64,000 bases of DNA from Pseudomonadota bacterium (GTDB lineage: Bacteria > Pseudomonadota > Alphaproteobacteria > Paracaedibacterales > CAIOTO01), in the NCBI GenBank assembly GCA_040387495.1, contig JAZKDQ010000004.1, positions 1 through 64,000 of the forward strand, in the 5' to 3' direction. Positions within the stretch are counted from its first letter, which is position 1. The number at the start of each line of letters is the position of its first letter. The notes under the pieces are model-generated. The model did not search any database and was not told the DNA's origin. It saw only the letters and a list, made by a program, of their open reading frames with translations. Below, in pieces: positions 1 through 64,000 of the stretch. A program made the translations under genes and the position numbers.

Positions 1-325
1 ACTCCAACCGTCAACACCTTTTTCGCCTCAAAGATGCTTTTTTTTAATCTTTTCCACGTGACATCAAAAAAACAAGATTACTGCTCTTCTGAAGACAGGA
101 TGTTACGTTTTTTAGTGCGTAAATGGAGCAAAAAGAACATGTCATTATTAGGCGCCCATGTAAAGTCTTGCGCATAAAGAGCTCTAACAGCAGAAACCAA
201 AGAAAAACCATGACAAAATCAATTGCATATTCAAAATCACCACCCCCCACATGCAAACAATTGTGTTTTTCGCATCAAAATGGCAAACTCCACACATACA
301 TATATATGAAGCGATAAAAACAAAC

Positions 326-1603
326 ATGACCACTACAGCAAAGCAACGTAAAACGGCACATACAAGTAAAGTCGCTAACGGTTATCTCGTCTGGGCATCT
401 GTTGCTTTGTTTTTCTTTTATCAATATATCTTACGTGTTTATCCAAGCGTTATGGTGAATGAACTGAGATTTGATTACGCCCTGACGGCAGAGCAGTTTT
501 CCTATTTCGGTGCATTCAATTTATATGCCTACTCGCTGCTTCAAATTCCGGTTGGTTTGTTGGTTGATAAATATGGCGTAAAACGCATTGCCTTAATATC
601 AATCGCCCTATGTTTAGGTGCCACTGTTCTTGCATCGTTCACACACAACCTATATTTAGCATATCTTAGTCGTATCTTGATGGGCGCGGGGTCTGCTTGT
701 GCATTTATGTGTACATTAAAGGCTGTTGTTGATTATCTTCCTGAAAAAGGAAGAGGCGTCTGGATGGGAGCAACACTAACCCTCGGCGTTGCAGGTGCTT
801 TGACCGCAGGAAAACCTTTTAGTCTCGCTATGGATATTTTTGGCTGGCGACATGCACTATTGTTAACGACGATTATTGGTGCGTCCATTTTTATTTTAGT
901 CTTTATTGTGTTTCCGCGTAAGAAAAACATCGCTCAGACAGCTGCGGAAAAAACCACAGCAAAGGACATTTTTGCAGGAATTCGCGCGATTCTGGCAACG
1001 CGCATGGTTTTAATTTATGCATTTCTTGCCGTAGGGCTTTATACACCCCTATCTGTAATGGCCGACCTATGGGGGGTTGCCTATATCATGTCAAAATTCA
1101 ATATCGAACGATCAAGCGCAGCAGAAGTTAGCATGATGCTGTCGGTTGGTCTTTGCATCGGCAGCCTTGCCCTGCCCTACATTGCAGAAAAATATAATGC
1201 ACTTAATAAAACGATACGTATTTGCATTTTTGGTATTTTCACAACATTGTGCGGGATCTTGTTCTTGCCGAACCTTGGGACATGGGAAATTTCAACGTTG
1301 TTTCTATTGTTGGGTCTTTTCTGTGGCGCAGAAATGCTGTGTTTCACTGGCATTGTCCGCTATGCGCCTGCTGGTAAAACTGGTGTGACATTTGGCATTA
1401 CGAATACAGCCAATATGCTTGGCGGTGCGGTGGCACAGCAGATTATTGGGTTTGCACTCGATCGATTTCTTTGGAATGGCACTCTAGATACACACGGACA
1501 TCGCCTATATACTAATAATGACTACACGTTAGCATTGTCGTCACTCGTTGTAATTATTGTGGCATGTTGCTGGGTATCGAGTAAGCTGCCGAAGAAGACA
1601 TAA
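326..1603 (+). CDS. MFS transporter
   Basis: About 12 hydrophobic segments and MFS motif A (GLLVDKYGVKR). The ORF is open from 251; ATG 326 is the more plausible start. Confidence 0.9.
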   Translation: MTTTAKQRKTAHTSKVANGYLVWASVALFFFYQYILRVYPSVMVNELRFDYALTAEQFSYFGAFNLYAYSLLQIPVGLLVDKYGVKRIALISIALCLGATVLASFTHNLYLAYLSRILMGAGSACAFMCTLKAVVDYLPEKGRGVWMGATLTLGVAGALTAGKPFSLAMDIFGWRHALLLTTIIGASIFILVFIVFPRKKNIAQTAAEKTTAKDIFAGIRAILATRMVLIYAFLAVGLYTPLSVMADLWGVAYIMSKFNIERSSAAEVSMMLSVGLCIGSLALPYIAEKYNALNKTIRICIFGIFTTLCGILFLPNLGTWEISTLFLLLGLFCGAEMLCFTGIVRYAPAGKTGVTFGITNTANMLGGAVAQQIIGFALDRFLWNGTLDTHGHRLYTNNDYTLALSSLVVIIVACCWVSSKLPKKT

Positions 1604-1666
1604 AGAAAGATCAACGGCGAGCATGGACGCGCCCAGGATAGCAAGTTAGCTTGATGTAAACATGTC

Positions 1667-2443
1667 TTACAAAAGGTCTGGGTTTATTTCAGTAAGATTT
1701 GCTTGTGGATTCTTTTGACGAATTATGCGCCCTAAATAATGGGCAAGGTGGTTTTGATTATTACGTAATGCAATAGTGTAGGCTTCTATCAATGGGTCTG
1801 TGTTATAGATTGAAACATTAACTGTTCTGGGAATAAATCGGATAGGAAATAAACAGCTTCCCACACCGATTATTCCGCTTGTTTGAAATAAAATTTCATA
1901 GGCATCGAATCCATCATACATGATAATTCGGCACACATTTAACGCAGCTAAAGTTGTAAGCACTTTAGATTGATATTTATTCGTTAAAAATTTTTGCCAT
2001 GGACTTAATTTATTAAACGCAATCTCATGACGTATATTTTCAAATAAATTATCACGTGCACAAATATCAGAAAGAATTGTTACAGATTCAATACAACCCC
2101 TTTCTGCAGCTTTGTTTAAAAGAGATTTATAAAAAGTTTGTGAAGGGACCACCTGAATCATTAAATCTTCTGGTGAAAGGCGTGAAATAACACGAGGATA
2201 GCCACTCTCACTAGCAAAGGATAATTTTTCTTCAATGTATGTTTTTAATTCGCTAAAATCATACGTGTTTTTTATTTTCTTATTGATTTCAATAAGAAGT
2301 TCATCTTGTTCTGCTTTCTTAAGATCTACAGCATGAAGTAAACTCACACTTTGGGCTTCAGGTAAATCTTGCGACCTGTTTGTAGCAGAATTTATTTGAG
2401 TTGAAACAAAAGTGATAAATAAAATAGTTTTAACAAACATCAT
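1667..2443 (-). CDS. Orphan putative secreted protein with ankyrin-like helices and a hydrophobic hairpin
   Basis: N-terminal hydrophobic leader; LLNKAAERGCIESVTIL and AYTIALRNNQNHLAHYL resemble ankyrin repeats. Confidence 0.6.
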   Translation of the reverse strand: MMFVKTILFITFVSTQINSATNRSQDLPEAQSVSLLHAVDLKKAEQDELLIEINKKIKNTYDFSELKTYIEEKLSFASESGYPRVISRLSPEDLMIQVVPSQTFYKSLLNKAAERGCIESVTILSDICARDNLFENIRHEIAFNKLSPWQKFLTNKYQSKVLTTLAALNVCRIIMYDGFDAYEILFQTSGIIGVGSCLFPIRFIPRTVNVSIYNTDPLIEAYTIALRNNQNHLAHYLGRIIRQKNPQANLTEINPDLL

Positions 2444-2599
2444 GACGATCTCCTGCGATAATAACTTATTTTGGCATATTTTTAATAAAATACAATACTT
2501 TTAACTCTAAAACGTTTCATTTTATGTTTTAAAGGATAAATTCATTGTCTCCGCTTTCCCTTTTACGGTAGTATGACTCGTTAGAATGGGGATAATATA

Positions 2600-4042
2600 A
2601 TGCTAGACGATCTAAAAAAACACTTTAAGAATGCAAATGTATTGTGCATTGGTGACGTAATGGTCGACCGTTTTGTGTATGGCAAAGTAGATCGTATTTC
2701 GCCTGAATCGCCCGTGCCCGTTTTACAAATCCAACGAAATTTTACCGTTCTTGGCGGTGCTGGAAACGTTGCACGCAATATATTATCGCTTGGTGCCCGC
2801 TGTCATTTATTGACCGTATCGGGTGATGATACCATCGCTGACGAACTAGCATCATTGTTCTTACAAGAAAACAAACTCAACGCTTTTGTTATACGTGACA
2901 TAATGCGCAGCACAACCTGCAAAACACGTTTCGTTTCGAATGGCCAACAAATGCTGCGCGTCGATGACGAAGTAACAAGCCCCATTTCAGAGATCATCCA
3001 AAGTCAGCTTATCGAAGAATTCACAAAAGTTCTCTCAGTGGCAAAAGTTGTGATCCTATCCGATTACGCAAAAGGAATCTTTAACGAAGATTTTTGCCAA
3101 GTACTCATTCAAATTGCAAAAGCGGCTGGTGCTTTTGTTGTCATCGATCCCAAAGGTAAAAGTTATGATCGGTACCGCGGTGCGACTCTTTTAACACCCA
3201 ATGTAAAGGAACTTGCTGAAGCCGTAACGCATCCACTTGTCACACAAAAGGACATTGTAAATGCGGCACAAGATATGTGTAAACGTTATGATATTTCAGC
3301 AATATTGGTAACACAAGGTGCCGGCGGCATGACCCTTGTAACCGAATCAGAATCCCAGCATATCGAAACAGAAGCAAAAGAAGTTTTTGACGTTTCTGGT
3401 GCAGGCGATACAGTTGTCGCCACCCTATCAATTGCTCTAGCATCACAATTATCCCTTGGCGAAGCTGCTATTTTAGCGAACAAAGCTGCAGGCATTGCCG
3501 TTGGAAAAGTTGGCACAGCGACCGTTTCATCCGATGAATTACAAGCCGTTTACCATCACAACAACATGCTGCATGATGAAACAAAAATATACACCAAGCA
3601 AACAGCACTTGAAGCCGTCAAAACATGGCGCCGCCAAGGTGTTACGATTGGCTTTACCAATGGATGTTTCGACTTGCTTCATTTGGGTCATCTGCATATT
3701 TTAAAAGAATCCGCAGCAGCCTGTGATCGCCTGATTGTAGGGATTAATTCAGATGCATCCGTGCGTCGTTTAAAGGGTGATTCACGTCCAATTCAAGACG
3801 AAGAAACACGCTCAAATATACTGGCATCACTTAACTTTGTAGATGCTGTTGTCATTTTTGATGAAGGAACCCCGTTAGAATTGATTGAATTATTCGAACC
3901 AGATGTGCTAATAAAGGGTGCAGACTATACAGTTGATCGAGTTGTCGGCGCCCCACTTGTGCAAGCACGCGGTGGAAAAGTTGTATTGGTGGATTTAATG
4001 CAGGGACATAGCACGACCGCGACCGTCAAACGAATGGCTTAA
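2600..4042 (+). CDS. hldE: Bifunctional D-glycero-beta-D-manno-heptose-7-phosphate kinase / heptose-1-phosphate adenylyltransferase
   Basis: Ribokinase-family N-domain (GDVMVDRFVYG, RISPESPVPV, DVSGAGDT) fused to a cytidylyltransferase-like domain (FTNGCFDLLHLGH, KGADY). Confidence 0.97.
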   Translation: MLDDLKKHFKNANVLCIGDVMVDRFVYGKVDRISPESPVPVLQIQRNFTVLGGAGNVARNILSLGARCHLLTVSGDDTIADELASLFLQENKLNAFVIRDIMRSTTCKTRFVSNGQQMLRVDDEVTSPISEIIQSQLIEEFTKVLSVAKVVILSDYAKGIFNEDFCQVLIQIAKAAGAFVVIDPKGKSYDRYRGATLLTPNVKELAEAVTHPLVTQKDIVNAAQDMCKRYDISAILVTQGAGGMTLVTESESQHIETEAKEVFDVSGAGDTVVATLSIALASQLSLGEAAILANKAAGIAVGKVGTATVSSDELQAVYHHNNMLHDETKIYTKQTALEAVKTWRRQGVTIGFTNGCFDLLHLGHLHILKESAAACDRLIVGINSDASVRRLKGDSRPIQDEETRSNILASLNFVDAVVIFDEGTPLELIELFEPDVLIKGADYTVDRVVGAPLVQARGGKVVLVDLMQGHSTTATVKRMA

Positions 4043-4186
4043 ACACTAATAAGTTAAAATTCAACGCATAAAGAACAAAAATATGCTTTGAGTCAAACTG
4101 GAAATACAATAAAAAAGTAATTTTAATTATTTATTAATAATTTACAAGCTATATTTATTTTATGGTTTGTTATTATTGGCTCGCAA

Positions 4187-6463
4187 ATGATTATAAAATT
4201 ATTTAAAATAACTGCGACTTTTATATTGCTTGCAAATGTGATGGATATAACAAGCACACGTGCGTTTAGTGCTGCAGCAAGAACCCAAGCCTTACAAACA
4301 AACATGGCTGGCTCATACAACACCACGATTAAAGGTTCACACCCCGGAATTGCGTATATCAAAAATCAATACCTCAAGCGCCTTGCTGCCTTTAATAACG
4401 ATCCAGGAACAACCAGTGATAACTCACCTCAAACTGCTAAAATCCTCGCCCACCTCATAGATCCTAATAAGATTGATACGCATTATGCAAGTTTGGATGA
4501 TAAAGAAAATATTGTAAAAGCAGTAGCAGCCACACAATTTATTCACAATAATACTAAAAAATTAAATATTCCTGTCTTACAGAAAAGTGATAAGAATCAT
4601 GAACACTTTCAAGTACTGTCAGCCATAGAAGCTTTGTCACAAATAATGACTACTAATCTTCTTAATGTTTATGGAAAAAAAGAGTTAAATGAAGATAGCT
4701 TAGATAAAAATTGGTCACTCTATCCAGCTCTTGAGGATCTTGGTGGAATAACTAAAGCGCAGTTTGCAAAATGGTTTAAAGAAACACTTTCTGACCATAA
4801 TTTGCATGTAGGATATCAATCAGAAGAAAACAAACAGCTTAAAGAAAAATTAAAAAAACAAGCAGAAGAATTAAAAAAGGCAAAAGAGAGCTCATTTATT
4901 CCCATAAATTCAGGTGGCACTTCTACATCTCAAGTCAGCTATACCACACCAGAATTTACACAGAGTGACGATCCAGATGAGATTGAGGCAATTAAAGCAG
5001 CTATTGAAAAAGTACGTTATGCAAAAAAACAAGAAACTAAGATTGATACTCATATAACCTATTTTCTAGCAGGAATTGCAAATTTTGATGAAGATAAATT
5101 AAAAGAAAATTGGCTATCGTTAAGTAGCATGCTTAATAGCGTTACCGGCGCACATTGTAAAAAATTCTTAAAAAAAATATTAGATGGTGTTTCTAACCTC
5201 CAAAAGGAACGCGGAACAGAAGCAGTTCTTAGCAGAAATATCATTAATTTTCATGAACTCTTAGCTTTGGCAAGAGGAGGGGAAATCCCAACAGCTATGA
5301 TGGCAATACGCCAAGCAGAAACGAAAATGACACGCGAAGCTGCTTTAAATGAGCAAACGCTTATCCTCAAATCTCTCTTTAACAAAGAATTTGATGAAAT
5401 CCAAGAAGACATTAAAAATAGAGGAGACCTTCCACAATCGTATTATATATCATTTATTGATGAATCTCAGATAAACTATGTAACAAGTAGCGATGAAGTA
5501 ATGAGAAAAAAAGGAAAGGAACTAATACAGAATATATCAGAAATGCTAATCTATTCTGATATGAAATCACTATGTTTAATAAAATACTTTATTTTAAGAA
5601 CAATGAAGAATAACGATAAATATTCAGACGAACAGTATATGGTTTTGGTTGATTTTATTCGTGAAATAGATAAAAAGTTTAAAGAGCTGAGAAAAGGATC
5701 TATAGTTTCTGTGTTTGATGGTAATAGTTTGAGTTTCCCAGGTATTAAATCTCTAGAAGATGGTATTTCTGGAATGGATGCCAAATTCGCAGAAGAGTAT
5801 AGACCTCAGTGGATGAAAGATTTAATTGCTTCAATCGCAGAAAAAGAAAAGGAAAAGAAAGCGAAAAAAGCAAGAGATGCAAAAATTGAGTCTGATAGAC
5901 TTGAATTAGCAGGAGAAAACGCTGTGTTCGATATTCTTTCTAGTATGAAAAATGCTAGCACATACAATTACAAAACGAAAACAGCAGCAACACCTGAATC
6001 TGTTTTTTCTGCTGCGGAAACAGCTAAAGGCTCAAATGGATCTGCGACAGCCACCAAAATAGTGAAGATATTAAAGGATAAACTGAGAGCAGAAGAAAAC
6101 ACAACAATAGAGGAATTAATAAATTTAGTTGAGTTTGAGAAAAATAAAATAGCACCTGGAATTGCAGCAAAGCAAATATTAAAAGCAATGAATATAAAAA
6201 TGGCAGCGATGAATAATCCCACAATCACAGATTTGATGAAGGATGTAAAAAGTTGTGTTGATAGAAATGGTTCAGATGAGGCTAAAGAATTACACAAGCA
6301 ATTAACTGAGGCAGCAGTAGCTACAGATGCTTCGGTGGAATCACTATTAGGAATTGTACAGACGGCTACAGCTTTAGAAGCCACACAAAAAGCTGCGGCT
6401 CCCAGTCGGCCAAACATGAGTTCAATGTTAGCAGGAGGACGTTTAAAAAAGTCTGGCACTTAA
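4187..6463 (+). CDS. Large orphan putative secreted helical protein with C-terminal WH2-like motif
   Basis: 758-aa uninterrupted AT-rich ORF with an N-terminal leader and coiled-coil stretches; ends SRPNMSSMLAGGRLKKSGT. Confidence 0.7.
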   Translation: MIIKLFKITATFILLANVMDITSTRAFSAAARTQALQTNMAGSYNTTIKGSHPGIAYIKNQYLKRLAAFNNDPGTTSDNSPQTAKILAHLIDPNKIDTHYASLDDKENIVKAVAATQFIHNNTKKLNIPVLQKSDKNHEHFQVLSAIEALSQIMTTNLLNVYGKKELNEDSLDKNWSLYPALEDLGGITKAQFAKWFKETLSDHNLHVGYQSEENKQLKEKLKKQAEELKKAKESSFIPINSGGTSTSQVSYTTPEFTQSDDPDEIEAIKAAIEKVRYAKKQETKIDTHITYFLAGIANFDEDKLKENWLSLSSMLNSVTGAHCKKFLKKILDGVSNLQKERGTEAVLSRNIINFHELLALARGGEIPTAMMAIRQAETKMTREAALNEQTLILKSLFNKEFDEIQEDIKNRGDLPQSYYISFIDESQINYVTSSDEVMRKKGKELIQNISEMLIYSDMKSLCLIKYFILRTMKNNDKYSDEQYMVLVDFIREIDKKFKELRKGSIVSVFDGNSLSFPGIKSLEDGISGMDAKFAEEYRPQWMKDLIASIAEKEKEKKAKKARDAKIESDRLELAGENAVFDILSSMKNASTYNYKTKTAATPESVFSAAETAKGSNGSATATKIVKILKDKLRAEENTTIEELINLVEFEKNKIAPGIAAKQILKAMNIKMAAMNNPTITDLMKDVKSCVDRNGSDEAKELHKQLTEAAVATDASVESLLGIVQTATALEATQKAAAPSRPNMSSMLAGGRLKKSGT

Positions 6464-9400
6464 ACATTCGTCACAAGCGACGCATTCCCACCGGCTGCCG
6501 TCGTGTCTTGTGTATAAACCCGTTCGGTCACAAACTTCAGCAAATAGTTTGGGCCGCCTGCTTTAAAACCAGTGCCAGACATCCCTTCCCCGCCAAATGG
6601 TTGCACACCAACCACGGCGCCAATCATGTTTCGGTTCACATATAGGTTGCCCACATGTGCACGCGCAGCAACCATCTGCATGGTTGATTCCAAACGCGTA
6701 TGCAAGCCCAACGTCAAACCGTACCCCATAGCATTGATGTCGTTAATGACCTGATCAAGATATTCACCGCGATAACGTACCACATGCAACACTGGGCCAA
6801 AGACCTCTACATTCATATCAGACACTTTACCAAGCTGAAATATAATGGGAGCAACAAAATTGCCTACAAGGTCGGGCGATAATGGGTATTCATATAAACA
6901 ACGTGCACGATCAGGTGCGGCTTTAAGCTCTGTACAATACGCATTTAACTCATCTTTCGCCGCCGCATCAATTACAGGCCCAATATCTGTTGATAACTCA
7001 TTAGGCAGGCCCACTTTCAGTTCAGCCATCGCACCAACAATCATTTCAATCATTGAATCAGCAACATCATTTTGCACAACCAAAAGCCTTAAAGCGGAAC
7101 AACGTTGCCCTGCGCTTTGAAATGCTGACGCAATAACATCCGCCACAACTTGTTCTGCAAGCGCGGATGAATCAACAATCATGGCATTAATGCCACCTGT
7201 TTCCGCAAGAAAAGGAATAATCGCCCCTGCCCGCTTTGCAAGCTGTTGATTAATAAAACGTGCAGTTTCGGTTGAACCAGTAAATGCCACACCAGCGACT
7301 TTTGGATGCGCCAACACGATATTTGAAATCTTTTGACCAGACACATTTGCCAGCAAAAGCACACCTTTTGGGATACCCGCTGCATAGGCCATATCAACTA
7401 CCATTTTGGCAATTCCAGACGTTTGCATAGCTGGTTTTGCAATAACACAATTCCCCGTCACAAGGGCTGCAACGGCTTGTCCGATAAAGATTGCTAACGG
7501 GAAATTCCAAGGGCTAATACTTACAAAAACACCACGCGGATGATAGCTTAGTAAATTTACTTCGCCTGTAGGCCCCGGCATAAGCTGTGCAGATCGCTGT
7601 AGTTTTAATGCATTGGCAGCATAATAGTGGCAAAAATCAATGGCTTCTCGTACTTCACTTATCGCATCAGGTAATGTTTTCTTACTCTCATTCACCAGCA
7701 TATTAATAAGTGTGCCCATGTTTTCTTGCATGATATTGCCAAGGGTATGTACCATGCGCGCGCGATCGTCGACAGAAGTTTTTGCCCATCCTTCTGTATG
7801 AGAATAAGATGTATCAACCAAACGATAGAGTGCATTATCTTGTGCAGCATCATGCTCAGCAGTAGGCAAAGCCATATCCGTCGGCATATCTGCTTGAATC
7901 GCCTCATTGAGTTTCGCTAACTCACCTTCTGAACATAAGTCAATTCCCATTGAATTTGTGCGATCATTAAAAAGCTGCACAGGTAAGCCAATCTTTGAAT
8001 GCGGCATTCCGCCACTTTCACGTGCCAATTGCACAGGATCGATAATCATGCGGTCAATTGAAATGTGATGATCATGAATTTGTTTTACAAAAGATGAATT
8101 CGCTCCATTTTCAAGCAAGCGTCGCACTAAATACGCTAGCAAATCACGATAATTGCCAACGGGTGCATACACACGGCATGGATAGCGGTATGAATAATGC
8201 AAAGCACCATCTTCGCTTTCGGATATATGTTCATAAAGATCTTCGCCCATACCATGCAAACGCTGAAATTCCAAATCTGTCACACTATGCGTCGCAGCTA
8301 ATTCAGCAATCGCTGCAACCGTAAAGGCATTATGCGTTGCGAACTGTGGGTAAATTACATCCGTTGATTGCAGCATCTCCTTAGCAGCAGCTAAGTACGA
8401 TACATCCGTGTGATGCTTTTGCGTAAACACAGGATAATCTGACAAACCTTGGACTTGTGCATATTTGATTTCTGAATCCCAATAAGCACCCTTTACCAAA
8501 CGTACTGGAATCCGTCGTTTATGCGCGCGCGCAAGTGCAATTACCCAGCGCACCGTAAACAAGGCACGTTTTTGATATGCTTGCACAGCAAGGCCGAAGC
8601 CTTCCCACTCTTGTAAAGCGGGGTCTGCATAGACTTTGTTAAACACCTCAAGCGACAAGGTCAAACGATTAGCTTCTTCTGCATCGATCGTAAGGCCAAT
8701 ATTATGTTCTTTAGCAAGCTTTGCTAATTCCAGCACGCGGGGAACAAGTTCACCCAACACGCGCTTACGTTGTGCAACTTCATACCGGGGATGTAGCGCT
8801 GATAATTTTACGGATAGGCTTGGCTTTGAAAAAACACTTTCTTTCTTGGGATCATCCTTACAGCTCTCACCAATTTCGATACAAGCCGCTTTATAATGTT
8901 CAAAATAACGATTGGCATCCGCTTTTGTTTTCGCTGCTTCGCCGAGCATGTCATAGGAATGACGACGATGATTCTTTTCTGATTCTGCCGCACGGCCCAA
9001 TGCTTTTTTTATGGTTTCTCCCATTACAAATTGCTGCGCGATAATCTTGACCGCTTGCGCCATAATTTGGCGAATCAGCGGCTCACCAAAACGCCTGACA
9101 AGTGATGCAACAAGGCTTAACGGCCCTTTTTGATGGCCAATAGATAAAAACCTGCCCGTGGTAAATAAGCCCAAGTTCGCAAATTTCTTAAGAAATAAAT
9201 CTTCTTCATGATTCTGCCACGAACCAGACGCAACTTTATCGCGAATCAATTGTGTTTTTGTGTGTGCATCCGGAATACGCAGCAATGCCTCAGCAAGACA
9301 CATCAGCGCCAGGCCTTCTTGGCTATTTAAGTTATGTGTTTTTAGAAAGCTCTCGATGCTAAGCTGCTTAAGTTTGCTATTGCGTAAATGCAAAATCAGC

Positions 9401-9591
9401 GCACGTGCATTTTCTTGAATGCGGTGCACTTGCTCATACGAATACATAGGCTTTGCAAGCAAAGCATTAACAATGTCAGGTTCTGGCTGACGTGTTGTGT
9501 TTAAGATATCGTGCCATAGCAGTTCGAGCTCTTGTGTAGTTTGTGAAAACGGTGTGTTTTCATCTGTCGCCCAAATCATGTATAGCCTCAC
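6460..9591 (-). CDS. putA: Bifunctional proline dehydrogenase / L-glutamate gamma-semialdehyde dehydrogenase
   Basis: PRODH motifs SYDMLGEAA, RLVKGAYWDSEIK, YLVRRLLENGANSSF; ALDH motifs ISPWNFPLAIF, AFQSAGQRCSA, EVFGP. Confidence 0.97.
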   Translation of the reverse strand: MRLYMIWATDENTPFSQTTQELELLWHDILNTTRQPEPDIVNALLAKPMYSYEQVHRIQENARALILHLRNSKLKQLSIESFLKTHNLNSQEGLALMCLAEALLRIPDAHTKTQLIRDKVASGSWQNHEEDLFLKKFANLGLFTTGRFLSIGHQKGPLSLVASLVRRFGEPLIRQIMAQAVKIIAQQFVMGETIKKALGRAAESEKNHRRHSYDMLGEAAKTKADANRYFEHYKAACIEIGESCKDDPKKESVFSKPSLSVKLSALHPRYEVAQRKRVLGELVPRVLELAKLAKEHNIGLTIDAEEANRLTLSLEVFNKVYADPALQEWEGFGLAVQAYQKRALFTVRWVIALARAHKRRIPVRLVKGAYWDSEIKYAQVQGLSDYPVFTQKHHTDVSYLAAAKEMLQSTDVIYPQFATHNAFTVAAIAELAATHSVTDLEFQRLHGMGEDLYEHISESEDGALHYSYRYPCRVYAPVGNYRDLLAYLVRRLLENGANSSFVKQIHDHHISIDRMIIDPVQLARESGGMPHSKIGLPVQLFNDRTNSMGIDLCSEGELAKLNEAIQADMPTDMALPTAEHDAAQDNALYRLVDTSYSHTEGWAKTSVDDRARMVHTLGNIMQENMGTLINMLVNESKKTLPDAISEVREAIDFCHYYAANALKLQRSAQLMPGPTGEVNLLSYHPRGVFVSISPWNFPLAIFIGQAVAALVTGNCVIAKPAMQTSGIAKMVVDMAYAAGIPKGVLLLANVSGQKISNIVLAHPKVAGVAFTGSTETARFINQQLAKRAGAIIPFLAETGGINAMIVDSSALAEQVVADVIASAFQSAGQRCSALRLLVVQNDVADSMIEMIVGAMAELKVGLPNELSTDIGPVIDAAAKDELNAYCTELKAAPDRARCLYEYPLSPDLVGNFVAPIIFQLGKVSDMNVEVFGPVLHVVRYRGEYLDQVINDINAMGYGLTLGLHTRLESTMQMVAARAHVGNLYVNRNMIGAVVGVQPFGGEGMSGTGFKAGGPNYLLKFVTERVYTQDTTAAGGNASLVTNV

Positions 9592-9723
9592 TTTTATATA
9601 ACTCTTTGATTTTAGTAAATTTGCAAGGAAAATTCAATCAAATAGGGCCGCGTTGAGTGATGAAAACAAAATAAAAAGAGGCGCACACTGCACGCCCCAG
9701 TAAAATACACTAAACTCATCTAT

Positions 9724-12101
9724 TTAATTCACCGCTGCTAAACCCGCTAATAACTTTCCAAGTTGCACGCGATATTGATCAGACACAGCAGTCAACCTTT
9801 CAATAGTTAACCTTGCAGAATGTTGTCAGAAATATTTGTATCCTTCAATAGATCGTAAAGTGATGGTTCTCCCTCACCTGGCAATGAAGCAACTGAATAC
9901 ACTAATTCACCGTCCACTTCATCATATGTTTCTTCCAGCATCTTAATGCAATCAAGATGTGCGTTATATTCTGCATTCAACATGGTTTTTTGGCTAGGTG
10001 AAATTGTGTCCGTGCTTGATTGATACGTACGTGCTTTAGCCGTACATATTTGCTGTGCCATAACACTTAAATAATCAGTAGTGTCAGTTGCCGCGGCAAT
10101 TTGTGTTGCACAGTTAAGACGGCTCATTTGTCCACCCAGTGCCGCTATTCCATGAGATATTTGAATAATTTTCTCATCGATTTTATTGCATGCCTCAATT
10201 GCTGAATATTTATCTGAAATATTCAAATCAGTAAGTCCTAATGCCTCTACCGTTAAATTCCAAAGTGTTATTGAAACACTATGCCGATCAACCTGCACAT
10301 CCATAGAGCGATCAGCCACTGATGAAACATCGTTCCAAGATCCATTAGCAATTAAATTAATACTATTTTTATGTCTTTGAAAAGCTTCATCTAATTTTTG
10401 ATGTTGATCTAGGCTAATAGTATCAGCATCAGCATAAGTTCCAATTTTCTTCATCAGCTCCAATTGTTCAGCAATAAGCGTTCTCATTGATGCTGAAAAC
10501 GCAACAGTGCTAAATGCATTGGTAATAGGATTTTCTGGCTCCGAATAAGCAGTAGTGTCAGCTACGATATCATCTAATTTCTGCTGAGCATTTGGAACGA
10601 TTGACGCCGTATACTGATCTAAATCAGCAATATCAAACGTTGTTTCAGCATTTGGTGGAGTCATTTCTTCTTCCGTTAGTGGTGGTTCGCCCAACCCTGT
10701 TAATTTAGCAAGAAGTTGTGATTTTTGATCGTTAAGACTAGCAAGTATGTTGCTTAGTTGCACACGCGCATTATCAATATTTTTTTCTACCTCGTTTCTT
10801 GAATCATCATTTAATAGATTTGTTCCTTGAAAATTTAAAGACAATGTGTCCGCCCTAGGAAATACGAGTGCTATTTTATCAGTTGCCAGTTCGCCAGTAT
10901 GAATATCCATAACGACTTGATTACCTGTTTCCACACTAATGATTTCAACACCAAGAGCTGGATCTTTTTCCTCGTGATTATCTGCAGTGATAACGCTTAA
11001 ACCATTATCAAAAACAACTGTTCTTGCATTTTTATCAAGAGCAGCATTTGAGGATTCAAATGCATTATATGTCTTTTCCCAAACGTGCAAACCTTTTGAT
11101 ATTTTATAAGTGATTGTATTAGCCGTGCTATTATAGCCATATGAAAATCCATATATTCCAGGCGTAGTTGCTGCACCTGTTTCAATATTTGCAATATTTT
11201 CCGACAAATCTGTTGATGCAGAACGGATGGCAATTGGACAGTCAATATCCAATTGGAAGAGTGTTTCTAATTCTTTTTGGATTTTATCAGTAGTATCAAG
11301 GCCTGTGCCTGTTATATCAAGTGTGATGGTATTCGCATAATCTGTAACGCTTGTGAACTGAATTTCGCCCGATTCGCCAAGTGCAATTGTGCCCATTAAT
11401 GATTGACCGCCAACAATAACAGTTGTTAAACCTGAGTTTCCAATGGTGACAGATTCAATACCGCCAGATACAAAACCCGTAAGTGAAAAATCTTGGCTAA
11501 TGTTTTCTGTAACAGCACCTGTGTTGATGGCATTCTTATTACCAAGGCGTGTGTTGTCACCGCTGCCACCAGAAAATAAGGCAGCTCCATTCCATGATAT
11601 ATATGCCTGGTTATCAATCATCCTCAGATATGCTTGATATTCAGCATCAAGCATTGCTCCCATTGATGCGGAAGCATTAGTCGAATCAGCACTTTCTAGA
11701 AGATGCCCCCATTGAATCTAAACAACCAAGCGCCTGATTAGGAGCATTAATGGCCAGATTAATTAGGTGCAATCCCTGTTTAATATTTTGCCGAATTTGT
11801 TCATTGAAATTAGCATTAAGTATGCTTAGCGCCTGTTCAATTTTGCTAAGTGTTAAATCTTTGTAGGAAATTTCAATATCGGCTTCAGAAATAATGGAGG
11901 TATTTTCTGGTGTACCTACTCTGTGTATTGGCGCTCTGTGTATTGGTGAATAAATATCAACGTCTTCGGGGCCATCACCACAGCTGCCATAACTACAAAA
12001 AGCCGCCAACGAAATAGACAGCATCGCCGCTTGTTTGATATATTTTTTAATGTGTTTTTGGGTTGGGTCGCACGTGCATGGACAAAATTCTGATACGTCA
12101 T
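9724..12101 (-). pseudogene. Flagellin-like protein with three tandem flagellin D1-like modules, interrupted by three single-base frameshifts
   Basis: SD AAGGAG (12108-12113) precedes ATG 12101. Repairing indels at T6 12043-12048, C5 11706-11710 and TT 9823-9824 joins ORFs 11916..12143, 11686..12024, 9807..11663 and a tail ending at TAA 9724 into 792 aa. Flagellin-like motifs: LDSMGHLLESADSTN..MLDAEYQAYLRMID..WNGAALF and IDEKIIQISHGIAALGGQMSRL. Confidence 0.75.
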
Positions 12102-12186
12102 AAGGTTCTCCTTGGGGTTAAATCGGCTACCGTTGAACACCAAAAAAACTGAGTGACCAACGATAAGAACAACCTAGCGACATGAA

Positions 12187-12202
12187 GTTAAAATTATGTT
12201 AA
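12187..12202 (-). promoter_or_regulatory. Candidate CtrA binding site TTAA-N7-TTAAC upstream of the flagellin-like gene
   Basis: Minus strand reads TTAACATAATTTTAAC, an exact consensus match about 85 bp upstream of ATG 12101. Confidence 0.5.
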
Positions 12203-12333
12203 AATTTTATGTATATTTCATGCTTTCTCTTGTCTTTATTCTGCGCCAGACCAAAGCCTTAAGACAACTCGCAGTTGCATAATCGCGGGAATGATAAGAA
12301 AATTATTAGTCGTATTTACACGCAGAACACCTA

Positions 12334-13413
12334 TCAAGCCATATCTGCAACACCATCATTCGTAGCAGCAGCCGATTCTTTTTTAAGTCTTTCTTTATGT
12401 TCGATAAAATTTGCTGAATCCATTGCCATTTGTTCCATTTCTTTTGTATTTTTTGACAAGTTTTTTGCGTATAAATAGCATGCTGTGCCTCCAATTCTAA
12501 GAAGCATAGCAACAAAAAGAAGCGATTTACACTTATTCTCATCTGTAGCCAGAGAAAAAGCCACAACGCTATTAGCAGAAATACGACAAAGTATAGCAAG
12601 CACACCAATTTGCTCCCAAGCAATATTACGATAGGTTGCACAAAAATTGTAACAGCATGCCGCACTCTTGCTTGCATAAAAGTCAACATTTTCTGATGCA
12701 TCTTTACCGTTAATCAATAGTAAGCGCTCTGGATTTTTCTTTTCTAATGCATTTAGCCTATTTTGTCTTTCGTATGCACGTGCTTGTTTTCCACGAATAG
12801 GCGCAATTCTTTGGGATAACGAATACAATTGACGGAAGGTATCTGCAATCATCGTCATTTCTATTACATAAATTGAAAAATGTTTGCTTGACGCAAATTG
12901 TGTGCAGGTCATTAATGCTGTTTCTGACGCTTGAAAAATGCTATCGAAGTCTCCCAACCATGTATAAAGAAAACTCCAGCAGGTTGAAGCTTTCTTTGCA
13001 TAGCATTCCAATATTGAATTTGAATACCTGCTATCTTGATTTCCAAGAAGAATGGAATCAATGCTGTCATTTGATTTTTCTTCATCAGTTCTTTTTGCAC
13101 TATCTCCGTGATTTGATTTTTCCTCAATAACATCTTTACCATATTCTAAAATACGATTTACGTGTGAAGGCGCCGCATTACCAGGCAATGGAGATGCTGC
13201 CTGTTGTATTGAATCACAGGTTAAGTTGCCTTGATGCTTGGTGTTAACTGACGTCATCTCGACTAAATGAGATTGCTTTGCTTCTTCAATATCTCCATCC
13301 ATTGAAAATAAGGAAGTTGCAAAAATCGTAACGTACAATGATGAAAGTGATATTCTATTAAAAAATGACATAATGATCATCCTACTTGGATCTACAATCA
13401 AATAATGAATCAT
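12334..13413 (-). CDS. Orphan putative secreted/membrane protein with internal duplication
   Basis: Leader ending TSLFS-MDGD (likely start 13371); two similar segments YAKKASTCWSFLYT and YASKSAACCYNFCAT, each followed by hydrophobic helices. Confidence 0.65.
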   Translation of the reverse strand: MIHYLIVDPSRMIIMSFFNRISLSSLYVTIFATSLFSMDGDIEEAKQSHLVEMTSVNTKHQGNLTCDSIQQAASPLPGNAAPSHVNRILEYGKDVIEEKSNHGDSAKRTDEEKSNDSIDSILLGNQDSRYSNSILECYAKKASTCWSFLYTWLGDFDSIFQASETALMTCTQFASSKHFSIYVIEMTMIADTFRQLYSLSQRIAPIRGKQARAYERQNRLNALEKKNPERLLLINGKDASENVDFYASKSAACCYNFCATYRNIAWEQIGVLAILCRISANSVVAFSLATDENKCKSLLFVAMLLRIGGTACYLYAKNLSKNTKEMEQMAMDSANFIEHKERLKKESAAATNDGVADMA

Positions 13414-13465
13414 TTTTCTAATAATTTATTAATATTCTTTCTATTACTCATATTAAATCCACAAT

Positions 13466-15496
13466 TTATTTCCATGGCCGTTTGTGTGTCAAATCGTTTT
13501 GGAATCGAACCATGCCGTTTCCATACACAAAAGCGGAACCTTTTTCCTGCAGCTGCCCTGCATCCACCAGTGCGCCTTTTCGCCAAAAGCTATTCGTTAA
13601 TACTGGTGTACTGTGCGTCTTAAGTGGCAGAAAACTCAAATATCTCTTTTTCACTTCTCTCTCGTGAAGGGACGGATCAATCACATTCTTAAATGGATCT
13701 GCCACGATAGTGTGCCCATGCCACAACCAATCTTGCGCCGGCATTAATTTAATATGATCGGGATAAACACCTAAATGCTGACGCCATTGATCGGTGTAGA
13801 ACTGTCCTCGTTTAAGGCTAGATACATACAATGTATCATTTTGGAAAACGGCCAGAACAGAACGATCGCCCGCAAAGTAACCAACAGGAAGCGCTGTGCT
13901 TTTAAAAAACACAAACGAGAATAAAGCCATAGTAAGCCCCGTCAAACGCACACGGCTCCATGGACCCAGACAAAGTAAAAGCCCCCCAATCACAAAAAAT
14001 GGATAAAACAAATCAGATGGCGTTGGCACCATTAACCCAGATCCTGGCAAAGTCGACACCCAAATAGCAATCAGCGATAAAGCGTTTATGCCCAATTCAA
14101 GCGCCCAAAAGGCTAAATCCCATCCACCAAATGCCAACGATATGGTAGCTACAACAAGGGCTGGCATAATCCAAAACCCGGTCAAAGGTATCGCCAGCAA
14201 ATTCCCCAAGACGGCTTGCAGGGTTAATCGATTGAATATAGCCATACTCAGAGGTGTCGTTGCCAATGTTGCAACAACCGTGGTGAGCATAATTGCACAG
14301 AAATACACAATTGGCCGCCTATACCAAATGGCGTTCTTACCACCAACATCAGCGTGTGCCCAATCTTTAAGTGGTTGTCCTGTGACTTCATACGTAGCAA
14401 TCAAGGCAATCACTGCTGAGAAAGAAAGCTGAAAACTTGCCGACAACAGGCTTTCTGGGTACAGCATTAAAATAATCGAGGCTGCCAATGCAACAGATCG
14501 CATCGACAATGGATCACGATTAAAAATAAGGCCCACCATAATCAATGTTGTCATGCCAAACGACCGAATAGCCGGGTACCCAAACCCTGATAATCCTAAA
14601 TAAAATGCCATCGCTAGAATTGTCAAGCATGCAGAAATTTCTCTGATCGTAATAACAGGACGCAGAATATACCCGAACAACAATAGCTTCTTGATTGCGA
14701 AAAAGATAATCCCCGCAACCAATCCCAAGTGTAGCCCCGATATGGCCAATACGTGCGCAAGCCCTGCATCTGTATATTGCTGACGAAGATCTTTCGGGAT
14801 ACCGGATCGATCACCCGTTACCAATGCAGCGGCAATCTCTCCATAAGGTGCTGTTAAGCGTGCACGAAATGATTCAGTTATGCTGAATCGAAGATTGGCC
14901 ATCGTTGATTTAGGTTTATCAAGCACAACACATGACTTAACGCGGCCTGATGCCCCAATCCCTGCAAAATAATGTGCCCGTTTAAAATCATACGCGACAG
15001 GACTTACTGCACCCGTTAGCGGTAGCAAGGTAACAACACACCGTACGCGCCATCCTGGTTCCAACAATAAATCTGCCTTGCCCTTTACATGGGTTTTATT
15101 GATTGGTGCGCCATCAATATCGCCAAACGTAAAACGATTATGCGAACCCTTTGTATGCTCAACGTTTAAAACAGTCGCTGTAATCGTGTGATCCTTAAGA
15201 GGGCTTGCGATAAAGGGTGTCTTTAAATAAGTCGTGCGGGCATTGCTTATGCAAAATCCAAGAGAAAAGGCCAACAGTGCATGTGCCAAAAAATAGCCAA
15301 TTGCATGTTCATGAAGTTTTCTCCGAAAAATTAAAAAGCCAAGAGATAATGCAACCAACACACCAGCAGAAAGATATATATGTGGTTCAAATGAAAGAGC
15401 AAAATACATAGCTATTCCAAGACCAAGACAGCATGGCCAATACGCAAACAGAGTTTGTCGCTTATCAAATAAATCAGTCATAAATTTGTTTGACAT
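13466..15496 (-). CDS. comEC: ComEC/Rec2 family competence protein
   Basis: GLAHVLAISGLH motif, SFQLSFSA, many TM segments, N-terminal DUF4131-like region (YDFKRAHYFAGIGASG). Confidence 0.92.
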   Translation of the reverse strand: MSNKFMTDLFDKRQTLFAYWPCCLGLGIAMYFALSFEPHIYLSAGVLVALSLGFLIFRRKLHEHAIGYFLAHALLAFSLGFCISNARTTYLKTPFIASPLKDHTITATVLNVEHTKGSHNRFTFGDIDGAPINKTHVKGKADLLLEPGWRVRCVVTLLPLTGAVSPVAYDFKRAHYFAGIGASGRVKSCVVLDKPKSTMANLRFSITESFRARLTAPYGEIAAALVTGDRSGIPKDLRQQYTDAGLAHVLAISGLHLGLVAGIIFFAIKKLLLFGYILRPVITIREISACLTILAMAFYLGLSGFGYPAIRSFGMTTLIMVGLIFNRDPLSMRSVALAASIILMLYPESLLSASFQLSFSAVIALIATYEVTGQPLKDWAHADVGGKNAIWYRRPIVYFCAIMLTTVVATLATTPLSMAIFNRLTLQAVLGNLLAIPLTGFWIMPALVVATISLAFGGWDLAFWALELGINALSLIAIWVSTLPGSGLMVPTPSDLFYPFFVIGGLLLCLGPWSRVRLTGLTMALFSFVFFKSTALPVGYFAGDRSVLAVFQNDTLYVSSLKRGQFYTDQWRQHLGVYPDHIKLMPAQDWLWHGHTIVADPFKNVIDPSLHEREVKKRYLSFLPLKTHSTPVLTNSFWRKGALVDAGQLQEKGSAFVYGNGMVRFQNDLTHKRPWK

Positions 15497-15537
15497 ACAT
15501 TACCTGTCACGTATCAAAATCAACTGCGCACAGCTTA

Positions 15538-16353
15538 CTAAATAGTGATAATCATACCCTGACGGCTTACAAAACCACGGCGGCTAAATTCATTCACTTG
15601 TTGCTCAATAATGGCCATTTTATCATCTGTATTGAGTGGATCATGGTGGAATATGGCTGTTTTAACAACGCGAGCTTCATCGCCTAAACGCAAAGCCTCT
15701 TGCCATGTTGAATGCCCCCACCCTTTAAATTTTGGATAATTATCATCGGCGTAACTTGAATCATAAATAAACACATCCGTGCCGCGAATAAATTCAATAA
15801 GCCCTTCGCGGTTAGAATTTTCGCTATGTTCATGGTCTGTTATATAACACACAGATTTGCCATCACATGTTAATCGATATCCAACGGCGCCATTAGGGTG
15901 ATTTAAACCAAATGTATCAATACGAACATTGCCAAGTGTATGTGTGTAACCTGGTGTAAAGTCTTTACATTTTATGTTGCCAGGAAAGGAAGTAAAAGGA
16001 ACGGGAAATAAAGGCTCTGTTAAGGTTCGTGCGAAAAAATCTTGAATACCACCGTACTTAGCAAGACTTCCAGCATGGATATTCACTGTATAATTTTTAA
16101 ACCATAACGGAGCGAAAAAGGGGAAACCCATAATATGATCAAGATGAACATGCGAGAAAAACAAATGGCATTCCCTGTCAGGTTGTTGCAATGCAATTGC
16201 TGATGCATTCACAATGCCAGATCCAGCATCAAAAATAAAAATACCGCCGTCTGCTTCGACTAAAACACAGCTTGTATGACCACCATACTGACTAAAGCGA
16301 TTGTCAGCACAAGGGGTGCTACCACGCACACCAAGAAAATGAACATTTACCAT
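15538..16353 (-). CDS. Metallo-beta-lactamase-fold hydrolase
   Basis: FLGVRGSTP..YGGHTSCV, DAGSG, SHVHLDHIMG (HxHxDH), YITDHE, WGHS, FHHDP. Confidence 0.92.
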   Translation of the reverse strand: MVNVHFLGVRGSTPCADNRFSQYGGHTSCVLVEADGGIFIFDAGSGIVNASAIALQQPDRECHLFFSHVHLDHIMGFPFFAPLWFKNYTVNIHAGSLAKYGGIQDFFARTLTEPLFPVPFTSFPGNIKCKDFTPGYTHTLGNVRIDTFGLNHPNGAVGYRLTCDGKSVCYITDHEHSENSNREGLIEFIRGTDVFIYDSSYADDNYPKFKGWGHSTWQEALRLGDEARVVKTAIFHHDPLNTDDKMAIIEQQVNEFSRRGFVSRQGMIITI

Positions 16354-16722
16354 TCAAATTTTTCCGATTAATCTCTCACTTATTTTTATCCAAACAGACT
16401 AGATAAAATAGGTATAGTTTCTTTATTCTATCCCCATTGGATCACAAAAAGAATTTAAAATCATTAACAAGAAAGTGTTTTTATCTAATTATCTTTAATT
16501 TTATGCTATTTTTATTGAATTTCATCAAAAATAATACTAGCTTTCCGATTCATGAATCGCTCGCTGTAAATATATTCAAATTTTAAGATTGAGATTTGGT
16601 TAGAAGGCACGTCTTTAAAGGCGCTGTTTAATCGGCACAAAAAACGTAAGTGAACTCAGTTGAAATGGGTACGTAAGAGAGAAATGAAAGCTTAAAAGGA
16701 AGAATGAAATCTACTAAATAGT

Positions 16723-16756
16723 TTGTCACCCCCATACATTAGTACGAGGGTGGCAA
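16723..16756 (-). terminator. Hairpin downstream of DEAD-box helicase
   Basis: Imperfect inverted repeat TTGTCACCC...GGGTGGCAA about 20 bp after the stop. Confidence 0.5.
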
Positions 16757-16777
16757 TTTTAGATTATTGAGAAAATT

Positions 16778-18712
16778 TTATGGTTTTCTAAATACTTTTT
16801 TATCACCAAAGGATGGCTTTGATCTTGGCGCACCGAAACCTTTGTTCGCACCGCTTGGACGATCACCGCCACCAGCGTACCCACGGCCTTCGCCGCTTGG
16901 CGTACGAGGACGATCACTTGCACCAGCATAACTGCGACCTTCACCACTTGGTTTACGATCACCACCGAAGCTACGACCTTCGCCACTTGGCGTACGAGGA
17001 CGATCACTTGCACCAGCATAGCTACGACCTTCACCACTTGGTTTACGATCACCGCCGAAACCTCCAGCAGGACGATCACCGCGAGGGCGATCACCACCAA
17101 AGCTACGACCTTCGCCAGATCCAGCAGGACGGTCACCGCGAGGACGATCACCACCAAAGCCTCCAGCAGGACGATCACCGCGTGGACGATCTCCACCAAA
17201 ACTACGACCTTCACCAGATCCAGCAGGACGATCGCCGCGTGGACGATCACCACCAAAACCTCCAGCAGGACGATCACCGCGTGGACGATCTCCACCAAAA
17301 CCTCCAGCAGGACGATCACCACGAGGGCGATCACCACCAAAGCTACGACCTTCACCAGATCCAGCAGGACGATCACCGCGAGGACGATCACCGCCGAAAC
17401 CACGACCTTCACCAGACCCAGCAGGACGATCACCACGAGGGCGATCACCACCAAAACTACGGCGTTCGCCACCAAAACCTCCGGAACGAGCGCCACCGCC
17501 GAAACCACCGCCGCCAAATCCGCCGCCACCGCTATTACGACGACGATTACCATCTGAACGACCTTCAGACTTCATACCTTTTGGAAAATCAATTGGTGCA
17601 CCTGGATTCATCAATTGGCTAATTGCACGCCATTTATGACGATCATCTGGAGCCAACAAACAAAGCGCAGAACCTTCAGCACCAGCACGGCCTGTACGAC
17701 CAATACGGTGGATATAATCTTCTGGGCATTGTGGCAAATCATAGTTAATAACGTGACGAATATGTGGCACGTCAAGACCACGTGCAGCAATGTCTGTTGC
17801 TACCATGATACGACTCTTGTTTGCACGGAATGATTTAACAACGCGTTCACGTTTGCGTTGATGTAAGTCACCATGAATCGCATCCGCTGAGTGATGTTCA
17901 TCACATAAGCGTTCTTTAAGATCTTCTGCACCGATTTTAGTTTTAACGAAAACGATCACTGATCCTTCGCGTTCATTAAGTTCACGCAACAAATGTGCAA
18001 ACTTTTCAGCATGGGTTGTATGAATAACATCTTGCTTAATATGTGTCACTGGTTGTGTTGTTGAACCAACGGTAATACGCTTTGGATCACTCAAATACTG
18101 ATTTGCAATACGCACGATGTTGTTTGGCATTGTTGCCGAGAACATCAATGTTTGACGTGTTTCATGCATTACTTCGATAATAGTTTCAAGCTGTTCGCTA
18201 AAGCCCATATCAAGCATACGGTCAGTTTCATCTAATACTAAGAATTGCGTACGGCTAAGATTCAATGATCCACGATTCAAGTGGTCGTTAATACGACCAG
18301 GTGTACCAATAATAAGTTGTGGACGACGACGTAATTGACCAAGCTGCTTAGCCATCGGATCGCCACCAATCAAAAGTGCAATCTCAAACTGTGGCTTCTT
18401 AGCTAGAAGTTTATTAGCCATATCTTGTACTTGTATCGCAAGTTCACGTGTTGGCGTCATTACAAGCGCTGAATTTTCAGATGATGCAAGTAAATTTGTG
18501 CATAAAGGCAAAAGGTAAGCCAATGTTTTACCAGTACCTGTTTGTGCGGAACCGAGTACGTCTTTTCCATCAAGACCAAATGGAACAGCTTCTGCTTGAA
18601 TTGGTGTTGGTATTGTAATGCTTAAACGCTCAAGTGCTAGCAAAAGCTCTTCGGGCAAACCGAATGATTTGAAATCTGTTGTGTTTTGTTTTTGTGAGTT
18701 AAGTTCTGTCAT
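16778..18712 (-). CDS. DEAD-box RNA helicase (RhlE/DeaD-like) with long Gly/Arg-rich repetitive C-terminal tail
   Basis: Q-motif, AQTGTGKT, PTRELA, DETD, SAT, ARGLD, YIHRIGRTGRAG. Start placed at 18712 (ORF open to 18751). Confidence 0.95.
   Translation of the reverse strand: MTELNSQKQNTTDFKSFGLPEELLLALERLSITIPTPIQAEAVPFGLDGKDVLGSAQTGTGKTLAYLLPLCTNLLASSENSALVMTPTRELAIQVQDMANKLLAKKPQFEIALLIGGDPMAKQLGQLRRRPQLIIGTPGRINDHLNRGSLNLSRTQFLVLDETDRMLDMGFSEQLETIIEVMHETRQTLMFSATMPNNIVRIANQYLSDPKRITVGSTTQPVTHIKQDVIHTTHAEKFAHLLRELNEREGSVIVFVKTKIGAEDLKERLCDEHHSADAIHGDLHQRKRERVVKSFRANKSRIMVATDIAARGLDVPHIRHVINYDLPQCPEDYIHRIGRTGRAGAEGSALCLLAPDDRHKWRAISQLMNPGAPIDFPKGMKSEGRSDGNRRRNSGGGGFGGGGFGGGARSGGFGGERRSFGGDRPRGDRPAGSGEGRGFGGDRPRGDRPAGSGEGRSFGGDRPRGDRPAGGFGGDRPRGDRPAGGFGGDRPRGDRPAGSGEGRSFGGDRPRGDRPAGGFGGDRPRGDRPAGSGEGRSFGGDRPRGDRPAGGFGGDRKPSGEGRSYAGASDRPRTPSGEGRSFGGDRKPSGEGRSYAGASDRPRTPSGEGRGYAGGGDRPSGANKGFGAPRSKPSFGDKKVFRKP
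16860..17540 (-). repeat. Coding tandem repeats GGDRPRGDRPAG(SGEGRSF/GF) plus a duplicated 90-bp unit
   Basis: Repeated GGACGATC/CCAGCAGGACGATCACC blocks; the 30-aa unit GGDRKPSGEGRSYAGASDRPRTPSGEGRxx occurs twice. Confidence 0.95.
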
Positions 18713-18729
18713 GTTTTGTTTTCCAATGT

Positions 18730-18761
18730 AAAAAAATAAATTCTGTATCATTACAGAATTC
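18730..18761 (-). promoter_or_regulatory. Terminator-like hairpin plus U-tract immediately upstream of the helicase start
   Basis: Minus strand AATTCTGTA-ATGA-TACAGAATT-TATTTTTTT. Confidence 0.45.
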
Positions 18762-19184
18762 GCACTGAAAGATAGCTTTAAGTTACCTAATTGCGATTAC
18801 ACATTAACGACGTCGATTGAAAATAAAACATCTGCACACGTATATGAATACGTGGGTATGTAGTGCTGACAAACAACGATCGCCTCTTCTAAAAGAGGTG
18901 ACGTGAACGAAAAAAGGTTATCTACCAATTTCACAAAATATTGATTACTGCATTGCCCGTTGGGCTCAGTCGGGTTCTTGACATTTTCAAGAAACTATAT
19001 CCACATTACGTAAATTGACTGGATATATGACTAAATTGTTGAGCGTATAGCATTCAAAAATTTTTTAAACTGGCAATAAAATTTAATGCCGTCTTTTTAA
19101 TTATTACTAAGTTAAAGCTGCTCGAGGCTTGCATTCATTTCATTGCTGAAATGAATAAGACACTCAAGCAGTAACGCAAATTGA

Positions 19185-19391
19185 TTAATCCATCAACTTC
19201 AAGTTAACAGCTGAAACTTTGCCTTTGTTTGAAGCAAGTTCATAGCTGAGTTTTTGTCCATCATTAAGTGATTGAAGGCCTGCGCGCTCCAATGCTGTAA
19301 TGTGCACGAATACATCGCTGCTTTTGTCATCAGGCATAATAAACCCATAACCTTTAGTTGAATTAAACCATTTTACAATACCGGTTGCCAT
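19185..19391 (-). CDS. cspA: Cold-shock protein
   Basis: [15 protein letters not shown] (RNP1), DVFVHITAL (RNP2). Confidence 0.95.
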
Positions 19392-19949
19392 TCTTAGAAA
19401 TCCTATTCATATTCGTAGTGTTAATATTACCTGACCTAAAATATTTAAATCAGGAGAGTCTGCAATATGCCATCATGGCAAACACGGGAACTATAAGATA
19501 TCGGACAACCGTATTCTGTAGTTTGCATTAAATGCGAGTGTGTGCAAAAAAGCTATTATAAACTCATACTAATATAGATGGGCCTTTGTGAGCAAAAAGT
19601 CAAGCCCTTAAAAAGAGATTAAAGGGTTATTTATTACAAATCACAGAAAAAACCCAGGAAACCAACGTTCATTGCATATCATATATACTACATCTTTACG
19701 TGATTCCGCAAGATATGTAGCCTTATTAGTTTCATGAATTAAGTCTTGACAACGTTTCTTTAATTCGCAAAACTATCCAAAAGCGCTATCAAATCTCATA
19801 AAAAAAGACTGTGAATAAAATTAAGTTACCCATTGCCTTTCTTATAAAGGGATCCAATATTCACATTTTTTTTAATCTGACCAATTATTTTAAGAAAAAT
19901 GGTATTAAATTCCCTTTTTCTCTAATCCTTTAAAAAAGTATGAGATAAC

Positions 19950-21257
19950 ATGAACCATAACAATATATTCACAATCATCAAATATTTTTCTATACAATTT
20001 TTAATTTCCCACAATTCTTATTCGATGAATATACATGAGAATAACGAGATTGCTCAACCTGCATCCTCGCTATCGATGAATGACATGAATAACAATGTGA
20101 CCCTTCCCATGGTACATGCACTGACATTCAATCAATGCGAATATTCAAAATTTTTACGCACATTGCCAGACACTATTCTATTTGGCTGCACTCATCTATT
20201 TCGCTGGAACGTGATTGGTGACGTATTACCAGAAGCTTTTGATAAACAAAATTGGAATGCCGTTAAGGGTTTGCTTGACACAAGTCCGCCCAAACACTTG
20301 TTGCTTGAACTTTTTAAAGAAGAACGTCCTGATATCCATCAGTTTCTTCAAGACTACCAAGAACCAACCCAGGCAGAGCGTGATGCAGCCTTAATTAATG
20401 CGGCAGCACGTGATCAAAATCGTTTTGCTGAAGACCTTTTAAGCCAATTCGAAATACCGCCATCAATAGAGGTGATCAAAAAAGCAATTTTTGCAGCCGT
20501 CAATTCTTGCAACTATTGTCGTGGTGAGATTGCAGAAGCATTGATCATATACGGGGGAGAAGAAGTTAAGGGGTATGCATTAAATAGTGCTTTTGAACGT
20601 TTAATAGAAAGAGGCGCTTTACTTGATTTAACAAATTATTATAATAAAACACAAGCAGTATTTGAAACTACTTTAAGATATCGCCCTCCCTTAAAAGACA
20701 TCGGAAAACTGTATGAACGCAGCTTTGAATTTTCGGGACTGTTTATTCGTCTCGCATTACTCAGAGCTTATAAAAAAGGAGAAGCGGAGGCTGATATTGG
20801 TTTAAGAACAAACCCACAGCTCGTTCAAAGATTATCATTGGAAGTGCAAAAATTGGAAAATGTGCTGAGTGTATCAGGACTCCCCAAAATGGTTGTACTT
20901 AATTTGCAGATAGAACTTCAAAAGAAAAAAATGGAGCTTCTGTGGTATCAAGGCACCCCTAATATTTTAAAAGCATCTAAAAAAGATGCCAACCTGCATC
21001 TAGAATATTATAAACAGTTAAGGAAAGCAGAAGCAAAAGAGTGTGGAGCTGACAGCAACTACGCTTTTGATTATGGCAAGAAACATTATTATCCAGCAGA
21101 TGCAACTGATGAAGTAAAATGGGATTGTAATGAAAAATATTTTGATGAGGGGGACGACTGGCAGGAAAGTTGCGTAATAAACTCGGAAGCAAAGCGATTA
21201 GAAGCAAAGCAAAAGGTCCTCCTCCACACAAGAATTACAGAATTGGGGGTTATTTAA
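19950..21257 (+). CDS. Orphan putative secreted protein with degenerate ankyrin-like repeats
   Basis: Leader ending NSYS-MN; ALINAAARDQNRFAEDLL and AIFAAVNSCNYCRGEIAEALIIYG. Confidence 0.65.
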   Translation: MNHNNIFTIIKYFSIQFLISHNSYSMNIHENNEIAQPASSLSMNDMNNNVTLPMVHALTFNQCEYSKFLRTLPDTILFGCTHLFRWNVIGDVLPEAFDKQNWNAVKGLLDTSPPKHLLLELFKEERPDIHQFLQDYQEPTQAERDAALINAAARDQNRFAEDLLSQFEIPPSIEVIKKAIFAAVNSCNYCRGEIAEALIIYGGEEVKGYALNSAFERLIERGALLDLTNYYNKTQAVFETTLRYRPPLKDIGKLYERSFEFSGLFIRLALLRAYKKGEAEADIGLRTNPQLVQRLSLEVQKLENVLSVSGLPKMVVLNLQIELQKKKMELLWYQGTPNILKASKKDANLHLEYYKQLRKAEAKECGADSNYAFDYGKKHYYPADATDEVKWDCNEKYFDEGDDWQESCVINSEAKRLEAKQKVLLHTRITELGVI

Positions 21258-21339
21258 CTATTTGAGCATTTTTTGCTATTTAACGAGATAATTTTGTCCT
21301 CCTTAGAACAGCACAGAAACAAAATAACTTAAATTGTTA

Positions 21340-21372
21340 CCCACAATCTTATCTTGAGATTGTGGTTTTTTT
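21340..21372 (+). terminator. Intrinsic terminator
   Basis: CCACAATCT...AGATTGTGG stem followed by T7. Confidence 0.75.
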
Positions 21373-21561
21373 ATGTTCACACATGTATTAAATAAAAAAT
21401 CTCTTCCTTCACCATCATTTTCTCATAGAGTCAAAAAACTATTGTTTTCATTTAAATGCCCCTCGAATCAAACAATTTCAATGAATCCCTCCAGTCCCCT
21501 TGAAATGCATTGATGATAGCGCTAGCATATTAATGTATATACATATATTTGAGGAATTTTT

Positions 21562-22314
21562 ATGAAAAAAATACGTTCAGCGTTTTTAGCCAGCCTTGCT
21601 GGAATGTTTTTACTTAACACAGCACTTGTTTGCGCTGAAGGGTCAAAACTCGTACTCGGCACAAAAGTTGAAAAGCATGTCATGCAAAACGAACGTGATC
21701 ATTTTGCGTTTCATGACGGCCAAGTCTGGGCACAAATTGAATTAAAGCCATCTACTGATGGACATGTAACCTTTGTTTGGACACGTGATGGAAAACCTTA
21801 CACAGAATTCAAGACAGCAACGAAAAAAAGCGATCGTTACCGCACACAAGCATTTGTAACAGCACACCCTGGCAAATGGCATGTTGCCGTCAAGTCAGAT
21901 GCAAATGTTGTCTTAGCTGAAAAAGACTTTAGTGTTGATGGCATGGATGGTGTGACAGAAGGTCTATCCCCTACAAATGCAATACAAAAAAAATCAAAAG
22001 AAAAAGCAGACATCAAGCCCCCTGTTAAAGATGAAACCAAAACTGTTTCTGGTATTAATGAAGCTTTAAAAGCACTTAACCCAACGGATTCCAAGCCAGA
22101 AGTTAAGGCTAATGAAAAGCCAGCTGCGAAATCGGAACCATCGCCAGAAAAAGTAAAGGTGAATGAGAGCTTAAAGACGAATAATCAAGCGACTTACACA
22201 AAATCTGCAGATGCGAAACCAACAGATGCGAAGCCTGGGGATGCTAAACCTACAGATGGAAAGTCTGTCAATACAAAGGAAGCTGATGTAAAATCAGCAG
22301 TACCAAAGGGGTAA
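21562..22314 (+). CDS. Exported protein with DUF2914-like beta domain and Lys/Pro-rich low-complexity tail
   Basis: Signal peptide; VTFVWTRDG..RYRTQAF..PGKWHVAVKSDANVVLAEKDFSV; DAKP repeats. Confidence 0.65.
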   Translation: MKKIRSAFLASLAGMFLLNTALVCAEGSKLVLGTKVEKHVMQNERDHFAFHDGQVWAQIELKPSTDGHVTFVWTRDGKPYTEFKTATKKSDRYRTQAFVTAHPGKWHVAVKSDANVVLAEKDFSVDGMDGVTEGLSPTNAIQKKSKEKADIKPPVKDETKTVSGINEALKALNPTDSKPEVKANEKPAAKSEPSPEKVKVNESLKTNNQATYTKSADAKPTDAKPGDAKPTDGKSVNTKEADVKSAVPKG

Positions 22315-22348
22315 CTTAAAAAGCACCTCATCTATCACCGTGCCTTTA

Positions 22349-22399
22349 TTGTCATCTCCGTGCTTGCCCCGGGGATGACAATGGTAGCAGGAATGACAA
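22349..22399. repeat. REP/RPE-like palindromic element (GTCAT...ATGAC family)
   Basis: TTGTCATCTCCG...CGGGGATGACAA hairpin plus GCAGGAATGACA. Confidence 0.65.
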
Positions 22400-22414
22400 A
22401 AAGAGAGTTCGAAA

Positions 22415-23653
22415 ATGACAAGGGGAAACATAAAGACAAAAACACTTATTAATAGGCGTAAAATGTTATGTGATCAGTTTTCTGTTCTCTATGCACTTAT
22501 TGCCATATTGCTGTGCTTAAGTGGATGCCGTGAAGAAGAAAAACCATCTCATTCTGCTGAAGAATCCGCAAAACAAACACTTGAAATTCTATTGCCAGAA
22601 GTACTAGAACGTGTTCGTTCAGACTATATTGACGCCGTTCCTGAGCATCGCCTCATTGAAGGTGCACTCGGTGGCATTCTATTCGCCCTCGATCCTTATT
22701 CCCTTTATCTTGATCCCAATGATTCAGCTGAACTTAAAGGTATTAGCAAAGGTGAATTTGGCGGAATTGGGCTTGAAATTCTTCCCTCAAAAACGGGAAT
22801 GAAAGTTATTTCTGCCATTGACGACACACCAGCACAACATGCATCTATTCAGGCTGGCGATCTCATTACGCATATAAATGGGCAAGATGTAACAAAAATT
22901 CTTGTATCAGATGCCCTGCGTCAATTGTACGGAAAACCCGGAACTGACATAAAATTATCAATTCTTGAACAAAGCGGCAAGCAACGCGACCTCACTCTCA
23001 CACGGTCAACAATCAAAGTTAATCCTGTCAGATCATCTATAAAAGATAAAATTGCTTACTTGCGTATTAGTTTATTTAATGAGCATTGCGAAAAGGAAGT
23101 TATACACACCATTGATGGTTTTTTGAAAGAAGGCAAGTTACATGGCCTTATTATCGATTTGCGTAACAACCCTGGTGGCATACTTGAACAAGCAGTTTAT
23201 GTCACAAGTTTATTCTTAGATGGCGGCACAGTTGTGCGTGTTCAGGGACGCACGAGCCATGATACACAGCAATATGAAGCAAAAGATCACGATCGTGTAC
23301 GCGGCCTTCCTATTGTTATTCTTATTAATAAAGGATCAGCATCAGGTTCTGAAATTTTTGCCGCTGCACTCAAAGATCACAAACGCGCCATCATTATGGG
23401 ATCGCGCTCCTTTGGTAAAGGTTCTGTTCAAACGCTTTTCCCACTCTCGAACAATGGTATCTTAAAACTGACCACAGCTTATTTCTATTCACCTAAAAAT
23501 ATTAAGATTCATGAAAAAGGGGTAGAACCTGATATATCCGTTGAAGCAGACCAGCATGATGTGATGTTTGATTCAGAGCGAGATGCGCAACTTAAGCGTG
23601 CATATGATTTATTGCGTGGCTTATCATTCTTTCAAGTAAGGGATCATCAATGA
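22415..23653 (+). CDS. ctpA: S41 family carboxy-terminal processing protease
   Basis: LDPYS, GEFGGIG PDZ domain, IDLRNNPGG, KGSASGSE, SFGKGSVQ. Confidence 0.93.
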   Translation: MTRGNIKTKTLINRRKMLCDQFSVLYALIAILLCLSGCREEEKPSHSAEESAKQTLEILLPEVLERVRSDYIDAVPEHRLIEGALGGILFALDPYSLYLDPNDSAELKGISKGEFGGIGLEILPSKTGMKVISAIDDTPAQHASIQAGDLITHINGQDVTKILVSDALRQLYGKPGTDIKLSILEQSGKQRDLTLTRSTIKVNPVRSSIKDKIAYLRISLFNEHCEKEVIHTIDGFLKEGKLHGLIIDLRNNPGGILEQAVYVTSLFLDGGTVVRVQGRTSHDTQQYEAKDHDRVRGLPIVILINKGSASGSEIFAAALKDHKRAIIMGSRSFGKGSVQTLFPLSNNGILKLTTAYFYSPKNIKIHEKGVEPDISVEADQHDVMFDSERDAQLKRAYDLLRGLSFFQVRDHQ

Positions 23654-24507
23654 AAAGTATCATTTTCTTCATATTCACCGTACTCAGCATTCCTCTCTTA
23701 GCTGAAGAAAAAAGTGGGCAACACAACAAACAAGAAACAGTCCCAATAAAACAACCCCATGAATCTGATGAGGAATCATCGCATTTGTATTTTCCTTTAA
23801 AAGCTGAACTTGATCCTATTACACTAAAAAAGCTTCAGTCTCCCAGGCAACCAATAACAGCGATGCCTGTTGCCCTCTGGGTTGGCGGAATTAATCGCCT
23901 TACTGCTGGTGCTGCATTTTTATCAAGGTTACCCACACATATAGGAATTTTGATTAATCCATTCGAGGCATTACCAGCAGATGTGCTCGCTCTAATATCA
24001 AAGCAAGGCCGAAATTGGGCACTTATTATACCAACACGAAATCGTTTTGATGGTGGGGCCCGTTCGCCAGAAACTTTAAATGGCACAAAAGAATCACATG
24101 CATATTTTGAACAAGTAGTAATTCAAACAAAAATTAAAACCGTATTTATCCCTGATATGGTAGATGTTGATCAAGAAATACTTGAATTCACTGTAGCACT
24201 TGCAAAAAAACATGGGCTTACACTCATCGTCCCTCCGCAGTTTTTTAGCAATATACAAGGGCTTTGCCAAAAGCAAGGCGTAGATTATCAATTAATCGAT
24301 GCTTTTGCACCAAATGATGTTACATTTGATGACTTCAAGGCAATTTTATCTGAAAGCATAGGAAAGATAAAAGATACGGGTGAGCTAAAAATAGCCATAC
24401 TGCTAACAGATGAACAAAAAAAAATGTATTTTAATGAGTATATTCAATTAATTCAGGCTAATCATGGACTTTTTGTTGACGAGAAACCTGTGATGCAGGC
24501 AAAATAA
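23650..24507 (+). CDS. Divergent polysaccharide deacetylase-like exported protein
   Basis: Signal peptide, overlap with the ctpA stop, and the position between ctpA and rppH that is conserved in Alphaproteobacteria; sequence resemblance weak. Confidence 0.5.
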   Translation: MKSIIFFIFTVLSIPLLAEEKSGQHNKQETVPIKQPHESDEESSHLYFPLKAELDPITLKKLQSPRQPITAMPVALWVGGINRLTAGAAFLSRLPTHIGILINPFEALPADVLALISKQGRNWALIIPTRNRFDGGARSPETLNGTKESHAYFEQVVIQTKIKTVFIPDMVDVDQEILEFTVALAKKHGLTLIVPPQFFSNIQGLCQKQGVDYQLIDAFAPNDVTFDDFKAILSESIGKIKDTGELKIAILLTDEQKKMYFNEYIQLIQANHGLFVDEKPVMQAK

Positions 24508-24542
24508 GTGAAGAAAAGCAACATGTTGTACTCCAACCCCGC

Positions 24543-24679
24543 GTCATTCCTGGACTTGATCCGGAGATCTTTACTATCAAGGCCACATACAGACTGTCGA
24601 TTGTGTTCTTAAATCACGACATAACAAACTGTTTGACTTTGAGTTTTCATAGATACTCGCGTCAGCTGTGAGTATGACA
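24543..24679. repeat. REP/RPE-like palindromic element
   Basis: GTCATTCCTGGACTTGATCCGGAGATCT ... AGATACTCGCGTCAGCTGTGAGTATGAC. Confidence 0.65.
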
Positions 24680-24738
24680 ATATAGTTTTGTATTTATAAC
24701 AATTTTGATGTTAAAAATAATAATAAGAAAGAATAAAA

Positions 24739-25212
24739 ATGGAATCTGTAATGCATTATCGACCAGGTGTTGGAATGATGCTTGTTAATAAAGAAAAGAA
24801 AGTATGGGTTGGTGAGCGTATCAACTCCCCTCATGCTTGGCAAATGCCTCAAGGGGGCATTGATCCTGAAGAAGAGCCACTTAAAGCGGCTTTTCGTGAA
24901 TTGTATGAAGAAACAGGGATACAGGCTAGTAGCGTAACGGTCATTGCCGAATCAATTGATTGGTTAACGTTTATGTGGCCAGAGGACCTGCAAAAAAAAC
25001 TATGGGACGGCCTTTATATCGGCCAACGTCAAAAGTGGTTTTTAATGCGTTTAGATACCGATCACGATGCAACTGATCTTAACCTTCATCATCCAGAATT
25101 TTCCGCTCACAAGTGGGTTGATGTTAGCGAATTACTACCGATAATTGTGGATTTTAAGCACGATATGTATCGTGAAATTACAACTGAATTTGCATGGTAT
25201 TTCAATGATTGA
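24739..25212 (+). CDS. rppH: RNA pyrophosphohydrolase
   Basis: YRPGVG, WQMPQGGID..AAFRELYEETG Nudix box, GQRQKWFL. Confidence 0.95.
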   Translation: MESVMHYRPGVGMMLVNKEKKVWVGERINSPHAWQMPQGGIDPEEEPLKAAFRELYEETGIQASSVTVIAESIDWLTFMWPEDLQKKLWDGLYIGQRQKWFLMRLDTDHDATDLNLHHPEFSAHKWVDVSELLPIIVDFKHDMYREITTEFAWYFND

Positions 25213-25990
25213 TCAAAAAATTAGTATTTTCATTCAGTGGCTGCAAGGATATCCTTCCGAGCTCTCTTCACTTTTAATGTTTTTCGTGTGTGTTCTGGCA
25301 ATCTTAGGTGCTTGCTGGTATGGGTATGGCGCTTTGTGTGCATATAATGCACTTGCAATTGTTATTGCAAACATCCAGGTGCTCCGTCTTGGTAGCTACC
25401 TTTCAACACCAGAACCAATTGCGCTCGGTACCGTTTTGTTTGCAACCACCTATTTGGTGAGTGATATCATAACAGAGCATTATGGAGCCCAAGCTGCACG
25501 TAGAACAATTTTAATCAGCTTCATGGCTCAATTGGTTGTTAGTCTTTGGATGCTACTTTGTCTTGCACATCCAGGAATACACGCCACTACGAGCGCTAAC
25601 GCTGGTATTATAGAGCAGCAAAACCAGATCTTTAAAAGCATGTGGCTGGTGTTTATTCCATCAATACGCTTTTTTGTCGCCAGCCTTGTGTCATATGTGG
25701 CAACTCAATTAATTGATATTTCCTTATATCAATGGATACGACAGAAATCCAATGATCGCTACCTGTGGCTGCGTCAAAATGTGTCGATGTTCGTATCAGG
25801 CTTTCTTGATAATTTAATCTTCAGCGTACTCGCATGGATTGTGTTGAGCCCGAATCCACTCACTTTCAATACCGTAATTGTGAGTTATGTGCTTGCAGGA
25901 TGCATTGTGCGTATTATCGTGAACATCATGGGAACACCTGTGTTGTATTGGAGCTATCGCTTTGTAAAAGTCCGGCGGGTTGCAGGGTGA
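25205..25990 (+). CDS. Queuosine precursor transporter (VUT/YhhQ, DUF165)
   Basis: IANIQV, GTVLFATTYLVSDIITEHYG, RFFVASLVSY, LWLRQNVS; the ATG overlaps the rppH end. Confidence 0.88.
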   Translation: MIDQKISIFIQWLQGYPSELSSLLMFFVCVLAILGACWYGYGALCAYNALAIVIANIQVLRLGSYLSTPEPIALGTVLFATTYLVSDIITEHYGAQAARRTILISFMAQLVVSLWMLLCLAHPGIHATTSANAGIIEQQNQIFKSMWLVFIPSIRFFVASLVSYVATQLIDISLYQWIRQKSNDRYLWLRQNVSMFVSGFLDNLIFSVLAWIVLSPNPLTFNTVIVSYVLAGCIVRIIVNIMGTPVLYWSYRFVKVRRVAG

Positions 25991-26032
25991 GTTGATTGTA
26001 AAAATCGAACCCAACATTGGATGGGAAATATA

Positions 26033-26884
26033 TTATATTAAAACATCAAATCGCTTATTTAACGTTTGTATTCCTACTAACAACGTATCAATCTTTGCCT
26101 CAAGTGCATCTATCCTATCTGCGCCGTTTTGATTAGAATCCAAAAATTTACCTTGATTTTCTTTTGCTCTTTGTATGTTTGCCAAGGCTTCTTCGTTTTC
26201 TTTATCGGCTGCCTTTTGCATTGCATTAACGATAAGACCAAAGAATAAGTTCAACATTGAAAAAGCCATAATAATTATGAATGGGATAAAAAAAAGCCAC
26301 GAATATGGCATTTTTTCTAAAATTGGACGTGTAGTATTTGACCATTCATCGCACAGCATTAATTGAAATAATGTATACATTGATCCGCCCAATGAATTAA
26401 ACATCTCGGGGCTAACATCATGAAACAAATTATATGCAAGTACAGAAAAAACGTAAAACATCATGCACAAAAGACAAGCGACACTGAAAATACCTGGAAT
26501 AGCCATATAAATTGCGGATATAACCATGCGCATTTGCGGAAAGATTGAAATCAATCGCATAATACGAATAATACGGACCACACGAAGAACAGATAAAACA
26601 GGCAATGTGCTGACAACAGAAACTAAAATGGTCACCATATCAAAGAGATTCCAACCACACCTGAGGAACCTAAAGCCCCCTGCAAGTATACGCAATGACA
26701 GCTCAACCACAAAAACACATAATAAAATCTGGTCAATGGTTTGAAGAACGCTCAAATAAGGCCGCATAGATTCATATGTTTCTGCCCCCAATGTAATCGC
26801 ATTAAGTATGATTAAAATGGCAACAAATACGTGTGCACGATTACTATTAATAAATTTTTCAAGTTTATTATTTATGGGTAACAT
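26033..26884 (-). CDS. BacNav-family voltage-gated ion channel
   Basis: S2 FVVELSLR, S3 WNLFD, S4 LRVVRIIRIMRL, pore helix TLFQLM-LCDEWSN, S6 LNLFFGLIVNAM, C-terminal coiled coil. Confidence 0.92.
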   Translation of the reverse strand: MLPINNKLEKFINSNRAHVFVAILIILNAITLGAETYESMRPYLSVLQTIDQILLCVFVVELSLRILAGGFRFLRCGWNLFDMVTILVSVVSTLPVLSVLRVVRIIRIMRLISIFPQMRMVISAIYMAIPGIFSVACLLCMMFYVFSVLAYNLFHDVSPEMFNSLGGSMYTLFQLMLCDEWSNTTRPILEKMPYSWLFFIPFIIIMAFSMLNLFFGLIVNAMQKAADKENEEALANIQRAKENQGKFLDSNQNGADRIDALEAKIDTLLVGIQTLNKRFDVLI

Positions 26885-26924
26885 ATGGGTTTGTCCTTTC
26901 CATTTTCTCCAAATCTTTCCAGCT

Positions 26925-27022
26925 TCCTTGCGGCATGACCAGAAGGTCCATGGATCCCTATGATCAAGTCATAGGAAAACTAAGGAAAGTTTGTAACAAT
27001 CCTGCAGAGCTCGCAATGACGG
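26925..27022. repeat. Degenerate REP/RPE-like element remnants
   Basis: GCGGCATGAC, GGATCCCTATGATCAAGTCATAGG hairpin, GCTCGCAATGACG. Confidence 0.45.
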
Positions 27023-27060
27023 TGAAAATTCTAATTTTATGAATTAATTTTTTATACAAA

Positions 27061-28095
27061 TTACTTACGTAACAATTTCTTGTGATGCTTATACACAGCT
27101 TCTGCGATTTGAACACCATTCAACGCCGCACCTTTTCTAAGATTATCAGCCACAATCCACATTGACAACCCAAATGGCACCGATAAGTCGTTACGCAAAC
27201 GGCTAACATAGATCTCATCATCTTGTGCGATTTCAACAGGTGTAAAGAATTGATCTGCAGTCTTAGGCATTTTTATTGCCTTTGATGCCTTTAGCGCGGC
27301 ATGCATAGCTTTTAGGTCAAACGCTGCTGTACATTCTACGTTTGCTGAAATCGAATGCCCTATAAACACAGGAACACGCACACAGGTCGCTGCAACAGTA
27401 ATTTCAGTCGATAAAATCTTCTTCGTTTCCTCGATCATTTTTAGTTCTTCTTTGGTCGATCCATCAGCCATAAACGCATCAATCTTAGGAATCACATTAA
27501 AAGCAATGGGCTTTGGAAAAAGTTTATTTTCCGTCGATGGTTGATTCATCAACACTGTCTTTGTCTCGTTAAATAATATATCCATGGCCTTTTGACCCGC
27601 ACCTGATACCGCTTGATAGGTTGAAACGACAATGCGTTTAATGGGGGATACATCATGAATAGGTTTTAATGCAGCTACTAATTGAATGGTGGAACAATTT
27701 GGATTTGCAATAATACGTCGCTTGGCGGCAAGCGCAATAGCGTCTGGATTAACTTCAGGCACAACTAACGGCACATCCTCATCCATACGAAAGCGTGATG
27801 ACTTATCAATGACAAGCGCGCCTTGTGCAGCCGCGATGGGTGCATATTGCGCTGAAACATCGCCGCCAGCCGAGAAGAAAGCAATATGGGTCGTACTAAA
27901 ATCGAATGTATTAAGGGCTTTTATCATTAACTCACCATGATGGCCATATGAAACTTTTATGCCTTTTGATCGTTCAGAAGCAATGGCAAATATATTTTCT
28001 TTCGGCACGCCACGTTCTGCCAAAATTGATAAAAGTGTCCGTCCAACAGCTCCCGTTGCGCCGACTACAGCAAAGTTAAGATCAGCAAATGTCAT
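27061..28095 (-). CDS. asd: Aspartate-semialdehyde dehydrogenase
   Basis: VVGATGAVG, NPNCSTIQ, STYQAVSGAG, CVRVPVFIGHS, DNLRKGAALN. Confidence 0.97.
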   Translation of the reverse strand: MTFADLNFAVVGATGAVGRTLLSILAERGVPKENIFAIASERSKGIKVSYGHHGELMIKALNTFDFSTTHIAFFSAGGDVSAQYAPIAAAQGALVIDKSSRFRMDEDVPLVVPEVNPDAIALAAKRRIIANPNCSTIQLVAALKPIHDVSPIKRIVVSTYQAVSGAGQKAMDILFNETKTVLMNQPSTENKLFPKPIAFNVIPKIDAFMADGSTKEELKMIEETKKILSTEITVAATCVRVPVFIGHSISANVECTAAFDLKAMHAALKASKAIKMPKTADQFFTPVEIAQDDEIYVSRLRNDLSVPFGLSMWIVADNLRKGAALNGVQIAEAVYKHHKKLLRK

Positions 28096-28251
28096 TATTT
28101 TTCCTTTTTCACGATCAAAGATTTATTCACCATTAATAAAAGAACTCTAACACAAAAAAATCCATAAAAGCTAAGTAGCATTTACTATCACCTTGAAATT
28201 CCTTCATTTCGCATGCGATCATTAAAATGTATTTAAAATTCTGGAGATCAC

Positions 28252-30702
28252 ATGCACGTACTAAAATTCGGTGGCACATCTGTTGGCTCAGCTAAACGAT
28301 TATTGGAATGCTTGGCGATTGTACGCGATCGAGTGAATCAAACACGTGTTGGCATTGTTTTATCGGCAGTTTCTGGCATTACAAATAAGCTCGATGCAAG
28401 CATCCAAGCGGCTAAAGTTGGTGCAGACATTGACAGCTTAGTTGATCCAATTGCATCTATCCATCATGCGATTATAGATGAGCTTGCGCTGAACAGGCCC
28501 GCCCTTGCCAAAGATGAACTAAATCAATTTCTAGATGATATCTGTCAAAAATATAAAGCATTACTGCATGGTATTCAGCTGATTAACGAATGCCCGATCA
28601 AGGTATACTGTCAAATCTTAAGTTTCGGTGAACGTTTATCCGCACGCATTTTTACGGAACTTTTACGTTGCGAAGGGATCAATCCACACTTCATTGACGC
28701 CGCTGATTTTATCAAAACAAAAGGCGCACTTGATGAAGGCACTCCTGTTATGGAAGAGCTTGAGAATAGATTCAAAGTTCTACTCGATAGCCCCCACAAA
28801 TGTATTCTTATGTCAGGTTTCATCGCATCAGACATGGATGGCAAGCTAAGCCTTTTAGGGCGCAATGGATCAGATTTTTCGGGAAGTCTCATGGCAGTTG
28901 GTCTTAATGCTGAACGCTGTGAAATCTGGACTGATGTCGATGGTATTTACACATCTGACCCCAACAAAATTCATGATGCAATGTTGATTAAAAGCATGAG
29001 TTATGGCGAAGCAATGGAGCTTGCCTTTTACGGCGCCACGGTTTTGCACCCAAAAACCACCTCTGCCTTGGCTGATCGTGATATCCCACTTTACATCAAA
29101 AATACATTTAACCCGGCGCATCCTGGCACGTGTATTTCCCGTACTGCGCCAGCAGATGACTATTTAATCCGCGCAGTTTCAGCAATGAATAATGTAGCAT
29201 TGATCAATGTTTCTGGACCAGGCATGAAAGGAATGTCTGGGATTGCCGCACGTATTTTTGGGACAGTTTCAAAATGCGGCGTATCAATTGCACTTATTAG
29301 TCAATCAAGCTCAGAGTATTCAATTTGTTTTTGCGTGCCCGATAAGGATGCTGCTATTGTTCAAGAGGCTCTCTCAATAGAGTTTGTTTTAGAATACAAT
29401 GCTAAGCTAATTGACATGATTGAAATCATCTCCAATCAGTCAGTTATTTGTATTGTTGGTGATCAAATGCGATCACATTGTGGTGTTGCAGGTAAATTCT
29501 TTCAAGCGTTATCTACTGCCAGCATTAATATTTCTGCCATCGAACAAGGGTCATCAGAACGTTGCATATCCGCTGTAATTAATGGCGATCAAAGCGCTCG
29601 TGCCATCCAATCTGTGCATCGGGCATTCTTTAAAAGCCATCAATCCATTGACCTTTATGTATGTGGTGTTGGCTCAGTCGGATCAGAACTCATTGATCAG
29701 ATCGCGCAGCAACGCCAGACATTGCACGAGGAAGGCATTGATATTAACGTATGCGGTATCGCAAATTCGAGCACAATGATATGTGCTGAAGGTGGGCTTG
29801 ATCTTGTTAATTGGCGTGCAGACTTAAACGCATCAAATCATGCAAGTGTTGTTTCAGCTATGGCTGAGCATGCAAATCGGACAAAACCACTCAATGGTAT
29901 TTTTGTTGATTGCACAACATCCGAAGCCATCGGGCAAACTTATTTGGATATATTTAAGGCGGGCTTACATGTTGTAACAGCCAATAAAAAAGCAAATAGC
30001 AGTGCTATGAATTATTACGCACAACTCCGCGCTGTTGCAGACAAACACAAAAGACGTTTTTTATATGAAACCAATGTTGGTGCTGGCCTGCCAGTTATTG
30101 ACACGCTTAAAGGACTGCTAAAAAGTGGTGATAAACTGGTTGAATTCTCTGGGATTATGTCTGGATCGATGTCGCTTATTTGCGGCTTGCTTGATGAGGG
30201 AATGTCATTTTCTGAAGCGGTTGAACTGGCGCGCAATAAAAAGTTCACCGAACCTGACCCGCGCGATGACTTAAATGGTATGGATGTTGCGCGAAAAGTT
30301 TTGATTGTAGCACGTGAAGCGGGCCTACAGGTCGAGCTGGATGACGTTGTAATCGAACCTTTGTTTCCCGCTGGTTTTTCATCAACAGGTAATGTGGCAG
30401 AGTTTTTGAGTAACCTTAAAACGGTTGATACATATTTTGCGGAAAAGCTAATGGATTTAAAGGCTGAAAACAAAGTGCTTCGTTTTGTAGGCGCAATAGC
30501 GAATGGTGTATGCAGTGTGGGTATGCAAGCGGTTGGCACAGCTCATCCATTATACCCAATTAAAGGTGGTGAAAATGCCTTTGCATTTAAAACAAAACGG
30601 TATAGTCCAATTCCACTTGTGATTCGTGGGTATGGCGCAGGGGTAGAGGTGACAGCAGCAGGTCTTTTTGCAGATATATTACGGACGGTGGAGTTTAACT
30701 GA
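28252..30702 (+). CDS. thrA: Bifunctional aspartokinase / homoserine dehydrogenase I
   Basis: VLKFGGTSV, LGRNGSD, WTDVDG, two ACT domains, VTANKK, YETNVGAGLP, TEPDPRDDL, RGYGAG. Confidence 0.96.
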   Translation: MHVLKFGGTSVGSAKRLLECLAIVRDRVNQTRVGIVLSAVSGITNKLDASIQAAKVGADIDSLVDPIASIHHAIIDELALNRPALAKDELNQFLDDICQKYKALLHGIQLINECPIKVYCQILSFGERLSARIFTELLRCEGINPHFIDAADFIKTKGALDEGTPVMEELENRFKVLLDSPHKCILMSGFIASDMDGKLSLLGRNGSDFSGSLMAVGLNAERCEIWTDVDGIYTSDPNKIHDAMLIKSMSYGEAMELAFYGATVLHPKTTSALADRDIPLYIKNTFNPAHPGTCISRTAPADDYLIRAVSAMNNVALINVSGPGMKGMSGIAARIFGTVSKCGVSIALISQSSSEYSICFCVPDKDAAIVQEALSIEFVLEYNAKLIDMIEIISNQSVICIVGDQMRSHCGVAGKFFQALSTASINISAIEQGSSERCISAVINGDQSARAIQSVHRAFFKSHQSIDLYVCGVGSVGSELIDQIAQQRQTLHEEGIDINVCGIANSSTMICAEGGLDLVNWRADLNASNHASVVSAMAEHANRTKPLNGIFVDCTTSEAIGQTYLDIFKAGLHVVTANKKANSSAMNYYAQLRAVADKHKRRFLYETNVGAGLPVIDTLKGLLKSGDKLVEFSGIMSGSMSLICGLLDEGMSFSEAVELARNKKFTEPDPRDDLNGMDVARKVLIVAREAGLQVELDDVVIEPLFPAGFSSTGNVAEFLSNLKTVDTYFAEKLMDLKAENKVLRFVGAIANGVCSVGMQAVGTAHPLYPIKGGENAFAFKTKRYSPIPLVIRGYGAGVEVTAAGLFADILRTVEFN

Positions 30703-30728
30703 TAAAATAAGGGTTGTTTTTACTCTGT

Positions 30729-30803
30729 TGTCATCGCGAGGAGTATAACGACGTGGCGATCTGGCCGCTAGATTGCCGCGCCCTTTCAGGGCTCGCAATG
30801 ACA
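30729..30803. repeat. REP/RPE-like palindromic element between thrA and thrB
   Basis: TGTCATCGCGAGGAG..GACGTGGCGATCT..AGATTGCCGCG..CTCGCAATGACA long inverted repeat. Confidence 0.8.
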
Positions 30804-30840
30804 GCATGTATATAAAACTAAACTCAACAAGGACGCATTT

Positions 30841-31779
30841 ATGAAAATCAGCATCTTCGCCCCGGCAACCATTGCAAATTTTAGCGTGGGGTTTGACTCA
30901 CTTGGCACAGCGCTTTCCGACGTCGAAGGCTCTCTCTTCGGAGATGTAGTCACCATTGAAACTGCTGCTGAAACAATAATTCATATGACTGGTGATTTTT
31001 CGCATAAATTACCAAAGAATCCTGCAGATAATCTCGTTACAAAATGCGCTAAACATTTTCATCAGCATCTAACTGAACGCAGCATTCCTCACAAAACATT
31101 CACACTTACCTTAGAAAAGCGTATGCCTATCGGGAGTGGCCTTGGATCAAGCTCAGCATCCATTGTTGCCGCACTTGTCGCCTTAAATCACTTTTATGAT
31201 AAGCCTTTTAGTGATCACGATCTGCTTATGTTTGCAGGCACCATGGAGGGCGCCACCAATGGATCTGTTCATTACGACAACGTAGCACCTTGCCTGTTTG
31301 GTGGTTTGCAAATGATAACAGACGGCGGGGCTGGATGTGAAAGATTGCCTTTCTTTACTGATTGGGTATTAGTAATTTATCACCCCGGCATTGAAATCTT
31401 GACTGAAATAGCACGCTCTATTTTACCAGATAATCTCGCGCGGGCTGCAGCCATTACCTACTGGCAAAAACTAGCCTGTTTTGTACATGCATCACATACA
31501 GGAAACAGCGCACTTGCTGCAACGCAAATGAATGATATGCTGATTGAGCCCTATCGTGCCACACTCATTCCAAATTTTGAGGCTGGCCGCGTCGCTGCAA
31601 TCAATGCAGGCGCACTTGCCTTTGGCATATCAGGTTCAGGGCCAACATGCTTTGCCGTTACAGAATCAATTGACGTAGCACATCACGTGCGCGACTCCAT
31701 TGTAGGCGTCATGCACGGAACAGATGAATCATTTAGTAAAATCTGCACGATTTCGAAAACAGGGGCACGGTTAGTATAA
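30841..31779 (+). CDS. thrB: Homoserine kinase (GHMP type)
   Basis: APATIANFSVGFDSLG, PIGSGLGSSSAS, HYDNVAP, ISGSGPT. Confidence 0.95.
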   Translation: MKISIFAPATIANFSVGFDSLGTALSDVEGSLFGDVVTIETAAETIIHMTGDFSHKLPKNPADNLVTKCAKHFHQHLTERSIPHKTFTLTLEKRMPIGSGLGSSSASIVAALVALNHFYDKPFSDHDLLMFAGTMEGATNGSVHYDNVAPCLFGGLQMITDGGAGCERLPFFTDWVLVIYHPGIEILTEIARSILPDNLARAAAITYWQKLACFVHASHTGNSALAATQMNDMLIEPYRATLIPNFEAGRVAAINAGALAFGISGSGPTCFAVTESIDVAHHVRDSIVGVMHGTDESFSKICTISKTGARLV

Positions 31780-31784
31780 AAAGC

Positions 31785-32969
31785 TTACATCCATTTAAAA
31801 ACACGCCGTAAGATTAACGCAAACGCACCATTTCCCATCACATTGGCTGCTGATCCAAAGGGATCTTGCAACACATAAAGTGTTGTCAAAATACTGATCA
31901 TTTCAGGGGTAAAACCCAAATATGTTTGCAAGACTGGTAATACAACAAAAACACTGGCGCCTGGAATACCCACACACGACAGCTTGGCCATCGAAAATGC
32001 AAAGGCAAAAGGCACAAAAACGGCAAAATCGGGCCATGGCATGCCAAAAATTGATAACAACGCCATTGCCATCATTAGTATCACCAGATCATCACCAAGC
32101 ATATGAATATTGGCCGTTGATGAAATAACAAGATGAGCAAAATTTTTGTCTTGCGTGGTTTCCTCAGTGCAGCGTAGCGTGACAGGCATAGTTGCAGCCG
32201 ATGACATAGTACTAAACCCAGTTAACCCCGCAGGCAGCATTGTTTTTATATAACCTACGGCTTTGCGCGTATTCCCATGTGATGCCAGAAGGTATAGCCC
32301 TGCAATATACATTAACACCAACGACATACTCAAGAAAAACACCTTGCCGTATTGCTGAAACAAATGCACAAGCGCATCGTCATAACTAAGCTTTAGGCAA
32401 AACCCAAATATATAAATCGGCAAAAGCGGCATAAAGATTTTACTCAGCAACATGCTTACTGTGTCACTTAACCAAATAGATCCGCCCTTGAGCGTTGTTC
32501 GCATTGCATTTTCTTCGTTCAGGCAGTTGAGCAAAAGCCCACAGCCAACACCAATCAACAATGCTTTCTCTGTTCCAATTAAATTTGGAAATCCAAACTT
32601 GAAATTAACCGTAACCATCGATGCAAATTTCGTTGCAAAGTCTAAACTAAGGGATACTCCCGCAAATGGCAGTACTGCTTTACTAAAAAAATATGATGCC
32701 GTGAGTGCAAGGCAATTTGACAAAGTCACACCCACAAAAATCAGTAAAAGCAATTTGAAAGAGCCGCGCTCGATATTAACAAGCGCCCGTAAAATAAAAC
32801 TAAACACAATAAGTGGTAACACAAATAGCAACACTTCGATAAAACACGTGCTAACCGTATAAAAAAAACAAACCGCAGCTAGGCTCAATCCTTTTGCAAT
32901 GCTCATCGCCAAAAAAATGCTAAACACTAAGTGCGCAAGAGGTTGTTTTACTAATTTTATAAAAGACAA
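31785..32969 (-). CDS. Dicarboxylate/amino acid:cation symporter family protein
   Basis: GFSTMSSAATMP, ANIHMLG, GIPG, DPFGSAANVMGN. Confidence 0.88.
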   Translation of the reverse strand: MSFIKLVKQPLAHLVFSIFLAMSIAKGLSLAAVCFFYTVSTCFIEVLLFVLPLIVFSFILRALVNIERGSFKLLLLIFVGVTLSNCLALTASYFFSKAVLPFAGVSLSLDFATKFASMVTVNFKFGFPNLIGTEKALLIGVGCGLLLNCLNEENAMRTTLKGGSIWLSDTVSMLLSKIFMPLLPIYIFGFCLKLSYDDALVHLFQQYGKVFFLSMSLVLMYIAGLYLLASHGNTRKAVGYIKTMLPAGLTGFSTMSSAATMPVTLRCTEETTQDKNFAHLVISSTANIHMLGDDLVILMMAMALLSIFGMPWPDFAVFVPFAFAFSMAKLSCVGIPGASVFVVLPVLQTYLGFTPEMISILTTLYVLQDPFGSAANVMGNGAFALILRRVFKWM

Positions 32970-33162
32970 TTTTTATAACTCAATATTAATAGATGGCGCT
33001 TAGTATGCCTCACTTTCTTCAAAATGGACATAAAAAATGGTGTTTTGTGGTCAGTCATATTTTGATATTGCATTAAACACTTCAACCTAAACCATTGCAA
33101 CAATCACCAACGCCTTATAGGATAGTTTACAGACAATCACACATGTTCTAAGTCACAACCTT

Positions 33163-34647
33163 ATGCTTTGGCAAATTCCTCTCCCCTCATTCACACCAGC
33201 GGTACCTGAAATATTTTTGGCAATAGCCATACTCATTATAACACTCATTGGTTTATTCTCTGGACGCCATGCGTTTAACGCAACCTATGGCACATCCCTT
33301 GGGGCGATCGTTATCACACTATTGCTTACACTCAAGCTTGCATTTAATCAAACCGAAGTATCTTACATCACATTTAGCGGACTATTCATAAGTGATATTT
33401 TTAGCGTTTATGCGAAAATATTTCTACTAAGCGGTGTTGGGCTGATATTGATAATGATAAGATCGTCACTCCTTCAAACTGGTCTAGCGCTATTTGAATA
33501 CCCCATTCTCATTTTAACAAGCACACTTGGCATGATGCTGATGATTTCAGCAAATGATTTACTTTCGGTATTCACAGCACTTGAACTGATGAGCCTTAGT
33601 CTATACATTTTGATCGCCCTTAAACGCCGAGATTTAGCCGCAAGCGAAGCCAGCCTCAAATATTTCATTTTGGGCGCACTCGCTACAGGAATCTTTCTCT
33701 ATGGGGCAAGCTGGGTTTATGGCTATGCAGGAACTACAAACTTCGATGTATTGGAACGCTTTTTATCCGCCCATAGTGCTGAAAAATTTCCTTATTTACT
33801 TGTTGGTCTTACCCTTATCATTGTGGGTATTGCGTTTAAGATTTCTGCGGCACCCTTTCATATGTGGGCACCCGATGTTTATCAAGGAACGCCAACACCA
33901 GTATTATCATTTTTGGTTACCATGCCAAAATTCGCAGCGTTCGCTCTCATGCTTCGATTAATAACAGGGCCATTCAACACGCTCATGCACCATGGGTCTA
34001 AAATTTTCATGTGTCTTGCAATCACATCTATGTTCATTGGTGCTTTTGCAGCACTTACACAACAACCAATTCGTCGTTTTATCGCCTATAGCTCAATTGG
34101 GCAAGTCGGTTTTGCTCTCATCGGTATTATTTTAGCCAGTGAACCTGGCTACAGATCTACACTTTTATTCCTTGTATTTTACCTCATCACAATGATTGGA
34201 TTCATGGGATGTCTGGTGCATTTGTCCAGACGAGGGCATGAGTTAAATACATTATCAGACCTAAATGGTCTTGGGCGGCACCATCCAATCGTTTCATTTT
34301 GTCTTGGTTTTTTTATCTTCTCACTTGCGGGAATTCCACCAATGCCAGGATTTCTGCCGAAGCTTTGGATGATACAAACGGCTGTGCAACATGAACATTA
34401 TATATTGTCTGTCATAGCGGTTCTTTATAGCGTTATCGCTGCTGCTTACTATTTATTGCTCATCAAAGCAATTTTTATTGATACGCCTGCCGATGACAAT
34501 TCAACGGTTGCCGTCCTTAAAACATCTGGTTCGGAAAGTCTGATTGTAGCCTATGGGTTAATTGCCCTATTACTAGGCTTAATGTTCTATCCAAATCCGC
34601 TTATCACATGGACTTCACATGTCGCTGCAGCATTAATGTTTTTCTAA
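33163..34647 (+). CDS. nuoN: NADH-quinone oxidoreductase subunit N
   Basis: LELMSL, EASLKYFILG, FKISAAPFHMWAPDVYQG, AYSSI, SLAGIPP. Confidence 0.93.
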   Translation: MLWQIPLPSFTPAVPEIFLAIAILIITLIGLFSGRHAFNATYGTSLGAIVITLLLTLKLAFNQTEVSYITFSGLFISDIFSVYAKIFLLSGVGLILIMIRSSLLQTGLALFEYPILILTSTLGMMLMISANDLLSVFTALELMSLSLYILIALKRRDLAASEASLKYFILGALATGIFLYGASWVYGYAGTTNFDVLERFLSAHSAEKFPYLLVGLTLIIVGIAFKISAAPFHMWAPDVYQGTPTPVLSFLVTMPKFAAFALMLRLITGPFNTLMHHGSKIFMCLAITSMFIGAFAALTQQPIRRFIAYSSIGQVGFALIGIILASEPGYRSTLLFLVFYLITMIGFMGCLVHLSRRGHELNTLSDLNGLGRHHPIVSFCLGFFIFSLAGIPPMPGFLPKLWMIQTAVQHEHYILSVIAVLYSVIAAAYYLLLIKAIFIDTPADDNSTVAVLKTSGSESLIVAYGLIALLLGLMFYPNPLITWTSHVAAALMFF

Positions 34648-34963
34648 GTACGATTTATTTATATTTTTCCATCATTCCAGCACAACAAAAGCGCTTTTTT
34701 CAAAAATGACGTAAGAGCACGATATTCTTTCATCTTTATGCTTGACGATTTTATTTAAAATGAGAGATAATTTTTATATAAATAGATTTCAAGAAATATA
34801 ACATCAATTTCACAAGAAATTAGATAACAAAAAATGTTAACATAAAAACATAAGCCGCTAATAAAAATCCAATTGTTTATTTATGGGATCAGAACAATCT
34901 TATTAATGTAATATAAAGTTTAATTATGTAATACTATATATAACAATTATAATAGAGGCATCT

Positions 34964-36241
34964 ATGTTCAAATTTACAATATTAATCAACTTAATGATAA
35001 TTAAATGTTTTTGCACGGATCAATGGGATCCTGAGGACGATTGGGGCGCCAAGCTTAACCATTATACAGAACACTGTAATTCAAACCACTCTAGGCAACA
35101 AAACTCTCTGAAACAGGCCGAAACTAGCACTTATAAAATTAATAAACCATTAACCTTAGCCGAAGCAGTGGCACCTTTATTGCAATATTCATGGCAAGGT
35201 CTGGAACGAATATTTGAATCAGAAAAAGCACACAGGGCAAGAGCTATGTCAGATGGTCACATATCAACTCCAAATGTAAATACAGTACAACAAGAATTTC
35301 GCCCACAACGAACAAACGCACTGCAAAAATCTCCCCAACAAGGACTTTTAAGAAAGCCGCAACAACACGCGGCGAGACAACAGACAGTGCAACGAGAAAT
35401 TCCAATGCATCAAATATTACCACAACAAGCTAGCCCAAGAAAACAGCGGCAATATCCTATACAGCCAGAAAACTCAGTACAAAAAATATACCCGAGAAAT
35501 AAATACAGTGATCCTGCAGTACATCCAGAAAAAAAACAAGAATTAATAAATGATACAAAAATTGAAAATAATGAGCCCAAGATTAATGCCACTAAATTAA
35601 AAGTTGACAATGGAATACCACAAGAAATTAAAATAAAAGATGAAAATAAACAAATTAATACAGAAACAATTCTTGCGTTCCAATATGCAGAAGAATTAAT
35701 AAACAAAATAAATGACAAAGAATCAAGCAATTATAAAAATGCACGGGATATGTTAGACTTCCAAAAAAAGGTACATACACGAATGATTCAAATCGAACAA
35801 TATTTCAGGGAAGATCAAATGCCAGCAGGGAAAATAAATCTTTTATCCAATCGGCAAAAAAATGAACATACAAGGACCTATCCTTTATGGAATGAAACAA
35901 AGTACTATTTATCAATTGAGTATACAAAATTACATACTCAACTCAGGATATATACAATTGGAATTCACTGTGATAGTAAGAAAACAACAAAAGAAGTTAT
36001 ATCCAATATGAATAAAGAATATCATGGAACAAGTGATCGGTATAAATGGAAAAGAAACGAAGTCACTGGCGAAAATAAGTATGAAGAAGACGAAGAACGC
36101 AGCATATATGATTATGGGCTCACTGAATATTTTTTACTTAAAAACGATGATCAACGCTGCCTGTTGGGAATGAAATATCTAGAATTAACAGGCCTAGAAC
36201 CTATAAAAATTGATCTTTTAGAGCAAGAAGGCCCTGCATAA
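34964..36241 (+). CDS. Orphan putative secreted protein with Gln/Pro-rich low-complexity region
   Basis: 425-aa AT-rich ORF, short hydrophobic leader, QQ-rich middle. Confidence 0.65.
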   Translation: MFKFTILINLMIIKCFCTDQWDPEDDWGAKLNHYTEHCNSNHSRQQNSLKQAETSTYKINKPLTLAEAVAPLLQYSWQGLERIFESEKAHRARAMSDGHISTPNVNTVQQEFRPQRTNALQKSPQQGLLRKPQQHAARQQTVQREIPMHQILPQQASPRKQRQYPIQPENSVQKIYPRNKYSDPAVHPEKKQELINDTKIENNEPKINATKLKVDNGIPQEIKIKDENKQINTETILAFQYAEELINKINDKESSNYKNARDMLDFQKKVHTRMIQIEQYFREDQMPAGKINLLSNRQKNEHTRTYPLWNETKYYLSIEYTKLHTQLRIYTIGIHCDSKKTTKEVISNMNKEYHGTSDRYKWKRNEVTGENKYEEDEERSIYDYGLTEYFLLKNDDQRCLLGMKYLELTGLEPIKIDLLEQEGPA

Positions 36242-36910
36242 TTAAGCAACGTGCCCCATGTCATTCAAAATCCCACGAATAAACGCAATAGTAATGTTAC
36301 GCTTTTGCTCAGCTGACAAACGTTCGAGTAAACGCACCCAATGATCAACCATTGCATACGATCGATCGATGTGTTGCCCTAAATACATCAAAACTTGTTC
36401 ATCCACAAATACGCCGCAATCGACCAGATTCTTTTTAAGCAAAGCGAGCACCAACGCATCGTCGGGAAGACTGAGCGTAAATGTTGAAAGCGTCGCTAGC
36501 CGTGAAGACAAATCAGGCAGAGTGCACCAATTCTGATAAGGCTGTGACATCGTCATAACAAATTGTGCCCCCCTCTCCTTAGCATGATTGAAAAAGTGAA
36601 ACAACCACGGGGCTGGCGCACGATCAGCATCATCAAGCACAAAAAGGGATTCTTTTAGTTCAAAAGGGTGATTTGCTGCGCATACTTGCCCATTCAAAAA
36701 ACGCGCCTGGCGATTCTTTTCTACAAACGTATGGCACAAATGTGTTTTTCCTGAATGAGGCTCGCCCAAAATAAGAGCGCCCATCGTATCAAGAGGCCAC
36801 GCCGGCCAAGCTTCTAGCCATCGGTAGGCGTCAGCATTGCACGAGCCAACCACGTAATTTTCACGGGTAAAAATTGGAATGCTTGGAAAAGAAAATGCAC
36901 GTTGTTTCAC
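36242..36910 (-). CDS. HdaA/DnaA-related ATPase domain protein
   Basis: YVVGSCNADA, WPAWP, GEPHSGKTHL, LFHFFN, LPDLSSRL, LPDDAL. Confidence 0.85.
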   Translation of the reverse strand: MKQRAFSFPSIPIFTRENYVVGSCNADAYRWLEAWPAWPLDTMGALILGEPHSGKTHLCHTFVEKNRQARFLNGQVCAANHPFELKESLFVLDDADRAPAPWLFHFFNHAKERGAQFVMTMSQPYQNWCTLPDLSSRLATLSTFTLSLPDDALVLALLKKNLVDCGVFVDEQVLMYLGQHIDRSYAMVDHWVRLLERLSAEQKRNITIAFIRGILNDMGHVA

Positions 36911-36991
36911 AAGAAGTCTCGAAAAGTATGATCATAAGAATTGACTCTTATATAACCATACCTTTCGATGTGTTGTCATGCGTTATTAAGC

Positions 36992-37320
36992 TTAGCCTAC
37001 AGCTGCAGCTGTGCTGCACGTGCCCCCGCTCAATTCACATGTCATTGTCCCACCTGCGTACCCTAGCCTTGTATTGATCTCTTTGAGAGTTTCGCTATTT
37101 ACTGCACAATCTTTTGTTATAAGATCTTCATAGGTGACTGCATTTACATAGCGACATGTACCGCCGCCCATCATTCCACTTTTATGCGCCCATGCACAAT
37201 CTACTCCTAAACCTTTAAGCTTATCTTTTCTACTAGTAAGTGAGGCACCTCAGCCAGACTTGCCTTAGCATCCTTCTTAGCTTTAAGCAAAATATCAGAA
37301 AACGTGGATTCTAAATTCAT
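36992..37320 (-). pseudogene. Probable remnant of a Cys/Gly-rich orphan gene (frameshift near 37250)
   Basis: MNLESTFSDILLKAKKDAKASLA in one frame continues as GASLTSRKDKLKGLGVDCAWAHKSGMMGGGTC...CELSGGTC in another. Confidence 0.4.
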
Positions 37321-37463
37321 TTATAAATAATAAGCTTTCAAGTAAATTTTAAAAATAAATATAATTCGAAAAAAGACTGCAATTCACACTGGTTATGCTT
37401 CGAGCCAACGATCTGCATCACCATAGATGTTGTATACAAAAAAATATATGCACCTTTAATAAT

Positions 37464-37492
37464 AAAAATCCCCGAAACAAGTCCCGGGGATT
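37464..37492 (-). terminator. Intrinsic terminator of ssb
   Basis: AATCCCCG...CGGGGATT stem flanked by an A-tract. Confidence 0.7.
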
Positions 37493-37549
37493 ATAAAAAA
37501 ATAATATAAATAAAGACTGCACTAGTCGAATCTTAGTGTGCTGGAGCGA

Positions 37550-38041
37550 TCAAAAAGGAACGTCGTCGTCTAATTCATCGAATTTCTGCACTGGCTTTGC
37601 AGCCGCCTTTGGTGCATAGCTGCCACCTTGGTTTGAATCATCAAAACCGCCGCCGCCCATGTATTCAGCATCACTGCCGCTGCCACCTGATTTATTATCA
37701 AGCAATGTTAATTCACCACGGAAACGACCAATTACGACTTCTGTTGTATAGCGTTCTTGCCCGGATTGATCTGTCCATTTACGTGTTTGAAGCTGTCCTT
37801 CAACATAAATCTTTGATCCCTTGCGGACATATTTTTCAACGATATCAGCGATTTTGTCATTCATAACAGAAATACGGTGCCATTCAGTACGATCGCGTCG
37901 TTCACCGGATGCTTTATCTTTCCAAGACTCGCTCGTGGCAATTGAAAAGTTTGCAACTTTAGTTCCATCTGGCATGAAACGCATTTCGGGGTCTTTTCCT
38001 AAATTTCCTACGAGAATTACTTTATTAACTGAGCCTGCCAC
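37550..38041 (-). CDS. ssb: Single-stranded DNA-binding protein
   Basis: GTG start with GGAGG SD; AGSVNKVILVGNLGKDPE, TEWHR, C-terminal DDDVPF. Confidence 0.97.
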   Translation of the reverse strand: MAGSVNKVILVGNLGKDPEMRFMPDGTKVANFSIATSESWKDKASGERRDRTEWHRISVMNDKIADIVEKYVRKGSKIYVEGQLQTRKWTDQSGQERYTTEVVIGRFRGELTLLDNKSGGSGSDAEYMGGGGFDDSNQGGSYAPKAAAKPVQKFDELDDDVPF

Positions 38042-38202
38042 AAAAACCTCCATTGACACGATATTATCATTTATTTACTCAACTTATGAGTCACTAAAGG
38101 TTTGTCACATTTAGCGCATAAATTAAGAAGAGCATATGTACTAGTTATGCCTGTTTTTGCTCGGTTTGTGAATTAAAAAAGATATGCCCATTGGGGTTGG
38201 CT

Positions 38203-39153
38203 CTACAACACCTTGCCCAGCGGTATATCCTGGCGACAGACTTCATATCCATCGGGATCATTAAATAGTATTTCCACATAACCGTATTTCATATAAAAAG
38301 GCTGTGCTTCAGGAGATGACTCCGCATGCAGAGTTTTAATCCCTTGCCCCTTTAGCCATCTTTCACAAAGCTTTAGGAACTCGGTACCAAATCCCTGCCT
38401 TCTCATCTTTTCATCAATCACCATCATTCGGAGTGCAGCCCGGTCATCTAGCCACTTTTGTATATGCGCATAACCGACAATATCAACACCGCTACTAAAC
38501 ACAAAATGCACATGATCGGGGTGATTAAATGTTCCTGTATGCGGGTTCAGCATAGAAAATTTATCAAAGAACCTTTTTCTAAATGCCTTAGCCGTTTCCC
38601 ATTCATAGTCGTGGGTGCAATGCATTAAGCGCGTGCCGTTAAATCCGGCTTTTTGATAAACACCGCGGATAAATTCATGTTTTCCAAGAGTGTAGCCTGA
38701 AAACTGCGAAGGGCTCCGTTCAAACGAAGAGACTTGTGTCAACAAATGTGTCTTTAACGCGGCATATTCAGCGCATGCTTGTGGGTTATTTCGCAAATAA
38801 TTCGTAAACGTTAGATTCAGCTCAATCTCGGGATTGCCATCTTCATAGACATGCAAGTGAACAGTAACAGCGCCCTTTTTACTGAAATAAAAACGAAACG
38901 GAATATTCATCTCGCCTTTGTAGGCGTAGCCAATTGATTCAACGCTGCTCATAAAAGCCTTCGCATTTTTAACAACGACAATGATATCAATGATAGGTTT
39001 TGCCGCTAAACCTGGGACCGATGTTGAGCCAATATGATGGATCATGATGCAATTATTACCAAGCGCGCCCATGATCCGCGCTGATTCTTCTGCAAACATT
39101 ACTGGCCATTCGGGGTTGTATGGAACGACTTCAATCTGTTTTGTTCTGATCAT
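38203..39153 (-). CDS. GrpB (UPF0157) domain / GNAT acetyltransferase fusion
   Basis: YNPEWP, HIGSTSVPGLAAKPIIDI, YAALK; C-terminal RRQGFG and FYMKYGY. Confidence 0.88.
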   Translation of the reverse strand: MIRTKQIEVVPYNPEWPVMFAEESARIMGALGNNCIMIHHIGSTSVPGLAAKPIIDIIVVVKNAKAFMSSVESIGYAYKGEMNIPFRFYFSKKGAVTVHLHVYEDGNPEIELNLTFTNYLRNNPQACAEYAALKTHLLTQVSSFERSPSQFSGYTLGKHEFIRGVYQKAGFNGTRLMHCTHDYEWETAKAFRKRFFDKFSMLNPHTGTFNHPDHVHFVFSSGVDIVGYAHIQKWLDDRAALRMMVIDEKMRRQGFGTEFLKLCERWLKGQGIKTLHAESSPEAQPFYMKYGYVEILFNDPDGYEVCRQDIPLGKVL

Positions 39154-39320
39154 CCAAACCTTCTCATTCTTCTGAAAACCATCTTCTTATACGATCAAAA
39201 ATGCCAACATCCTGCAACATATGGTGCACAGTTTATGGTCACATCTATTGCTAAAAACAAACAAAAGTAACTAAAAAAATCTAAACATAATCATGAATTT
39301 TCCACTTATCAATTTTTATA

Positions 39321-39620
39321 CTAAACTCTTTTTAAAAAACAAGCTTTCAACATAAATTGACCTAAATCTGTTTTGCAGTCAACTTCGTGATCGCCGCCAA
39401 CCAAACGGATGCTTTTGATTTTTGTACCCACTTTAAGCGTAATAGAGGATCCCTTAACTTTAAGGTTTTTGATAATTGAAACCGAATCACCGTCTGACAA
39501 TATATTGCCATTGGAATCTCGCACAACTGAATCATCCTCATCTGTCACATCTGATGCGTGTTGCGGCCATTCGTGTCCGCAATCAGCACACATAAAAGAA
39601 TTGCCATCTGGACATGTTTT
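39321..39620 (-). pseudogene. PhnA/YjdM zinc-ribbon protein, 5'-truncated
   Basis: CADCGHEW, VRDSNGNILSDGDSV, LKVKGSS, LKACFLKR are present. Upstream in frame reads *TNQHFLVRAKTCPDGNSF, lacking the start and the first CxxC. Confidence 0.65.
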
Positions 39621-39971
39621 TGCCCGTACTAAAAAGTGTTGGTTAGTTCAATATACAGTTTTCAGATGGTTTTGCGAACTTCTTCCGTCATTGAAAGGAA
39701 ACATAGGTGGCGCGGTAATGCATGTATTTAAACTGCCCTGGATGCCTGCGCACTTTAGGCTCGCCGCTATGACTAGCGGGTAGTGAGGATTAATCTCTCA
39801 TTTCTGGCAGCTTACCAAAAAGTGGAGTTGGAGCTGGCCCAAAATGCCCCCCCGTCATTTAAGTGACTTTCAAAGAATCTCTAGGATTCACGACAGAATA
39901 ACTTTTTCAACTTGAAGGAGAATTATTATTCTATATATTATAGATAACAATATAATAACTAATATGAACAG

Positions 39972-40814
39972 GTGACAATTATGAATGTTTACACTTTACT
40001 AAAATTCATTTACTTTTCAATTATTTCAATAAGCTCATTATATGCCTCGACTACTCCCAACATAGATGTCGAACCTGCTGGCATTATAGAGGTAAGGATT
40101 GCGTGTTTTCGTGAAAAAAATGCTGAGATTTCATCTTCCTTAGAAATCTTAAAACAGGATTGTGAAGCCAATTTCACCCCATATGTTGAACCTTCAGATA
40201 TTACAATAGGAACCCCCTGGCTAACGGAAGAAGGGCCAAACTACATTGCTTTTGATAAAGAAAATACACCGTTAGGTTTTTTAGCTGTTGGCTGGAATAT
40301 GAGTCAAAAAGAAATGACCGAAAAATATAATCAACAAATGAATTCAGTAATTCCTGAGAATATTAGCTCACAAATACGTGCCGATTTTACAGAAATTAAG
40401 GACTATAGTAGTGAGCTCTCACAATTAATTACACTATCACCTGCAAAAGCTTCCGAAGTTTTTGGTGGAAGCTATAATATTTTCATTTACGTTTCCTCAA
40501 ACGCGCGTGGACGTGGTATAGGCCAAAAACTAATGTCTTGTTTGCCTGGGATTATGCAAGAAAAATTTCAAGAAGGATTAAACATACGATATTCATCTAA
40601 AATTTCTAATTTACCTTCTATTGCTTTGTTTTTAAAAACATCAAAAGAAATGGACCATTTGCCAGATGTTTATCTAAAAGCAACAAAAACTGAAAGCAGG
40701 TTGATAGAAGAGGGCTTAGCATATGATCAGATGATCTCTTTTCTTTTATCACCTAATTCTGAAGGCAGTGGATATAACATTATTGATAAGTTTATAAAAA
40801 ATTTTAAAAAATAA
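39972..40814 (+). CDS. Orphan putative secreted GNAT-fold protein
   Basis: Leader ending SSLYA; acetyl-CoA motif A IYVSSNARGRGIGQKLM; SNLPSIALF. Confidence 0.7.
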   Translation: MTIMNVYTLLKFIYFSIISISSLYASTTPNIDVEPAGIIEVRIACFREKNAEISSSLEILKQDCEANFTPYVEPSDITIGTPWLTEEGPNYIAFDKENTPLGFLAVGWNMSQKEMTEKYNQQMNSVIPENISSQIRADFTEIKDYSSELSQLITLSPAKASEVFGGSYNIFIYVSSNARGRGIGQKLMSCLPGIMQEKFQEGLNIRYSSKISNLPSIALFLKTSKEMDHLPDVYLKATKTESRLIEEGLAYDQMISFLLSPNSEGSGYNIIDKFIKNFKK

Positions 40815-40860
40815 AAGCCATCTAAACTAAGCATTTTTACCTGAAATCGACGAGATTGCT

Positions 40861-40899
40861 GAGCACACCCCCTGCATTTTTACAGAGGGTGTGCTCTAC
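40861..40899 (-). repeat. GTAG-type REP-like hairpin or bidirectional terminator between convergent genes
   Basis: GAGCACACCC...GGGTGTGCTCTAC; the minus strand begins GTAG. Confidence 0.5.
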
Positions 40900-40974
40900 A
40901 TATACTACAAATTAATAACTTTGAATGTTATCCATCTTGATTTGGCTCTGTCACAAATTTTTCAATAGTTTTCA

Positions 40975-42741
40975 TTACCCTGCACCTTTCACATCCGGCA
41001 AAAAACCGCCCACTTGCGCATCCCACAGTGTTTTGTATAAACCTGCACGTGCCAGCAATTCATCATGCGTGCCATCCTCAACAATCACTCCACTATCAAA
41101 TACCAAAATTCGATCCATATGCAAAAGCGTCGATAAACGATGCGCAATCACAATGGTTGTTTTTCCTTGCATCAAATCCCAAAGACTGTCCTGAATTTCA
41201 CGTTCTGTTACTGAGTCCAGCTGGGACGTAGCCTCGTCCAACATCAAAATCGGGGCATTCTTCAGAATCGCCCGTGCAATAGCAATGCGTTGACGTTGTC
41301 CACCTGAAAGTTTCACACCGCGTTCACCAACCAACGCTTCATACCCATTTGGCAACTTTGCGATAAAATCATGTGCATGGGCACGTTTTGCAGCCTCAAT
41401 AACTTCATCATCCGTGGCATCATCCTTGCCATACCGGATGTTTTCCATCAGTGTCCGATGAAACAGCGATGGATCTTGTGGAATCATACCAATATTGGCA
41501 CGCAATGAATCTTGCGTCACATCCCGAATGTCTTGGTTATCAATTGTGATTCGGCCAGCGGTTACATCATAAAGCCGCAAAATCAGATTGCAAAATGTAG
41601 TCTTTCCGCCACCGGAATATCCCACCAAACCGACCTTTTGGCCAGCCTTAATCGCCACCGGCAGCTTGTCAAAAAGTGGGGTTGTCCCTTTATAATGAAA
41701 GCCAACTTTGTCAAATATGATTTCCCCTTTTGTGACACAAAGCTCTGTTGCGTCTGCTTTATCTTGAATATCCAACGGAGTCAACGCAACGTGCAACCCT
41801 TGCGTGATGTTTCCAATAATCTCAGAACCTTTTAAAATATCATCTGTCAAAATCCACAAGCAATCAATAAGCGACATGTTTATAGTTAGCAACAGGACAA
41901 AATCACCTACTGTCACTGTGCCAGCTTTAAAACCAGATATTAAAAAGATGATACAGCAAATTTCATATGCGACAAATGATAGTCCTTGAAAAAGAAACAG
42001 GTACAAAAACAGCCAATCTCGTCGTTGGTCAGCAATCACATATTCGTCAAGATGGCTGGTTAATTTTTTTAATTCAGTTTTCTTTGCTGCAAACAAGTGA
42101 ACACTCATCATATTGCTTAAAATATCAACCATTTGCCCCACAACGGTAGAACGCACCTCTGCCGCATTTCTGCACAAAGTCTTTGCTCGCTTAGAAAAGA
42201 AAATAGAACCTATTATAAAAATAACAATCCATAAAGAAAGCAAGAATGAGAATGTATAATTAATTGTCCAAACGGTTATTATAGCGATGATTAACGCTAA
42301 GGAATGCCCATAGAAATGATTAATACCCAGCCGCACTAAGTCAGGCACACCGCTCATGACATCTTTAATTTTATTCGCTAAATTACCAGCAAAATGATTT
42401 TATAAGAATGTTTGTGAATGCTCCATCATTTTAGACATTAAGACCTTGCCAATGGTGCGCTTTAATGGTGGATTGAAGTGAATCCATAATAAATCATATA
42501 TCCGAAAAATACTGACTCTAATCAACGACAACGAAAGAAAAAGAATAGCTGGGCCAGATAATTCATAAACAGCCGTTTGTGCAGTCAAAGTAGGTATTTT
42601 ATCTAACATGATTTTTAAAATATATGGGCTTACGCTTAGGTTTATCGCCCAAAAAGAAGCAATACAAAACATCCCAAAAATATGCCACTTAAACGGTTTT
42701 AGACACGTCGTAACAAACACAGTTATGCTGTAGTTTTTCAT
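40975..42741 (-). pseudogene. ABC exporter (permease + ATPase) with one in-frame nonsense codon
   Basis: HSQTFL-TAA-NHFAGNLANKIKDVMSG at 42400-42402 versus HSQTLFQDHFAGNLANKINDVMDG in the paralog; Walker A GYSGGGKT and LSGGQRQR intact. Confidence 0.85.
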
Positions 42742-42763
42742 GATTTCCACGTCAACCTCCTCA

Positions 42764-42865
42764 GTCATGCTCGGATTTAATCCGAGCATCTATAAAGATG
42801 AAAAAGCAAATAATTAAGGTGATATTGAACCAGCAGAGATACTCGGGTCAAGCCCGAGTATGACA
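42764..42865. repeat. REP/RPE-like palindromic element
   Basis: GTCATGCTCGGATTTAATCCGAGCATCT ... AGATACTCGGGTCAAGCCCGAGTATGACA. Confidence 0.8.
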
Positions 42866-42967
42866 CCATTTGAGCTTCGTTAAATGTATAGAGACATGCA
42901 AAGACATAGTCTTGAGTAAAAACATTCGCATTCAAGAAAATCCAGATCATTGGTTTCCGAATATGCA

Positions 42968-43246
42968 TTACTGGATAGAACAACATCCTTTATGGTGCAA
43001 TGGCTTTTCTGTCGCATCCTCTGTTTCATTTACTTTACTTTCAACAGGTTTATGTGATGCGGAATCAACCTCCGCCTTAGTATTTTCTTGTTCATGTGTG
43101 GATGGTTCTTTTTTATGAAGCACTGCTTTATTTTCTCTTTTTTTATTTATCTGCGCCATTAAGTCCGGGTCCATCGCGTTGAGAGAAGGGATAAGCAAAT
43201 ATCCCAAAATCCCGTAAATACTATATTTTCTTATTTCTTTTAGCAT
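42968..43246 (-). CDS. Small putative secreted protein ending in a CaaX box (GCCSIQ)
   Basis: SD AAAGGA, signal peptide ..LLIPSLNA-MD, hydrophilic body, TGT TGT TCT ATC CAG TAA. Confidence 0.7.
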   Translation of the reverse strand: MLKEIRKYSIYGILGYLLIPSLNAMDPDLMAQINKKRENKAVLHKKEPSTHEQENTKAEVDSASHKPVESKVNETEDATEKPLHHKGCCSIQ

Positions 43247-43463
43247 AATAAAATCCTTTCGTTGTTTTAACAACATTTATTCTTATATGTTCCTATAAAT
43301 GAAAACTTCCATATTAAACATACAATAACTAATCATACATTATTTTAACAATCAGATTTACAGAATTTGCATTTCAGGCAGATGAAATTTACGCTAAAAA
43401 ACAATCAGAAAAAGATCATCTGTGATGATGGCAGATAAACAGTTTATTTCGGCTCTAGTGGCC

Positions 43464-43991
43464 TTAAATACCTTTTAAAAAGGTTTCCAAAATATCGATT
43501 GACGAACCCACACTTTCATCAGCGGTGTGAATAACCTCATATCCCAGATCCGTGGCTTGATTGAGCAGATAATTAGCCCAATTATCCATATCCTTATTAA
43601 CAAGATCTGCCTGGTTTCTTTCGCTAATTAGTCTTCTATGTCTTTCATCCCGCTCCCCATGAATCAATACAATTGTGTGTTTTTTTACATTATGTTGCTT
43701 AAAAGCATCCCTGATAAACGTAAGCTCTGTTTGCCCTTCGATGAAAACAACATCTTTGTCTGAATGATTTTCTACGATAAGCCTCACCCATTCATACGTC
43801 ATATCTTCTTGCCACTTTTTACTTGATCCATGTCTTTCGATCATTTCTTCAACCGCAGGAACGCCGATAGAATCAAAGTATAAAAAACCTATATTTGACC
43901 TGTGTTTATATTTTTCAGATAAAGCTTTGGTCAACGTAGTTTTACCTGCGCCTGAGGCGCCCGATAAAAAAACAACATGTGCATTGGTCAT
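43464..43991 (-). CDS. P-loop kinase-like (AAA family) protein
   Basis: FLSGASGAGKTT, YFDSIGVP, FIEGQ. Confidence 0.8.
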   Translation of the reverse strand: MTNAHVVFLSGASGAGKTTLTKALSEKYKHRSNIGFLYFDSIGVPAVEEMIERHGSSKKWQEDMTYEWVRLIVENHSDKDVVFIEGQTELTFIRDAFKQHNVKKHTIVLIHGERDERHRRLISERNQADLVNKDMDNWANYLLNQATDLGYEVIHTADESVGSSIDILETFLKGI

Positions 43992-44027
43992 GATAAGCTC
44001 CCTGGAAAATGATTCATCTTTTCATAC

Positions 44028-45791
44028 CTAAACACTCTTTTTATCAGGCAAAAATCCACCTACCTGCGCATCCCACAATGTCTTATACAAACCTTTATGT
44101 GCGAGCAATTCATCATGCGTACCATCCTCGACAATATTTCCTTGATCAAACACCAAAATACGGTCCATCCGCAGCAGAGTCGACAAGCGATGAGCAATGA
44201 TCATGGTTGTTTTGTCTTGCATTAAATCCCACAAGCTTTCCTGGATATCGTGTTCCGTGACTGAGTCCAGCTGCGATGTGGCTTCATCCAAAATCAAGAT
44301 CGGGGCATTTTTCAAAATAGCCCGTGCAATAGCAATACGTTGTCGTTGTCCGCCTGACAGTTTAATACCCCGCTCACCAACCAATGATTCATACCCACTT
44401 GGCTGCTTTTCAATAAAATCATGTGCGCGTGCACGTTTAGCAGCTTCGATGACCTCTTGATCCGTGGCGCCAGCTCTGCCATAACGAATATTTTCCATGA
44501 GCGTTCGATGAAACAATGATGGTTCTTGAGGAACCATGCCGATTGACGCGCGCAAGGAACGTTGCGTCACATTTTGAATAACATGTCCATCAATAATAAT
44601 ATTACCAGCTGTAATGTCATAAAGTCTTAAAATCAAATTCACGAATGTCGTTTTACCGCTACACGAGTAGCCAACCAAACCAACCTTTTGCCCTGCATCA
44701 ATAACAACCGACAAATTTTTAAAGAGAGGCTTCGTACCTTTATAATGAAACGTGACTTTATCAAAGGTAATTTCCCCTTTGGTTACTCGTAACGTTTCCG
44801 CATTTAATCTATCTTTGATTTCAAATGGCGCTAACGCTACGCGCAATCCTTGTGTGATGTGCCCTACATACTCAGAAAAATTAAGCATATCTATGGATAA
44901 ATAAAAAAGACTGTCAATAATCATTATATTAAGAGTTAAAAGTAAGACAAAATCACCTGCTGATACAGTGCCATCCTTAAATCCTTTTATTAAAAGAATA
45001 AATCCAATGGCCTGGTAAATAACAAACGACAAACCCTGAAACGCAAACATTACTAAAAATAACCAATCACGTCTTTGAGCAACAACCACATATTCATCAA
45101 GATGTATTCTAAATTTTTTCGATTCTGCTTTTTTTGCCGAAAACAGATGAACACTTGTAATATTGCTTAAAATATCAACGATCTGGCCAATAACCGTTGA
45201 ACGTACTTCGGCAGATTTAGTGCATAATTTCTTAGCACGTATTGCAAAAAAGAGAGAGCTTGCAATAAAGATAATGAGCCATAAAGCGAGCAGCACTGAA
45301 AATTTATAATTGATTGTCCAAACCGTAAAAATGGCGATTAGTAATGCTAAGAAAAGCGTGAAAAAATGGTTGACGCTCAGCTTTAACAAACTTGGAATGC
45401 CGTCCATTACATCGTTGATTTTATTAGCCAAGTTACCAGCAAAGTGATCCTGAAAAAGTGTTTGTGAGTGCCCCATCATTCGTTTCATAAGGGTATCGCC
45501 TACGTGACGCTTTAATGGAGGATTTAGCTTTAACCATATAAAATCAGAAAACCGAGATACAATAATGATAAGCAATGACATTGATACGTAAAAAATTGCC
45601 GGGATGGACAGTTCTTCAATGGCGGTATCGGGTGTTAGACCTGGAATCTTATCCAAAATTATCTTTAAAATATAAGGCCTTAAACTGAGGTCAATCGCCC
45701 ATAAAAGTCCTATGATAAATTCTGCTGCCATCAAGAATTTAAATGGCTTAAGGCTTTCTAGAATAAACCCACGTATACGGTTATTTTTCAA
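44028..45791 (-). CDS. ABC exporter, fused permease/ATP-binding protein
   Basis: TM domain, GYSCSGKT, LSGGQRQR, LDEATS, IAHRLST; paralog of 40975..42741. Confidence 0.92.
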   Translation of the reverse strand: MKNNRIRGFILESLKPFKFLMAAEFIIGLLWAIDLSLRPYILKIILDKIPGLTPDTAIEELSIPAIFYVSMSLLIIIVSRFSDFIWLKLNPPLKRHVGDTLMKRMMGHSQTLFQDHFAGNLANKINDVMDGIPSLLKLSVNHFFTLFLALLIAIFTVWTINYKFSVLLALWLIIFIASSLFFAIRAKKLCTKSAEVRSTVIGQIVDILSNITSVHLFSAKKAESKKFRIHLDEYVVVAQRRDWLFLVMFAFQGLSFVIYQAIGFILLIKGFKDGTVSAGDFVLLLTLNIMIIDSLFYLSIDMLNFSEYVGHITQGLRVALAPFEIKDRLNAETLRVTKGEITFDKVTFHYKGTKPLFKNLSVVIDAGQKVGLVGYSCSGKTTFVNLILRLYDITAGNIIIDGHVIQNVTQRSLRASIGMVPQEPSLFHRTLMENIRYGRAGATDQEVIEAAKRARAHDFIEKQPSGYESLVGERGIKLSGGQRQRIAIARAILKNAPILILDEATSQLDSVTEHDIQESLWDLMQDKTTMIIAHRLSTLLRMDRILVFDQGNIVEDGTHDELLAHKGLYKTLWDAQVGGFLPDKKSV

Positions 45792-46306
45792 AACACCCTC
45801 CCGCTGTCTTTACCAAGACAAGAGATATTCTGTGGTGATAATAACCTATCCCCTTCCACACAACGAGGAGAAAGGATTACATCAAATCAACCAGGAGACT
45901 TCAGCCCTTCGCATGCACTCTGCGCAGCGTCTCAAAATCACCCGTTGAAATTGCTGCAATACGTCCTGTGATTTTCTTAAAGCACACGCGTGATACACCT
46001 TCGATAGGATGTAAGGTATTTAGACTGAGGTGGATAGCATGTGCCAAACTAAAATCCTTTCTAAAATTACATTCAATGTCCTTAAAAAATAATTAGAAAT
46101 CTGTCAAAAAAAAGTCAACTAGGTAGATACCCTGTTTATTTGTGTAATACACATTCATGTATTATCATATATTACCAATTAAATACATGTATTGCAACAA
46201 ACAACGTATACAGATATTTTTTTAAATGCATGTTAATTAAATAGTGTATATATGCACCATTCATGCTACTAATCTCTTTGTTAAAATAAAAGAAAAGCCG
46301 CAAACA

Positions 46307-48061
46307 ATGAATCGCCTAATCCTATCCTTAATTTTTTTAATAGCAACGCATACTGCATGTTTTTCAAGCGTAATTGATGTAGAGGTGTCAAGTGAAGAGG
46401 ACTTAAATAGTAGAAGAAAGGCAATTGCAGAGCAATATGAAGAATGCAAACGGAGAGAGGGATTGCAAGAATATAACGCTGATCCAATTTTTCAGCAAGA
46501 AACAGAAAAATTAAGAACAGAAGCTGACGACGGCATGATGGACCTTGCAAAAGCAGGATACGTAGAGGCACGCATTTGGCGAGGAAAGAGAGAACTTCAA
46601 CCACTAGAATTTCACCGTGATATGATTTTGTCCTCTTTAAAAGATGCAGAAGAAAACTTAAATAAAAAAGAAAATGGCATAAAACTCAAAGAAGTAAGCA
46701 AAAAACTCAAAGAAGTAAGCAAATTGCGCCGAGATCTTCAGGATATCTATGAACATCTTTGTGACAGTGAAAATGACTTTAATTTATTGAAAGAGTACAG
46801 GAAAAATAAAGTTAAAGTTGTTCATGATATGCAATATTATCAAGACAATAATATTTGTCCTTTTACGTTATTTGATAAAGATGAAGAACAAGAAGAACAT
46901 GATGAGCTAGAAAATCCTCCTTCTTTAGCTACACTACAGATATCCCCTGCATCTGCTCCAATTACATATGATGAAGTTGCTATTTTTAAAAAAAGCACAC
47001 AGAGGGTGCTAAACGAATTAATAGAAGTTGAAACAGTTTTACTGAAATCAAATGCAGCGACAGAAGCACTACACTTTATTAAACTCATTCGAGATCATAT
47101 TACCCAAAATGATTATCTAAATAGCGTAGACGATCGATCTGACGACTTTGTTAAATTTATTTTCAACACAATACGAGAATCTACAGACTACAGCTATGCG
47201 ACAAAACCTTCATTCCGCGCCATTAGCCATGTACGAGATGCATTATTTAGCGCCCTTATTCGACTAAGTGACGAAAATGTAACGTCAGCAGAAATTCTGA
47301 TGTCACTCACAAATTGCTTACTGACACCCTCAAATAAGGATGATATTCACGATACAATCGACTGCGTAAAAGCAGAACTTCAACTTATTGGTGAGATAAG
47401 GCGATATTTGTGCGCGCTTAATGGTCCTAATGATTACGCAAAATTAGTACATAAAAAACTCCATGCGGCTAAAGATGAAAACAAGATGAGACAATATTAT
47501 ATGAATGATACAGATTATGATTCATGGGTATTTGTTGACAGTTTGTTAGAACCTGCCAACAATCGATTCTTTACGCTTCAGACGTTTTTTATAAATGCAT
47601 CTTATAACCCATACAAAAATGTCATAGGCTCAGTAATGACTGGCTTTATGGATTTTGGTAGAAAACATTTTACGACAACACTCGCTGATATTGAAAAGTA
47701 CGCGCGAAATAAGAATAAAAGTGATTGCTCATATTACGTATACGTACAACCAACTGTAGGGAAACCAGTTCAAACTATTTTGATTTCTAAAGATGGCCCT
47801 TATAGCATTCGTTATCATCATGTAAAAAGCAAACTAACGATCGGGTATTTGCAAACTTATCCATATGACACACACGCTAATCGATGGATTTCAAATTCAT
47901 CAGGTCATTTAGTATGTGATGGCGAAAATGTAATCATAAAATATGCCAGATATGATGCATCTGAATTTGTGACGCCAGCAAACAGACTTCATAAAGATGG
48001 GTTTCTAAATGCCACGTCATATAGTGAAGAGGAAAAGTTGCTAGGTTATGCACATTTCTAA
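46307..48061 (+). CDS. Large orphan putative secreted protein
   Basis: Leader MNRLILSLIFLIATHTACFS; long uninterrupted AT-rich ORF with a 21-bp tandem duplication (KLKEVSK x2) at 46682-46723. Confidence 0.7.
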   Translation: MNRLILSLIFLIATHTACFSSVIDVEVSSEEDLNSRRKAIAEQYEECKRREGLQEYNADPIFQQETEKLRTEADDGMMDLAKAGYVEARIWRGKRELQPLEFHRDMILSSLKDAEENLNKKENGIKLKEVSKKLKEVSKLRRDLQDIYEHLCDSENDFNLLKEYRKNKVKVVHDMQYYQDNNICPFTLFDKDEEQEEHDELENPPSLATLQISPASAPITYDEVAIFKKSTQRVLNELIEVETVLLKSNAATEALHFIKLIRDHITQNDYLNSVDDRSDDFVKFIFNTIRESTDYSYATKPSFRAISHVRDALFSALIRLSDENVTSAEILMSLTNCLLTPSNKDDIHDTIDCVKAELQLIGEIRRYLCALNGPNDYAKLVHKKLHAAKDENKMRQYYMNDTDYDSWVFVDSLLEPANNRFFTLQTFFINASYNPYKNVIGSVMTGFMDFGRKHFTTTLADIEKYARNKNKSDCSYYVYVQPTVGKPVQTILISKDGPYSIRYHHVKSKLTIGYLQTYPYDTHANRWISNSSGHLVCDGENVIIKYARYDASEFVTPANRLHKDGFLNATSYSEEEKLLGYAHF

Positions 48062-48074
48062 TTAAAGTAAAAAA

Positions 48075-48518
48075 TTAGCCACCCATGTATTGGTTATGCC
48101 CGTATGAATTTTGCTGCTGCCCGTATGGGTTCTGTTGTCCGTAGGGATTCTGCTGCCCGTAGGGATTCTGCTGTCCGTAGGGATTTTGCTGCCCGTAGGG
48201 ATTTTGCTGCCCGTAGGGATTTTGCTGCCCGTAGGGATTNNNNNNNNNNNNNNNNNNNNNNNNNNNNNNNNNNNNNNNNNNNNNNNNNNNNNNNNNNNNN
48301 NNNNNNNNNNNNNNNNNNNNNNNNNNNNNNNNNNNNNNNGCAGCCTCTGGGGCAGCCTCTGGGGCAGCCTCTGGGGCAGCCTCTGGGGCAGCCTCTTCTG
48401 CAGCAGCCTGTAGAACCATGCTTTTTGGAATACTAAATATTCCTGAGAATGTGTGTATATTATTTTGCTTACATTGAATCGCCAGCAAAAAAAACATTAC
48501 TTTATATAGAAATTTCAT
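48075..48518 (-). CDS. Putative secreted low-complexity protein with (EAAP)n and (QQNPYG)n repeats, spanning an assembly gap
   Basis: Leader MKFLYKVMFFLLAIQC; the frame across the N gap cannot be verified. Confidence 0.55.
   Translation of the reverse strand: MKFLYKVMFFLLAIQCKQNNIHTFSGIFSIPKSMVLQAAAEEAAPEAAPEAAPEAAPEAXXXXXXXXXXXXXXXXXXXXXXXXXXXXXXXXXXNPYGQQNPYGQQNPYGQQNPYGQQNPYGQQNPYGQQNPYGQQQNSYGHNQYMGG
48115..48239. repeat. 18-bp tandem repeat (QQNPYG on the minus strand)
   Basis: At least 7 copies of TGCTGCCCGTAGGGATTT/C running into the gap. Confidence 0.95.
48240..48339. other. Assembly gap (100 N)
   Basis: Run of N between two tandem-repeat arrays. Confidence 1.
48340..48396. repeat. 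12-bp tandem repeat (EAAP on the minus strand)
   Basis: GCAGCCTCTGGG, at least 4 copies. Confidence 0.95.
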
Positions 48519-48759
48519 AATTTCAACGTAATCTTACATATATATTATATTACATAATAAGTGGAATTAAATTAATAAATGGTAAAGATTTGTGCATTGA
48601 TAATTTATATAAAGCTATTGTGATAAGATGATAAACAAACCATCAATACTATGTTTATAGCTACTACACAGAAATTCCACCATCAATCATAAAATGCGCG
48701 CCCATCAACTATGCTGTCTTTTCTGTTAAAATTAAAAAATTGCATGGGGTTTCTCATAT

Positions 48760-48939
48760 TCTAAATTTCAATGTTGCACCGGTGTGAAAAAGGTCTTACG
48801 TTCTTAAAAACATTACGATTAAAGCAATGGCACGTCAAAAAATGTGGCAGAAGTCACGTACTTTTTATTATCTGATTCAGGAAAGCATCTTAATAGTGTG
48901 AACGTCCCACTTGATGGTGGCGAATCGAATGCGTATTGA
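48760..48939 (+). pseudogene. Remnant 3' end of an SDR-family oxidoreductase
   Basis: FNVAP fragment, then KNVAEVTYFLLSDSGKHLNSVNVPLDGGESNAY* matching the SDR C-terminal pattern; no intact 5' part. Confidence 0.65.
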
Positions 48940-48949
48940 ATGATTGCAA

Positions 48950-49105
48950 CTATAGCGTGAACGTCATTTCCTTCACCAACACTCCTGGCACACTACAGCC
49001 ACCAATGGAGCGTTCATCATAGGTATCGGTTGCAGGCAGCACTTCAGTAAAGGCAGGGACGGCCTCTAGCTGCGTACCAAAAATCACTTAAATTGAGTCA
49101 GCGAA
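48950..49105 (-). pseudogene. Diverged second copy of the tldE 3' end
   Basis: FADSI*VIFGTQLEAVPAFTEVLPATDTYDERSIGGCSVPGVLVKEMTFTL* aligns without gaps to 50712..50867. Confidence 0.92.
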
Positions 49106-49266
49106 AATTGATTCAGCGCAGTAAATGCGTAAAATTTATATCAATATGTATTTTTTGATAATTTTTTTATTTTAAGATCACTATTGACAAATAAATTTGC
49201 GATGCTTACATAGGTATTAAGTAATTTGTAATATATTCAGCGTATTAATTTAAAAGGAAAACCAAA

Positions 49267-50508
49267 ATGAAAAAAACTAATAAGGCACTAATCTGTGCTT
49301 TTAGTTTATCGTTGTTAAGCAGTGTCGCATTTTCGAGCGACATGCAAGATGATGGCCGAATGGACGTAGATTCGGCAGTGAGTCAATCACATGCTACGAT
49401 AGCACGCACCAATATTGTTTCTGAGGATAGCCTGGCACAAAAGGGTGCTGTATCAGGTAAAAGTGGCGAGGATATCATTACAGAAGCAGTCACCGCAAGC
49501 GGTAATAACTGGTATTCCCCACCTGGTATGGATATGATTTTTGCCTTATTTCATGGTATCTTAGAAATGAATCCAACGCCGGAAAACGAACGTAAAGCTA
49601 GAATTATTGAAGGTGTATTTGGTAAAAATCGTGAGCACTTTTCACAGGAAGCATTAGCAGCAGATCCATTCACACAGTCAATGCGCGTGGCAGTAACATC
49701 AGATAGCTTTCTTGAATCTCCCGAGTCATTCACATCTAAATATGCTGGTGCATTTAAGCAGCGCTACAACACTGAACTAACGTTTACCGCAACATCTGCA
49801 ATGGAAGACAAAATTGTGATCGAACACATTTTTGATTTGAACAAAAATTGGCAACACAGAGCAAAGGAAGACATGATCCGATTTATACCAGCTAATGGAT
49901 TGCCACGTAACGTAAATGCCTTCGAATTTAAGAGACTAAAAATGAATTACTGCTTTAAGGATGGAGTCAATTTATTATCAATTCCATTTGTAGGCGATAG
50001 ATATGCCGCACTCTTTAGATATAATTCAACTGATAAAAATGATGTTAATTTCCCCACAAACAGTGATTTTGAAACGTTATATGAACCATCAAATGGCAAA
50101 TATAAAGCAAAATTCACTGAATTAATGGGGTCTGTGATGATACCTTTTAGCAGCATGAAAGCTAACAAAGTTGATTTTATACCTATTCTGGCAAATACAC
50201 CATTAAGCGCGACGTATCAAAATCAATTCGATCCACTTTTTTTTAATAAAAGGTCAATATTAGAAGTAAAGATTTCACAAGAAATTAAAAAAGCACAGTT
50301 TAATCATATAGGCGCTAGTATTTGTGTGAAAAGTAGAGCCTCATTCGTGCAAGCTGACAGCATGGGGAGTGGGAAATCACTTTATGTGCAAGGGCCTTAT
50401 TCACTAGCGGTTGCTGATCTTTATACGGGGAAACTTTGTTTTATGCAAAAGATAACGGATTTCGACTCTCTCGTTGAAATTGAAGAAGGGTATGACTCTG
50501 ACTACTAA
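49267..50508 (+). CDS. Divergent serpin-fold putative secreted protein
   Basis: Leader; NNWYSPPGMDMIFAL, HIFDLNKNW, NLLSIPFVGDRYAAL, VMIP, GPYSLAVADLYTGKLCFMQKITD follow the order of serpin consensus blocks. Confidence 0.65.
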   Translation: MKKTNKALICAFSLSLLSSVAFSSDMQDDGRMDVDSAVSQSHATIARTNIVSEDSLAQKGAVSGKSGEDIITEAVTASGNNWYSPPGMDMIFALFHGILEMNPTPENERKARIIEGVFGKNREHFSQEALAADPFTQSMRVAVTSDSFLESPESFTSKYAGAFKQRYNTELTFTATSAMEDKIVIEHIFDLNKNWQHRAKEDMIRFIPANGLPRNVNAFEFKRLKMNYCFKDGVNLLSIPFVGDRYAALFRYNSTDKNDVNFPTNSDFETLYEPSNGKYKAKFTELMGSVMIPFSSMKANKVDFIPILANTPLSATYQNQFDPLFFNKRSILEVKISQEIKKAQFNHIGASICVKSRASFVQADSMGSGKSLYVQGPYSLAVADLYTGKLCFMQKITDFDSLVEIEEGYDSDY

Positions 50509-50711
50509 TAAGATTGGTATAGGCATTTATAATACCATTATCCACGGGTATATCCCGTGGATTCACATCATTCACTTTACATACTTAGGCACGACCTAAG
50601 TATTAAAGTCATCTTTCTATAATCTGCAGGAAGCTGCTATGTTCATTTACACTAGTAAACTCTGCTTCTCGCCCTTTGGTTGCTTTATGCTCAAATTACA
50701 TGTGAACAGCT

Positions 50712-52052
50712 TTACAACGTAAATGCCATTTCCTTCACTAGCACTCCCGGGACGCTGCAGCCGCCAATAGAGCGTTCATCATACGTATCTGTTGCGGGTA
50801 ACACCTCAGTAAAGTCTGTAACCGCCTCTAGCTGCGTGCCAAAAATCGCATAAATCGAATCATCAAACCGCATATCTTGAATCGGGCCTTGGATCACTCC
50901 GTTTTCCACCCAAAAACAGGCAAAGCGCGTCATGCCTGTGATGCGTGCGCTGTTCGGGTCGCTCCAGTTTAAATAGTGCACATTCGAGATATAAATTCCT
51001 GTGCCAAGCGCTGTCAAAATCGACTGTTTATCGAGTGTGCCTGGCATCATGTGAATCGATCTTAGGCCTTCGCCGCCACTGGCAAACGTTGACGTCAAAT
51101 CATATTCCTTTGCAGTGCGACTGCTCACCAGCATGTTCGCAAAATGCCCTTTGTCTGCGATAGAAAGACAGGGTGGCGCCAATTCCCCACGGCTATTAAA
51201 ACGTGGTGATAATCCAATATCAAAATCATCGGAAATACTAAACTGAGGTGACAACGTCACTTTTCCGTCAATCCATTGCGCCAGGGCAGATGCACCTTTT
51301 TTATACGATGCCGCGCTTACGCCATTCCAGGAAAATAACGACACAATATCACCAACAGCTGCCGGCTCAAGATACACACGATAACCACCCGGTGCCAATG
51401 TTTTAATTGGCTTTGCCAAGTCAACCAGCTGTTGTCGCGCCTTAACAAGGCTATCTGAAATCATCGCATGGGCATCTTTAGTTGCGTAAACAGTTTGCTT
51501 AACCGATTGAATAGATCCATCTTTCGTGCGCGCACCATACACAGAATAATCAAACACCAATGATTGCGTTTCGAAAGAATGTTTTGCGCCCTCGGTATGA
51601 CGTACATAACGCAACACGCGCCCTTGTGTCAGCAATCCAACAAGATCTAAATCCCCAGCAATTTTATTAACAAAAACAACAGTATCCTCAACGGGTGGCA
51701 AATCTGCATCAAACACAGCGTGACTGCTCTCGCCTTTTTCAAACGGCACTAGGTACGGATCATCATGCAGAGAATCTGCTAAAGCGCGCGCCTTGGTCAC
51801 TGCGTCGTTCAATCGTTTTGTATTGGTATCCACATCGTCCGTAAGGGAAAGGGCTAAGGAAATATTTTTAGATGTTCCTTTTTGATATGATAAACTTGCT
51901 TCAGCCTGGTTTACACGACCAGCTTGTCTTACACGCGCATGATTAAACCGAACGTAATCACTTGTCTCTGCATGAACGGTTAAACAAAACGATTCTTCCG
52001 CTTGACGTGTTTCACTAATTACATCAAAACTTTTATCAAAATTACAAAACAT
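50712..52052 (-). CDS. tldE: TldE/PmbA family metalloprotease subunit
   Basis: VRFNHARVRQ, PGGYRVYLEPAAV, ITGMTRFACFWVENG, MRFDDS; overlaps the tldD stop. Confidence 0.88.
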   Translation of the reverse strand: MFCNFDKSFDVISETRQAEESFCLTVHAETSDYVRFNHARVRQAGRVNQAEASLSYQKGTSKNISLALSLTDDVDTNTKRLNDAVTKARALADSLHDDPYLVPFEKGESSHAVFDADLPPVEDTVVFVNKIAGDLDLVGLLTQGRVLRYVRHTEGAKHSFETQSLVFDYSVYGARTKDGSIQSVKQTVYATKDAHAMISDSLVKARQQLVDLAKPIKTLAPGGYRVYLEPAAVGDIVSLFSWNGVSAASYKKGASALAQWIDGKVTLSPQFSISDDFDIGLSPRFNSRGELAPPCLSIADKGHFANMLVSSRTAKEYDLTSTFASGGEGLRSIHMMPGTLDKQSILTALGTGIYISNVHYLNWSDPNSARITGMTRFACFWVENGVIQGPIQDMRFDDSIYAIFGTQLEAVTDFTEVLPATDTYDERSIGGCSVPGVLVKEMAFTL

Positions 52053-53476
52053 TACGCCCCGCCTCCAAACACATCAACCCCTTTAAACGCACACACAGGC
52101 ACCGCATGTCCCACGCGCACAACTTGACTCGGCTCACCTTTACCGCACCACAACGTGCCCCATGGTTGTTTTGTGCCAGCATTTCCTACATGACTCAGCG
52201 AATGCCAAAACGACAATGTTGTTCCACGATAGTTCGGATTCTTCACAACAGCACCCAATTTCCCATCTTTAATCATCCGTGCATATTCCGCACCAAATTG
52301 AAACTTACGTCGATAATCATCAATTGACCAAGACCGATTCGTTTCCATGTAAATGCCATTTTCGATTGATGCGATTATGTCTTCAAACGTAGAGTTCCCC
52401 GGTTCAATATTCAAATTCGCCATACGATCGATTGGCGCGCGGTTCCATGCTGTTTGACGCGCGCACGCCACGCCCGGAACATCACAGCGATACTGACTAT
52501 CGCCACCACCAAGGGCACGCACAAGCTGACCATCTTTTATAATATGCAGCGGCTCCGCCTTAAGGCCCGTATCATCAAAACCGTAACTCGCCATTTCAGA
52601 AGCCGTACTTGGGTCAAAGGTCACATTCAACAATGGGCTGCCATAGGTGAGCGTTCCAATATCCGCCAGATTAATAAAACTAAAACCGGCGTAATTACGT
52701 TCGTCCCCTAAAATACGATCAAGCTCAAGCGGGTGGCCAATCGATTCATGCACTTGTAAGTACAATTGATCGGGCGCCAATACCAAATCAAGTGTGGCGT
52801 TTGGGCAATTCTCCGCATTAATAAGCTCAAGCGCTTGTGTGCGAATACGCAGGCACGCGTCACTGGCATCGCTAAAATGATGTTCGATCGGGACTTGCAA
52901 ACTCTTAAATCCATTCGATCGAGTTTGTGTTTCACCGCCCTTTTCAGCCGTTGCCGAAAGATGTAGCGTCGATGCATCCATCGTTTGTGTAATTACCGCA
53001 CCGCTGCTGTGCATTGCCAAACTTTCTCGATGAATTTGAAAACACGATGCTTCGCTGGCGAAAAGTCCACCATTAAGTAACGTATGACTATACTCACACA
53101 AAGCATCTTGAATGGCACGGGGTGATAATGTTGATGCCGAGGAGCCGCTCCCAGAAGAGCTCTCATAATGACCACTTTCATGTGGCGGAATCTGGTTCGA
53201 AAAATCAATAAGTTGATGCGATTTTAGGGCTTTTCCACGTGCCGTCAATGTTTCAAATAAAGCAGGCAGCTGCTGAATAGAGGGCGCACCCCCATAAACC
53301 TTGGCCCCATTCACTTGAACTTCAAGGTAGAACCCTTCGGTTGCGCCAGCTGAATATGGGTCGGCTTTTCCGCCACGTGCTTGATAATACTGCGTTTCGT
53401 CTAAGATATGTGTGACGGAGACCGCATCGGCCTGCCCCTGATGTTGTGCAAGAAATATTTCAAGGTGCTGTTTCAT
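52052..53476 (-). CDS. tldD: TldD family metalloprotease catalytic subunit
   Basis: QVHESIGHPLELDR (HExxxH), DRMANL, SWSIDD, WCGKGEP. Confidence 0.92.
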   Translation of the reverse strand: MKQHLEIFLAQHQGQADAVSVTHILDETQYYQARGGKADPYSAGATEGFYLEVQVNGAKVYGGAPSIQQLPALFETLTARGKALKSHQLIDFSNQIPPHESGHYESSSGSGSSASTLSPRAIQDALCEYSHTLLNGGLFASEASCFQIHRESLAMHSSGAVITQTMDASTLHLSATAEKGGETQTRSNGFKSLQVPIEHHFSDASDACLRIRTQALELINAENCPNATLDLVLAPDQLYLQVHESIGHPLELDRILGDERNYAGFSFINLADIGTLTYGSPLLNVTFDPSTASEMASYGFDDTGLKAEPLHIIKDGQLVRALGGGDSQYRCDVPGVACARQTAWNRAPIDRMANLNIEPGNSTFEDIIASIENGIYMETNRSWSIDDYRRKFQFGAEYARMIKDGKLGAVVKNPNYRGTTLSFWHSLSHVGNAGTKQPWGTLWCGKGEPSQVVRVGHAVPVCAFKGVDVFGGGA

Positions 53477-53611
53477 AAAGAGAGCCTTTGGTTGAGAATG
53501 AGTAGTGTAAGTGTAGCATACCTGTTATTTTTGTCATCCATACGTTCACCTAAAAATTGCCGTGGGCTCCAATTCATTCACCATCAACAACGGATGCACA
53601 AAAATCGTAAA

Positions 53612-54910
53612 CTATTTCAGTTGTTCATCTCTCAATTTATCCCAATCTTTTAATCGTTTTAGAATTTCTTCTTCAGCCCCCACCCCTTTGGGCTTATAAA
53701 AACGAATGCGTTTCATTTTTTCAGGAAAATAGTTCTGACCAGAAAATCCTTCTTTTGTATTGTGATCATAGATATATTCTTGCCCATAACCTAATTGCTT
53801 CATCAGCGCAGTAGGTGCATTTAAAATATGCTTAGGCGGCTGCAGCGAACCAGAGCTTTTTGCAGCGTTTAGCGCCTCTTTATGTGCAATATACACGGCA
53901 TTTGATTTTGGGGCTGTTGCTAAATAAACAATACATTGTGCTAACGCAAGCTCTCCTTCTGGCGAACCAAGAAAGACATATGCTTCTTTGGCGGCCATTG
54001 CTTGAACAAGCGCATCCGGATCTGCAAGACCAATATCTTCGCTTGCCGCCCGTACTAACCTTCTTGCAATAAATAAAGGATCCTCCCCACCATCAAGCAT
54101 TCGATAAAACCAATAAAGTGCTGCATCAGGATCAGAACCACGAATTGACTTATGAAGAGCGCTAATCAGGTTGTAATGCCCCTCTTGGGCTTTGTCATAT
54201 AGGGGCATGCGACGTTGGATTGCCTCGGCAAGGTCCGCAGGCTCTAATAATTTTGATGAAGGATATAAAAAAAGTGATTCGGCAAAGTTAAGAATGGCTC
54301 TTCCGTCACCATCCGCCAATCGTATTAAAGCTAAGCGCGCTTCTTCTGTAAGAGGAAGTGGTCTTTTTTCATGCATTTCAGCTCGTACCAACAAAAGCTC
54401 TAAATGCTTTTCATCAAGACGCTCTAAAACCAATACCTGACATCGCGACAAAATGGCTGCATTTAATTCAAAAGAAGGATTCGCTGTGGTAGCGCCAACC
54501 AATGTAATGAGTCCTTCTTCCATTGGTGCTAAAAATACATCTTGTTGCGCACGATTAAAGCGGTGAATTTCATCCACAAAAAGCAAAGTCTTTTTACCAA
54601 CTGCACGCTTTTCTTTTGCTGTTTCAAATACTTTTCTTAAATCAACAATGCCCGAAGCAATTCCAGACACAGCGTCAAACTCATAACCAATTTCGTTCGC
54701 TATTAAACGCGCTAATGTTGTTTTGCCGCATCCTGGCGGCCCCCACAAAATCAAAGAGGGTAATCTTTTTGCTATTAAATAGCGTAAAAACGTTGTGCCT
54801 TCGCCTAAAAGATGTTCTTGCCCAACAATGTCTTTTAAGTTTTTAGGGCGCAGCTTATCTGCCAAAGGGCGCGAACGCGAAGCAACTGCTTCAAATAAAT
54901 TTCCAGACAA
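53612..54910 (-). CDS. rarA: Replication-associated recombination protein A
   Basis: PLADKLRP, WGPPGCGKTT, DEIHRFN, ISALHKSIRGSD, SEDIGLAD, PKSNA. Confidence 0.96.
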   Translation of the reverse strand: MSGNLFEAVASRSRPLADKLRPKNLKDIVGQEHLLGEGTTFLRYLIAKRLPSLILWGPPGCGKTTLARLIANEIGYEFDAVSGIASGIVDLRKVFETAKEKRAVGKKTLLFVDEIHRFNRAQQDVFLAPMEEGLITLVGATTANPSFELNAAILSRCQVLVLERLDEKHLELLLVRAEMHEKRPLPLTEEARLALIRLADGDGRAILNFAESLFLYPSSKLLEPADLAEAIQRRMPLYDKAQEGHYNLISALHKSIRGSDPDAALYWFYRMLDGGEDPLFIARRLVRAASEDIGLADPDALVQAMAAKEAYVFLGSPEGELALAQCIVYLATAPKSNAVYIAHKEALNAAKSSGSLQPPKHILNAPTALMKQLGYGQEYIYDHNTKEGFSGQNYFPEKMKRIRFYKPKGVGAEEEILKRLKDWDKLRDEQLK

Positions 54911-54936
54911 ATTGATATTCTCCTTGTTAGAAAATT

Positions 54937-55488
54937 TTATTTAGAAATAACATTAACCACCCGAGTCGGCGTGACTATACAGTCGAGTCGATGATCGTGC
55001 GCCTCTCGTGCAATATAGTCTACCTCTTGGCAATCATAGGCCAATCCGATTGCAAAAACGACATGGTTTTGCCGCAAATATTCAAGGGTTCTATCATAAA
55101 AACCGCCGCCTCTACCAAGCCGATAGCAGTCTGTATCAAATGCAATAAGCGGGATCAACAAAATGTCAGGCATTAAGTCTGCCGCCTCCGGTGCTGGTGC
55201 TGGAATTCCATACATTCCTTTTTCAAGAATATCAGATGGTTTCCATGCTTTAAATGTCAACGGACTTGTCGCGTCGGTGATAAAGGGCAAACTACACTGC
55301 AGCCCTTGGTTGTGGCAATACTGCAAAAAAGGTAGATCATCAATTTCACCATCAATCGGCCAATAGCCCGCAATGATCGGTTTTGATTCCCAATGTATAA
55401 GCGGCATAAGGTTCGCGAAAATCGTCTCAGCATTTTCTGAATGGTCGGTTTCGCGTTGCTTCTGGCGCAAAGCTTCTTTTGGTGTCAT
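54937..55488 (-). CDS. ygfA: 5-formyltetrahydrofolate cyclo-ligase
   Basis: AGYWPIDGEID, PLIAFD, RLGRGGGFYDRTL, HDHRLD. Confidence 0.93.
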   Translation of the reverse strand: MTPKEALRQKQRETDHSENAETIFANLMPLIHWESKPIIAGYWPIDGEIDDLPFLQYCHNQGLQCSLPFITDATSPLTFKAWKPSDILEKGMYGIPAPAPEAADLMPDILLIPLIAFDTDCYRLGRGGGFYDRTLEYLRQNHVVFAIGLAYDCQEVDYIAREAHDHRLDCIVTPTRVVNVISK

Positions 55489-55590
55489 AGTGCTTTAACT
55501 TTGCATTTTTGACATAATACCATTTTTCATACATATCCGGAATGAATGGTTAAGTTTAATATGAAGAATGATTTAGTTGAGAATGCCAGC

Positions 55591-56397
55591 TTACACAGCC
55601 ACAACAATCCCCGATGGCCTAAGGGCTTCTCGTACCTGCGCTATATTCTGGGCCGCAACCCACCAGACATTGTATTGATCATCAACAACACTAAGCAATC
55701 CATGACTCGGATCTGACTCTATAAATGACCGCAATGTTATGTCCGGCATTACTTCCCGGTCAAGATGCGCATCCATGACTAAATTCATCTGATAAATACC
55801 GCGCAGATCACCAATTTTATATTCATTGCTTGTCCTGAATTTTTCACCCCAGGCATCTATCGCCGCCCGCTCTGACTCATGTTTTTCAAGCCCCACAGCA
55901 ACGCCACACGCATACCACCTTGGTCCCTTTATCGCCGGGCGCTGGTAATAATATCCATAACTAGGGCTAAAAAAATCACATAATTTAGTCGTGATTTGAT
56001 TAATGTCATCTTCTGTGAGAGCGTGCACGGAATCGCTGATTGTGAGTACGAATGTTGTTCGGTTTTTTTTAGGATCAATATCAAAATTACAGCTAAAAAG
56101 ATCGGTTTCAGGGCTTTCCTTTAATCCATGCTTAGTCGCTTGTATGCAAATACTCGTAATTGATTGGATGACAACTTTGTCTAGTTTTTTAAATTCGCGT
56201 TCAAAGGCATTTATTTTTTCTGATTTTAGCGATGGCGCACTTATACCCATATGCGTCGGAACAAGGCCATATTGCTTCATAAGATTAACGCAATATTCAA
56301 TCCATTCTTTATGTTCGAAATTTCGTTTACGAAAATCATGCAGTGCGATAGCGCGTGTGGTTGTGCAGTCATTAGAATTATTTATTAAATTATTCAT
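55591..56397 (-). CDS. Hypothetical globular protein
   Basis: 268-aa uninterrupted ORF co-oriented with its neighbours; no motif confidently assigned. Confidence 0.7.
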   Translation of the reverse strand: MNNLINNSNDCTTTRAIALHDFRKRNFEHKEWIEYCVNLMKQYGLVPTHMGISAPSLKSEKINAFEREFKKLDKVVIQSITSICIQATKHGLKESPETDLFSCNFDIDPKKNRTTFVLTISDSVHALTEDDINQITTKLCDFFSPSYGYYYQRPAIKGPRWYACGVAVGLEKHESERAAIDAWGEKFRTSNEYKIGDLRGIYQMNLVMDAHLDREVMPDITLRSFIESDPSHGLLSVVDDQYNVWWVAAQNIAQVREALRPSGIVVAV

Positions 56398-56406
56398 GAG
56401 GAAATC

Positions 56407-57324
56407 CTAAACTTTAGCCGAAACATCTGAACGCTTACCCAACTCCATCTGCGTGATCAACAACGTTGCCGCAATAATAATCCCGCCGCCCACCAGCGTC
56501 CACAGTGTTGGCAATTCGCTAAAAATCAAAAATCCAATTGGAATCGCAATAATCAAACGACTATATTCAAACGGGGCAAGAAACGACGGATTCGCATTTT
56601 GCAACGATCGTATATAACAAAACTGCGCCATCACGCCCATTAAGCCAAGGAAAAAAAGAATGATTAGATCGTGCATTGATGGCGTAATCCACATGAAATA
56701 TGCGACACTTCCTGATAGAATAATGCTGATCACATTCACATAAAACATCATACTAATGGTTGATTCGGTGGCTGTCAGTTTTTTCCCGCAAATCACCGAC
56801 GAACTTGCAAACAAATTAGCTAACAACAAAACATAAACGGCATTGTTAATCACAAAGTCAGATGGGTGGACGATGACAAGAACACCCAAATAGCCAATAA
56901 TGATCAAAGCCCATTTTTTGAACGTAACAACTTCCTTTAACACGAGAATAGCAAGCGCTGTCGTCATAAGCGGCGCCGTAAAGCCAAGCGATGTTGCCAT
57001 CGCCAACGGTAAATTCCGATACCCATAATATGTACATGCAATCGCTGAACACGTAAACAACACGCGCAGAAAATGCAACAATGGGCGCTTTGTTTTAAGG
57101 TTCTTAGTTCCTTCTTTAAAAAGGAAAGGTAGAAAAAAAATCAAGCCAAAAAGACAACGAAAGAAAACAAGGACTGCACCTGTCACACTGGGATCAAGCA
57201 GCTTTGCTAGCGACATTGCTGTTGTAAAACAAACTGATCCGAACAATGACCAGGCTATGCCGCGTAGTTTATTTTGATTGATGATATTAGGCAAAAACAA
57301 ACTTTCTTTATGAAAAACAAACAC
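56407..57324 (-). CDS. DMT/EamA family transporter
   Basis: About 10 TM segments, two EamA halves, LAPFEYS..FSELP. Confidence 0.9.
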   Translation of the reverse strand: MFVFHKESLFLPNIINQNKLRGIAWSLFGSVCFTTAMSLAKLLDPSVTGAVLVFFRCLFGLIFFLPFLFKEGTKNLKTKRPLLHFLRVLFTCSAIACTYYGYRNLPLAMATSLGFTAPLMTTALAILVLKEVVTFKKWALIIIGYLGVLVIVHPSDFVINNAVYVLLLANLFASSSVICGKKLTATESTISMMFYVNVISIILSGSVAYFMWITPSMHDLIILFFLGLMGVMAQFCYIRSLQNANPSFLAPFEYSRLIIAIPIGFLIFSELPTLWTLVGGGIIIAATLLITQMELGKRSDVSAKV

Positions 57325-57432
57325 ATGTTATCATAAAAAATAAAATAAAAGGCATTTGTCTTGTAATCGATTTTGCCCCCTCTGACCACAGCTGATTTTC
57401 ACTTCTTCTCACACAACTCGAAACACAGCATA

Positions 57433-58134
57433 TTAAAGCCTGATTGTAAGTGGATTTTTTATTTTTATATTTTTCTTAAGTAACTTTTCAACTATAAAAG
57501 CAGACCATTTATGGAATTCTTGTGATCGATGGTCCATATTATATGAACCCGCTTTCCAGATGATAAAATTAACGAGCTTACTTTGATTTGCATCCTCGGC
57601 AGCTTTGAAAAAATCAAAGATAAATTGCCAACGATTGTTTGTCAGCTCCTCAGTGTTTGGCGTGAGCGTATCAATATGACAAAATGCTGTTTGCGAACAA
57701 ATATTATAGGAAAAAATATCGTTTGGATGATCTATAGACGAAACGTTTGGTTGTGGATAAGGTATGGTTGTGTAAGGATGATCAATGCTCATATCCAAAT
57801 ACAAGTAATCTACTGGGTCAGGAAATCCAGGAATTTTCCAAAAGCATTCTATGACAGGTAACTGTTTGTTTATAAACGCAGCATTAAACAATTCTCGTGT
57901 ATCATATTCAGTTGGAGTGTGCTTCGCCGGATTACCATCTTGTGACAATAATAGGCTTTTAAGCTCATCAACATTTCCTGATCGCGCAGCACTTAATGCG
58001 GTTTGATGCCTTTCCTGGTGAGCAGTTATATTTTGCATATGCAATTCTTGCGCTTCAGAAAAGGAGCTCGCAATAACGGGAAGACCTACGAAGGTGACTG
58101 AAAGTGTTATGAGTCGCAATATTTTCTTTAACAT
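57433..58134 (-). CDS. Orphan putative secreted protein with ankyrin-like repeat
   Basis: Leader MLKKILRLITLSVTFVGLPVIA; TALSAARSGNVDELKSLL, LFNAAFINKQLPVIECFW. Confidence 0.65.
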   Translation of the reverse strand: MLKKILRLITLSVTFVGLPVIASSFSEAQELHMQNITAHQERHQTALSAARSGNVDELKSLLLSQDGNPAKHTPTEYDTRELFNAAFINKQLPVIECFWKIPGFPDPVDYLYLDMSIDHPYTTIPYPQPNVSSIDHPNDIFSYNICSQTAFCHIDTLTPNTEELTNNRWQFIFDFFKAAEDANQSKLVNFIIWKAGSYNMDHRSQEFHKWSAFIVEKLLKKNIKIKNPLTIRL

Positions 58135-58291
58135 GAATTACATCCTATTTAATTAAAAAACATATAGATTATTAATTAATTTTGTCCTTTTTAGCAGTAG
58201 AATGCAAGCAGGTTTTTAGAATTACAATAATAACGTTTGTGGTAACAATTTGTAAAATACGATACTCTCTAATTAATATAACTTCCCAAAA

Positions 58292-58443
58292 GTCATTATC
58301 ATCACGGCCTGCCAGGTCGTAGCCTTTGGCGAAAAGTGTGGAGAGGTCGAAGACAACGTAGAGATCTAGCTATTTTGGACTGTCGCGCATCAATGCTGCT
58401 CCAGTATTCGCGCGTGGCTTCAACCTGGCACAGCGCAATGACA
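58292..58443. repeat. Degenerate composite REP-like element
   Basis: GTCATT...GTCGTAGCCTTTGGCGAA...GCGCAATGACA. Confidence 0.45.
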
Positions 58444-58461
58444 GAGAGTAAATAACTTAAA

Positions 58462-60366
58462 ATGCATGTTTTAGAAAATCTTTTAAATATCCTCACGCAC
58501 CCATTTATCCCGCAAGGGTTACTCACTGTGTTTGTTTTTGCAGAGGGTCTTAAGTGCATCAAAAAAACCTCAAATAATGCCCAGTATCGCATCAGTATAA
58601 TTATTCTTTGTCTCCTTTTTATCTACGGCTTTTACGCACATGTATGCGTCGATACACGTTATCTTTTCGTGATGCAAAACAACCACCCAGCGCAAGCAAT
58701 TTATTATCGCATCGCCAGCTTGTGGAGCCATCATGAAACATCTCTATTTATATGGCTTGTAATACTCAACAGTACCACATATATCCTTCGCCTACCGCCT
58801 AACGCCGCAAACTTTCGTGAACGTATTTTGGGATTACTCAATTGCTTGCTTGGTTTTTATATGCTGATGGAGGCAAATCCTTTTGCAACGACTCCGTTTG
58901 CCCAACCTACAGAAGAAAGCCATGGTCTTAATCCGCTGTTGTACGATATGAATATGGTATGGCATCCGCCTTTACTCTATTTAGGTGTCACATGGTTATT
59001 TTCGCCGTATGTGCTAAGTCTTTGGTTGCAACGCACAGGTGAGGTGACGCTTATTCCATTGATACAACGTCAAACAAAGATTGCATTTGGACTATTGACC
59101 CTTGCCATTGCGCTGGGCAGCTTTTGGGCATTTACGCAACTTGGCTGGGGCGGTTTTTGGTTTTGGGATCCCGTAGAAACAGCTTCACTTTTGCCTTGGG
59201 TTACGGCATTAATTGTATTTCACACGTCACCGTTAAGCTTAAAAAAACATCCATGGATTGGGGGACTTCCATTCGCTGCAGTCATGCTCAGTCTTTGGGC
59301 GGTACGCTCTGGTATGCTTGTTTCCGTACATAGTTTTGCCAACGATGTGATGGCTTTTTGGTTATTGGGCGCTCTGGCTGTTTTTACATGTGTGCCAGTT
59401 TTGATTCTTGCTTTGTCATCCTCTTTCTCTACATTATCATCATCTCCACTCTTTTTGTCATCCCTGAGTAAGCGGGGATTCAGTCTCCTAAATGCTTTAT
59501 TACATAGGTTTTCCTGGATTCCCACCTATGCAGGAATGGCAGTAGAAAATGAACGCCCAACAATACCTTATATGAGAATTGGGCTTTCGTTGTTGGCCCT
59601 TACCCTTTTCCTACTCATGCTTGGTTTATTCATCCCAGTACTTTTCGACTTTTCACTTGTACCAACGTTTTTCAACACAATGCTTCTGCCTATATGGATA
59701 CCTATCGCGCTTCTTATGACACTTGCCCCATATAAAGGTTTTTACTTTGGAACATCCACAACTGCTGCGCTTTTAGGCCTCACCCTTTATCTAATATTTT
59801 ACGCACATCTAGCCTTACCCTATCTTCTCCTCGGTGCAAGTGGAGCTATTTGTGCAAGCGCGATGCTCCCTTTAATTCATTCTAAAACATGCGTATCATT
59901 TGCACATATGGGAATTGGTCTTTTTCTTATAGGACTTGCAAGCCACAGCGATAGCCCGCCTGAGACTACATTAACGTTAACACGCGGCGCACCGGTGCTA
60001 CACACATCATATAAACTTACATTTGAGGATACATTTGAAGTTGCAGAGTCCTTTAAAACAAACCAAGACACCCATATTCGTATTGAGCTTACTGACAGCA
60101 AAACAACAAGCAAAGAGACACTCATACTCGCCCCTGCCAAACAGTTTTTTTACAGCTCAAAACTTCAACGTGTCAAAGCAGATTTCGGTCTTTTGAATAA
60201 ACGAGTCGTGATTATTACAAACATTGAAACATTGCCCGATGCACGCATTGCTATCACATTTCACGAAAAGTCGGGACTGTTGTGGCTTATCTTTGGCTGT
60301 GGATTAATTGTGTTTTCGCTTCTGATAATTCCACTAAGAAAATCAATATTAATTTTCAAGAGCTGA
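58462..60366 (+). CDS. ccmF: Cytochrome c biogenesis heme lyase
   Basis: GLNPLL, HPPLLYLG, WGGFWFWDPVETASLLPW, RSGMLVSVHSFA, AHMG. Confidence 0.92.
   Translation: MHVLENLLNILTHPFIPQGLLTVFVFAEGLKCIKKTSNNAQYRISIIILCLLFIYGFYAHVCVDTRYLFVMQNNHPAQAIYYRIASLWSHHETSLFIWLVILNSTTYILRLPPNAANFRERILGLLNCLLGFYMLMEANPFATTPFAQPTEESHGLNPLLYDMNMVWHPPLLYLGVTWLFSPYVLSLWLQRTGEVTLIPLIQRQTKIAFGLLTLAIALGSFWAFTQLGWGGFWFWDPVETASLLPWVTALIVFHTSPLSLKKHPWIGGLPFAAVMLSLWAVRSGMLVSVHSFANDVMAFWLLGALAVFTCVPVLILALSSSFSTLSSSPLFLSSLSKRGFSLLNALLHRFSWIPTYAGMAVENERPTIPYMRIGLSLLALTLFLLMLGLFIPVLFDFSLVPTFFNTMLLPIWIPIALLMTLAPYKGFYFGTSTTAALLGLTLYLIFYAHLALPYLLLGASGAICASAMLPLIHSKTCVSFAHMGIGLFLIGLASHSDSPPETTLTLTRGAPVLHTSYKLTFEDTFEVAESFKTNQDTHIRIELTDSKTTSKETLILAPAKQFFYSSKLQRVKADFGLLNKRVVIITNIETLPDARIAITFHEKSGLLWLIFGCGLIVFSLLIIPLRKSILIFKS
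59456..59541. repeat. REP/RPE-like palindrome inserted in frame in ccmF
   Basis: TGTCATCCCTGAGTAAGCGGGGATTCAG...CTGGATTCCCACCTATGCAGGAATGGCA; translates as SSLSKRGFS...WIPTYAGMA. Confidence 0.8.
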
Positions 60367-60840
60367 GTTTTTCATTTCTTCGATAATTTTATTTAAATCT
60401 TCAGATATACTATCTTTATTTTTACTTCGTTTCATTTTTTGTCTATATTTTACAAGATTATGATTTTTTGATTTACAAGTTTTCTCTCGTTGTGTTTTTT
60501 GAATTCTATTCCCACTTGCAGGTAATTCTAGTGAATTCTTACATAAGACTAGCGCATTTTGATTGACTTCCTTCTTACAAAAATAAGAAAAATGAATTTG
60601 CGAATAAAATGAATAAGAAGGAAAATCTTGATATAATGAACATCTATTTCCACATATATCATTGGAAGATTTTTCCATTAATATAAGTTCTTGAATATTC
60701 CTCTCATTTGCAAGGACTCCCGGCGATTTAATTTCAATAATTGAATCATCGATTATATTTATACTTCCATCATTCATCCCACTAGCTTGAAAGCCAACTA
60801 CCCAGCTAGAAACAATAATTAGTATAATTCTATTTTTCAT
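60349..60840 (-). CDS. Orphan putative secreted protein
   Basis: Very AT-rich ORF, leader ..VVGFQASG-MND, basic C-terminal half. Confidence 0.55.
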   Translation of the reverse strand: MKNRIILIIVSSWVVGFQASGMNDGSINIIDDSIIEIKSPGVLANERNIQELILMEKSSNDICGNRCSLYQDFPSYSFYSQIHFSYFCKKEVNQNALVLCKNSLELPASGNRIQKTQREKTCKSKNHNLVKYRQKMKRSKNKDSISEDLNKIIEEMKNSALEN

Positions 60841-60865
60841 AAAACTTTCTCAAAATAAATAATTA

Positions 60866-60895
60866 AAAACCCTCAGATCTGCACCTGAGGGTTTT
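60866..60895 (-). terminator. Intrinsic terminator of clpX
   Basis: AAAACCCTCAG-ATCTGCAC-CTGAGGGTTTT. Confidence 0.8.
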
Positions 60896-60918
60896 GTTGG
60901 CTTTAAATAATTTACGTA

Positions 60919-62193
60919 TTAGCTCACTATAGAAGTTTCTTTTTTTTCAGGCTTATTCGTATTATGAACAAACTTAGGTAAGGCTTGGTTTTCAACCACA
61001 TCTTTCCCAATAATAACTTCTTCAATATCTTCCATCGATGGTAATTCATACATCGTATCAAGCAAGATGTTTTCCATAATTGATCTTAATCCACGTGCGC
61101 CAGTTTTACGTCCAATAGCCTTGGCTGCAATGGACTCTAAAGCATCTTCCGTAAAACTAAGTTTAATATCTTCCATTTCAAACAAACGCTTAAATTGCTT
61201 AACTAATGCATTCTTTGGCTTTGTTAAGATATCAATAAGTGCTGTTTCAGAAAGATCCGTTAAGGTGGCAATAACTGGCAAACGACCTATAAATTCAGGA
61301 ATGAGACCAAAGCGAAGCAAGTCTTCTGGTTCTACATCTTTTAACAAATCGCCTGTTTTACGTTCTTCTGTTGTTCTTACATCTGCACCGAAACCAATGG
61401 AACTACCTTTGCCACGCGCAGAGATAATTTTCTCAAGTCCAGCAAATGCTCCGCCACAAATAAACATAATATTTGTTGTATCTACTTGTAAGAATTCTTG
61501 CTGAGGGTGCTTTCGTCCGCCTTGTGGTGGAACGGATGCAACTGTACCTTCCATAATTTTCAACAAAGCTTGCTGCACACCTTCACCAGATACGTCACGC
61601 GTAATAGACGGATTATCTGATTTACGCGAAATCTTATCAACTTCATCGATGTAAACAATGCCGCGTTGTGCTTTTTCAACGTTGTAATCAGCCGCTTGCA
61701 AAAGTTTTAAAATGATATTCTCAACGTCTTCACCAACATAACCGGCCTCGGTCAATGTTGTTGCATCTGCCATAGTGAAAGGAACATCAATAATGCGTGC
61801 AAGTGTTTGGGCAAGTAGTGTTTTTCCGCAACCAGTTGGACCAATAAGTAGAATATTCGATTTTGAAATTTCAATATCGCTACCGCTGCCTGCATGATTC
61901 AGCCGCTTATAGTGGTTATGCACCGCTACTGACAGAATTCGTTTCGCACGTTCTTGTTCAATAACATAGTCATTCAGTACATTGCATATTTCTTGTGGTG
62001 TTGGAATACCTTCGTGTTGCGTGAAGCGTGCTGATTGGTTTTCTTCACGAATGATATCAGTGCATAGTTCAACGCACTCATCGCATATAAACACAGTTGG
62101 TCCCGCAATAAGTTTACGAACTTCGTGCTGGCTCTTACCGCAAAATGAACAGTAGAGTGTATTTTTTAAATCGCCACCTGTGGATTTAGACAT
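60919..62193 (-). CDS. clpX: ATP-dependent Clp protease ATP-binding subunit
   Basis: [18 protein letters not shown] zinc finger, [24 protein letters not shown] loop. Confidence 0.99.
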
Positions 62194-62302
62194 AACAGTT
62201 TACTTTCTTGTTTGTGCGCAGAAGCGCTTCCCCTTCTTGTTATCAGTATGAGCCTCAAATTATCAACAAATGATTAACAAAAAGGAGAGAGTTTTAAAGG
62301 TT

Positions 62303-62935
62303 TTAATCTTTTTGTGGTATTTCTACCTTTAATGCTTCAGGACGCGTTGTTATTACATGATCAATAAGACCAAAGGCAAGAGCTTCATCGGCTGACATAA
62401 AGCTATCACGTTCCATAGTTTCTTCAATCTTTTTAAGTGATTGTCCAGTTGCATCAACGTACATTTCATTTAAACGAGCACGTAACTTTAAAATCTCACG
62501 CGCTTGAATTTCAATATCTGTTGCCTGCCCTTGTGCGCCGCCCGATGGTTGATGCAACATTACGCGTGCATTAGCCAATGCATACCGCTTACCCTTGGTA
62601 CCAGCTGTTAACAACAAAGAACCCATAGAACAGGCTTGCCCTAAACAAATTGTTGATACATCACAACGTATATAACGCATCGTATCAAAGATAGATAGCC
62701 CAGAGGACACAACGCCACCAGGGGAGTTAATGTATATTGTAACTTCTTTTTCTGGGTTTTCTGCCTCAAGAAACAATAGCTGCGCACAAATCAATGCAGC
62801 CATTTCATCATAAACTTGACCTGTTATAAAAATAATACGTTCTTTTAAAAGACGTGAAAAAATATCGTAAGATCGTTCGCCCCGGCCAGATTGCTCAACA
62901 ACCATTGGGACAAGCGTAGACATGTGTGCGTTCAT
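62303..62935 (-). CDS. clpP: ATP-dependent Clp protease proteolytic subunit
   Basis: [29 protein letters not shown]. Confidence 0.99.
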
Positions 62936-63214
62936 AAGGATCTCAACTAAATTATATAATCAAACTTACTCTATTCTGCCTGAGTTTTTGCTTCATCGGA
63001 AGCACTCTCTTCATCTTGAGTAAAAATTTTTTAGATCTTGTGAGAAATGTACCATTCTAAATCAATAAATTAATTTAAAATGAGCATACGAGATTAATTA
63101 CTAAAAAAGGCCTAAAAACACTTGTCATACAACTAATGCTTTTAAGGCCTCTATTTTAGTTTATCAAAACAACCATTCACTAGGACTCACTTTGAGCCCT
63201 CAGCAAAAAATGTA

Positions 63215-64000
63215 TTAAGCTTTTTTAGCTTTCTTAGGCTTTTCCATTTCAACTTTTACATCAGAATCTGTTGCCGAAGTTTTAGCTGATTCATCAGCTT
63301 TATTCGGTTTTTCAGACTTTGTTTTTGGTTTTTTATCAGATTTGCTTTCGCTTTCTGCTTCAAATCCAGGAAGAATTCCTACAAAAAGCTTATATAGCTC
63401 ATCTTTGGTAAGAACCTTTTCTTTAACTTCAATCTTATTAAGCATAAAGAGCACGACCATATCTTCCAACGCTGGCGCAGTCAACATATCAATTGATTGT
63501 GGCGTGTTGCGGTAGTAATCAAGAACTTGGCGCTCTTGACCTGGATATTTACGTGCTTCTTGAATAACAAGCTCTTGAATCATTTTATCAGTTAAGCGAA
63601 TGCCTTCTTTTTGCGCTATTTCAGCAATTAGCAAGCCTAAACGCACGCGACGCTCAGCGATTACTTGATATTCTTTTGTTAATTCTTCATCAGACTTATC
63701 ATCTTCTGGGTCCAACAATCCTTGTTTACGTGCTTCGTCCATTTCAGTTTTGAGGCGACCCCAAATAGAATCAAACTCAGATTTGATCATTGATGCTGGA
63801 AGATCAAAAGTATATAGATCAGATAATACATCCAATAAAATACGTTTGTGGTAAAGATGGATCTTATGTCGTAATTCTTGCTCTAAATTATTGCGAACTT
63901 GTTCTTTCAATGCATCCATTGACTCAAAGCCACAAGCTTCAACATATTCAGTGCCAACAGGAAGTGTTTTTAAAACATCATGTGAAATCACAGTTACAGT
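63215..64000 (-). CDS. tig: Trigger factor, C-terminal part (runs off the window)
   Basis: IAERRVRLGLLIAEI, YPGQERQVLDYY, LEDMVV; tig-clpP-clpX synteny. Confidence 0.93.
   Translation of the reverse strand, partial: TVTVISHDVLKTLPVGTEYVEACGFESMDALKEQVRNNLEQELRHKIHLYHKRILLDVLSDLYTFDLPASMIKSEFDSIWGRLKTEMDEARKQGLLDPEDDKSDEELTKEYQVIAERRVRLGLLIAEIAQKEGIRLTDKMIQELVIQEARKYPGQERQVLDYYRNTPQSIDMLTAPALEDMVVLFMLNKIEVKEKVLTKDELYKLFVGILPGFEAESESKSDKKPKTKSEKPNKADESAKTSATDSDVKVEMEKPKKAKKA

Follow-up and report, generated by a model that had tools for sequence, protein, structure and literature searches.

A small putative exported protein with a CaaX-type CCSIQ end in a Paracaedibacteraceae-related genome, and its possible farnesylation by a protist host

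Prenylated bacterial effectors and the organism under study

Hosts are known to prenylate bacterial proteins in a small number of cases, namely injected effectors of Legionella and Salmonella. In Legionella pneumophila, the Pel/CMP proteins (PelC and PelE/LegG1 among them) and AnkB are farnesylated or geranylgeranylated by the host and thereby brought to the cytosolic face of host membranes (PMC13081727, PMC2916131). These effectors carry F-box/ankyrin or RCC1-like domains and are injected by the Dot/Icm type IV system, with no Sec signal. In the case of Salmonella, a host-lipidated C-terminal Cys motif promotes the membrane association of SifA and GtgE (PMC13423502 and bioRxiv 10.1101/2020.11.05.369652). 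Both are folded proteins, acting as enzymes or adaptors, that reach the host through a type III system; their phylum is not that of the bacterium described here. The adjacent Cys residues of SifA take a second lipid. Comparable ends are found in eukaryotes on the PRL phosphatases (CCIQ or CCVQ) and on RhoB (CCKVL), and the hypervariable region of H-Ras is a similar tail; in these CC-aaX proteins a disordered tail bears a farnesylated Cys, a palmitoylatable Cys before it and basic residues nearby, and the tail is attached to a folded GTPase or phosphatase domain made in the cytosol. In the accounts cited here, every characterised CaaX effector is injected by a type III or type IV system.

The protein considered here, P0001, is encoded in a window of 64,000 nucleotides, by which we mean the whole stretch of DNA that was analysed. 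The assembly is that of an uncultured organism (1.66 Mb in 20 contigs, about 39% G+C, 99.9% complete), and DNA of the stretch is present in watershed and lake-water metagenome runs. The genome is placed in the Alphaproteobacteria by ClpX, and its HdaA is 70-81% identical to those of four MAGs, the one with a family-level name being Candidatus Paracaedibacteraceae. Two intact TLC ATP/ADP translocases have been found in the genome together with one copy carrying a stop and one fragment, and this family was not found in any of 14 control genomes. The matches lie at C8:53033-56164 and C14:94182-99439, the interrupted copy having an in-frame TAA and the fragment measuring 72 aa, which shows duplication and decay of energy-parasitism genes. 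According to a review, the Holosporales live in obligate association with eukaryotes, for the most part protists (PMC11909080). Judged by its relatives, by the 1.66 Mb genome size and by genes such as those for the TLC translocases and the TssC type VI sheath, the organism is probably an intracellular symbiont of freshwater protists. Described Paracaedibacter species lie naked in the host cytoplasm.

As regards secretion, the genome has a TssC type VI sheath gene, one secretin, TolC, and both DsbA and DsbB, so that the periplasm is expected to be oxidising here. No T2SS pseudopilin was found in the genome, and neither were VirB4, VirD4 and DotH, the DotH search having been run without a positive control. 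Furthermore, searches for the alpha and beta repeats of protein prenyltransferases gave no match in it (the beta search, too, had no positive control), and any prenylation would therefore be the work of the host. Type VI substrates normally have no Sec signal, and the type VI system is not known to take Sec substrates. It is named as the most credible Holosporales secretion system in the same review, where it is also stated that experimental data on molecules secreted by Holosporales do not exist (PMC11909080).

The gene, its product and its only homolog

The coordinates given in the earlier note for the 92-aa ORF are exact; the ORF lies on the minus strand and ends in EKPLHHKGCCSIQ followed by a stop (Table 1). 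A longer form of 102 aa is also open from an in-frame ATG at 43276, 30 nt upstream, and it is this start that the public gene call P0004 takes. The codon log-odds of P0001 is 0.164 per codon, on a table trained with 533 ORFs of this genome (350 aa or longer) that average 0.196 (sd 0.057); each of the remaining five frames scores negative. On the strength of this score, of the ribosome-binding site and of a homolog of the same length without indels, P0001 looks like a real gene. Identical pieces of the stretch were found in one run from the same study. A 195-nt soil contig reaches only the final 23 nt of the ORF, close to the contig's own end, where differences go unlisted, and it is therefore uninformative on the tail.

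Table 1. Coordinates of P0001, of its parts and of the other genes discussed (positions in the window unless a contig label is given)
Feature	Position	Strand	Description and basis
P0001, 92-aa ORF	42968..43246	minus	Small, exported-looking, mostly disordered, CCSIQ end; TAA included
ATG of P0001	43246-43244	minus	
Stop TAA of P0001	42970-42968	minus	
Shine-Dalgarno-like AAAGGA	43254..43259	minus	7 nt 5' of the ATG at 43246; read from sequence
Residues 1-24, Sec-type signal-like segment	43175..43246	minus	MLKEIRK / YSIYGILGYLLIPSL / NA, putative cut before MD; AlphaFold2 and hydropathy, cleavage site by inspection only
Residues 27-44, predicted helix	43115..43168	minus	PDLMAQINKKRENKAVLH; WH2 candidate of the earlier note; AlphaFold2, pLDDT about 70-78
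Residues 80-92, conserved C-terminal block	42971..43009	minus	EKPLHHKGCCSIQ; 12/13 identical in P0002
CaaX-type tetrapeptide C89-S-I-Q92	42971..42982	minus	Read from sequence
Cys88, preceding the CaaX	42983-42985	minus	
Generic ABCB-type exporter	44028-45791	minus	Upstream of P0001
175-aa P-loop kinase-like protein	43464-43991	minus	Upstream of P0001; matches the P-loop part of Zeta_toxin and AAA_18 only
Exporter paralog with in-frame TAA	40987-42741	minus	Downstream of P0001; 69% identical, residues 1-585
280-aa protein	39972-40814	plus	Signal-like N-terminus; weak GNAT acetyltransferase match
605-aa orphan ORF and the TTAA-N7-TTAA site upstream of it	46222-48061	plus	No Pfam or NCBIfam family
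413-aa orphan ORF	49267-50508	plus	No Pfam or NCBIfam family
503-aa orphan P0005	C13:107393-108904 (= L099:2394-3905)	plus	Signal-like N-terminus, CVIS end
199-aa SH3_3 protein of Pseudooctadecabacter jejudonensis	L109:3001-3600	minus	HKGCCTIQ end

The N-terminus of P0001 displays the features of a Sec signal peptide handled by signal peptidase I (MLKEIRK / YSIYGILGYLLIP / SLNA, before M), beginning with basic residues, continuing with a hydrophobic core some 15 residues long, and having a Pro at -5 and an Ala at -1 before Met25. The best Kyte-Doolittle windows reach 1.01 over 19 residues and 1.88 over 11; such a core is neither long nor hydrophobic enough to span a membrane stably, and agrees with a cleavable signal peptide, which would be removed after Ala24. 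P0001 also passes a crude signal-peptide rule, which is over-inclusive. There is no lipobox of the type L-[AS]-[GA]-C, since residues 1-87 contain no Cys; in the homolog P0002, described below, ILGC is found at 13-16, where P0001 has a Tyr at 16. The mature part of 68 aa contains 11 Lys and Arg, 13 Asp and Glu, 5 His and exactly two Cys (88 and 89), the second of which stands precisely four residues from the C-terminus and is followed by CaaX residues and stop (C89-S-I-Q92-TAA). From a structural perspective, AlphaFold2 run on a two-sequence alignment predicts helices at residues 2-23 and 27-44 and gives a pLDDT below 50 across most of residues 48-92; with some 40 residues before the motif predicted disordered, access to the tail should be free. 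The ESM Atlas model has a pLDDT of 0.48, and on this poor model the ESM Atlas search returned no usable feature match, all structure rows having a TM below 0.5. Inspection, hydropathy and AlphaFold2 thus bear out the signal peptide, the disordered charged body and the HHKGCCSIQ end of the earlier description.

The same cannot be said of the suggested resemblance of the mature N-terminus to a WH2 helix and of the link to actin drawn from it. The WH2 consensus consists of an amphipathic helix followed by an LKKV/LKKT-type motif; no match to a Pfam WH2 or thymosin profile was obtained, VLHKK / VIHKK occupies the place of that motif, and the single continuous helix shown by AlphaFold2 over residues 27-44 has been counted against the idea. 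The conserved basic helix is a candidate binding motif.

An exhaustive phmmer search of 1.84 billion representative proteins returned one true homolog, P0002, from an ENA metagenome with contigs of at most 2187 nt. P0002 is also 92 aa long, has no indel and no internal stop, and is identical to P0001 at 63 of 92 positions (68%). The signal peptide is identical at 20 of 24 residues, the helix block is conserved as PDL..I.KKREN..V.HKK, and a further island, PVESKV.ETE, follows after a poorly conserved middle region. The terminal HKGCCSIQ is kept at all eight positions and EKPL-HKGCCSIQ at 12 of 13, the first His of HHKG being replaced by Asn; this makes the tail the best-conserved block of the mature protein (12/13 versus 63/92 overall). 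By our own arithmetic, the chance of an identical run of eight residues at 68% identity is about 0.05. In both proteins the mature part has two Cys, both located in the tail. The proposal of a lipidation signal had been made to depend on conservation of the CaaX end among homologs, and the motif is indeed kept in the only one known, P0002; resting on one homolog (1/1) in a two-member family, this apparent conservation is thin.

No other relative was recovered. With the single sequence as query, a k-mer search of 5.8 billion clusters matched P0001 alone, and with the two-sequence profile it matched only P0001 and P0002. Six-frame searches of 60 relatives and, using the profile, of the 61 other genomes of the order revealed no homolog, the only matches being weak and lying within unrelated long ORFs (best E per genome, 0.009), and a search for related loci in genome and metagenome contigs gave nothing. 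Neither P0001 nor P0002 matched a Pfam family at E<=10, a threshold at which the HMMER filters drop most matches above about 0.1. A further phmmer match, P0003 (E=2e-4, 29% identity), was set aside as low-complexity, with four repeated stretches. By these comparisons, P0001 is a near-orphan, lineage-restricted gene.

Interpretation of the CCSIQ tail

A count of CaaX ends against expectation, put forward in the earlier note as a way to judge the motif, gives no clear enrichment. Of 1462 called genes, 17 (1.16%) have a Cys at -4, no more than the background given by 1.22% Cys overall, and ends matching C-x-[ILVM]-[SMQAC] number 3 where 0.99 are expected (Poisson P=0.079). When the motif is defined in a second way, the three canonical CaaX ends include that of ribosomal protein S8, where it is plainly due to chance. 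Among the 426 genes that pass the crude signal-peptide rule there are 2 canonical CaaX ends versus 0.29 expected, with a P of 0.03 that is post hoc. From this genome alone, the tail is not clearly more than chance.

In favour of the prenylation reading, the 503-aa orphan P0005 also has a signal-like N-terminus and a textbook CaaX end, CVIS (Table 1). It contains a coiled KENEQKLKE repeat and has no family match; in 40 relatives the sole match was in G015 (E=9.7e-5, 28% identity over residues 211-339 in a 553-aa frame), and it looks like chance. A strain variant of P0005 that is 95% identical keeps CVIS despite two indels just upstream.

The quality of CSIQ as a substrate can be read from an all-CXXX screen in yeast by Kim et al., in whose supplement (PMC10320760) the tetrapeptide has a Ydj1 heat-map score of 4.79, the positive cut-off being 3, and a Ras-based heat-map score of 16.7, but a raw Ydj1 enrichment of only 1.06. 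By these published scores, CSIQ is acceptable to farnesyltransferase, with the proviso that they describe the yeast enzyme and not that of the host of the present organism. Neither Ile at a2 nor Gln at X belongs to the residues that the authors find discriminated, and in the same paper farnesyltransferase accepts most CXXX sequences (PMC10320760), so that a good motif score discriminates little.

A degenerate DNA pattern for HKGCC[S/T]IQ followed by a stop found one match in 596 billion bases of genomes and nothing in metagenome contigs. The match is the true C-terminus of a 199-aa protein of Pseudooctadecabacter jejudonensis, presumably a free-living marine bacterium, with an SH3_3 domain, a signal-like N-terminus and a Cys-containing C-terminal domain that has no Pfam family (Table 1). 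Like P0001, it combines a signal-like N-terminus with nearly identical last eight residues; unlike P0001, it has a folded SH3_3 domain, and only the 8-mer aligns, which was searched by design. Since about 1.6 chance matches to the pattern are estimated, the protein is not regarded as a relative of P0001. Its GCC probably pairs with other Cys, given that it is a folded protein with a Cys-containing C-terminal domain, and it shows that exported bacterial proteins can carry tails of this kind where prenylation by a host is not expected.

For P0001, the following course of events can be proposed. The protein would leave the cytoplasm through the Sec pathway and lose its signal peptide by a cut after Ala24, leaving a 68-residue protein made of one short basic helix and a long disordered linker of acidic and basic residues. 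The mature protein would then cross the outer membrane and reach the host cytoplasm, where Cys89 in the terminal CSIQ would be farnesylated by the farnesyltransferase of the host and the neighbouring Cys88 could subsequently be palmitoylated. P0001 would thus be anchored on the cytosolic side of a host membrane, the conserved helix and the linker motifs being free to bind a partner. The weak link is topology: a Sec signal leads to the periplasm, and no onward route was identified. Release through the outer membrane by vesicles, TolC or leakage is pure inference on our part; for a symbiont lying naked in the host cytoplasm, any such release would expose the tail to host enzymes.

When compared with the systems described above, P0001 shares the CaaX box with AnkB, PelC and PelE/LegG1 of the amoeba-dwelling Legionella pneumophila, and its own bacterium probably lives in protists too. 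It differs from them in being 68 disordered residues with no domain, and no sequence similarity to the Legionella prenylated effectors was detected in k-mer, phmmer and Pfam searches. It also has a Sec-type signal, and the searches for DotH, VirB4 and VirD4 as marks of an injection system found none of them. The analogy with Legionella and Salmonella effectors drawn in the earlier note, which assumes type IV or type III injection, is not supported. With regard to the eukaryotic CC-aaX proteins, the tail of P0001 is set on a bacterial signal-peptide protein, and k-mer, phmmer and ESM Atlas searches gave no homology. If farnesylated, P0001 would resemble Pel/AnkB and SifA/GtgE in action, as a minimal and Sec-borne counterpart that has no sequence in common with them.

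Host farnesylation of P0001 is the single most likely reading of these data, and it is held tentatively, its chances being put below even. What stands of the original host-prenylation idea is that the motif is real and kept in the homolog, that CSIQ scores as a substrate of the yeast farnesyltransferase and that the genome is symbiont-like; what tells against it is the lack of a clear CaaX enrichment and the combination of a Sec-type signal with the failure to find VirB4, VirD4 or DotH. Close behind comes the quite possible alternative that P0001 is a bacterial envelope protein retained in the periplasm or at the cell surface, whose HKGCC tail would act as a flexible soft-metal thiol arm or form a disulfide link with a partner, the CaaX end being coincidental. 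C-terminal vicinal Cys pairs are known to act as metal-handling arms, for instance in MerA, and this alternative is favoured by the Sec signal-like N-terminus with no identified route across the outer membrane, by DsbA and DsbB, by the restriction of Cys to the tail in both mature family members, by the signal-bearing P. jejudonensis protein from a bacterium that we take to be free-living, and by the unremarkable frequency of CaaX ends genome-wide; a bacterial role would preserve the tail just as well. Against it, no metal, redox or mer-type genes adjoin P0001, whose neighbours are the ABCB-type exporter, its broken paralog and the P-loop kinase; moreover, the first His of HHKG is not maintained in P0002, a disordered peptide of 68 residues without a fold would be odd for a metal or redox protein, and the narrow distribution is typical of fast-evolving host-interaction genes.

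It has also to be considered that P0001 may be a disordered, host-directed protein acting through PDL..I.KKREN..V.HKK and PVESKV.ETE, with an unlipidated C-terminus whose CaaX end arose by chance. This is unlikely. In its favour, about one canonical CaaX end is expected by chance per genome, the conserved islands are three and do not consist of the tail alone, and the accessory region around the gene holds further orphans with N-termini that are signal-like by inspection. Against it, no block of the mature protein is better conserved than the tail and, if in the host cytoplasm, a disordered CSIQ end would be expected to become farnesylated given the broad specificity of the enzyme. Far less probable still is the view that there is no gene at all, only a reading frame that happens to have stayed open in AT-rich intergenic DNA, with an ABC exporter operon on one side and a decayed paralog on the other. 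Its shortness, the lack of a family, the adjoining pseudogene and the fact that no RNA run carrying the stretch was found would agree with this, while the codon score in the range of real genes with all other frames negative, the good ribosome-binding site and the 68% identical homolog of equal length, free of stops and indels, argue the opposite. Returning to host farnesylation, its more specific form, in which a Sec-route protein of a symbiont without a type IV system is released, farnesylated and palmitoylated by the host and serves as a lipid-anchored tether or decoy, is a doubtful proposition.

If the tail is lipidated, the prenylation trick would extend to old and widespread protist symbionts without known effectors, and an ordinary Sec-route protein would prove to be capturable by host lipidation enzymes. 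P0001 would then be the first CaaX effector independent of an injection machine and, together with the CVIS-ending 503-aa orphan, it would constitute a small 'prenylome', the first among Holosporales-type alphaproteobacteria; it is also small enough that it could serve as a minimal natural membrane-targeting tag. Among the matches listed by a literature search, no paper joined CaaX with Holosporales-type names, and the search gave no paper pairing CSIQ with farnesyl, neither result being proof of absence. If instead the tail is unlipidated, the case would be a caution that about one canonical CaaX end per small genome arises by chance.

Genomic surroundings

P0001 sits in a patch without a counterpart in close relatives, and nothing ties it functionally to its neighbours. 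The closest ortholog of the upstream exporter (in G004, 67% identity) is not adjoined by a small CaaX ORF. The downstream exporter paralog is split by its in-frame TAA into ORFs of 129 and 460 aa, and is for this reason taken as a recent pseudogene or a strain-specific nonsense allele. Of 20 relatives, only one, from another family of the order, has a match to the P-loop kinase-like protein, with 31% identity. The stop of the kinase gene is followed by an AT-rich hairpin with a T-run, seen by eye at 43396-43430. Two further readings have been discarded. Self-prenylation followed by ABC export, in the manner of a-factor and Ste6, is scarcely credible, as no prenyltransferase repeats were found and the Sec signal speaks against it. 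An epsilon/zeta toxin-antitoxin pair formed by the kinase and P0001 was rejected because only the P-loop part of Zeta_toxin is matched (residues 6-49) and P0001 has a signal peptide.

As for regulatory elements, a scan for promoters and terminators gave counts at or below the shuffle level. A TTAA-N7-TTAA site (the CtrA-box pattern) is found at 43464-43478, 218 nt upstream of the ATG of P0001 and overlapping the stop of the kinase gene, and the window contains 9 such sites versus 4.8 expected, a number reached in 6 of 100 shuffles; control of P0001 by a CtrA box was rejected, the site being too distant and the excess too weak. A 23-nt palindrome, ATRCTCGG-N-CCGAGYAT, occurs in two copies at 42767-42789 and 42839-42861, within 100 bp downstream of P0001. 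Only 4 copies exist genome-wide, the others being at C3:141282 and C14:104656, and these palindromes may represent either hairpins of a terminator-like kind or a small repeat element.

Further along the window, on the plus strand, two orphan ORFs of 605 and 413 aa have been noted (Table 1), the former with a signal-like N-terminus, MNRLILSLIFLIATHTA, and with a perfect TTAA-N7-TTAA site just upstream, at 46222-46236. On the other side of P0001, the 280-aa protein with a signal-like N-terminus owes its weak GNAT acetyltransferase match to residues 170-221; if it is an exported acetyltransferase, it would be an unusual one.
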